The position numbers and the translations under genes were made by a program. DNA of 64,000 nucleotides from Pocillopora damicornis (taxonomy: Eukaryota). The notes beneath the pieces are model-generated. The model did no database searches. It worked only from the letters and a program-made list of their open reading frames with translations, and was not told the origin of the DNA. Location: positions 310,001 through 374,000 of the forward strand of contig NW_020844573.1 in NCBI RefSeq assembly GCF_003704095.1, given 5' to 3'. Shown piece by piece: positions 1 through 64,000 of the stretch. Within the stretch, counting starts at the first letter, position 1; each line of letters begins with the position of its first letter.

Positions 1-134
1 GTAATCTACGGAAAGTTTGGCTATTTAAGAGCAGAAAAGCACACAACAGTATAAATGAAGTCCTCATGCTAGATATTGTGTTCATTTATCAATTTAGTTT
101 TCTTTTTTTAGGGCCTGATTTCCCACATTCTTAC

Positions 135-3100
135 CTTCGTCGCAGTGCTTTCCAGTGAACCAGCCACCAACACATGTGCACTTGTAACTTCCAACAGTAT
201 TGGCGCATTTCGCTCCATTCTTGCAGGGTTTAATGTCGCTACACTCATCAACATCTTGAAAATAAGAAAACAAGAACCCAAATGATTTCAGTAACTATCT
301 ACGCCTCACAGTGTCGAGCAGAAGTCTCGAAGGTTTCGATTCCCTTGAAAGTTGAATTACTTTAAGTAACTACCACTGTTTGTCTTGCATATGTAATACA
401 TAGTAACAAAACCATCCTTGAGCTAAATCAAGACAGTACATAAATGTACCTTCATCGCAGTGTTTTCCTTTGAAGTTATTCGGGCACTTGCAGCTGTATC
501 CACCAACAGAGTTTATACAGGTACCTCCGTTTTTACAAGGCTTGTGTACTGTGCACTCGTTAACATCTACGTGAAAAGATAATTAAACTAAATACAAGGC
601 CTAAATCTTGAAGCCTCCTTGCTAGTTCTTCATTAGGGCCTTCTCATCTTTTGTCATCAAAAACGCAAAAAGGTTATCAAAGCATGAATTACCTATGTAC
701 TGTGTAATTTATGACTGATAAACATAACATCTGAAGTTTTGTAAAAAGGAAGAATCTACACTCGAGATATCACGTACCCGTTTCACAGTTTCTTCCGGTG
801 TACTTTGCTCCGCATGCGCATTTGTAGCTTCCAGCGGTGTTAGTGCACGTTCCTCCATTCTTACATGGATTGTTGACAGCACATTCATCGATATCTAACA
901 AAGAAGACATCGAGATGAACACTTTCACACGGTGCAGGGTACTACGTTTGGTTCACGGAGACGTTTGTTTCACGGAGAAAGTCATTATTCGAACAAAACC
1001 TTACTGGCGAGCAGTTTTAAGATATTGAGCAGCACTGTGATAGAGTACAGAACTCATGATTCCGTCTTTAGCAACCGCGATTTTTCTACCAAATTTCATG
1101 TGTGGATGAAATTAAACATAAAGGACAATTTTCATCTTACATATAATGCAGACTATTAAAAAGAATTCTTCCAGTGAGTGAAAAAAGGTGGGTTTAGTTG
1201 TTAACTGTACATACATTCATACACTAAAATGACCTTAGCAGTTACTCTTGAGGAAGTGGATACCAACTCGTGATCGTTTGTTTGACTTACCGAACACTCG
1301 TTTGTCAAGTTTGAAACCTGAAAATTTTTGGTTAATCTCGTAATATGGCTACGGAAATCTGACGAATTAAAAGAGCGTAAAAGGGAATTTGTATAACATG
1401 CATGGCATACCTTTATCGCAGTTCTTTCCTTGGTAACCGGATTTACACTGGCAATAGTAGCCATCACCTTGAGGTTTACAAACCCCGCCATTTTGGCACG
1501 GATTCTTTGGTTCACAAACATCTAAGGGTAAATAAAACAGTAAAGGGAAAGGATTATTCATTTTCTTGCACTTAGAGTAGTTCTTTGTATTCATGGGAAA
1601 CAGATCAAGTCAATCTTGACCACGAAACGACACCTAATTGTGACGTCTTTTTCATGAACACTTGAAAAAAACCAATTGACTTAGCGATACACCACATTTT
1701 CTTCCATTTTACCAGCGTAACAACACACACAGTATGTTGGGAGAACACAAGAAAAGTTTTAACAAATTTTTTGAGTGTTGTTTCTGCACATTTTGCTTCT
1801 CCTTGAAAAAAATTAAACCGACTAGGTTTCTCAAATGAGCTATCATTTTGTACTTACTATGTCCTTTATCGCCACAAAATCGTAAATAACACGCCGGCGG
1901 CTTCACCAGCTTGTACACGTAATGGCTTCCACAGTTCCTGACGTCGATGTCGACACTCCATCGACAACAGTTGCCGCTCCAGTGGAAGCAGATCTTCCTC
2001 TTAACCACTCCATCTTCCTTCTTAGGGTGCGCGTCCTTCATCCAGCCAGGGGCATGGGTTCCGCAGCGTTGCGTAGGAACGCAGGAGTTTGGTATCTTAG
2101 TGCCAGCTTCTCCAACAAATTGATGCCATTTTCCTATCGTTTTTAGATTTCTTACGTCGCATTCCAGAAAGCTCTTTCTTAAGTTGCCTGAAGCTCGGTT
2201 TGCTTCACTGAGTTTGACGTTTACGATGCACTCAGCGGGAGCTATAATGCAGAGAAGGAGATGCGTTAATTTAACCTGCTTTAAGACAAATAGTCCTAAG
2301 GATGGCTCTTGAAAGAGACCCTTTTGGTTATGTGTGGCAAGTGATTAGTTCACCGTGTCAAAAGTAGACGGAAATCAGGACTTTTCTAAATATAGCATCG
2401 CCGTTTTAAATTACAATACGTTTATTCAAGATACTTAAGAAACTCTATATAAATGAACATAATCGCAGGGATTCCCTTAGCAGAGCTTAGGTGATTACAA
2501 AAATGAAAACTCCATAAATCGTGTTCGTAATCTTATGATATGCAGTACTAACACGTCTGAAAAGCCTCTAGAGAAATATCTACCTTCATCACAGTTCTTT
2601 CCTGTAAACCAACCACCAACACAAGTGCATTTGTAACCTCCCGGTTTATTCTCGCATTTGCCGCCATTCTTACATGGTTTGCTGGCGCATTCATCGATAT
2701 CTGTGTTGTAACAAGCACGCAAAAACATTCCAACATGAGGTTAAGTTTAGGTTTCATATTTTATGTTACTTCTAATGAATTTAGGGAGGGAAGGAAGTGA
2801 TAGATGGACAAAGGAAGGAAGGAACTTATACAGAACTTATTATTTTCGCTCTATATCCCTGAAAGAATCATAAATATGTAGCGCGTCTAGCTAAACCACT
2901 ATTGAGGTTCGTAAACGAGTTTCGACAAAACATAAAATTACAAGAGGTAAACTCAACCCTAGTCCGATCAGTCTCAAAGACAAAAACAACATAACAACTT
3001 ACCCTCTATGGACGTAACACAAGCAGATTGGAGTTCATTCTTTAACAAGTAAGTAATATCAGTTCCTTCACACTCAATATGAAAATCGTTTTCATCATAA

Positions 3101-6100
3101 CCACAGTAACTTACCTTCGTCACAGTTTTTGCCTTTAAATCCAGGTGGGCATTTACATTGATAGCCACCCACAACATTTGTGCACTGGGCGCCATTTTGG
3201 CAAGGCTTATGCACACTGCAAATGTCACCATCTACACAGAAATATAAACAGAAAACAATTAAATTAGAGAGCAATACTTTCACCAAAATATTAATTCAAT
3301 AAACTTCATATGATAAGGTAGCTGACCAAAGTGCTTCTCGATTGAATGTCGTATAACATGAAGTGGTGATTGGTTTTAGTCTTGTCGTGTTGCCTTCACT
3401 GGTTGAGAAGGTAGCCCGCGGAATTTTTTGAACCAATCGAAAAGAATAGTAGAGCAAAACAACTGAATTCCTGAATTACTTTCGAAACTAAATCGAAAAA
3501 TTGTCTTTTCTGGATATGGGCGGAGCGCCATACCTTCAGTACATCCGTAGAACTCCACTCTCATAGAAATGGTTCCATGCCAGCTCTTAGGTTTGATCCG
3601 TATATACTGAGCAATGATTGGTGGATCAACAAACTCAGCTGCTACAGTGTAACGATCGTTGTTTCCTTGGAAGACCTAGGAATTTAAACACACATCGTTT
3701 TTTTGATACTGATTGGACGCGTCATTCCGTGATAAGATTATTTCAAATGGTCAATCTTTTCTATTCTTAACTTTTTTGAGCAGTTTTCAATTGAGCGTTA
3801 AGAAAAGTAATCAGCAGCCGATCGAAACGATGAATCACTCCTTCGTTAGCCAATAAGAATTAAAAGTAAAACTAGGCAAACTGCAAAAAGCGCAGGAAGA
3901 CGCGGGAAGACGCGGATGACCAAGTCGTGATTGGTTTGCGTTTTGCGTAAGCGAAGTAAAGTAAAACAATAGTAATCTCGGACATCTTTCGACATTCAAT
4001 TGAAAATTTCTGTTCGTATTTTCCTATCATAACGAAAAGATGTTTTTCTAGTCTGTTTCTAGCCTAGAATAGTTTTGGAGCGCAAACAAGGGAAGAGGAT
4101 ACCCATACATAAAGAAAATTTTAATACTATTACGAGAAGATTAGAACTAGTTTCTGAATTAATACTGGGTGACCTTTCAAAATTTTTTAGCGATCCAAAG
4201 CCCTTTTTTAAACCTGTTGTTGTCACCATGCTCTCATATCTTTCATACCTAATATCAAACTCACAAAGCCGTAACACAATGTCCTGTGAGATTCGTCACA
4301 CCGCAACAGACATATTCCAAACACGTCAACAACAGCACAGATTTGAGAACGTACCGTAACTATATTATTGAGCTTGTAATCTTTCCACGTCTTTCCATCG
4401 AAGCTGTAGGCCAAAGTGTATGTCTTTACCCACTGGTCAGCGTCCATTCGTCCCTGAGTAGCAACGCGACGTACCTTAGCAACCACGTCAAACTTGGCTT
4501 GAATATATTGGTTACCATCTGCTGTCTTGGCAGACCATGCACCGATTCTTGAACCTGTTTTCTGGAAGTGGAGCCTACCATTATCTGCTCCGTGGTTAGC
4601 ATCGTATTGCGAAGAAGCTTGTAGGGCATCTGGTTTGATACGCCCGCTTTGCATGCCGAGTGCTTCCATGCACAGTGGGGGACTGGGAGGGACAAAGCCT
4701 GATTGTGCAAGAAAATGGCGGGCATTCAATAATTTCATGGGGGAATCTTTTAATCTCAAATAACTGTTGATTTTTCGATCATGTGTTTCATTTGGAAAAT
4801 TAAGCTCTCTAATTGAAACAATTATCAATTCCACGTTGCGCTATCGGAAGCTAGAAACGCCAACTGCCTCACAGCCCTTGGATGGACTTTTTTTTTCCAA
4901 AAATGCCAACATAAAATTTGGAATAATTACCCCTTACCCTGGAGGGTACTGAATCTGGTCGAATATAGAAAAAGAAGTGAAGTAAATTTGGCAGCACGTT
5001 TACTAATAGTTTTTTCATTCAACAGTACCGTGAACTTTAAATTTGGGGTATTGCTTTTTGTCGTGAGAGGAAAACAGAGAACCTTCAGAAGATACCTCAG
5101 AGCAAGGAAAACAGCAGCTTAGATATGACGCCAGGTCAGTAGGGGGAATCAAACGCGGAACAAATGGCAATTCGCCGTCCATGCATCTCTTTAGCGGTAG
5201 ATTCATGCGGTCAGTGATAACTCTGGGAAAAATTTTCAGTTGAGATAACATAACTTTGAGCTAACCTGTTTGACAGCCAAATAATTCAAGTCTCAAGGAG
5301 ATATGTCCTTGGAACGTTTTTGGATGAAGACGAAAGAAACGAGTGTAGATGGGCACTTCCAACTTGTTTTCTTTGATTGTATTCCTGTCAGAGTTCCCTG
5401 TAAAGATCTGAGAAAATGACAAAACAAGCAAAGAGTGACACAAGATTCACAAAAAGCGGGTTCCACATGAAACAAAAATTTCCCTTTTATCGCGACAAAT
5501 CCAAGCGCAACGAAAGGAAAGGTCTTCAAGCTGAAATTAAGAGATCCTCGCAGCTAAGAACACTACTGGAACGAGTAGTTGAAAATAGGACCTGAAAAAA
5601 ATTCAGGCCCGTACGGGATTTGAACCCATGACCTCTGCGATACCGGTGCAGCGCTCTACCAACTGAGCTAACAAGCCAACTGGGAGCTGGTCAATGTGTT
5701 GGGTCCAAATAAACCATCCAAGTAATGAATGATGATTTTAGATATATGAAATTCATATATTTGCACTGCGGTGAATAGATGAAATTAAGAGATCCTCGCA
5801 GCTTCAAGCTGCTAATCGCCGTCTAAGCTGCCGCCCAGAACAAAGGAAAACTTTTCTTGAATTTTAACGTGAGTGGCGAGTTGCAGGAAGAGCAAACTTT
5901 TCCAATTAATGGAGTCACCAAGACTTCAAGAGACCTCCAAGAAAAATAGAACGCTTTGGAGGGAAATTAGATTCCCAAAAATGATTCACTGAACATATTC
6001 CTGCACAAATCTTTACACCTACGCTACCTGACACGATTGGATCATTATTAAATATATTTTTGGGTCAATCTCTCGCTATAACTCCGACAACCATAGCAAA

Positions 6101-9100
6101 AGGTTCAGGCTCACATAAGCGGCACGTTAAACTTACAATTGGACCATTTTCACCGTAGACGTCGTAGAAACCATTATTGAGGCTGTAGGATATCCAGTAT
6201 GACGTCACCCATTGATCATAATCACTTCTACCTTGGGTAAACACCCGTGTTATCTTGACAATCTTTCCGAAGTCGACCTGCGAAGTAAATATAAAGACAG
6301 AAATACAATTTATAATTGAACAAAGAGTAAATCATTTTTCGGTAGGAGATGCATGGGCACAATGGTTAGGGCGCTGAAATTTGGATCGAATGATCTAGGA
6401 GCCGGTAACCTTACCGACCACAGCTATTTGTAAAACATTAAGCTCAAAAACCAGTCCACTGTGCTTGGTTTTCTGATATTTTTGTATATCTGATTTCAAT
6501 CATCTCGACTGTAAATGTGAACATGTCAAACCAAGATAGAATTTTTTGGGACCGATAACAAACGTCAGGTTCGAGAGAGGAGGGCCTAGGTTCGAGCCCT
6601 GACCAGATCACTGAGTTGTATTATTGGGCAATATGACGCCCATCCAGGAACACAGATTAGCACTGTAAGGTGTCCGGACACCTAACAGTACTCGCCCTAG
6701 TTGTTAAGTATTTAGAAAACCGCAAATACTCCAGTGGTATGGGCTACTTGGCTCGTGTGCAAACTTACTCTAAGGAACAGTTCACGGACAAGAGAGAGTC
6801 AAGCATCGGTAAATAGACAACATATACCTGAATCCATTGACCTAAGTCGTTATATTTTGCAGACCAAGCTCCTGTCTTCGCTCCCGAACGTGCCGAATTT
6901 AGTCGCGCACGGATTGGACCATGGTTTCCATCCCACTGGCTGGAGGCCGTGATTGCATCGTCAGGAATGTCACCGCTCTGAAGACCTAGTTCTCCTTCTT
7001 TACATCGAGGGCTAGGCGTAGATGGCGGTGCACCTAAGACAAAAAATGAAAAATACTTAAGTCCATAAATTTTCGAATAATCATCATGCAGGGGTTGGAC
7101 CTTCAGTCTTTCGGCAGTCAGGGGAATGCAAAACGAAAACCGGCTAGTTGCTACAATTTCCAGGTTCGTTTTTAGGTGCGATTGTACGAGCTTACCTTGA
7201 CAGGACTCATCTAGAATCATCTGTAGTTTATCCTTCAAGGCATCAAAGTCATCCACCTGTATAACATACTGATCATCGTTCATAGCAATCTGACGCAACT
7301 CTCGCTGGTTGATACCGTGACCAATACCCACTGCAACGGTTCTGACTCCTTTTTCCTACCAAATTAAATAAGTAAGAATGATGAAAGGGAATATTTCTTG
7401 TTCCCTTCTGATTTTCTATATTGGGTTAACAGAAGCTTTCTATACAGTCATTGTTTTCGGATAGCTATTGTAAATGCTCAAGTAATTGAAGAATAAAATT
7501 GCACGAAATATAATAAATGCATGGTTAATCATAGCGGAATATGAATTATGTCAATTTCACACTTCTTCCTCGTTGATTTTTGAATAGCTATTGCACTGTA
7601 AGATATTTACAATCAGTGCTGGAATAAGTTATATCTGTCAGTTCTTTCTTCGTCATAAAATGTGGTAGAGGAATCCCGAAATAAATTTATTTCATCAGTT
7701 GAGTTAATAACGTAAGTTGGCCACCATAAAGAGCGTTAGCCCTCCGTCGGAGCGAATGGAGGAATCCTTAGTCATGCAGTACTTAACGCGAAATCAAACT
7801 CGGCCAATCATCAGACAAGTGCAATCAACCTTAAAGGTTGAACTTAGTGCAACACAACTGTAATAGCAAGCGTCACATTACTTTCCTTACATGACTGTAC
7901 TAACCTGGAGTGGTTGTAGTACTTCAGGATATGGCTTACTTCCTCGGTTTGTTTTACCATCGGTGAACACAATCAAAATGTTTGCTTTGTCGTTACGATC
8001 TCCTCCGGCGCTAGTGAATAGCTTTTGAGCAGCCATTTCCAAAGCCCTATCAGTGCGAGTCCACTGCCCAGGGTACCTAATTTCCATCACACGTTTCTTA
8101 AGTTCGACCACGTTGTGATATTTTGGGTTTGCTAAGTCAAATTCCAAATTGGAATTAGTACTATAAGTAATTACGCCAAAGTGCGTTGCTTTGGTGGAGA
8201 CTGAGAAGTGAGACATCAAGGACTGGACGAACTCTTTGGCTATTTTGAAGTTGTTTTTACCCACACTGCCTGAGCCATCCAGGATGATGCCAACGTCTAA
8301 GGCCTTGGTACAAGCTAAATTCAATTGCAAAATCAAAACATACTTGAATCAATTTTCTGCCACAGGTGCATGTTACTAATTTAGTTTCATATAAAACTAT
8401 GGTTCCGCCGTCAATTTTTTCAAATGGCAGTCTATAATGTTAAGGCAACTTTCAATTTGATGTCAAGTGTGGATAGGAATTGAAGGCGTTTTCCTTCACT
8501 GCGCTCTGTTGTTGGCTTAGCAAACTCGCGCCACAAATCAGATTGCAACACAAGAGCCAATCACGGCTTTATAACTTGGTTTCTTGCGCTTAAGACATTT
8601 TACATTTATGTAATTAACACCTCATAGCCTCTTTGCGGTTCCTCTAGGTTCGGTTTTACGACACTCCATACGAAAAACACTCTAGACGGAAAATTGCTCG
8701 ATACACTTGGACAATCAAGGAAGTCAATCATAATTTACCCCGTGACAAGCTCACTGCTGGGTAAAAGATAAGTATCTTGTGAAAGCTACGGTTGAGAAAA
8801 TTCATCCTTTGAGAAAAAAAATCTTAATTACTACTCACGTTTGGGACATGGATTCTCAGAACACGCTCCAGTCTCTTCCAACTCTCCAGCGCAACTCTTG
8901 CCGTTGCCTTTTGGTGGGGGATTGGTACACGATCTCTCGCGAACTTTTACTCCTCCACCACAAGACTTAGAGCACTGTGTCCAGCTAGACCACTCGGACC
9001 AGGCCCCATCGACATCACCAGCACCTGATGAAAGATTCTAGTCAATGAATGACAAACACAAAAGTATGACACATGTACCGACATTCTTTTGCTAAGGGGT

Positions 9101-12100
9101 GTATAACATTCACGTACCCCTGGTCAGGATTATGAACAATCTTTTCGACAGCATGAGTTGAGTTGACTTATTTCCCTTACGGTAAATTTGTCATTTCGCT
9201 GCCCATGTGAAGCAGGGTCTCTATTGAAGGTCGAAAATCGCTGCTTGTTACTAACCTTGACAAGATTCCATGAGGATTTGCTTCAAGTTGTTTTTAAGCT
9301 CATCAAAATCGTTTACATGTGTGACGTAGTCAGGGTTTCCCGCAGCGATCATAAGCAGTTCATCGTCACCGATGCTGTTCCCAATTCCCACAGCGACTGT
9401 GCGGACTCCCTTGTTCTAAAACAGAAAAAAAAATGGAACAAGTTCAGCCTTTATTTTCCACTGAACATTTTCACTCACAAGCAATTGGTTTAAACGCATC
9501 AAGTGACCCAAACGCGACGGCTAAAACTGCGGAATATCAGGCGATATTCGCCAATCGATCCTTCCCAGTTTTTAAACTGGGAAGGATCGTTCTTAAGGGT
9601 CTGAAAAGGAGAATTTGTTTGACAGTCAAGAGTTCTTTAGTTGTTGGTCAAATCCCTTATTCTCGTGTCCTTAATGTTTAATTCAGGACTGATATTGTAA
9701 GGAGAAATTAGATGCCAGTCACTCTTAGGGGTTAAAGGGTTGATGTTAATCTTGTCTGTTCTGAATCATCCTGATAGTCCTTTGTGAATAATTTCCTCTT
9801 CCTTAGCATATTTCTATGCAAGCAGGCAATAATTTTAAAGTTTAGTGCATATTTCCTCGTCGCTAACCTGCAGAGGCTTCAAAACATCCACATATGGTGC
9901 ACTCCTGCTACTTGTTTTGCCATCGCTAAGGATCACCAGAACATTTGCGGCATCTGCCCTGTCGCCATCAGCGGCGCTAAAGATCTGATCAGCAGCCATC
10001 TTCAGGGCCAGATCTGTCCTGGTTCCTCCACCAGTATATTTCAGGCCCTTGATGGCTTCCTGCAGCTTGGGAAGGCTGTGGTATTCCGATTTCGCCAGGT
10101 TGAATTCTAATCTGGCTACTGAATTATAAACGATGGCACCGACATGGGTTCCTTGTGGTGATACTGACAAGTGGCCGACAAGATCAGAGAGGAACTTCAA
10201 AGCCTTGGCAAAGTTTCCACTTCCAACGCTGCCTGAAGCATCTATTATCAGGCCAACGTCCAGTGATTTCTTGCAGGCTGTTTAAATGAAATTGACGTAA
10301 AAGAATAGTAACTGATGATGTTCGCACGTTGGTTGCGCATGGCTGTAGCAAGCGCGAGATTCGAGCAGTGATTTGTTTAAGGCCACTTACGATCAGGGCA
10401 CGGATCTTCATTGCATTTCTGATTCTCCTCTGGTTCACCTAGATGATCGCAGCCCTTTCCATTCCCCACAGGGGCAGGGTCGGTACAGGTTCTTTCACGG
10501 GCTCGTGTTCCGCCTCCACAGGTTTTAGTACATTCAGTCCACTCTGACCACAATGAGTAACCACCATTCACATCTTTAGGTTTTACTTTAGAGAAAGAAC
10601 CTCACAATATTAGAATACACCAACTTTTTCTTAAAATACAGGCCTCTCGGAACTCGAGAGAACAATCAGTTGAATTCTTGAAGGAAGCAAACTAAATCAC
10701 TATAGCCTGCCATTGCAAATTTTAAAAAACACTCCACCACAAATGACTGAACCCAGTCAAAGTTAACAAAATTGAACCAGTTAGTTCAATCTGCCAAGAT
10801 GAAATCAAATTTAAATGAAAGCTCATTTAAAATCGAGAATATGTAAGGCTCCCACATTTTAAAATTATAAGCACAACAAAATATTCTCTTTTGACAAGAG
10901 AATTCACTCACAGTCTTTCAACCGATAGATGTAGTTAGTGCTTTGAGTTCCTACGCATTCCATATCCTTGCCTTTATCACAAGGAGGAAATGGCTCTACA
11001 AGTTCCTGGATGCACTTTTTGGGATCAGCTTCACCATATTTGTTAAATGCCGTCTCCCCATTCTCTCCACTCCAGCACTCCCCGTAGAACTGCAACCCAA
11101 ATACTTTCCAACCATTTTCACGGGTTTTATTTGCACAGCGGCAGGCAAGACTGAAAAATAGTCATGTGGAAATGTTATTATCCAATCCCAGTTGCATTAG
11201 CACTGCAAAGGTTTTAATCAGGGGTTGGGCAATAAAGGTTTAAAAGTTGGCCTATCAATTAGTTATCTCATGAGTGCTCAGCTACCATGTGAGTGATCAA
11301 GGGTTCAAGTCCCAGACCCAACTGACAGTCAGGGTCTTAAAATCACTGAGGACAACGTGCTGCCTTTGCTATAACATCCACATGTGGTAAGACATTCTTA
11401 TCTTTTCCAATAAGAAGTATAAAACATAGCCCTGTCTCCTGCATCTTCTCTGCACTGGTTGGCAGAGAATGTTATTAACAACCCTTGCTCTTCTCTCAAA
11501 GAGTAGGGAATGTAGATCCAGTTTCAGTTTGTGGTCTGGCTTTGTTATTGTCCTCATTTAAACCAGCTTTAAAGCTGAACTAGACCAGCCTGTCAAACAT
11601 CCCCAAATAAATAAATCTAAAAAAAGAGAAGCTGAGTTACCTGAGCATTGACTCTTCCCACGCATGCCAATCAATCTGATGACCATCATGGGCATCACTT
11701 GATTTGTCTCTATCGTTCACTAAGAGATCTGGCAGAGTTCTCATCCCTCTCTTGGTATTGTCCTTGAAACAACCAACCTTTTCGAAAGTCCGCTCGCATT
11801 TCGTATGAGGAAGGGCTGCTGTTATGAAGAAGAAATATTAGTAAATTTAGCAAATACTACGACACAAGCATAAAATTTCACTATATAAAGTGAGCCCCCT
11901 TGTCACAAAGACTTTGAGGTCCTATAAATCAATAAAGACAGCCTACATGAGTAACAGATATTCCCCCAGCTCATACTATTAGAAACACATTTGTACCTTC
12001 CTCTGATAGAGTTGTATTCTTTTGGTTTTGGGAAAAATCTCATGGACACTTTTTGCAAGTAATTCAAAGAGTCCATTCTCACGCTTTCTTTTTTTCTCTT

Positions 12101-12351
12101 GCACAAAGGCTAATTCTCAAAATGGATAATCAATAACCACTGCACAACCATGGCTCGTCAGCCGCCATTTTGTTTAATTGAAGTAAAGAGTAACCAAGCC
12201 TTTGAAACTAGGACTGGACTCGTGGATTCGGATTAATATGTAAGGAGAGCCCTGAAGATGCGCACTTTGACATAAAAGAGAGGAAAACCAAACCTTTCTT
12301 CCCATGAACAAAGAGCAAGTTTACAGCCAGCACGAGAAGAGGAATCCACAT
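135..12351 (-). CDS. Secreted mosaic extracellular-matrix/adhesion protein, coadhesin-like: SP - WSC-like - TSP1 - VWA - TSP1 - VWA - F5/8C - F5/8C - EGF x2 - UMOD/GP2/OIT3 D8C - EGF x4+; 3' end lies left of the window
   Basis: Phase-consistent GT-AG exons on the minus strand: 12294-12351 ([19 protein letters not shown], signal peptide), 11641-11818, 10912-11150, 10391-10585 (or -10573; TSP1 [14 protein letters not shown]), 9868-10277 + 9256-9415 (VWA, DASGS MIDAS), 8839-9024 (TSP1), 7905-8314 + 7196-7355 (VWA, DGSGS), 6828-7033 + 6137-6277 + 5266-5407 (F5/8C, LRLELFGC), 4355-4698 + 3534-3675 (F5/8C, MRVEFYGC), 3115-3231 and 2584-2700 (EGF), 1858-2241 (D8C, CGTHAPGW...VRNCG..YVYKL), 1411-1521, 778-894, 450-566, 135-254 (EGF). 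No stop codon reached inside the window. Confidence 0.9.
3778..4012. mobile_element. Degenerate MITE-like repeat with CAATTGA(G/A)-containing inverted ends
   Basis: gagcagttttcaattgag at the left end and cgacattcaattgaaaatttc at the right end are imperfectly inverted. Related CCAATC-rich copies appear near 8445-8685, 33570-33860, 41300-41400, 51470-51600 and 54150-54350. Confidence 0.55.
5524..5811 (-). mobile_element. tRNA(Thr-GGT)-like cored repeat, ~248-bp unit with a 24-bp terminal redundancy and 10-bp TSD-like flanks
   Basis: The reverse complement of about 5606-5677 folds as a tRNA (TAGCTCAGTTGGTAGAGC A box, GGTTCAAATCC B box, anticodon loop CCGGTAT). tgaaattaagagatcctcgcagct occurs at 5532-5555 and 5780-5803; cttcaagctg at 5524-5533 and 5802-5811. 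Confidence 0.8.
6344..6770 (+). mobile_element. Fragmented tRNA-head SINE
   Basis: A-box-like tggttagggcgct (about 6363), B-box-like ggttcgagccct (about 6590) and tail ...acttggctcgtgtgcaaactt. Same family as 15640-15890, 35765-35895, 49080-49215 and 53224-53320. Confidence 0.55.
7690..7765 (-). mobile_element. Fragment of a Penelope-associated-type repeat (same family as 19670-19830)
   Basis: The reverse complement reads cattcgctccgacggagggctaacgctc-tttatggtggccaacttacgttattaactcaactgat, which matches the 19670 copy but lacks the GAAAC segment. Confidence 0.55.
11262..11545 (+). mobile_element. SINE of a second family (conserved central domain, Deu/Nin-SINE-like)
   Basis: B-box-like gggttcaagtccc followed by cagggtcttaaaatcactgaggacaacgtgctgcc... 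and aagagtagggaa. A diverged reverse-oriented copy lies at about 52420-52670. Confidence 0.5.
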
Positions 12352-15300
12352 CTCTGATAAAGATAAGCACGCTGCGAAAAACAATTCCTACTAATGTCTT
12401 ATTAGTTTATGTACAGAAAAAAAAAGATATTATGGGAAAAATAAAGAGACCGAGAAAAATTAATTCATTAAAGAGGTGTAAAAATTCATATATTAGATAA
12501 ATTAAATCCAGGGTAATTAAAAATTTTCTCATTGATTATCTTCTTTGGAAACAAGCTTATGTTTTGGTGGTAAAACGATATTAAAATCACCGATGTATAT
12601 AACCTATTGACCAAAGCTATAGATTGTTAATTATGCCCCGCTTTCAAAAGACCCGAAAAATTGACTTAAATAGTTGTAATTTGTTTCTCTCTTAAAAATC
12701 ATATAATTTTTTCGATTTATCTTTATTAGCTCTCTTTGTTCGCGAATGGGCAAAAGGATCTTAGAACACCTGAGCCTGCTTTTGGATCGCAACCGCATAA
12801 TGTTAGTAGTTTCTTAGCAGAATGTTCAGAGTACGAAAAAATCATTACCTGCAGATACATAACAGGCCAGATTACTACTGTAATGAGTAAAGTGAATTCT
12901 CAGAATTACAGTTTTGACAATGAAGAACTCATTCAAGACGTTCTTGATTCTAATCAAAGGATAATCCTTTGCCATATGATAAATCTTTCATAACCAAGCT
13001 TGTTTGGTCACAATGGCTCAAGACATTTGCCTCGTTCTTTTTTTTTTTTTTGCGGAACTTTGTATCCAGCAATCTTGACCTCACGATTGGTTATTAACGC
13101 ATATACATGCGTGCAAGTTTTCTATCACCTGAGGTCTGTCGATTTTTCTGATTGAAAGTATTTTCCGAAAAAATGTTCATTATTTTTCTAAAATTAAAAA
13201 CGATATCTGACTTCGACAAGTTAACTCGCCATTAAACTTGTTTAAATTCTGAAACAATCTACGACTCGATGTACACGAATTTCCTTTAACCTTAGGAAGA
13301 GCTTTCTTAAGCGAAGTTTCTTTCCCCTTTCTGAAAAAAATCTCTTACACCTCTTTAGCCAAGAACAGAAAACTGGGTTATGGTCCGCCTTGGTTCAAGG
13401 CGGGAGCTCATGGCTTAAAATCTTTATCTTTATCTTCAACTAAAAAGAAGAATATGTAACAGAAAGCCATAAAATGAGTTATTAGAGTCTCACTAAAAGA
13501 AAAGAAAAAAATTACTTACCTCAGCTTTTCTTTTATTGTTTTAAGAGGGCTTCCGTTATTTTCCCTCTATTGCCCAGAGGCCCACTCGGAAAGTGGCCTC
13601 TGTATAGTCCCATTCTCTTTTTTAAACAAGGCTCTATTTACACAGGAGACCGTACCTGTTTTTACGACACATACAATTGTTATTAAAGACACTTAAAATC
13701 GATTAGGTTGAAAAAAATATCTAAGAACAAAATTAAAAAACTAAGCTGAAACGCGTTATACAGTTTAAATTTTCCAATTTCTGCGTAAATAGTTTGTTTT
13801 TAATTTCGATTTAAGGATTGCCGAGCCGATTTGTTTGCGCTGAAAGAAAATGTTCCTCTCGAAAACGTTACGTAATGTTTGCTTTTAATAAGACCAGAAT
13901 CAATACAGATGTTTTAAGAGAGGCTGTAAGATATAGAAACTAAATTCACACTTTTATACCATCCACTAAGCTACCGTGTTCACAGTCAATTTCTTGCTTC
14001 CGAAGAACTGGCTTGTCATTCAACAGAAAAATCTCGGGATAAATTTGTGGATTTGTTAATTTCTCATTGCTTATTCAGGTTTTCAAGTTTTGCAATGTAT
14101 TTAAAGCCGATTGAAGAGTTTGCCTCGGTTTTTGAAAGATTTACTGCAAAATCAAGATGATGTACTATGCTTGAAATTTTTGTCAGGCTTCAAAGAAGAG
14201 AAAGCATTATATTTCAAACTTTTGCCACTTGAACCTGTCTTATTCCGAGACATGAACAACCATTCAGGAAACATTTTTCATCATAATTGGTTATAAAGGT
14301 ACAAATTGTTAACAGTTGTTTATTCGTAATACTTTTGATCAATTTTTAGTATTATACATCTAAAGATATTACACGTGAGGTATTTTAAACCGGGAGAAAT
14401 TATAGTTGACATGACCCACAGTATTGCAATCTTAGTTACATCAGTTCGAGATACATTCCTGTTCCTCACGATTGTATTCGTCACTTTAAAATTGAAAACA
14501 AGATAAGCTAAATCAACATCAAGATTCTTACAAACACAACTTTTACAGCCATGAAAAATGAGAAAAAAATATCTAGAAAAGCTCCTTTTACAAATCGTAT
14601 TGTGACTAATTGAGTATTATCATTATTACGTTCGTTTTTCTTCCACCAATACAAAGCTCTCGTAATCTTAATTAAAATTTAAGTGCCTTGATAACGCTAT
14701 AATAATCATCATCCACTGATTCAACACTTTCTGTAAACATCACCTCTTAAATTTGACCTAATGAGACGTGATCCAATTAAGGAGAAAATATTACGAAACC
14801 CGTTTATGACGGACGAGAATTAGCGTAAAGCGACATTAAAACGTTCTTTTTAATATAGGATTTTGTAAAGCTTCCTAGAATTAAACGGCTAATGCAATGC
14901 CCAGTTTGATTGTTTCTTTTCTCTCTTTTTCCTCAAAATAGTATTATCGCACTTGTCATACCAAATTTCCCTAGTTTGGAGCAATATACGGGAAACGTGA
15001 ATCCTTACTGTTTTCACCAATATTCCCATATCCAAAGTCCACTTTCCTAGGATTTTTATTCAAGAAAGTTTTTTTAAATCGAAAAATCTCATGTAAGGAT
15101 CAAATAAAATAAAAAATTGAAATAAGTATCCTTAACTTCATAGAAATTCTTTTTTCTTCGGAAAAACTGACGCTCCTGATTACTTCCTCAGCTACAAGTG
15201 CAACAACGAATTGTTCATGTGCCCACCGATTGAAGAACAAACGCACCATTAACCAAACCGAGGGCAAGATAATTGGACTTTGGTTGTTTTCTTCATTTTT

Positions 15301-15639
15301 TGCATTACCAACTGTAAACTGGGGCTTGATGGTAGGACAGAACGTAAAAATTAACGTGGCGGAAATGTTAAGGGGTGTCGTGTGACTTGGTGTTCGTCTT
15401 TTCCGCTCTGACTAAATTACTTTCTTATCTTTCTCGTTCAATCACTACACGCATTCTTTTCCCCTCAATTTTTGCCTCTTCTATCTCAAAATACTCTTGT
15501 TTTGTTTCGCTCAAGTTTTAAACTAACAATTAATTTGCGTTTTTCAATTTGAATAGCGTTTTACTAGGAGTCTATCGTGGACCTTTGATAACGAACGGAC
15601 TTCCGCTTATTAACTCCATTTACCCATGAGGTGCGGGAG

Positions 15640-15890
15640 GGAGAATGGTGAACGCGGTTGTTTAAGGTTCGAGAGGATCTGGGTTCCAACCCTAAGCAAA
15701 ACATTGAGTTGTGTGTGCGTGTGTGTGTGTGTTTTTTTTTTCAGCGAGACTTTTAACTCTCAAATAGGAGATGATACTGAGGATACAGGTTAAACTCTTT
15801 AACTGCAATCCAGAGGGAGCATCAGTACTCCTGGTCGTCATGGAAGCCGTGATAAGTCCTTGTAGAATGGGTCGCTTATTTTTTGTGCGG
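15640..15890 (+). mobile_element. Degenerate tRNA-head SINE containing a (GT)n microsatellite
   Basis: gggttccaaccct B-box-like motif, (gt)n at about 15710-15732, and the tail ...gtactcctggtcgtcatggaagccgtgataag shared with the other copies. Confidence 0.5.
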
Positions 15891-17143
15891 GCTGAGCCAA
15901 AGGGATTGAACCAGATTAAAAGTAAAAAGAGGCCTGTAGATAAGCGTATGTCAATTCCGAGTTGATGGCCATGCCAGCGCCACTAAAGAATGTAAACAAA
16001 CTATATTTATTTTTGCATTAAAAATTCATTAGTACTTCCGCTTTGGATCTTTAATTCTGTTCCAATTTTAAAAGTTGTCGACCAAGATGTCAAGTGCGCA
16101 ACACAGTCAAGCTAGAAAGGCGGAATTAATCAAGACTTCTACTCACTTTGAAACACATTCCACACTTAAAAACTGTGACAAACGTCGCGGCTCGATTAAA
16201 CATGCATGCCGGACTCAAAATGGAATAAATGGAAACGACACATTTAAATGAGTTAAATCCTTTGACACGGTAGCGTTATGTTCTTTCCGAAAATAGTCTA
16301 AAGAGAGAAATGGAGGGACTCGGGAGAGCGAGGAGAAATGCCATATTGTCTTACTATCAATTGTAACATTTCATCGAAAGCGTAGTTGCCATATATAAAA
16401 TTTAATCCATGCACTTCGTGTTCTTGTCTGGAAAACAATCTCCATATTAAAATAAAGGGGTTGAATTCGCTTAACATGCACATTGGTAGACACTGAGCTA
16501 GGAGAAAATATTGAATGTTGGACCTGTTTGTTTTTCGACATCTCTTTATGATTGAAATCTTTTTTGCATTCACCGCTGTGTCCCTATACTTAGGGAAACA
16601 GGAAGAAACGCGGGCATCTGGTAATCATCTTTAATGTCTTTAAAAGCAAGCAATATTTGTCGTAGCAAACATGTTCAGTTTTTCTTCTCAGTCCATTGGG
16701 TGCATGTATGAATTATTATTTTACAGTCATAGGAATGTTGTCATCAAATTGACTGGGTTCTGCAATCCAATTGTGACCGTCAAATGTATGGAAAAGTCTA
16801 ACTTAATTTTATTTTATAATAATGGCGGAATAAAATATTAGGGCCGGTTATTTACTCGATGTTTAATTTAAAGCACGGTTTTACGCAATCAGGGGGCCTC
16901 AGGCGTCTTCTATAGGAGGGTTGATTTAATCAAATAAATGTCCTTCTACTGTTTGCTTTCGGCCCTCTTGACGCTGTTCACATAAATAGATGTTTAGGTA
17001 AAAGGTTCAGCTAAATTGAGGATTGTTTGGGACGCGGTTTTGTTAAACAACGGTTAAACTTTGTTCAAATATTCAGACATCAAAGTGAACTAAGCACTTT
17101 TAAGAAGTGTCGCATCGGTGCCTTCTAAGGTTTTAACGATAAT

Positions 17144-17664
17144 GGATTATTCTGAAATTCTAGAACAAATGTTAAACATGTCAATTAAACATCGTTTATT
17201 GTTCAGCGCCTGAAGGACTTCACGAATTATCTGTGCAGCCTTTGGGGTACCAGAATCCTCCACTGAGGATTTTTCTTCACTGGTACATGCCGGAAAGAAC
17301 CACTAGAAATCATTTAACTTTGAATCTTAGAAATAATTAATTACTAAGCTAAACAAATTTTAATGACAGGTTTTCATCTATAGGTTATTGGATGAATTCC
17401 AAGTTTTTTGTTTTCTCCTGCTTTAATACTCTTACACTTCCCCTTGTCAAATAATTTTGTGAATTCTGGTGTGTCTACAACTTCCTCCTTCGTTATAAAA
17501 TAACCTTCACAGCCAAGAAAAAGGTCAGAGTTAAAACTAAAAAATATAGATACAACAGACGAATCAAACATTATGTTTAAACTGTTTGAGCATTCTCTGC
17601 AACATAAAGCGCCGTAACAGTTAAACATAGGGAAGGACACGGTCCAGTAGGTCATCTCCAGTTT
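17144..17664. repeat. ~520-bp block duplicated in the same orientation at about 22846-23380; probably a decayed TE coding fragment
   Basis: Colinear matches, e.g. tggattattctgaaattctagaac / tggattgttctgaaagtttagaac, tcaaataattttgtgaattctggtg, and acatagggaagga...ccagtag..atctccagttt. Confidence 0.8.
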
Positions 17665-18060
17665 CGCTCTCATCGAAGGGGAACTGAAAATTTTGTGAAG
17701 ATTCAATCTACCCATCCCCTGTAGCGACGTAAACTGAAGCTTAAAAGAGGATAATTGTTATAACACTAGAATAAGCTGGTATATTTAATTCATGTTGCAG
17801 TCTCGTAGAGATAACAAGCTTGATTTACACTCGTGAAAGGTTGTTTGTGTTCAGTCACCTTCATTTGAAATAAGTTTTGTTTTGTCTTCTTTTTATCGTT
17901 AGGACAACGCGTTGGAAAAGTGTTATATGATATCCTCCTGTCGAAGTATTGATTGCTGAATCGATTGTTGGGGAGGCCCTGAAGATAAATACTGACTTTC
18001 GTTAACAGAATATCAACTCTCGCCATAACTTTCTTCAACCTTAATAGACATCTTTGAAAT

Positions 18061-19011
18061 ATGACGACCTTAAACAACACAACAGAAGATTTAGGGAGCT
18101 CAGTGACAATTTCAGAGTCTCCATTTTGCATGCTAAATCCAAAGTGGCAAAACCTGAAGATTTTTTTTATAGCACTGAATATTCCTCTCTCCATCACGGC
18201 GTTTTTGGGCAATCTTCTGGTTATTACTGTACTTTGGAAGGTCCGCAGCTCCATGTGCCTTCATCCTTCCTCAAAGCTTCTGTACAGTTGTCTTGGGTTC
18301 GCTGATCTGTGCACGGGTCTTATTACACAGCCTCTGTTAGTCGCCTTCATATTCTCTCCAAAACACTCCAAAGGTTGTCTCTATCTACAAATCCCGTATG
18401 TCCTCACGAGCACAATTTTACGAGGAGTCTCGGTGCTAACAGTGACTGCGATCAGTGTGGACAGATATTTGGCTTTGGTACTAAGAATGAGATACAGAAC
18501 CATGGTCACACTTACAAGAATACGGACTCTTCTGGCTGTTTTTACCCTTTACACCATCAGCGGTTCAATGTTGTGGCTGTACAAATTTCGCATTGCCGCA
18601 GCCTTGACTGCTGTAACATTATTGTTGTGCTTTTTGACAGCAAGTTTCGCTTACTTGAGAATTTATCTAACCTTACGCAACCACCAAATTCAAGTTCAAA
18701 AACGTGTCTTCCAGCCACGAGAACAAAAATTCCAAATGAATATGGCTTGGTACAGTAGAACAGTGACTAGCGCGTTATGGATACAGTTCACATTACTTTT
18801 TTGCTATCTTCCATTTTCTACAGTCATAGCATTACGTGCAGTCATTGATGTTAGTAATAACCCTCATGCATCGGCGATTGATCTGGCATGGTACATCACA
18901 GGAGTTCTGTTTTTGTCAAACTCATCAATAAACCCGATACTTTACTGCTGGAAGATTAGAGGAGTGAGAGCTGGAGTGAAGGACATAATCAGACAATTTT
19001 GTCGTTTCTGA
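18061..19011 (+). CDS. Single-exon rhodopsin-like (class A) GPCR, 316 aa, cnidarian adenosine/melanocortin-receptor-like orphan type
   Basis: Seven hydrophobic segments, GN in TM1, FAD in TM2, DRY at the end of TM3, CYLP in TM6, NSSINPILY in TM7, and N-glycosylation sequon NNT near the N-terminus. Confidence 0.93.
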   Translation: MTTLNNTTEDLGSSVTISESPFCMLNPKWQNLKIFFIALNIPLSITAFLGNLLVITVLWKVRSSMCLHPSSKLLYSCLGFADLCTGLITQPLLVAFIFSPKHSKGCLYLQIPYVLTSTILRGVSVLTVTAISVDRYLALVLRMRYRTMVTLTRIRTLLAVFTLYTISGSMLWLYKFRIAAALTAVTLLLCFLTASFAYLRIYLTLRNHQIQVQKRVFQPREQKFQMNMAWYSRTVTSALWIQFTLLFCYLPFSTVIALRAVIDVSNNPHASAIDLAWYITGVLFLSNSSINPILYCWKIRGVRAGVKDIIRQFCRF

Positions 19012-19669
19012 AGTTTAAGGGGATAGTTTCCTCAGTTTTAGGCAATAATAGAAGTACTGACTGTCAGTACGACGTAGTAGCTTAAATCTCAGTGAGCTGA
19101 AAGGAAACGAAAAGAAAAAATATATTAAACATTATCGCCACATTTTTTTTATGACAACTCATCATCCAAAAGTAGTTTTTTAAAAACGTTTGCATTAATT
19201 TTAATCATGCTTCGATCTCCTCTGGTATAGCGTCTTTTTAGTAGTCATGGACCTTGTGTCAATAAAGAAAAACTAAGCTTGGTAAAGGAATACAAGGAGG
19301 TCAGCGTAGGAGAGAAAGGATAGAAAAATTCAATAAGTTGTCTTCGTTAAGCGTTCGCTAAAATAAGTCCCTTTTAACATGTTGTGATGTTTTCTTTGTC
19401 GCTGTTTGTCGGTAATAAATTATTCACTTCCAGGAACACGTCGAAAACTTTTGTTCTTCGATAAGAAATTGTCGCCTGTGGTTCCCTTCTCCTATACTGA
19501 GAAAAATGAATTGAAGTGAAATATTCTGATACAGTCTGCGGGTGTAATTAAACAATCGGAACCGTTTGCTAACCCAATACTCCCATGAGCCTTGGTTCAG
19601 ACATGAAAATTAAGGTCGCCTCCCAAGGACTCGCCTCAAACAAACGACAAATGACAGGGAAGACCATTT

Positions 19670-19830
19670 GCATTCGCTCTGATGAAGGGCCAATGATCGA
19701 AACGCCGGCTCTTGAAACCTTTATGGTGGCAAATTTACATTAGCAACTAGGATAAAACAAAATTCTCTGGTAATACCCTCCACTGAGGCAGCACCACAGT
19801 TTATTTGGAAACTTACTCCTTTATTCATTT
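19670..19830 (+). mobile_element. Penelope-associated-type repeat carrying a degenerate minimal hammerhead core
   Basis: CTGATGA-agggc-caat-gatc-GAAAC-GCC at about 19678-19706. Related reverse copies lie at about 7690-7765 and 36330-36410. Confidence 0.55.
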
Positions 19831-20715
19831 ACAAAACTACTTGTCGCCGACTGGTAGGTTAGGTCGCTTCACGCGCTGAAAACGTTCAGACGGTCTGAGA
19901 TCGCAAATAGAAAGCTGCGGATGTCTTCACGAATTTTTCTGTGATATGTTTGCTGTGGTTGATTCCCCAAGAGGAGAGCGTCAGTCTATAGAGGAAAAGA
20001 CGAATGTCAGCTGCGTCTTAGTAGGCAAGCAGGTCCCTATTATTACATGATTATTAGCGCTGCAGGACGCGCGTTTCTCCTCCCGCGGAGAGATCTTAGA
20101 AGAGCCAGAAAGTAGTTACCGGGAGTCTGATGCCTCAATATTACCTGTGTTAAACCCCTTGCAGACTTCTCGCCTACCCGTAAGCTAGCTGCGACTAAAA
20201 TTTTTAGATCATTAAATCATACTTGCGACGACGCAATTCTTTGCGAGACGGAGTGCATATCACCAATTTGACTGTTTGGCGCTTGTGAATAATTAATAAA
20301 GGTCATAATATGCTAATTTATTTTTGATCAATTCAACATAAATTTTCCTATCTCCAAGCTTCAAGGAATAGTTACGCTTACTTAGAAACTGAACATGGTA
20401 CAGACAAAGTTAAATTCGACCCAAATGGTCAGTAAAAATGTCAAGAAGAGTAAAAACTTTTTCCAATCTATACAACGGTGTGTCGCCGAATTTGGCATAT
20501 GTCTGATAGTGACTGGTAGTGACGGGTGACATAAACCTGTATACTTGCATAAAAACCTGACATTAAAACTTTCCTGTTCCTGTGAAAAATACTATCAGAG
20601 CTACGTTGATGTTTCAAAATTATATGTTGCGGCCACAGAATGCGCCTTAAAGCGATAATTTTGAGACACTGAATCATTGTTTCTTTTTTCTTAAGGAGAT
20701 TAAGAACTGAAGTAA

Positions 20716-20777
20716 ACCATGAACAGCTGTTTCGGTCTCATTAGACCTCAATTAGACCTCATCAGCGTAATATCTTC
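20716..20777 (-). ncRNA. Minimal type I hammerhead-ribozyme-like motif
   Basis: Minus strand reads gaagatattacg CTGATGA GGTCT aat(tgaggtctaat)g AGACC GAAAC AGCT GTT catggtttacttc. It has the conserved core, stem II, a short stem III with a palindromic AGCT loop, and an NUH triplet. Confidence 0.6.
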
Positions 20778-20935
20778 AAACAAATAATTCATTCACTGCC
20801 TCTAAAGAGTTTTTTTTTCCCAAAGAGGACTTCGAAACGTGTGGTTGAAAACATTTATTAAAAACGCAAGTCCCGATTACGAACTGGGAAATATTTATCA
20901 GAAGAGAGGCACCCAAAAAAATAGGAAAGACACAA

Positions 20936-21301
20936 NNNNNNNNNNNNNNNNNNNNNNNNNNNNNNNNNNNNNNNNNNNNNNNNNNNNNNNNNNNNNNNNN
21001 NNNNNNNNNNNNNNNNNNNNNNNNNNNNNNNNNNNNNNNNNNNNNNNNNNNNNNNNNNNNNNNNNNNNNNNNNNNNNNNNNNNNNNNNNNNNNNNNNNNN
21101 NNNNNNNNNNNNNNNNNNNNNNNNNNNNNNNNNNNNNNNNNNNNNNNNNNNNNNNNNNNNNNNNNNNNNNNNNNNNNNNNNNNNNNNNNNNNNNNNNNNN
21201 NNNNNNNNNNNNNNNNNNNNNNNNNNNNNNNNNNNNNNNNNNNNNNNNNNNNNNNNNNNNNNNNNNNNNNNNNNNNNNNNNNNNNNNNNNNNNNNNNNNN
21301 N
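20936..21301. other. Assembly gap (366 N)
   Basis: Run of N. Confidence 1.
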
Positions 21302-21550
21302 TATGATAATCATTTATTTTTTCATTTAAAATGTCTATTTTTTGGCATATGCAATACGCCCTACAAACAAAGAGAAAATTATTGTCGTTTATTAATTAAA
21401 AAATAACGGGATATGAAAGGTGATTGTAGGGCTTTTCACAAAGAGTCTCTCTCTTAATTAACAACAGGTAATGTTACATCGCCGAAGTGATCAAACTTGT
21501 TATAAAAAAGGCACTTTGAAGTGGCCTTTATATTTCTCTTTCTTGGTTTC

Positions 21551-22572
21551 TTAAAGGCTGGTATCCACAACTTCCACATCGAACCTAACATCACCTTCTA
21601 ATATTCTAAGCGGTGTCACTTTCGTCGAAGCAGCTCTTTTATCAACCCCTATTTCAATGTTTTCAACTTTCACAGTAGCTCGCCACCTTACAAATGATCG
21701 AGCCAACGCCTGTCGAAACTCTGGTATTCTAAATGCGTATATAATTGGATTTATAAATGCGCTCGAATAGTTGACAAAATTAATAGCCACCAAATATCTC
21801 TGAGGTATGTTGAGATCAGTTAGAATTACTAAGGTGTTTGAAATAATATATGGAAGCCAAGAAAGCAAGGCAAGAATAGAAACAAACAGCAAAGTCGTCG
21901 TCAGACGCTTATTTTGTAAGTCCCTATTTTGATGTTGTGTTCCAGGGACAGTTCCGCGTCGAAATTTTCTCCATATGGCGATGTTACAACCACACATGAT
22001 AGCAATTGATATCGAACCCAAAGTCAACCAATAATAATTATAATGTTCAAGAAAACGAAGGTAGAATGAAAGAAAATAGAGGGCGGTATCAAGGGTGGAA
22101 ATTGTCCACAGCATTAGAATTATAATAAGGTATGTTCGCTTCGTGAGGGATCGGTGTTTAAACGGCCGATATAAGGCGTAAAACCTTCACAGGATATGGA
22201 GGTCGCAGATACTAGTGAAGCTACTGTAGGAACGTTATCAGCAATAACACTGAAAGATTCGAGATAAATGTCCATTGATGCTGTCCATAGGTGGTAACCG
22301 ACCTCGCCAATTCGGTAAATATAAAAAGGAAGAGATACAGCCCCCAACATCAGATCTGCAACCGCCATATTGATGACGAGAAACAGACTTTTCTTGCGAA
22401 GTCTCTTGTTACCAACAAAGAGAACGATAGTGGGTATGTTTCCAATGACAATCAAGGCAGATGCCAGTACAAGAACACTGCACCAAACGATACTTTCAGC
22501 TTTAGAAGGAATATCACCTGATAACCCAGATCCGTTGTCTCTGCTGATGTTCACTGCTGTTGTTTTATTCAT
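21551..22572 (-). pseudogene. Class A GPCR paralogous to 24367-25347, frameshifted by a 1-nt deletion at the ERF (DRY-equivalent) motif; pseudogene or sequence error
   Basis: ORFs 22120-22572 (TM1-3) and 21551-22114 (TM4-7, NPIIY) join into one receptor if a base is restored near 22185. This copy reads TGT GAA GG TTT TAC where the paralog reads TGT GAG AGG TTT TAC. Confidence 0.82.
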
Positions 22573-22845
22573 CGCTGACTTTTGTCAGAATGTATGTAAC
22601 CGTTTTAGTTTCAAAGAGAGGTAGAGGATAGCTCAGCGTTGATAAGGATGGATCGCGGTCGAAGTCAAACTGCGGATATTTCGGTAAGCCTTTTATTTCC
22701 TTAAAAAGCATTTAAGCTTCAGCTTTAGCGGAATCGATATTCCCCTGGATTGTTCTGAAATTCTAGAACGGATGTTAAACATGTCAATTGCAATTGTTTT
22801 TCATAAATTTTTGAGCTTCAGCTTCAGCAGAACCAGTACTCCATT

Positions 22846-23380
22846 GGATTGTTCTGAAAGTTTAGAACGGATGTCAAATATGTCAAATATGTCAATTAAA
22901 CATTGTTTATTGCTACGTGCCCGAAGGACTTCAGAAATTTATCTGCGTAGCCTTTAAGGTGTCAGAAAAGTTCTCCTCTGATGGTTTTTTTTTTAGCTAG
23001 CACATGCCTGAAAGACTAGTTAAAATCATTAACTTTGAATTTTAAGAAAGAATTATTAGGCTAAACAAATTTTGATGGCAAGTTTTCATATGTGAAGATT
23101 GTTGGATGACCTAAGTTGTTTGCTTTCTGCCGCATTAATATTCTTACACTTCCTCGGTCAAATAATTTTGTGAATTCTGGTGAGTCTACAACTTCCGCGT
23201 TCGTTATGAGCTGAAAAAACAATTTTCACAGCCAGGAAAAGGTCAGAGCGAAAATTATAAAATATAGATATAGCAGATGTACCAAAAATTTATGTTCAAA
23301 CTGTTTCACGTTCTCGGTTACATGAAGCACAGTAACAATTCAACATAGGGAAGGAGACTCCAGTAGATTATCTCCAGTTT
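22846..23380. repeat. Second copy of the 17144-17664 block, bracketed by ~40-bp direct repeats
   Basis: Colinear similarity with the 17-kb copy. The motif tt(a/g)agcttca(g/a)ctt.agc.gaa.c....tggatt occurs at about 22711, 22811 and 23389. Confidence 0.75.
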
Positions 23381-24366
23381 ATAACATTTTAAGCTTCAAC
23401 TTTAGCGGAACCAATACCCCCATGGATTAGACGTTCTCCTTCCAATAGGCACCCCTCTTTTCGGCCGAAATTTTAAATATGATTCTGAACTTGAATTTTA
23501 GTTTGTTTACTTCGGTGGGTTAAGGGGATAGTTCATCTTTCACTGTATATCGATATCCTTAGCATATTTCACATATATTTTGCACTTCTTTGGTAAATTT
23601 CACTTCATTTGTTAATCATTTTTCTAATTCATTGCCTTGTATGCATTTCATATACAGGCCTTTGGCTCAGGTCGCAGAGAAAAGCACCATCCAAGGTTGA
23701 TGACTTACGGTATACGTTGATTCTCATGTTGTATTTTGGCTATTTATTATTCAGACATGTCTTACAGACGTTGTCAACCGATGTGTTCGTTGATTACTTA
23801 GGCAATTGAAAATATCTCACTGATTTTCACTACGAAGTATAAAAGCCCTAATCAAGAAACATAACAAGGATTGAAAAAGCCATGTGAGATTTATATTTTA
23901 TAAGTCATAGGAGCGTGCTATAGTTAAGTTTTGATTCCTTCTCCATTCGCGAATCTTTATGATTCACATGATAAGAGATGATAATCTCTGTAAGAGTTGA
24001 CGCTGACCCGAAATAACTGCGGGCCTTACTCAGCATAGGCAGCTGCTAGTAGCCAAAGTTCTTAGAAGCGCCAGTATACCAACGAGCTCGATCAGCAATC
24101 GAAAAAGCTGGCTCTTTAAAATGAGTATGCTACTCCACTATTTTTTCCGTGAATTAAATTCACCTTACGAAAAAAAGGCACAAAATAAAATGAGGTTTGT
24201 TAATCATGGTCAGATTCTCTAGATAAGCCTTTCTCTGATCTCTTAAGAACTCATGCACACGGTTAGATTACAAAGCACTGAGGCAATTTTAAAATGACTT
24301 ATTTAAAGAGAATATATAGCTTATATTCTCTTGCACATTTTAACTCTGTTTTTAATTTTTGGTTGA

Positions 24367-25347
24367 TCACACTTTGGTTTCCATAATTTCCTCATTCTTC
24401 AGTGGTTGCAGGTCACGTCCAGGCTCAGTTTGTAACGTTATAAGTGATATCGGCGCCCTTGAGGACGCTTCATCCCCCTGGCCAGTTGCAGAATTTTCGC
24501 TGTTCACCACAGCTCGCTTGACCAAACAGCACCGAGATAAAGCTTGTCGAAACTGTGGTATTCTCAGTGTATACACAGCTGGATTTACAAATGCGTTGGC
24601 ATAATTAACAAAGTCGATTATAACAAGACATCTCCACGACATCATAAAGTTGGAATCTAATAGTAAAATTAAACTGGTAACAATAATATAAGGAAGCCAA
24701 CATAGTAATGCAAGGACAGAAACAAACAATAGAATCTTTGTCAGGCGTTTATTTTGTAAGTCCCTGTTTTGATGTTGCAAGCCTGCGACAATTCCTTGAA
24801 GTTGAAACTTTCTCCAGATAGCGATGTTACAACCGCATATGATAATCGCTGAGGTCGAACCGAGTGACAACAAAATATAGGGAAAAAGTTTTCGCAGGCT
24901 GGACATTTGAAATATGCAAGTATTAAGGAGAGCTAAAGTCCAGACTATGAAAATTACAATATAGTATGTTCGAGTCGTTAATGTTCGGTGTTTAAACGGC
25001 CAATATATAGCGTAAAACCTCTCACAAGAAATGAAGGTTGCAGATATTAATGACGCTTTCGTTGCAAGGATATCAGCGATTAAAAAGGGAACATTCAGGT
25101 CCAGAGTTTCAGTCCAAAGCTGATAATCGGATATACCAACCAAGTAAATGTAAAGGGGTAGAGATACAGCTCCCAACATCAGATCAGCAACCGCCATGTT
25201 GATGACAAGAACCAAACTTTTCTTACGAAGTCTTTTGTTTGCTGTAAAGAGGATAATAGTCAATAGATTTCCAATGACAATCAAGGCGGATGCTAATGTA
25301 AAAATACTGCACCAAACGATGCCTTCAGCCTCAGAGGGAAAAGCCAT
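24367..25347 (-). CDS. Single-exon class A GPCR, 326 aa (orphan)
   Basis: GN in TM1, MAVAD in TM2, CERF in TM3, CWLP in TM6, NAFVNPAVY in TM7. High similarity to the neighbouring frameshifted copy. A splice acceptor (tttttcacag) near 25489 suggests an upstream 5'UTR exon. Confidence 0.92.
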   Translation of the reverse strand: MAFPSEAEGIVWCSIFTLASALIVIGNLLTIILFTANKRLRKKSLVLVINMAVADLMLGAVSLPLYIYLVGISDYQLWTETLDLNVPFLIADILATKASLISATFISCERFYAIYWPFKHRTLTTRTYYIVIFIVWTLALLNTCIFQMSSLRKLFPYILLSLGSTSAIIICGCNIAIWRKFQLQGIVAGLQHQNRDLQNKRLTKILLFVSVLALLCWLPYIIVTSLILLLDSNFMMSWRCLVIIDFVNYANAFVNPAVYTLRIPQFRQALSRCCLVKRAVVNSENSATGQGDEASSRAPISLITLQTEPGRDLQPLKNEEIMETKV

Positions 25348-26727
25348 CGATGACCCACACTTATTGATGCTATTGACCGATATGTAATTTCTTGCTGACT
25401 TTGAACAAAACGATGAAAACGATTCACTTCGTTATCTGAAGTGAGCTTGTAAGCTTTGGGTTCACTCAAGACAGAGGGAGGCTTGCACTGTGAAAAATAA
25501 AACAAAATCTTCGTAACTGAAGCACGGTGAAGTTATTCCCTTTGTTGCAACAAAAGCTTCAGTCTATAGACCTTCGCGTATTAAATGGCTGCGACTCCTC
25601 ACAACGCTCGCAATTTAATGATTTTCCCTGTGATAGTATTTTGATTATTTCCTCTCTTTCTCTCTCATTCCGTTTGTTGGCTGGATCCACGACGGCAGAT
25701 TTCCATTCATGCATTCTAAGGTGGATTCCAACTGAAGAGGAGTCATATCGGTTGACTTCGTTCAGCTACATGGTTGCACGATAAAATTATGGAAGAAAAT
25801 GAATTTCTCGTCTCGGGAAGATATAATTTATTTTAAAATATAATTTCTCAATCTTGAAGTTTATTGTATACTCAGATGTTTTACAGGGTCATTCCGAGTC
25901 TTCAGCCATTTGGGAATTATGGATAAATCCCTCCTTCCCGCTCTCTATCTCGGTGTAACAAAACGTGCGTTTCGTGACTCTTAAATATTTTTTAACGAAA
26001 CAGATCATATTAAGTTTCATCGACGGGCTTAGCACAAAGAAGTCATACACTGAACGACGATTTTTTCAGTCTATCAATAAATGAAATTAATTACGCAAAT
26101 ATTTCAACTGATAGAAAGCGTATTGATGAAAAGATATAAGCAACGTTTTGATACAACTTTACAAATAAATTCAAAGTGAGAGAATAAAACCCGTTACCTT
26201 TGTGGACCAAAAAAGTTTCAAACAGTTCCACTGCAAAATAAATAGCACTGAATTCTGAGTCCAATAGATCCATGTGAATAATTAGTTTAATGGCCCAGGT
26301 GTTTTAAAAAAACTGAGTTGAGTAAACATACACTGCTTGGGCCAAATTAAGTGCGATTATACGCTGAGTTTTCATGGATGTACATCAGCTCAAAGATAAA
26401 ATTTTCGTAGATCGAAACTCAGCTATCGCACTACTGCGCTGCAGTGTTTGTTTCACTACACAAAGTTGCTGTTGTTAAAACAGACCTCGAAATTAATTAG
26501 CTATTGATTCACAAAGAACTATTAGAAGCACCGTCATTGTTTTTGTTTGTTCAAATGGAAAAAAATGACGCTTTTTTCGCATTAGTTAACCTTTCAATTG
26601 TTTTAGTTTTTATTTTGAGCTAAAAACGCACGTAATGATGATGTCGAAACGTCAGGTGTTTTCGCCTATTCTTTTCAATTCCTGAATTAATCTCTGAATA
26701 TACATTGATTAATATACAGAAAAAAAT

Positions 26728-26843
26728 GGTAAAATTTCCGCACAGCTCCATCATACATTCAGTTCTTGGCTAGAGAAAACAATGACAAAAACAATACATT
26801 TCCATTGGAAAAACAGATTTGTACTAGTGCGGAAATTTTACCG
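26728..26843. mobile_element. Small MITE-like inverted repeat upstream of the hexosaminidase gene
   Basis: ggtaaaatttccgcac ... gtgcggaaattttacc, a perfect 16-bp inverted repeat. Confidence 0.6.
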
Positions 26844-27102
26844 AAAAAATAATCAAGCGATATAAACTAACGCTCCACCCTTTGCTTAATTTTGTCCCAT
26901 GCCCTCGCGCGTCCATAGCTTCAACGGCTAACATGATCAGTCTATATGATCCATACATGAAAGGACTAACTTTGTTTCATTTTACTGCTGATTGTAAAGA
27001 ACGGCGGGCTCTAGGTAAGATTGGTCCCAGATCGGGAGACAGTTCGGAATGAAATCATCCGTACTCTGAAAGTTCGATCGTTCATTTTAACAGCTGGCTT
27101 TC

Positions 27103-30100
27103 ATGAATATAATGCGAATCAACTACACTAACGTTGGAATAATTTTTTCGCTCGTGGTTGTGCTTTATATCTTTTACAAACTATCGCACTCCTCTTCAGA
27201 AAGAAACCCTCTGCCTGCAAGTGTCACCCCACGGACCAGCAACAAGCTTCCTACAGGTGGGCTAAGTTCTCAGCTTAATCTGAACAGTTCATGATAATTT
27301 TTGTTACTTCCACTAAAGTTTATTGCACGGGCCAAAAATTTCTTTCGTCTCCCGAGAGTGGTTACATTAACATTTTTCTCACCATAATTGAAGCTCAGTT
27401 GTAAATGGCGCTGTTCCGTCGTCAACTTCACCGAAGTGCGTCGCGAAATCGAAGAAAACTTTTCGGTTTTTTAAGAAAATTAATTTTTTAGACACCAAAC
27501 CTTCACCTAATGTAAGTTATTATGTTCACTTGTGATTAATGCTGTGTAAATTTGCATCAGAAGCACTTCCACACCCAGGAGTTTCACAGCCATAAGTACC
27601 CCACCCAGCGGTGAACAGAACATTGCTACATGCACAGGTTCCCAAAAAGCTTAAGGATTGCAATTCCAGTAATAATCTAGCTTTACTTCCCTGTACATCA
27701 GTGGAAGTAAAATGATATTAAAAACGAACCACATTTGAACATTTTGATTTGTTTTTTATTTAATTATTATTTTAGTTTGAAGCCCAATGGTTCTAGCATA
27801 TGAAAGGCATTATTATACAATTATTATGGTAGATGTTCTATCAGACTGCATTTTCAATTTCTCCTTAGAATCTTCAATAGATTTAAAATCACTAGCCAGT
27901 ATTGCAAAAGGTGGGTTGTTTGATGTCAGTCTGAGGCAAGCTCAAGAAACTATAGAGGCTCTTCAAAAGCAGCTTGCAGAAGCAGAAGTATCAAGAGACA
28001 CAGTCCAGAAAAAAGACATGGAAACTGTCAAAAGAAAGTTAGTTCTCATCCCTTTCTTCAGACTGTATCAAATATGTTCAGTGAGAGAAATTTAAACCGA
28101 GTTCTTTTTGCAAATTATGATATAAATATAGGCAGCCTGTGAAAACAGTATTTCCAGTGGCATATTTGCTCATGCATTGAATTTAGACTAGTTGTTTGTT
28201 AGTGGCAGGAAATTTTTGTTATTTAATAAGTTCTCTTGACTAAATTTTGACCTTCATTGTTTAAGTGTATTGCTGAACCTCTTTCACTCGCATGATATCA
28301 TTAGCAATTCTCCCTACTGTCTGCCATACAATTGTTATGTTTACTTATTAAATTACTGTAATGGAGAATTTGGTATTGGATCAATTAACAGTCCCCTAAT
28401 CCATCCAATTGATATATATTTTTTATATTCTTATTACTTATTTGCGTGATATTGTATTGATATTGTAAGAAGAAGTTACATTTAGTTCACTCATGACAAT
28501 TAAAGGGTCAATTATCAATTATGCAGTTTGATGACCATAAAAGTGATATTTGTTATCAATTTTGAATCTCCAGATTTAGTGGTCACAAACTTGTTCATTT
28601 GGATTTGAAGGGAGCACCAACAAAAATGACTTTTCTGATACAGGTATCATATACTGATTGAAGCAACTTCATGCACCTTACATATAAAAAGAGAAATCTA
28701 TATGTAATAATTACAGATGAGAAATGTATGTGTTATTATCCAGTAATATGCTTGAAAACATGTTTGGAAACAGGTTTGCTAATTATGGCCTATTCAGTTT
28801 TATCCATTTGGTACCTGCCCCTCTCTCCCTGTATGGAATCAGGGTACTATACTTGCAGAATATAAATTTACATGACCATATTACCAGGTTCACAAAAAAT
28901 GTTTTAAAACGGTTAAATCAACACTGCTGACCAGCTGAATTATACCTACAAAATTAATTAGTTAATTCTAATTATGAAATAACTGATATTTTTTTACAAG
29001 ATTTAATAATTACTTGCCAGTAACAATATATCATAAAATGTGATATCTGTCATTAATTTTGATAATTATAAATTGAATATTATCAATTTGTAAACCTGTG
29101 TAGGTGCTGCCATATTTTAAGAAGTGGGGAGCAACTGGTTTGCTGGTTGAGTATGAAGATATGTTTCCCTACAAGGCAGAATATGAAGTCTTACAGGCTA
29201 AAAACTCATACAGGTAAATGCTGTTTATAACTGTAAGAAAAAGATGTGTAGTAAATTCCTATTTAGATTACCTTATCATTTAGACATGTGCATTTGAAGA
29301 TTCCTTGCTGTTGATATCAAACCTGAAGAAAGTTTATGGGTACTATGGTTTTGCACATTGTGATTAATCATCAGTTCTCTCCTCTAGCTGCTAACTCATT
29401 TTCTTGGAAATTGGTTGCGAAAAATTGGTGTTAGACCAAGATATCAACTTCTTCCTGATATGCTCTAGTGTTCTCACAACTTGTTTGCTGGATATTGTAT
29501 GGATGTTATAGTGAGAATTTGCATGTTAATCACCTCTGGGAGTTAAAGGATTAAAAAAAATTATAATTTGATTTTGTATTTGCAGTGAAGCTGAAATTAA
29601 ACAGTTGCTGGAGACAGCAGCAGCAAATGATCTTATTATAATTCCACTGGTACAGACATTTGGTCATCTGGAGGTAAAGTCAATATAAATATTCAAATAA
29701 ATACTTTTTCCTAGCAATTTCAGTTAATTCTTTTAGCAGCCAGTGAAGCTCTGATGATTGCAATAAGTATCTCAATACTTTAGGGTGGATGAGTAGTCCC
29801 CAGCAACTTGGTAATTTTAAGTTTACAATAATGTATTATAGCCTCTACTTGGTTTAAAAATTCGTTTTGATATTTGTGTGCAGACATTATCTGTTCCAGG
29901 AAGCAAACAATTTTTTAAAAGCAAAAAAACCAGGACCAATTTTCTGAATCTTTTTAAATTTAATCTACGCACTTGTACATCATGCAGTAGTAACTTTTTT
30001 TCAATAGTTAATTTTTTCATTTTAATAAAAAAAAAACTATTTTTATTCTTGCTTTTTTTTAAGTAAACCACACATGTGTAATTATATGTACATAATCTGT

Positions 30101-33100
30101 TGTAAAATTTACCTTCCTTTCCATTCAGTTTGTCTTGAAGCACAAGGAGTTTGCCTATCTTCGTGAAACAGAACACTACACTAATTCATTATGCCCAAAT
30201 AACAAAGGTTAGTAATACAAATTGGGAAAATAAAACCAAATGGTATGTTCGTGTGAATTGCCACCAACTTGAAGAATTAACAAATAAGTACATAATATTG
30301 GTTAATTTTGTATAACATCTGTTCTAGACTCTGTTCCAATGGTTATAGAACTCATTGATCAAGTTCTAGCTCTCCATCCTGGTTTGCAGTGGTTTCATAT
30401 TGGAGGAGATGAGGTGATTTGATATCTACTGTTGCTATATATTGAGTAACTTTTCAGGGCACAGAAGGTCATTACACATGGCTGTACTGTTAAAATTTTT
30501 ATATTTAAAGTCGGCTTTCTGCTTGATGCAATGTTACAACTTCCCTTAAATCAAATCCAAATACAGAACAATAAGAACTTCCATTATTCACAAAGAGTGC
30601 CAGAGCAGGGCAAAATAGCAGACTGAAATTTTAATGCCAGGCTATTTGGCTCTGGAAATGGCATGCAGTGTTACAAACGACTTTGAATGTACTCAGTTCC
30701 GAGGGCTCTGCATGGAGACAGGCAAATTACATGTAGCAAGTTGAGGGCATTTGATAGTAGTCACCAACCTAATTTGAAAACTTAGCACAGGAAACTTTTC
30801 ATAACAAGAATTAAAACTACTGCATTTTCATATTGGTCTTTTTTTTTTTTTTTTTTTTCCAATCAGGTGTGGAATCTCAAGACATGCCCTGTCTGTCTTA
30901 AAGATGCACGGAATAAATCTGAATTGTTTGTGCATCACATGAAACCCATTCTCAAACACTTGCAAGGCAAGAAGGTAACACCAATCATGTGGGATGACAT
31001 GATGAGGTACTGGCCTCTGGAATACTTGAAAGGTAAAGAACTATTGGATGGATTTACACTAATGGGAGGTTTGGAATAAACCTTACTGCCCAACTTTTCA
31101 GTTGTCCTTTTTGTTTTGACTGTGATAAATGATGACTTTTTATTTGCCACAGTGGTGAATAGTGCTCTCTGCATGCGGTGATTGCAAAGACTATTCCCCT
31201 CCAAGCAGACGAAGAGAGAAAATTGCACATTAAGGGTTAAATTTCTGTCCGTTGTTTATTGAAAACAAGAAATAGAATGTAAACTAAACATGGTTCTGTG
31301 TGGTATATTCTGAAACTGTTATTCACCTCAGTGTTGCTGAAAGTGGTGGTTATTTACCTCCACTTTGGTGAATAATTTTATGTTATTATCTTTTGAATTA
31401 TATTTTCTTCTCATTTTGTTTGACAGAGCTTGGTCCTCTTGTTGAGCCAATGGTCTGGGCCTACAGATCTGATCTCACTGGCTATTTTCCTCCTGGTAAA
31501 ACTTTAAGTAGAATTTGTTGTTGTTATTGTTAAATCAGAGCAGACCTGCCTTTTCAAAGGCCATGTTGTTACAACTGTTTTGTCCCAGCTGATGGGTCAT
31601 ATGTTCACTTTTATTGAAGCTCTACTCAGCTACCAAGGTGCATCCTCAATGCCAAGTCAAACCCTTGAGAATGGCTAAGTTTTGTGGAATCAAAAGAGCT
31701 TGTTCGAGTTACCAGCCTTAACATTGCACTTATAGACAATTTGGCCAGAATATTTTTTGGTTGTAGACAATCAGAGCATAAACATGCCTACTTCACAAAA
31801 TTCATTTTCCTTGGCCAAACCATCATCATGAAATTCTTTCAACCAATTGAAATCTATTTGAGTCATGTTGATCAAGTTTGGAGGGTGCGCTATGTGTAAA
31901 TGTAAATTATGTTTTGCTGTTGCTGTGAGCTTTCTAAGTCTTTGCCTTTGATATTCTTAAGATATGTGGCAGAGATATGGTAAAGCCTTTAAGAAGATTT
32001 GGGCTGCAAGTGCCTTTAAAGGTAACATGAATTTGACTTATGCATTAACTTGAATCAGATAACTTTATCCTGTATGAAGACAACTTTTTATTATAAAAAT
32101 GGACAAATTTTGGAGAATCATCAATTTCTTTTTGAAGACATTAGTATATCAGTCTTTAGAATTATATATGAAAATTTGTGACTTAATTCCACAGTTTTAG
32201 ATTACAAAGAGTTCATAAAACATCAAAAATTTTCTTCAGATTTGCTCAAAATGCAACTACAGACCCTGCCAGGTTGAAAGAAGCTCAGTAACTTAGTCAC
32301 TTGTGAATTAAGTTACAGAGTTCAATGCTTATGTGTTTTATTACATCCTGTGAACATATTACCTCCTGGAAGCAAACAAAGAGATATTGAGTTGTAGGTG
32401 TTATTTAATTGTTACTTCTGCTAAAAATTTTCTTCCTTAAGGAGCCACTCACCCATGGAGCAACTTTGTTCCAATTGGATTTCATGTTCAAAACAATTTA
32501 TACTGGTTGGATATCATTTCCAAGTTACCATCCACTCTAGAAGTAAATGGTGTAGCCCTGACTGGCTGGAGCAGGTATGTAATGCAGTATGATTGTGCAA
32601 TGTCATTATTCAATTATTGTTTTATCCCTTTAACTCCCAAGATCTGATTGTAAATTCTCCCCTCTAGCTGCTACACATTTCCTTGTAAATTGGTTACAAG
32701 AATTTGATGTTTGATCAAAGGTAATAACTTGTATCTGATGAGTTTAAGTATTCTCACTACCTGTTTGCTGGATAGTGGATGGATATTGTTGGGAGAGGTT
32801 ACATGTTAATCACTTCTGGGAATTTAAGGGTTAAGTGTGTCAAGGGGTGGTTAGTGCCAACTCTGTTCTGTTAACTCTTGGCAATCTAATATCAGTAAGA
32901 TAATTCTTCATACTGTTCTCTGTACATTTCCTAAGGTGCTGACAAGGAGAATTTGCTTAACAATCAAGAGATTCTCTAGTTGTTGATCATTTCCTTTATT
33001 CTTGAGAGCTTGATGTGTGATTCAAGGGTGATACTGTAGGAGAAATTAGATGCTTGTCACTCGTAGGGCTCCAAGGGTTAACAATATTGCATTATTGCAA

Positions 33101-36100
33101 GTTTGTATATTTTATTTTTAAATCTTACCGTATAATCATCCTGTTTTGGGGCCATCATAATAACATAGTTATATCCCTCTGCTAAGGAATTAGCAATTCT
33201 GAGTCAGTTATGCCCACAGGCCCACAATCCTGTCAGCAGGTTTAAGAAATGCCAGCCTGGAGAATGGCAAAACTTATTACATGCCAAGAGACCAATTCCT
33301 GGTTAAGAATATCTTACAAACTTTCTTAAATTGAAGTCTTAAAAACTCTTGAGAGACATAATCACTTGAGAACGGCTGTTAGAGCAGCTGGATTGGTATG
33401 CTATAAAAGTGATAATTTTTTTTTTTTCACTCTCTTTTTGTAGATATGATCACTATGCCACTTTATGCGAGCTTCTTCCAGCAGCTCTTCCTTCATTGGC
33501 ATTTTGCCTTGGAGCATTGAGTGAAGGTACATGTTGTAATCATTTCCTAAATTTACACATCTTAGAGCACTGGTGTGTCTAAAGTAATCCAAAATTGGAT
33601 TAGTTTTAATAAACTTTGCTCAATGATTGAATAAGTAAATGGCACCACCTTATCTGATCAACTAATTAGGTTCAAAATTAAAACCTTTTTTCTCATTGGC
33701 TGTTTTTACCTTGCGTTCTCATTTGCTTTTTTTACCTTGGTTCTCATTGGTTGTTTTACCTTGTCTTCTCGTCGGCCTCTTGTGATATTTTTCTTTCTCC
33801 TGATTGCCGTCGATATTAGATTGGTTTTGGTTTTATGACGCTAAATTGAAAAACGCTCTAACAACCCTTGGCCATGTATCACTAAGAATTTTGCCACTCG
33901 CGTTGTCCTCCGCCGATAGTCTATGTTTTTACATTGAGTGTTCATTGCCTTGTGATATTTTTCTTGTGTTCTTCTTGGCCTCAATGATTGCTTTGGGTTC
34001 GGTTTTACAACATTCAGTGATTGCTCGAAGTCTATTCAGAGGATTGCTCAGGATTTTGTTTCGAGGATAAATTAGTGAAGTATTGACTTCCTTCAAACGA
34101 ACCAGGCCTGAAACATATCGCCTCCGTCTTTTAACAATTCAGGTTATATGGATGAGGAACTTAAAAAAGTGATAGCAAAAGGACTGGGGCTTCCTGAAAC
34201 ATTCCCTCTCAATGTGGAGAGATTTAATAGCAAGTAAGATGAAATGTTTCATAAACGAGGACAAGTGTTTCATCAGGGTTTCCAAACACGAGAAAACTGA
34301 TGAAAGCACGAGGCCGAAGGCCGAATGCTTTTATTGTTTTCGAGTGTTTGGAAATCCTGATGAAACACGAAGCTTGAGTTTATGAAATGGCTTCTCAAAA
34401 GGGCCTAATTTATTAACAATAAACACAAAAACAGAAAGACCACTTAAATAGTCAGTTTTTGTTTTCTTTTGTTTCATTATCGCATGTGCATAGTTGTTAG
34501 TCTGCGTCATGAAAGGTGTTGTGTTTTTTCACATCTTCGCCTCTGAAAGTGTTTTGCTTTTTCATCATATAAAACAAATAGATTCCATGTTGCGGTGGTC
34601 TGCTCAGAAATAGATCACAGATGACGTCAAAATGTGATATGGACATCACTGCCATATTTTTGTTCTTACCACTTTTAAACTTTATCTTAAATCTATTACT
34701 AAACAGATGCAAGGCAAAATGTAACCTATTTATTAAATAGTCAACGTTGTACGGGTGCCTTGCAGAGGATTTGGTCGAGGATACGGCAGACCACCTTAAC
34801 TTCCGGTTCTGTCCATAGGTTTCATCCGGCGGAAGGAACGTTTCCAGGTCATGAACTATACACACTTGTTTCCCACCTGGAGAAGGCAGTGTTCTTTACA
34901 AGAGGTGTTGGGAACATGTAAGTTTAAAACTTTATGGAAGCGTTCTTGAGTTGGAGTTGAGCGTACCCATTCCGTCTTCAGGGCTCACAAAAATATAATG
35001 ATAATAACGTCTCGTCGCAGAGAAGTGGATTCCGCTGAAAAAAAGAGCTTCTTTCCGTGTTCCTGTGGGACACGCCATATGTCAATCAAATACAAACGAG
35101 AAAGCGGGATATCAGATAATTTGGTCAGTGTCTGAGAAACTGCGTACCTGCTCCTCCCTTAACCCAACATTAACCCTAACTTGTTATCAGGTGATTGTTG
35201 TTGTGTTACGAGAGGGGTAGGTGTGCAATTGTTCAGGTGCTGAAATTGATCCGATTGTTTCAGCTATGATAGGGCGTGGTGTCAAAACAGCTCGACGGCG
35301 TTACTCATAGAGCATTTTGATATTAGGGCCGGAAATTGAGACCCCAGAAAACCAACTTAGCACTTCACAACATCTCAGCCACGTTGCAGCTGAGTCCCTG
35401 ATTACAATCGCTTTCGTTTTCCTATTCTGTACTTTTAAATAAGCCAACAGAAAACAAACAAAACACACACAAACAAGGAAACAAACTAACAAAATGCTTG
35501 ATGCATTGATCTTATCTTCGTATATTGTAGAGAGCAAGGCTGGTTGCTAGACCGTGAAGTACAAAACAAGTTTCTAAGTTATTTTCAAGTGGAGATGGCG
35601 TATAACAGAACAATGAAGTAAGAAGCCTTTTATGCTGCTAAACTTTAGAATGGTATTCTCTTTCTTCAATTGATATAAACTATCATTGATTGGGTGATTA
35701 TTCAATTTAGCAAGTTTTTTTTTATCAGCTGTGGGCTGTCTCTACATTGGCTAGCGCTAGACACAGTGAGGCATTGGCTTACTGGTCAGCGTACTGGACA
35801 CTCTTAGGAGAGGTCTGGGTTCGAGCCTTAAAGAGCCTTGTCATGTTTTGTTCTTCAGCGAGATACTTTTCTCTCTCCTTGTCCCTCCCCTCCCAAGGGC
35901 CACTACTCCTTCTAAAACTGATATTATTAGAACTGGCTTTAAATTTCTATTTTGTTTCTCCAGAGCGTTACAGATTCTAAGATCGGTGCAGTCCAAGGTA
36001 CCAAAAGTTTTTAATCCAGTCTACGACGATAGTGTGGTGAAAGAATGGACCAAGGACAAAATAGATGATGGCATCAATCATTTGAACGGCGTTAAACCCA

Positions 36101-36177
36101 GATTAGAAGAGTTGAGAAAAATAGCTTCTGGGAAAGGAGAAAAACAAGAAAAATCCACAGTGAAAGAAAAAAGCTAA
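27103..36177 (+). CDS. HEXD: Hexosaminidase D-like GH20 beta-N-acetylhexosaminidase with an N-terminal type II membrane anchor (16 exons)
   Basis: Exons 27103-27256, 27869-28037, 28574-28643 (VHLDLKGAP), 29104-29213 (GATGLLVEYEDMFPY), 29586-29673 (IPLVQTFGHLE), 30129-30207, 30328-30413 (HIGGDE catalytic motif), 30867-31032 (MWDDM), 31427-31495 (EPMVWAY), 31962-32021 (WAASAFKG), 32442-32574 (LTGWSR), 33444-33526 (YDHYATLCELLP), 34143-34233, 34819-34917, 35531-35617, 35964-36177. All phases are consistent. Confidence 0.92.
32622..32834. mobile_element. ~210-bp MITE with piggyBac-type TTAA-CCC...GGG-TTAA ends
   Basis: ttatccctttaactcccaaga ... tctgggaatttaagggttaa. Partial copies lie at about 29375-29555 and 28276-28510. 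Confidence 0.72.
32871..33081. mobile_element. Second TTAA-ended MITE (different subfamily) immediately adjacent
   Basis: ttaactcttgg ... ccaagggttaa. The interior (ctgacaaggagaatttg.ttaacaatcaagag) is shared with 9605-9741, 42472-42620, 47586-47786 and 49316-49368. Confidence 0.7.
34247..34387. repeat. Long palindromic hairpin element in a HEXD-like intron
   Basis: tttcataaac..gtgtttcatcagggtttccaaacac ... gtgtttggaaatcctgatgaaacac..gtttatgaaa, with a central ggccgaaggcc stem-loop. Confidence 0.75.
34570..34740. repeat. Interspersed repeat also present at about 48145-48420
   Basis: Shared acaaatagattccatgt.gc..tgg.tctg....g.aa.agatcaca sequence. Confidence 0.6.
35125..35252. mobile_element. 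Small palindromic MITE-like repeat with taaccc motifs
   Basis: tcagtgtctgagaaactgcgtacct.ctcc ... ggggtaggtgtgcaattgttcaggtgctga form imperfect inverted arms. Confidence 0.5.
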
Positions 36178-36964
36178 GAAGCAGCACTATATTTTACACA
36201 AGAATTACAAAAAAGAAAGACTGGACCTAAGTGAGGGATTATCATGTAGGAAAGAGAGAGGGGCTTTTAGTTGGTGTCCAATCCCTCTCTTTGAACATAT
36301 AGAGTGATAACTAACCAAAACAACCTGCAATGGATAAGGGGGGGGGGGGGGGGGTATGAGGAGATAATTTGGTTTTTTCAACTTAGTTGATCATGTAAAT
36401 TGGCCACCTTCCAACAAAGTTGAATTTTGTGCGCTTTGTACACTTAACTAAGACGTGGTGACTATAGGGGGAAGTGAGGTTCAGTTTCTGCGCCTGAATT
36501 GGCAAAAAGTGGTCTTTTGTAAAATATTTGGATATAGGACGTGTTCTCAATCATTTTCCCAAAGAGATTTGCCAGTTAGACGCTAAGGGAGGACCCTACC
36601 CAAGGTTCTGCCGCGAAAGTCAAGCTAAGGGTGAATATAGAAAAAGAAACTTACCGCTACTGTATTTAAAACAAACAAACAAAAGGCATTTTCTTCACGT
36701 TGTCTGGGAATAGTGCTTAGCAAGGTGACTTGGTAGTTTTGATGTCAGTAGATTATTCAGTCTTCTGTTCAACCCGGCTTAATTGATTCAGTCTATGAGA
36801 AGGGTTTGTTACGTGCTCATTTGAAGGTTTGTAACGTTTTAGAGAAAAACTTTCAGTCGCAGATATAGCCTTGAAAGGTTCAGTTTTAAATTTTATTTGC
36901 GAGTGTTGTAAATAATTAAAGGAAATAGTTTTTTTTTAACGAGGCTGTTGTCATTTTTATTGTT

Positions 36965-37146
36965 GTGATAGTGTAGTCGGATGGTCAGGGTGGGTGTTAA
37001 AGTCTGGTTCGTATAAACTCATTGGTTTGTTTTGCTACGATGTTATTGGCTGTAAGACTCAAGTAGCATAAGTCTGTCGTAATTGATCTGTTTCGATCCA
37101 GGTCGTTCGGACTACACCCACTTAGACGATCAGACTACACTATCAC
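36965..37146. mobile_element. Short element with inverted termini
   Basis: gtgatagtgtagtcggatggtc ... gacgatcagactacactatcac. Confidence 0.55.
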
Positions 37147-37845
37147 GTCCGGGGATAAACCGTTGCGTTTTTTTAGTTGTTTGTGGTTATTGTTGTTGGT
37201 TTTTATTGAATGCTATGCTTCGCAGCTTTAAAATGTCACGCTTCGAGAGAAAGTTGCGTTACATCACGAAAAACGGCTTTAAAGGAAACTTGTATACTAC
37301 TGTACTACATCAATCGGCAGAACACAGCACAGGGACCCAACAGCTATGATTCAAGCTTTAAAGTGATCGAAGATCAGTCTATCAAACGGTACAGATATTA
37401 CGCCACGAAGTGACTTATAACTTTGCATTTGTACAAGGAGAGAAATTTTGAATTTGGTGTAAGGCAAATGGAAACTGAATATTTCGCGGGGCTAATAAGC
37501 TATTTTGATGAGATGATCTTTGCAATGTGAACTGCGTTGGAGTGGCCAGGAATCTAAGATCATTGGTTATGCTCTGTTGCAGCGTGAGTCAAGTCTAGTT
37601 TCTCGACTCGCAATTACGCTCAGCGGTTTTGACCCTTCTAAGCAATAACAACATGTCTCTTCTTCCTTAAAATATCGATTCAATTACTAAGAAGTAGGTG
37701 ACGAGAAAAGAGAAAATGATCAGCCAGAGGAGGTACCCTTGTCGTGATATCGCATCAAATTCTCTTAACTTGCCCGCGACAAAACGTACAGCAGTAAGAA
37801 GAGAGAATTGCTAAACAATAATTAGGATTTTTAAACGTCAATCAA

Positions 37846-39008
37846 TCAAATAAGCATGGTCTTCCCATAAAGAATCCATCTCTGAGAGGGAGGTCGCATC
37901 ACATCAGAAAATCTCTTCTTCTCCGTCTCGACACTTTCTTTTTCGTCATCTGACTCAGATTCAGAAGTTTCTTGCGGTCGCCGTCTGTTGGGCCTCTTCT
38001 TCCAGTACTTGTATTTGTACTTTCCATTCTTGGGTCCCACGTATGGGCGTGGCGGGGGAGGGGTGACTTGTGGGGTCTCCAGAACATTGTAATTTAACAC
38101 CCTACAAGTAGGTAAAGCAAAGCAGTAACCTTAGCTCATATATTTTAACTCATTATTTCGGTCCAAATAGAATATTGAAAACTTTAGTAGACTATTGAAG
38201 ATACTACGCATTACCTTTCTAGTTTTCTGAGGGCTAGGGAATTAAGAAAAGAGGACTGGTCCCACTTGCATATGAGTGTGAAAACGTACAGTAACATTAC
38301 CTCATTGTAATTCAACCTGCATTAGAGGCGCGATTTTTGTAAAAATGTCGCAGTGGATGATTACTTCTTGCCAACTTACAAATTCGCTATAGACTTTAGT
38401 CTCTCTCGGTTTGGAAATATAAATATTTTCGAATTGTTGTGCACCCCTAATTACTGAGTATCTCAATTCATGGCAAAATTAAATCGCAGCGTCACGATCG
38501 TCTTGATTCAAAGACCTTTCCGCGGAATTCTATGAAGAGAAGCAACGCTGATAAAGTCTACAAAATATGGGGAAATATTTTCGAAGAAATTTTCAGATTG
38601 TCTCAATTTACATGTAAAGAAATTGCAAAAAGGAAAAAACATTTGATTTAATTTATTCACAACGTGAGACAATAAGAAGAGAGAGCCGAAAGAAAAAGGC
38701 AAACGAAATTTAACAAAACAACTTGTCATCTGAATTTTCGAATCAAGCAGTTATAACATGACAAATCTTGAAGGAGAGAGACAAATGCCTATGGGATTAA
38801 CTGAAGAAGAGTTGAAACGAAAAACCATTGTAAAAGTTTAGACGAAAATGTCTTACCCGAGATTTCGGTATAGAAAATCGCGGTCGGGATTTTCTTCTCT
38901 TTCCCACGGATCTCCTTCGTTTTTGTGGCTTTGGAAGCGACTCAAACGATATGCCGAACTAACCACAATAAAAACTGACATGTAGAGAAATGTGGTGCGA
39001 AGATTCAT
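37846..39008 (-). CDS. Small secreted protein (135 aa, 2 exons), candidate prepropeptide
   Basis: Exon 1 is 38857-39008 (MNLRTTFLYMSVFIVVSSA signal-like; ends GG|gtaag). Exon 2 is 37846-38101 (ttgtag|G GTG...). The phase matches. The protein has KKR and RRR sites, an acidic spacer, and ...KKRFSDVMRPPSQRWILYGK. Confidence 0.7.
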
Positions 39009-41452
39009 GCCGACGAAGTGCTAAGGCTCGAGGAAACTCTCACTTAGAACTGATTGACATAATAGAACCAAAAGATTCCATTTACATGCTCTTTAAGGTA
39101 GCTTCATAGAAAATTCTTTCTTTGAAATTTCAAGTGGGCTCTTAAGTAACAATGCTAAGTGATATTCAGTGTCGCAGAAGGTTCTTTATGCTCGTATTGA
39201 TGACTAAGCACCTCTTAATTACCATATAGTTGGCGTTTTTGGAAAGATCAGATTTTATCACAGGACAAGAATGCAGCACATAGTTCAACGTATACAGAAA
39301 AGGGCGGAAGGATTGACATGAATATTGGGCATGGTTTGCTGACACGGCGCTAATTCTTTCATATTCTGCCTCTATACAAAGGATTACATTTATCTCGCAC
39401 TGCGTTCGAGGCGGAGAGATAACACCAATTAGTAACACTGATATTACAAATATTCGCCCTTTTTAGTGCACAGAAGGTAAAACATCATTCTCGAAAATGC
39501 AAACCATTTGAACACAGAATAAGTGAATTGGAATATCATATCACCCAACTGCTAGGGTCAAAAGCTGAGTTACTCTACAGAAAGCGGCATAGAACGTTAC
39601 ATAATGTGTGTGAATTTGGAAGTTTCTCATATTTTAGAGACCATCTCTTTAAGGTTAACGGTATTTATCGGAATATTGCTTCAGAAAATGTTGCATGGAA
39701 AATTCAAACTTGAGAATATTGTGTCTATCAGCGAATAGAAACAGAAACCGCGAAAGAAACCAAAGAGGATGGCGATAAATTTTAAGTCCGACTTCCTTTG
39801 TAAATTCTTAGCAACCCCATAAGTTTATTCTTGCATCAGTCTCAACTTTATAATTAGAAACTGCGCATGTCACTAGGTATTTCTCACTTCAGTTATTTAT
39901 CGGAGCAATTTTTGACATCAAAGTGTTATGTAACAGACTCGCTATATTCGTGTATTTTCGTTTATTTTCCAAGGAATTAATTTGTAACTATGGTAATGAA
40001 TTTGCGACAATCAGTGTTTTCTCGAATTGTTCCAGACAACCACTACATAAACATTTTTATAAAAACTAACATAAAACTCCTGCAGGGGAAATGCTCTCCT
40101 TGATTCAATATAAAACGCCCAATAGAAGAAACTTCACAGTTCAAACGATCGAAACCCCGATTTCATATAAAGTGAATTTAAACGTAATTTATGTTATGAC
40201 ATGATAACTACAATTTGCTTAATATCCAAAAACTTTTAATTTCAAAGTGATATTCAGAACTCTAGTTAAGGAATTACGGTTGAAGGTCTGATGAGTCCAA
40301 GAAAAACACACGCGATATAATATTGCCAAAATTTCAAATTCAATTTTTCCGTATTCATCGCCGTAAATCGACATAAGCAGAGGCTTGATATAGCCTCAAT
40401 CCAGCAGCTACACTCAAATCTAAGTTTGATTGCTTATAATGACTCGGCTACCATGTTAGGAGTGAATATATCTGACTTAATTAAAAGATAACATTGCGCC
40501 ATAAAAATACTTCCTCCAGTTACTAGATAAAGATGTTTTCAGTGTCTATTTTTACGGTAACATCGTACAGTTCCACACTTAACTTTGAGAGAAGGCTTTG
40601 ATATTCGTTCTCCTTCAAGAGTTATTGATCAGAATCAACTGATATCAATGTCGCCATTAATTTCAAAACTCCTGTGTTCGAGGGACTGAAGAGAGTTTTT
40701 GTTCAGATAATGGTTAAGCTGATATTGCCACGGAATCGTGCCCCTAAAATTTCAGAGAAAAAAAAAACAAGCAAAGTCTGCTCCAAAATGTGCTTTGGTG
40801 TAAAGTTCTCAATTACACAATTTAATCCAACATGGCCTGGTTACGGTCTTACTGTACTGTGCAAGAAGCGATGGCTAACGGGATTGGGCAAGAAAAGTGT
40901 TGAAGTTTTCATTCTTTGAACAGCTCCCCATTTCGACCAAACTTGCTGACACAAAAATATATTAAGCAAAAAGATAAAGAGAAGAACCACCAAAACGAAA
41001 ACACAAAAACGAACAAAAACAAATACAAAGCAAAACCAAACATACACAAAGTGGAAATAAAAAAGCAGAGTTCCTTGTGTGGGGTGACTTTAATAGTACA
41101 GTACAGTAATAGTACAGCTAGCACTACCTGGTTTATATAAATATTATAATTCTCTTTAGGAACTTGAGCGTTCAGTAGAGGGCAAACACTGCTCGTCAGG
41201 AGTCCCATGACCAGATGAGAATTCTGAATTCGAATACTTTGTCGATAAAAGCTCCTTGAGCAGAGGACACTTGAATGTCTAAAGAAATCCACAATTTCTA
41301 TTGGCTATGTTTCACTGCGCACTGTGATTGGTTGAGAGGACTCACACCATTCCCTCGACCAATCGCGTCTCAGCCATTCGCGTTTTCTCATTGGCTGCTC
41401 TCGTTATTTACTAATACTATGATCTCATAATTTTTTTCTTAATTCTCAATCA

Positions 41453-44400
41453 TTACACTAGATGAACTTCCTCCTCTTCATCTACTTGTAGATCGCAAAC
41501 TCCAGCGAACTTATCAAGTATGTCGGGCTGTTTCGCCTTCGGAGAAAAGTTGTCTTCGTCAACTTTGATCAAACCCTGACGATCGGCTAATGCTCGTTCC
41601 AGGTTTCTATGCAGGTCACGCGGTCGCTTTTTGGCGAGTTTCTCTGCTTCCCTGAGCACAAACCCTGAGTCACTGATCGTCTTATGTTGATGTTTCCAGA
41701 CCTGGTAGACGTGGACGAAAATAGCGGCGTAGAATTCAACAAAAACGTTCAGAACCTGACGGCGGCGGTTGCATGGCCTGTAAAAGAAAAACTGGAATCA
41801 TTCAAAAGTGGCCCAATAATGGCGTTGGCCTCTTACAAATGATAAAACGTAAAAAGGATGCCCTTCTGTTCCCCCGATATAATATGAATATTTTCAAGAT
41901 AAAAGCATTTGAACTTACTCTGTCGAGTTGACGAACTAAAACCACTAGCTGATTTCCAAATTACACGTGTCCTAACCGAAACGCAATTTTTCAACACACA
42001 AACTCACACAAAAATAACATCTCCCAGTGCACGTGGCCCATAACATTGCAGTCAGCCAAAACCTAGTAACGCATGTAACTCAACGTAGATAACGCGATTT
42101 ACAGCTTATAAAACGCTTGATTGGAAGCGGGAGGCACATACTTATTCAGCTTCTCCTCTCTTAGAGTTTGAAGAGCAATCCTGGTAATGTTTATAGACAT
42201 GATAGAAAATGGGAAGTTCTGTGTTTCATGTTGGGAGAGTTTGTAGATATCCAAAGCCAGAGCATGTGTCCGCTGGTCAGTTACTAAGTACAATGTTGTC
42301 AACAGGCCCAGAAAACCACAGCCTCTTAGATCTGTTGCAGGATCAAGACCTATAAAATATAATTGTGAAGTAAAAAGTTACTGTGATAATTCTATAGTCT
42401 GTAAAATAGTTCAAAAAACAGTACATCTAATTTACAAGGAGTGATTGAAGAATTTATCCCACATTTTTCTATAACCCTTCACACCCAAACATCAGTAAGC
42501 ATATTCTCCTTGCAGTCTTCTATACATTTCCTAAGGCACTGACAAGGAGAATTTGTTTGACAATCAAGAGCCTCTCTAGATGGTGATCATTTCCTTTATT
42601 CTTAAGACCCTATTGAGGCTTGTCACCTTTAGTACAGAGAATTTGCAAACTGAGGTCAGGGTGTGGAGGGTTAATTCATTTACATGTATCCATAGAAATA
42701 CAATCACACCTTGAAAACCAATCAGCTCCCAGTGGTTTCCATAGCGAGGACAGTCAAGCTTGGTGCCTGTTAATTTTTTATAAATAGTCTGTAACACTTG
42801 ATTATGCATGGTTTCGTCATTTTTGAACATACACAAAGCAAGAGCAAAGATGAGATTTCGTTCCAAGTGAAGGCTGCTGTTCATTTGTGGTGGACCAAAT
42901 AGTTTATGCGTCACAGCTGCCATTCCACGATGCTTGACAGTTGGTTTGATGTGTGACATATGCTGTTCAAGGTAACTAGCTGTTTGAAAGTGACGGATAG
43001 CATCCTGGAACGTGATAAGAGGTGAACGGCTACCAGCTTGACCACTTCCTTTTAAGAAATCAATTAAGAGCATTTTATTGAACAAAAACCTGGTGGGAAA
43101 AGATGCTCTGATCGGTAAACCTTCTAGATCTTTTAAATCAACAAAACAGACACTGAAGAGGAGACAAGTTCACATGTATTTTACGCAATGAATAATTTTG
43201 AGACAAGGTTCAGACCTTTACAATGAACACTTTATAATTTCAATAAAAAAACCTTATCAAAACATAAGCAGGCCCAAATTTTATGAACTGAGGAGACAAG
43301 CAGGGAGGATGGTATCATTCATATTAATGATCAAGGAGTAGATTTTGGAAACTTGGGTTGACACCTGTATGTACATGCACACCACAAGAACACATACCGG
43401 TAAGTGTCTCCTGTCTGAGTTTAAAACCCTTTAATGTCATAATTAAATGTATGGAAAACCCTGTTTTTCAGCAGAAACATTGATCTGATAGCAGATCAAT
43501 GTGAGACTTGTGGACAGACACTCAAAGCTGAATATAACAATACAGTTTAGATGACATTACATGAAACTGCATTATGAACCAACTTCAGTTTAACCATAAA
43601 AATATTTAATCTCAGTTCTATGAACAATTAAAAGAAGACCAGGAGCTATAACTCAAAAGAAAAACCTTATCAGTCCGACACTACCCTCTCATAACCCAGG
43701 AGTAAGGAGGTGTTGCAGTCCATGTATTTTCACTATTCCACTCTGTGCTAAACACTGTCTGAAAAATTACTGGCCCATTGGTTTAAGTTACATTTCCCAA
43801 ACAGAGTACTGTACCTGGCTGAACAGTTTCCACTAAGTCCCACTCCATCTGGGCCTGTTCAAGTGTTGTTGGAGGTGAAGGTAGCTTCCTAATTCCTGGC
43901 GGAATATTATCTTTGTCCGATCTCCGTCTTCGTTTACCAGGTCGCATTTGATCTGAGGTAGGACTGGTTGATGCTGATTCCTTTTCAGAATAATTAGTAG
44001 TTTCTTTGCGAGGAGAGTATCTGTTCAGTTCTGATGCACTTGATCTGTAAAAATTAAAGTATACAGTTAGGCTTCACAATGAGTAGACAGGCCTGAGTGT
44101 AAACTAGAGGGAGGGCATTCTTGAATTCATACGATTCCCTCTTGGCCAAGAAATATAGATAATTGAAAATAATAGAGCAACCAAACCTTGCCCTGTATCT
44201 GTGGTTATGAAATCCTGTATACACCCCTGTTGTCAATAAATAACATTTTTTTTCCCACTGAGAATAATTTTTTTATTTTTGCTCCTCACAAGATGTCTTT
44301 AGATGAAGAAGATTAAAGTGCACTGCACATGACAACCTTGGCTAACTTTATCAAGATGCACAAGATTGGCCACAACTCCTTTAAAATACAGCTTGTAAAA

Positions 44401-45269
44401 CATGCACCATGTGAATATAACTGAACAGAGGTAAAAATTTTGCCAATTCAAGTAATTCCATAATTTTCATTCAAGTTATTATTGGTTTTGAAGTTTGGTA
44501 CTTAAAGCTTATTGAAGCAAATTGAATTTACAGGGAATTACAATGTTCCGTATGTTGTGAAAATAATGATTCATTGATTAAATACTCGATTCGTAACGCC
44601 AAAATTAGTAAGATCCACACTTAGTGTAATCTAGAAGACCGACAAAATGTCTTGATTTCACGCTGTTTAGAGTGAATCTGTACCATCCTTGAAAAAATAT
44701 TAAGATTGTAGGCTCTTAAACGACACATGGGGCGATATCAAGCACAAAATGATTAATTTAAGATTAGTATCCACCCATCAGTTAACAGAAACCTCAACAT
44801 CGGAGGCTAAATATACATAAACTAACCCTTGACAAAAGCCTTCAAAAAAAACAAACAAACAAATATTGGTAAGTGTATCTGATCGTGATAAGTTTGCGGT
44901 GAATAATTTTCCCTCTCACCCTTGACTAGAAGGCAAACTACTAGGCAGTCCTTCTGTCTTAATGGGAAGCTGAGAAGGACCGTTAGACACCTCTTGACTG
45001 ACGGCCGACTCCTTAATGGAACTGTCTGACTTCGCGTCAGCTTTACTTGGCGGAAGATTTTGGAAAGCACTTTCAAATTCAAGGTCGAACTCATCATCTT
45101 CATTTCGATTTTGCTGAGCAGCAGCCCGCTGAAAAGCCTTTTCTGCTTCTGCTTCAAGATCATCGGGGGCGGCCTTTCGGTTCTTGAGATTTGCCATTGT
45201 TAAACGATCGTCAATATCGTTAGGGAAAGTGCTAAGGGCGCCATCTTTGATCGAATACAACTGGTCCAT
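41453..45269 (-). CDS. ELMOD3: ELMO domain-containing protein 3
   Basis: Exons 44920-45269, 43815-44044, 42710-43048 (CPRYGNHWELIGFQG), 42142-42349 (DPATDLRGCGFLGL; QNFPF), 41453-41777 (HKTISDSGFVL). The start could alternatively be the Met of MANLKNRK. Confidence 0.88.
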
Positions 45270-45629
45270 TCTCCGCCCCTCCCGGGTAAATTTTCTTGAT
45301 CGACATCAGGGGTACTGTTGGGATAATGTTTCATACAACAGAAGGAAAAAATAACCGAAAAACTTAAGGAGAGAGAAGAGTTAGATTCATAGGTGGTTAG
45401 ATAATTTAAATTCTTTCATCGACTGTTGTCGTCATTTTATTCCCCGAAAAAAGCTGAAGATCATTGCTCAATGAATATCTCTATGGGTCCCCTCGGTGTT
45501 ACCACACGTTTCTCTTCCTCGTTGTCTCGTGGTGGCACGTGACTATTTAGATCCTGTTGAACTTTTCGATTTCCCTCTCGTTGTGTTACATGTAATATAT
45601 TCTTCCGATTTTCCTTGAAGATTCAGGGA
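45270..45629. promoter_or_regulatory. Putative bidirectional promoter between ELMOD3 and the SLC35-like gene
   Basis: Divergent ATGs 360 bp apart; CACGTGAC E-box at 45536-45543. Confidence 0.55.
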
Positions 45630-48600
45630 ATGGAGTCTTTCCGGACAAGAACTTTATCGTCGGGAGAGGATGTCTCTGAAATCATAAGTAGAACGCCTGA
45701 ACATACAAATCTTAATTCTCACAGTAATCACAAAGGTATCAACAATATTTCTTCGTTATGGAGTGGTTTCACTGTTCACAAAAAAGCTGACGACAGCGAC
45801 GAACATTCAGTGGAGAAAAAGACTCTAAGAGACCACAGCTATATTTACACGTTTTTGTCAACAGTTCTTTTTACTGTCGCCCTAATCGTGGAGAAGATCT
45901 TTCATTTTAAGCTCTTTGAAAGTAGCCATGCTTCAATATTCTTCTTCTGGCTTGAAAGTTGTGCGATCGCTCTCTTCTTTAGATTCTGGGGAAGAAAGCG
46001 AATACGAAGGTAAGTAAAGCATTGAGCGAGAGTTAAATCAACAGCTGGTATAGGTAAATATTGACATAGACGGGAAGTCTCGCTGGAGGAACGATTGTAA
46101 GGAGCGTTTTTTATGTCTGAGGACCTTAGTGGACAAACATCGTCCAACGTGCACGCGCGTCACTTTTAAAGAAACCTCAGAAAGCTTTATATCACAGTAA
46201 GCTTGCATGTTTAAATTATAGATTATGAAAATAACAAAATTTTTCTCAGTTTTCGTTTTGATAGCCACGCGCGAGCCTTAAAACACAAAACTGACTGAGT
46301 TTGCTTTACTGAATTACAAGCCTTTGCCGCTTTCCAAACAAACTGGACAGTAACACCCAATAGGTAATGGGCTATCAGTTATTATGTGCGGCTTTTTCTA
46401 TATATCTTATTGGTTCCTGGGAAAATCAATTTGAAGTTGGACAAAAGAAAGTATTTAGGTTGTTGTCAGTCACCAGGACTTCAGGAGAGAAAAAAAAAAT
46501 TTCGTAAAAAGCCTCACACACTTTGGTGTGTTAATAGCTGATGAACATTCTGGCAAATTTTCGTGAAGATCTTATAAATCTATATAATATATTAATATGT
46601 CTTAACAGAGGTAACTTGCATTAAAAAAACCTGAAATTTTTGGCCTCTAAAGAAATTCCCGATTTTTGCACCTCACTTAAGTGCCTGTCGATGCGTTCAT
46701 GCTACCTACCAATGAAACGCAACATGGAACCCCCTGGCAAGTCATGTAACAGAGGACTTTGAAATTCATAGGAAAGTTCACTTTGCAAAATGGGTAAATC
46801 AGATTTACTATGGATTAAAACAATCTCCAAAACTTCATCAAAAAATTGAAAGGAAAAGTAGGTAATTGGGATTTCAAGCTACTTCAATTTCTTATGCTCA
46901 GGCTCTTGGCAACTTTTCTCTGTTTGACGGTTTGATAAAGACTCTCATTTCTCAGTGTTATGCAAAATGTACCAGAAATTTCCTTTTGTTATGCAGTGAA
47001 ACATGCAATGTAAGCAGAATATGTAAATCAAAGTTGCAATGAAAGCCTGTGGAAAATGTCAACACTCTGTTGGAGGCCAAAAACATTCTTTTAGTGGTAT
47101 CGCATGTTATTTTTTAAGATTTTGCAATTACTTTTTCAGCAAACTAGACTGCAATTGCAGTAACTATAAGGACATGACACCATTGATCAAGAAGTCAATA
47201 ACAGAAAGTGTTTACAAGAATTGTCACTTAGTATTTTGCAATTAATTTGACTGAGTGTGTAAAGTGGGGAATCGGTCAAAAGACTGAGTTTTCTTAAAAT
47301 AAAATATTTAGGTAATACGTATAGTGTCCTTAGGAGGGATGGAAAAGACTAATTGGGTATCAAAAGTAATTCAGAATATCTGGGATTACACAGGTCTTTT
47401 ACTTCTCTTCTCTTTCTGAATGGTATAAAAATTCTCTGCATCTTCACAAACAATAACATCTCTTACTTAAACCTGTTGTGACTCAAATTTGTACATGTTT
47501 ACTTGTATTAACCATGAGTTTTCATTGCCTTCTTGGAATACTTTCTGTTGTTCTGATGGGATCTTTTGCTTCTGTTGGGTTTGGTTTAAACCTTTACACC
47601 CCAACATCAGTATACACATTCTCTATACTTGTCTCTATACATTTCCAAGGAGAATTTGTTTAACAATCAAGAGCGTCTTTAGTTGATGGTCATTTCCTTT
47701 ATTCCTGTGACCTTAATGTGTGATTGAGGGTTAGAAATTGTAAGGAGAAATTAGATGTTAATCACTCTTAGGGGTCAAAAGGTTAAGAATGTTCAAACGA
47801 AAAGAACTTTACTAGGATTGGTGGATCTGTTGAAAATAACTATATTCCTACTTAATTTCGTTGGTACTTCATTTTGCATTTTGTGTTGTAAAAAAAAATC
47901 ACAAAATTTAAGACTCATGAAGGAAAATCCTTGTGGAATTTACATGCACAAAATTTAATACCCATGTAGAAAAGTAAAGACATTTTGAAAAAGAAAATGA
48001 AGTTGACATTGCTTGTTTCACAAAATTCAAGGCCCTATTTTCATATTTGCCTGTTGAAATTGCGAAAAGTTAAACCCAGTTAAGTACCGCTTTGCCAAAT
48101 TTGCAAAATTGAGCACATGCTAAATTAAGTATGAATAAGGTAAATAATATGAGAAGCTGAAACATGCAAATATTTTGATTGGTTCTTAACTATGATCTTT
48201 TAAAGGACAGATGTAGAGATGACATCATCATTATCAATTTTTGCCTCTTCTTTGTTAAAAAAAAAAACAAATAGATTCCATGTCGCCATGGGTCTGTTAA
48301 GTAAAAGATCACAAAAGTCATCAGAAGGTGATAAGAACATCATTGACACACTTAGGTGCACTCTGTGTGCCATTCACTTGTTCCCACCACATTTGGCATC
48401 ATCTGTGATCTATTACTGTTCATCTTGTGCAGGGAGCTGTGGTATTAATTTTTTCAAGTTTTCTTTGTCTTTTCTCGCATCAGTTCAATGTTTAGTCTGT
48501 AATGATCTGTCTACACTTACTGACGTCAAACTTACAGCTTCTCTATATTGTTTATTTTCAGTTTCAGGAGCCAAGCAAGACATTTTTTCCCCATGCTCTT

Positions 48601-61700: not shown

Positions 61701-62340
61701 GATGACAGCCATCGAATTGCATCGCTTGTGATTTTACCTCAGGGCTTCTCCTAATATGAAGAAAACAAAATGTGTACAAAAATTATTTTAAGCATTCGAA
61801 ACTGATTTTTATATAGTGCAAATGCTAATAACGGTTTGTCTGATTTCAAAAGGGAATACAGTCATACTGTAATAGGACTGAACAGAAAAAGATATGATCT
61901 GAGTTCATTATGGAGGCATGTTTGGTATCAAGCAACCCCATGTTTTACCGTAATCAATATCACCTTGTCTATGTTCTCCTTTTAGTCGTGTTAGTTTACC
62001 GACTGAGCTTAATAAAACTAGAAAATCCAAGAGTATGTTCGAGTTTCTTGTTTTTAAATGAAGTGAAATTACATACATTTTCGAAACATGCATGAAATAG
62101 CTTGTGACAAACTCTAGCGGCGATAAAGGATCGAATCTTTATTGTGTTACAAAGTCAGGAAACAAGACAACTAGTCTGCCTCAAGCGGAAACTCATTTCA
62201 CAGGATGCAGCCTTTTATTAAAAATATAGATATATATATTCCAGCATGTAGGATAGGAACACGTATGTGATGTTTGTGAGTCACCATAGCATAACAAGGC
62301 TAAGTTCAGAGTCCATTTGAATCACGAATAAGCAATAGAG

Positions 62341-62450
62341 ATGGCAGTGAATGTTTGTAACATAAGTTTCAAATGCTGACTGCAATCATTAGTAAGATGG
62401 TAATGAATGTTTGTAACATGAGTTTAAAATTCTGACTGCAATCATCAAGG
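62341..62450. repeat. 56-bp tandem duplication (2 copies)
   Basis: atgg.a.tgaatgtttgtaacat.agttt.aaat.ctgactgcaatcat occurs twice. Confidence 0.85.
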
Positions 62451-64000
62451 AAAATTAGATATTCAATATCACTGCTCTGATCTCTGATGATGAAATGACT
62501 GAAGATTCATCTAAGCTGCCTTTTCAGAGCTTTATTATCAACATGGAAAGCGAGGCAACAAGAGTAATGTTCGAAACATTTTCGAAAATATTTTGGAATA
62601 TTGACTCAGCGATGGTTTTGCCAATGTAGGAAATGAAGTAGGAAGCTTAACCTTTCTTAGCTCTATTAGGAAGTCAACAAACGATTTTCCTCTGGCCGTC
62701 GGTCGCTTGAAGGTCTATTCTAGTGATATTTAATGTTCTTATTTATGGTTACTGAGTTATTGCTAATTGATTCAGAAGATATGTCGAATGGATAAGTTGT
62801 TTGTTAGTTATTCAAGCACAACTTTGCGGAAAACTACGATGGGCAGTGGCTAGCGTATAGATAAAAGAAACGCTTTCACGAAAGTTGCAGAATTATGACT
62901 ATAAATATTAAAATTCCGCACAGAAGAAGCTTCGTCTAGTACGTTTTAATGGCTCTTTCTCTATGATACCTTTAATGAAAAATAACAAAGGATCTTGACT
63001 ACAATGAGACACTGATGCGCTCTAGATTCTTCGTTTTATTGTTACATCGAAACAGAAAGAAGCGGTATCGTTAACACAGATGCTGTAAAATGACCAAGAG
63101 TCACTGTTACAGATCGATCATCTGTTATGACATTAAATTGGAACTGCTCCCTCAGTTTCAATTGACTTATAATGCAATTTACTCGACTCGTAGAACTGAT
63201 AGGACCTCAGACATATCAGACTCGCAGAGTCTTTACATTTAGTCAAAAGGTAAGATTGTCTTTCACGAACCGGAGTTTCTAACATAAGTTAATAAGGATT
63301 TTTTATCTTTCATTTAGGTCACTTTGAGTTGGAATTTTTTGACTCAGTATATGTCAGCATTAAATAACTGCATGGTTAACGTCTGCAAACCCTGTTTTGT
63401 AGACTGACATGATTGTCAATTGCCAGCGTACGTGATGGCGTTTTTAACTCCATTAATCTTTTTGGATTGACAGTCCAAAAACAATTTGCACCTGATAGGA
63501 AATGTATTCAACTTCGGTTGAGTTTAGCACCTGCGAGCATAACGATTTACCTAAACGTGATCTCCTGGTGAATTGTCGTCTCAAGTTGATGATAGCAGTC
63601 CGTGATGCTATGTGTAATTCCATTAAAGGATTATTTACGAATGTAAGTCTTAAAAAATAATTTTCGCACGGTATCCACCCCTCGCGACGGAAAATGCAAA
63701 TCCTACTTAATTCGGTTGAGTTGCATTGCAGTTGCAGTGGCTTAAGTCATGAAATAGATTAAATGATTTGCACTTCGAACGGTTGACTTGTCTGATTTAT
63801 TCGTAATGTGGCAGCTCGTTCAATATTTTTGTAAAGCTAACCTTGGAGCATCGTCTCTGAACTTTATGTTTAAGTGAGTAAATTTATGTTTCAAGTGTTG
63901 GCAGATTTGTGTAGCTTAACTGCTCATGTTTGACGTGCAGGAGATGATAAGTAACTGGATGAGTCCTAACACAGTCTTCTCTGGCTTATTCAATGGATGA

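Follow-up and report, generated by a model that had tools for sequence, protein, structure and literature searches.

The window analysed here, a 64,000-nucleotide stretch of genomic DNA from the coral Pocillopora damicornis, contains at 5532-5803 a tRNA-cored repeat in which the start of a 248-bp unit recurs after its end, and this raises the question of what template and what machinery could have produced such a permuted copy. A sequence-only reading had proposed a retrozyme-like mobile element copied from circular or multimeric RNA, with the tRNA module in the place of a self-cleaving ribozyme. Our analysis leads us to favour, with moderate confidence, the view that this copy is one of a family of protein-free and ribozyme-free retroelements, derived from tRNA-Thr and inserted by Penelope-type (PLE-type) target-primed reverse transcription.

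Two family copies in the window

The first copy, on the minus strand, consists of a complete 248-bp unit (5556-5803, with unit position 1 at window position 5803 and four positions differing from the family majority), followed by a 24-bp repeat of unit positions 1-24 (5532-5555), which stops at one of the 3' ends of the family, termed A (..CTCTTAATTTCA). The 24-mers at 5532-5555 and 5780-5803 were identical, and perfect 10-bp target-site duplications (TSDs) with the sequence CTTCAAGCTG were located at 5524-5533 and 5802-5811, in full agreement with the monomer, terminal redundancy and direct repeats previously described. Given that the last 2 nt of the left TSD overlap the 3' end of the element and the first 2 nt of the right TSD its 5' end, the inserted DNA measures about 268-272 bp. 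Read along the minus strand, unit positions 1-75 (including ttcaccgcagtgcaaatatatga..ttcatatat) are followed by a linker, the tRNA-like module, a CCTGAA-T5-TTCAGG hairpin, a stretch ending in ..agtagtgttctt, and the first 24 nt again. A near-perfect 19-nt palindrome in the tail (5742-5760, minus strand; unit positions 44-62) is a hot spot in the family for both 5' break points and the inner junctions of inverted pairs. The alternative 3' end of the family, termed B (..CTAAAATCATCAT; unit positions 66-77), is internal to this copy (5727-5738, minus strand), where it was read through.

The tRNA-like module (5605-5677, minus strand) was called as tRNA-Thr(ggt) by ARAGORN and matched the Rfam tRNA model with 57.6 bits. 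The module, which was aligned with genuine tRNA-Thr(TGT) genes, has a pseudo-anticodon GGT and a C at position 33, and both an A box (TAGCTCAGTTGG) and a B box (GGTTCAAATCC) are recognisable. At its 3' border lies the hairpin CCTGAA-TTTTT-TTCAGG (5591-5607, minus strand), which includes a run of seven T, has its 5' stem within the final bases of the tRNA called by ARAGORN and resembles a terminator of Pol III. This T run was found directly 3' of the tRNA in 488 genomic sites, where the hairpin motif is also conserved. Like a classical SINE, the family has a head derived from a tRNA, with the A and B boxes used by Pol III. It departs from the classical layout, in which the element starts at the tRNA head and the path of Pol III to the tail is free of internal terminators, because of this T run and because many copies start in the previous unit.

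A second copy occupies 50217-50430 on the plus strand, between two copies of TCTAACA (50210-50216 and 50431-50437). It is shorter than one unit, running from unit position ~104 to ~77, and is B-ended; its tRNA-Thr-like module (50236-50308, plus strand) was detected by both ARAGORN and Rfam. The copy starts about 27 nt ahead of the tRNA-like part, and the ttcaccgcagtg..ttcatatat segment lies after the tRNA, which bears out the opposite arrangement noted before for 50210-50437. A 23-nt tail motif occurred twice in the window, compared with 0.00 occurrences expected by chance. The permuted junction is not peculiar to one copy, with many genomic copies crossing the same unit junction.

Ends, units and inverted pairs across the genome

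In the 234-Mb coral genome, the family is large, with at least 488 motif matches and 1671 candidate sites. The ends of 114 insertions were placed on the repeated unit. Their 3' ends fell into two narrow zones, A at unit positions 22-27 and B at 66-77, and their 5' ends were spread over the whole unit; hence, the random permutation expected for a circular source did not hold, since the 5' ends alone vary, and neither did a family with both ends fixed. Exact TSDs of 8-16 bp were present at 52 of the 114 insertions, compared with 2 in a shifted control (44 versus 0 for exact TSDs of at least 10 bp), in line with a mobile, non-autonomous element. No target-site motif was found beyond an A/T-rich background. 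The insertion ends lay away from the tRNA, either 51-106 nt upstream of its 5' border or, on the downstream side, 44-69 nt from the 3' border, and none of the mapped insertions ended at a tRNA border.

Copies of more than one unit are frequent, as had been anticipated: 19 of 123 arms in an unbiased sample exceeded 248 nt. The insertions reached 2.1 units, those of more than one unit within a single TSD pair including L001, L018, L027, L030 and L049, and a further TSD-flanked insertion (L066) spanned 4.1 units; no longer array was present among the 114 sampled sites. The unit junction was seamless in all 41 arms that cross it, so that it belongs to the template, as the sequence-only reading had it. 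Derived variants were shared at 2.3% between units within an insertion and at 0.66% between insertions, a difference not reached in any of 2000 shuffles.

Head-to-head inverted pairs made up 53 of the 114 insertions (46%), 36 of them within one TSD pair, while tail-to-tail pairs were absent. Both arms began at canonical ends. Among the 45 classifiable pairs, an A end was combined with a B end in 41, and the two ends were alike in 4 (binomial p = 9e-9), although single arms were evenly divided (A, 28; B, 27); accordingly, in 41 of the 45 pairs, the 51-bp segment at unit positions 25-75 was found at just one of the two ends. Of the B arms, 13 of 41 were no longer than 75 nt, versus 2 of 41 A arms. 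Private variants were common to both arms of a pair (0/1000 shuffles). In coral metagenome contigs, related families showed the same orientation bias (23 head-to-head to 0 tail-to-tail) and also tandems, and a conserved tail module is common to families of several corals.

Template, machinery and rival explanations

The private variants held in common by units and arms of one insertion, together with the seamless junction, imply that the template carries the junction and exceeds one unit. This template is an RNA of more than 248 nt and most likely linear, transcribed by read-through of a multi-unit copy. DNA synthesis starts inside the RNA at A (..TTAATTTCAT) or at B (..AAAATCATCAT), 51 nt apart, and proceeds for a variable length toward the RNA 5' end, often beyond one unit, which yields permuted copies with terminal redundancy such as the one at 5532-5803, each insertion being bounded by a TSD of 8-16 bp. 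About half of the insertions arise when the two nicked ends of the DNA both prime on the same template sequence, which generates head-to-head inverted pairs. The end statistics suggest that, in these pairs, a single RNA molecule is primed at A by one DNA end and at B by the other, and this would account for both the one-sided 51-bp tail and the B arms that often break off close to A. Copying is presumably done by a PLE reverse transcriptase with a GIY-YIG endonuclease, and the tRNA module, with its Pol III boxes and terminator, is probably an inherited SINE-type head rather than a device that excises units.

As hallmarks of PLE insertions, the literature gives truncation at the 5' side, partial tandem copies (pLTR), a neighbouring copy that is inverted and 5'-truncated and, at one end, a tail of 30-40 bp, all reported as unseen in LINE insertions (PMC8557442), and non-autonomous PLE dependants with head-to-tail multicopies are known (PMC8557442; PMC8969392). 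In the coral family, 5' truncation is frequent and the 3' end is fixed; the family also exhibits partial head-to-tail tandems (pseudo-LTR) formed at insertion, the adjacent inverted 5'-truncated copy and a one-end extension, here of 51 bp versus the published 30-40 bp. This architecture is that described for PLEs and their non-autonomous dependants, and upholds the Penelope link drawn earlier.

With regard to an autonomous partner, GIY-YIG matches are present in the coral genome, but no reverse transcriptase or GIY-YIG frame adjoined a tail in about 830 kb covering the window, the loci and the metagenome contigs. The best 150 RVT_1 matches did not coincide with GIY-YIG matches, and a GIY..YIG regular expression gave 0 matches in the partner search. 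ORF and Pfam scans of the loci and 120 metagenome contigs yielded BTB, Frag1, Ig, bZIP and BEL/Pao peptidase matches as well as a single APE LINE, which lies on the wrong strand. One reverse transcriptase-like frame (L096) was discarded as a partner, being devoid of a Pfam match and not contiguous with the element.

Several observations count against a PLE-type reading: no autonomous PLE with the 3' end of the element was found in the ~830 kb, canonical PLEs and animal retrozymes have hammerheads and the 248-bp unit has none, the 51-bp tail is above the 30-40 bp range, and the T run should halt Pol III ahead of the A and B sites. A variant of it, which we consider unlikely, regards the family as a ribozyme-free counterpart of retrozymes, in which the tRNA gene module gives a PLE-dependent element an LTR-like transcription logic. 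The Pol III promoter would lie in the upstream unit and a leaky T7 terminator in the next one, and the template longer than a unit would be a Pol III read-through RNA or a circle formed without a self-cleaving motif. Were this variant true, the A-with-B rule would directly show a PLE ribonucleoprotein engaging the two ends of the target DNA on a single RNA, 51 nt apart, and would provide a concrete answer as to the origin of PLE tandem and inverted insertions and of their 'tails'.

An ordinary tRNA SINE mobilised by a LINE, with tandem-multimer source copies, 5' inversions by twin priming and two recognition sites of a stringent LINE tail, is a rather unlikely explanation, although the intact A and B boxes, the 5' truncation, the variable 8-16 bp TSDs and a tail consisting of a stem-loop and a short A/T-rich end, as in stringent LINE/SINE tails, would all suit it. 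RVT_1-type reverse transcriptases are also plentiful in the genome, one APE-type LINE is present in a related coral contig, and the lack of a PLE partner next to a tail in the ~830 kb favours it as well. In the sequence examined, no LINE 3' end carrying the tail was found. Against this explanation, inverted pairs are a high proportion of the insertions and both of their arms start from canonical ends, whereas in classical twin priming the inverted arm begins at an arbitrary internal point. Moreover, no L1-type target motif is present, the greater likeness of units within than between insertions argues against a few old multimer masters, and the strict A-with-B rule (41 to 4) and frequent partial tandems have been described as PLE-specific and unseen with LINEs (PMC8557442).

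The circle favoured by the sequence-only reading, in which the unit RNA is excised and circularised, with RNase P/Z cleavage at the tRNA replacing the hammerhead, and then copied by rolling-circle reverse transcription, now appears quite improbable. It would explain the templated, seamless junction, the units of one insertion as near-identical copies of one source, and insertions of up to 4.1 units without long genomic arrays; in addition, the RNA of the unit is highly structured (z = -4.8), and coral retrozymes of similar size form circles (PMC7229834). However, Rfam searches of the window and of the two- and four-unit loci, run with the gathering threshold and with E values up to 1, recovered no self-cleaving ribozyme but only the tRNA, as did Rfam on 147 kb of coral contigs; a hammerhead-core regular expression gave three stray matches unrelated to the family. 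RNase P/Z cleavage falls at the tRNA borders and would strip the tRNA from the copied RNA, but the copies keep it intact and have no ends there, so the module does not define the ends and the proposed ribozyme substitute is not supported. RNase P/Z products carry 5'-phosphate and 3'-OH ends. Such ends are unsuitable for RtcB ligase, with which retrozymes circularise (PMC7229834). As for the RNA itself, the summed depth of contigs from random-primed libraries was 10-25 times lower in the linker (5696-5729 of the window) than in the tRNA part, which, as a weak indication drawn from contigs only, speaks against an abundant, even 248-nt species, and no evenly covered circle was seen in these contigs. 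The joint at which RNA contigs go back by 248 was accounted for by copies reading beyond the A end. Copy lengths showed no peak of constant length; the 5' ends clustered at the same template positions for both A and B 3' ends and not at a length of about one full turn.

A satellite of tRNA genes, the fragments of which were scattered at the DNA level by recombination or re-integration of extrachromosomal circles, is extremely improbable and close to refuted. Head-to-tail units of constant period, whose repeated module consists of tRNA genes with their own terminator, would be in keeping with it. Satellites, however, form long homogeneous arrays without TSDs, whereas here TSDs surround single, partial and inverted copies, the longest array among the 114 sites is 4.1 units and TSD-flanked, the 3' ends are fixed and the 5' ends variable, and orientation is strict (53 head-to-head versus 0 tail-to-tail). 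Other candidates were also set aside: a fixed, diverged dimer master (no recurrent unit-specific differences), a DNA transposon or foldback element (variable inner junctions and TSD lengths, ends unlike each other) and, as disfavoured, a de novo template jump at each junction, given that the 41 arms lack raggedness or filler although terminal 3' ends are ragged.

Significance and comparison with known systems

We think it fairly probable that this is a tRNA-derived, ribozyme-free, non-autonomous retroelement with Penelope-type integration. In the literature searched (Repbase and Dfam being outside its scope), no description of a tRNA-headed element with PLE architecture was found. The origin of PLE tandem and inverted insertions and of one-sided tails has been stated as an open question (PMC8557442). 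The coral family offers a very small natural substrate (248 nt), with hundreds of datable copies and all of those PLE features, and sets quantitative constraints on PLE insertion: the two start sites lie 51 nt from each other, A and B are almost always used one per DNA end, and the same template sequence is copied into both arms. The family further suggests that PLE-type machinery is able to carry a tRNA head of the SINE type even where a hammerhead is lacking. If this is true, PLE-dependent 'SINEs' may be hidden among the ordinary tRNA SINEs or the tRNA pseudogenes annotated in corals and other invertebrates.

The family resembles classical tRNA SINEs in its tRNA part with A and B boxes, its body and structured tail, its 5' truncation and its TSDs. 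It differs from them in the strong terminator right after the tRNA, in copies that reach upstream of the tRNA into the tail of the previous unit, and in its two start sites, with about half of the insertions being inverted pairs that follow the A-with-B rule. Animal non-LTR retrozymes (Cervera and de la Pena 2020, PMC7229834; Li et al. 2026 preprint, 10.64898/2026.07.22.740005) also have units of ~170-400 bp, dispersed as monomers, dimers and short tandems with TSDs of more than 4 bp, occur in corals and are thought to use PLE machinery. Nonetheless, they are defined by a type I hammerhead per unit and abundant circular RNA, whereas the 248-bp coral unit has a tRNA gene-like module instead of a ribozyme, and no sign of a circle was found.

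A Pol III gene, with promoter and terminator, inside the repeated part of a non-autonomous retroelement is likewise known from Cassandra, Helenus and Ajax ('TRIMp3'), which carry small-RNA genes in their terminal repeats (Kojima 2024, PMC10886601); with such an arrangement, the upstream repeat could start a transcript and the downstream repeat could end it. Those are, however, true LTR elements with a primer-binding site, a polypurine tract and 4-5 bp integrase TSDs, none of which the coral family has. Finally, MRC1 and other non-autonomous Chlamys elements of Chlamydomonas (Craig et al. 2021, PMC8557442) are PLE dependants from a green alga that have no tRNA module and have a 3' end in common with a known autonomous PLE, while the tRNA-cored family comes from a coral. 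With these elements, the coral family has in common that it is protein-free and 5'-truncated, with pseudo-LTR partial tandems and head-to-tail multicopies, and that it forms complex tandem and inverted insertions with a one-end extension.

The window copies and the family they belong to

Read on the minus strand, the copy at window positions 5532-5803 runs through 24 nt (agctgcgaggatctcttaatttca), a tail segment (ttcaccgcagtgcaaatatatga..ttcatatat), a linker, a 73-nt tRNA-like part, a T7 hairpin, about 30 nt and then the same 24 nt again. The 24-mer was found exactly at both 5532-5555 and 5780-5803, and CTTCAAGCTG flanks the copy exactly at 5524 and 5802. ARAGORN identified a tRNA-Thr(ggt) at 5605-5677 (-) (Rfam tRNA, 57.6 bits) and another at 50236-50308 (+) (Rfam tRNA, 43.6 bits), the latter within a second copy (50217-50430, TCTAACA flanks) which starts just upstream of its own tRNA and carries the tail 3' of it. 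Comparison of the two copies, together with these exact matches, confirmed the permuted order, terminal redundancy and duplications described in the sequence-only reading. Long open frames at 6768-10281 (-) and 17793-25431 appeared, by eye, to be von Willebrand A-domain exons and several seven-helix receptor-like genes; the first copy, probably intronic, has such a frame to either side on the same strand, and contigs of four RNA runs showed no expression of its unique flanks.

A 288-bp query against the 234-Mb, 4393-contig coral assembly yielded 1671 first-look candidates, and a 36-nt pattern covering the 3' part of the tRNA and the hairpin matched 488 sites at three or fewer mismatches, with none for the reversed control. 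We sampled 110 loci, namely the 30 best whole-query matches, which are biased to long copies, and 80 others around listed 0- or 1-mismatch matches of the 36-mer, picked blind to copy structure (the unbiased sample). These were mapped onto a ruler made of five repeats of the first copy's own 248-bp unit (position 1 = window 5803), and 114 insertions, out of more than 1000, were analyzed. Two subfamilies were distinguished: that of the first copy, 90-97% identical to the ruler, and the A-type (hairpin variant GTACAGG), which is 75-89% identical, with a diverged yet homologous tail, and whose ends were classed on the other subfamily's ruler. The RNA runs holding the element were coral or marine metagenomes and transcriptomes, which places the host among the stony corals. 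The family is real, abundant and fairly young.

The tRNA module retains the cloverleaf, the A box and the B box, and can be aligned with two genuine tRNA-Thr(TGT) genes, each with a T5 terminator, beside one insertion. These apparently genuine genes lie 778 bp apart in locus L073 (1511-1583 and 2289-2361 (+)), adjoining the family insertion at 1202-1391; with the tRNA part of the element they share about 72% identity, and genes of this kind are its likely ancestor. Because position 33 is a C and the anticodon is GGT, which eukaryotes are not known to use, the module is a pseudo-tRNA.

Ends, duplications and inverted pairs

The 3' ends of the insertions were confined to two narrow zones with slightly ragged limits, A (unit positions 22-27, ..CTCTTAATTTCA/T) and B (66-77, ..CTAAAATCATCAT), whereas 5' ends fell anywhere in the unit, with pile-ups at 2-5, 32-53, 74-85, 143-173 and 237. 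Since the 5' ends alone are variable, random permutation, which the sequence-only reading had named as a test of its idea, was not supported. An exact shared word of at least 8 nt was present at both ends of 52/114 insertions, compared with 2 when the flanks were shifted by 40 nt, and one of at least 10 nt at 44/114, compared with 0 in the shifted control; duplications were 8-16 bp long, with a median of 12 in inverted pairs. Only a minority of arms exceeded one unit (19/123 in the unbiased sample). Clear, duplication-bounded insertions of this length include the first window copy (275 bp) and those in L018 (335 bp), L030 (303 bp), L049 (270 bp) and L027 (514 bp), and L066 holds a 4.1-unit A-type array with flanks a[g/a]gccccacct. 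Two copies in L078 (38-200 and 1093-1256 (-)) break at identical positions (unit 161 to 76) and have a flank in common (tagagtaaatttc..); rather than separate events, they look like the product of one insertion that was copied along with its surroundings in a local segmental duplication.

Head-to-head pairs, with their 5' ends joined and -10 to +45 nt between them, made up 53/114 insertions, and no tail-to-tail pair was found among them. As 36 of the 53 lie within one pair of duplications, each of these represents a single event. Such pairs combined an A end with a B end in 41 of the 45 that could be classified, the remaining 4 having like ends (binomial p = 9e-9), which makes the tail one-sided; the unbiased sample gave a ratio of 34 to 3, and the rule was true of both subfamilies. 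Single arms used the two zones equally (A 28, B 27). Arms of 75 nt or less accounted for 13/41 B arms and 2/41 A arms (Fisher p = 0.003), and the very short B arms stop between the palindrome at 44-62 and site A. In the inner arm of one inverted pair (L013:1821-1940 (+)) a rare 3' end, neither A nor B, lies at the T7 hairpin (unit ~214-226), as would be expected if the template were Pol III-terminated RNA. At L037:1072-1379, L005:1776-2006 and L069:1238-1445 there are rare variant junctions, where a 3' end of type A or B is directly followed by a copy that starts at unit 102-116, shortly before the tRNA. These are candidate cases of true template jumping to a second RNA.

The template and the tests for a circle

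The unit junction (positions 60-105) is crossed by 41 arms and was seamless in every one, with subfamily-specific indels only and neither filler nor raggedness, and was therefore copied from a template rather than made anew at each insertion. Derived variants were shared at 2.28% of positions within insertions compared with 0.66% between insertions (reached in 0/2000 shuffles), and no unit-specific difference recurred among the units of multi-unit insertions. An old, diverged dimer master is thus ruled out, and the source of each multi-unit insertion had units that were alike. Derived variants were also common to both arms of inverted pairs (2.4% versus 0.6%, and 5.8% versus 1.7%; 0/1000); one and the same template sequence was copied into the two arms.

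With a templated junction and copies longer than one unit, the suggestion of a tandem or circular template was right in substance, but its circular RNA was not supported. On loci of two and four units, where a motif split by permutation would have shown, Rfam matched the unit to tRNA and to nothing else, even with E values up to 1. Family sequences occurred on both strands in contigs from two random-primed and two poly(A) libraries, their summed depth being 10-25x lower at the linker (5696-5729) than at the tRNA part, which speaks weakly against an abundant circle, as contigs can show neither ends nor circles; the single joint that goes back 248 reflects copies reading past site A. Lastly, a circle primed at A or B should give pile-ups at a constant length of about one turn, whereas in the observed pile-ups the two classes shared template positions: at 32-53, A arms measured 226-241 nt and B arms 23-35 and 265-278 nt, and the pattern recurred in A and B arms at 2-5, 143-173 and 237. 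These pile-ups look like structure-dependent stops, and predicted folds contain the 44-62 palindrome and a CTGCG/CGCAG stem around site A (z = -2.8 and -4.8). The template longer than one unit may be either a linear multimer or a circle. Elsewhere in the window, by an assembly gap (~20935-21050), a hammerhead-like core with a duplicated 11-nt loop insert (20729-20790 (-), CTGATGA-GGTCT..AGACC-GAAAC) fell under all Rfam thresholds, and neither repeat structure nor duplication was seen around it.

The T7 hairpin at the 3' border of the tRNA should end Pol III transcripts before A and B. The template may therefore arise by read-through, either of Pol III starting in an upstream unit or of Pol II. 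Some 5' ends cluster at 119-130, a distance of 1-12 nt upstream of the tRNA, which would fit a Pol III start. None of the mapped insertion ends coincided with a cleavage site of RNase P or RNase Z, and the tRNA is intact within the copied RNA; the suggestion that it may act in the role of a ribozyme is therefore not supported.

Related coral elements and comparison with Penelope-type insertion

When metagenome contigs were scanned once with a 19-nt motif from the tail, 120 coral-derived contigs (L111-L230) were recovered, with related families at 71-81% identity. These comprise several SINE-like families that all carry one conserved tail module, CCGCAGTTCAAATATATGAnTTTCATATATTCA, and differ in heads and linkers. 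Head-to-head pairs numbered 23 and tail-to-tail pairs 0, and tandems reached 3.4 units in L180; the insertion behavior is shared by coral elements of a wider group. Very short, tail-only copies (~40 nt) with duplications were seen in L216 and L228. The 5' part of an APE-type LINE with a PHD finger (L130:3-2048 (-)) and a BEL/Pao LTR element (L207:3140-4303 (+)) were also found, neither being contiguous with a family tail. The genome itself contains seven GIY-YIG matches.

Our literature search found no description of a tRNA-headed element with Penelope-like element (PLE) architecture. Cassandra-type elements show that a retroelement can be driven by a Pol III gene located in its terminal repeat (PMC10886601). 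Hammerheads and circular RNA are the defining features of animal retrozymes, the other class of PLE-linked non-autonomous elements (PMC7229834; 10.64898/2026.07.22.740005), whereas the coral unit has no Rfam ribozyme match. Craig and coworkers described features of Penelope-type insertion, namely 5' truncation, partial tandems, an inverted truncated copy alongside and a tail on one side only, which they state are not seen when LINEs insert (PMC8557442; see also PMC8969392), and they reported that non-autonomous elements also make pseudo-LTRs and head-to-tail multicopies (PMC8557442). All four architectural features of PLEs in that description are present in the coral family, which consists of tRNA-derived, ribozyme-free non-autonomous retroelements whose insertions bear the full Penelope-type signature.
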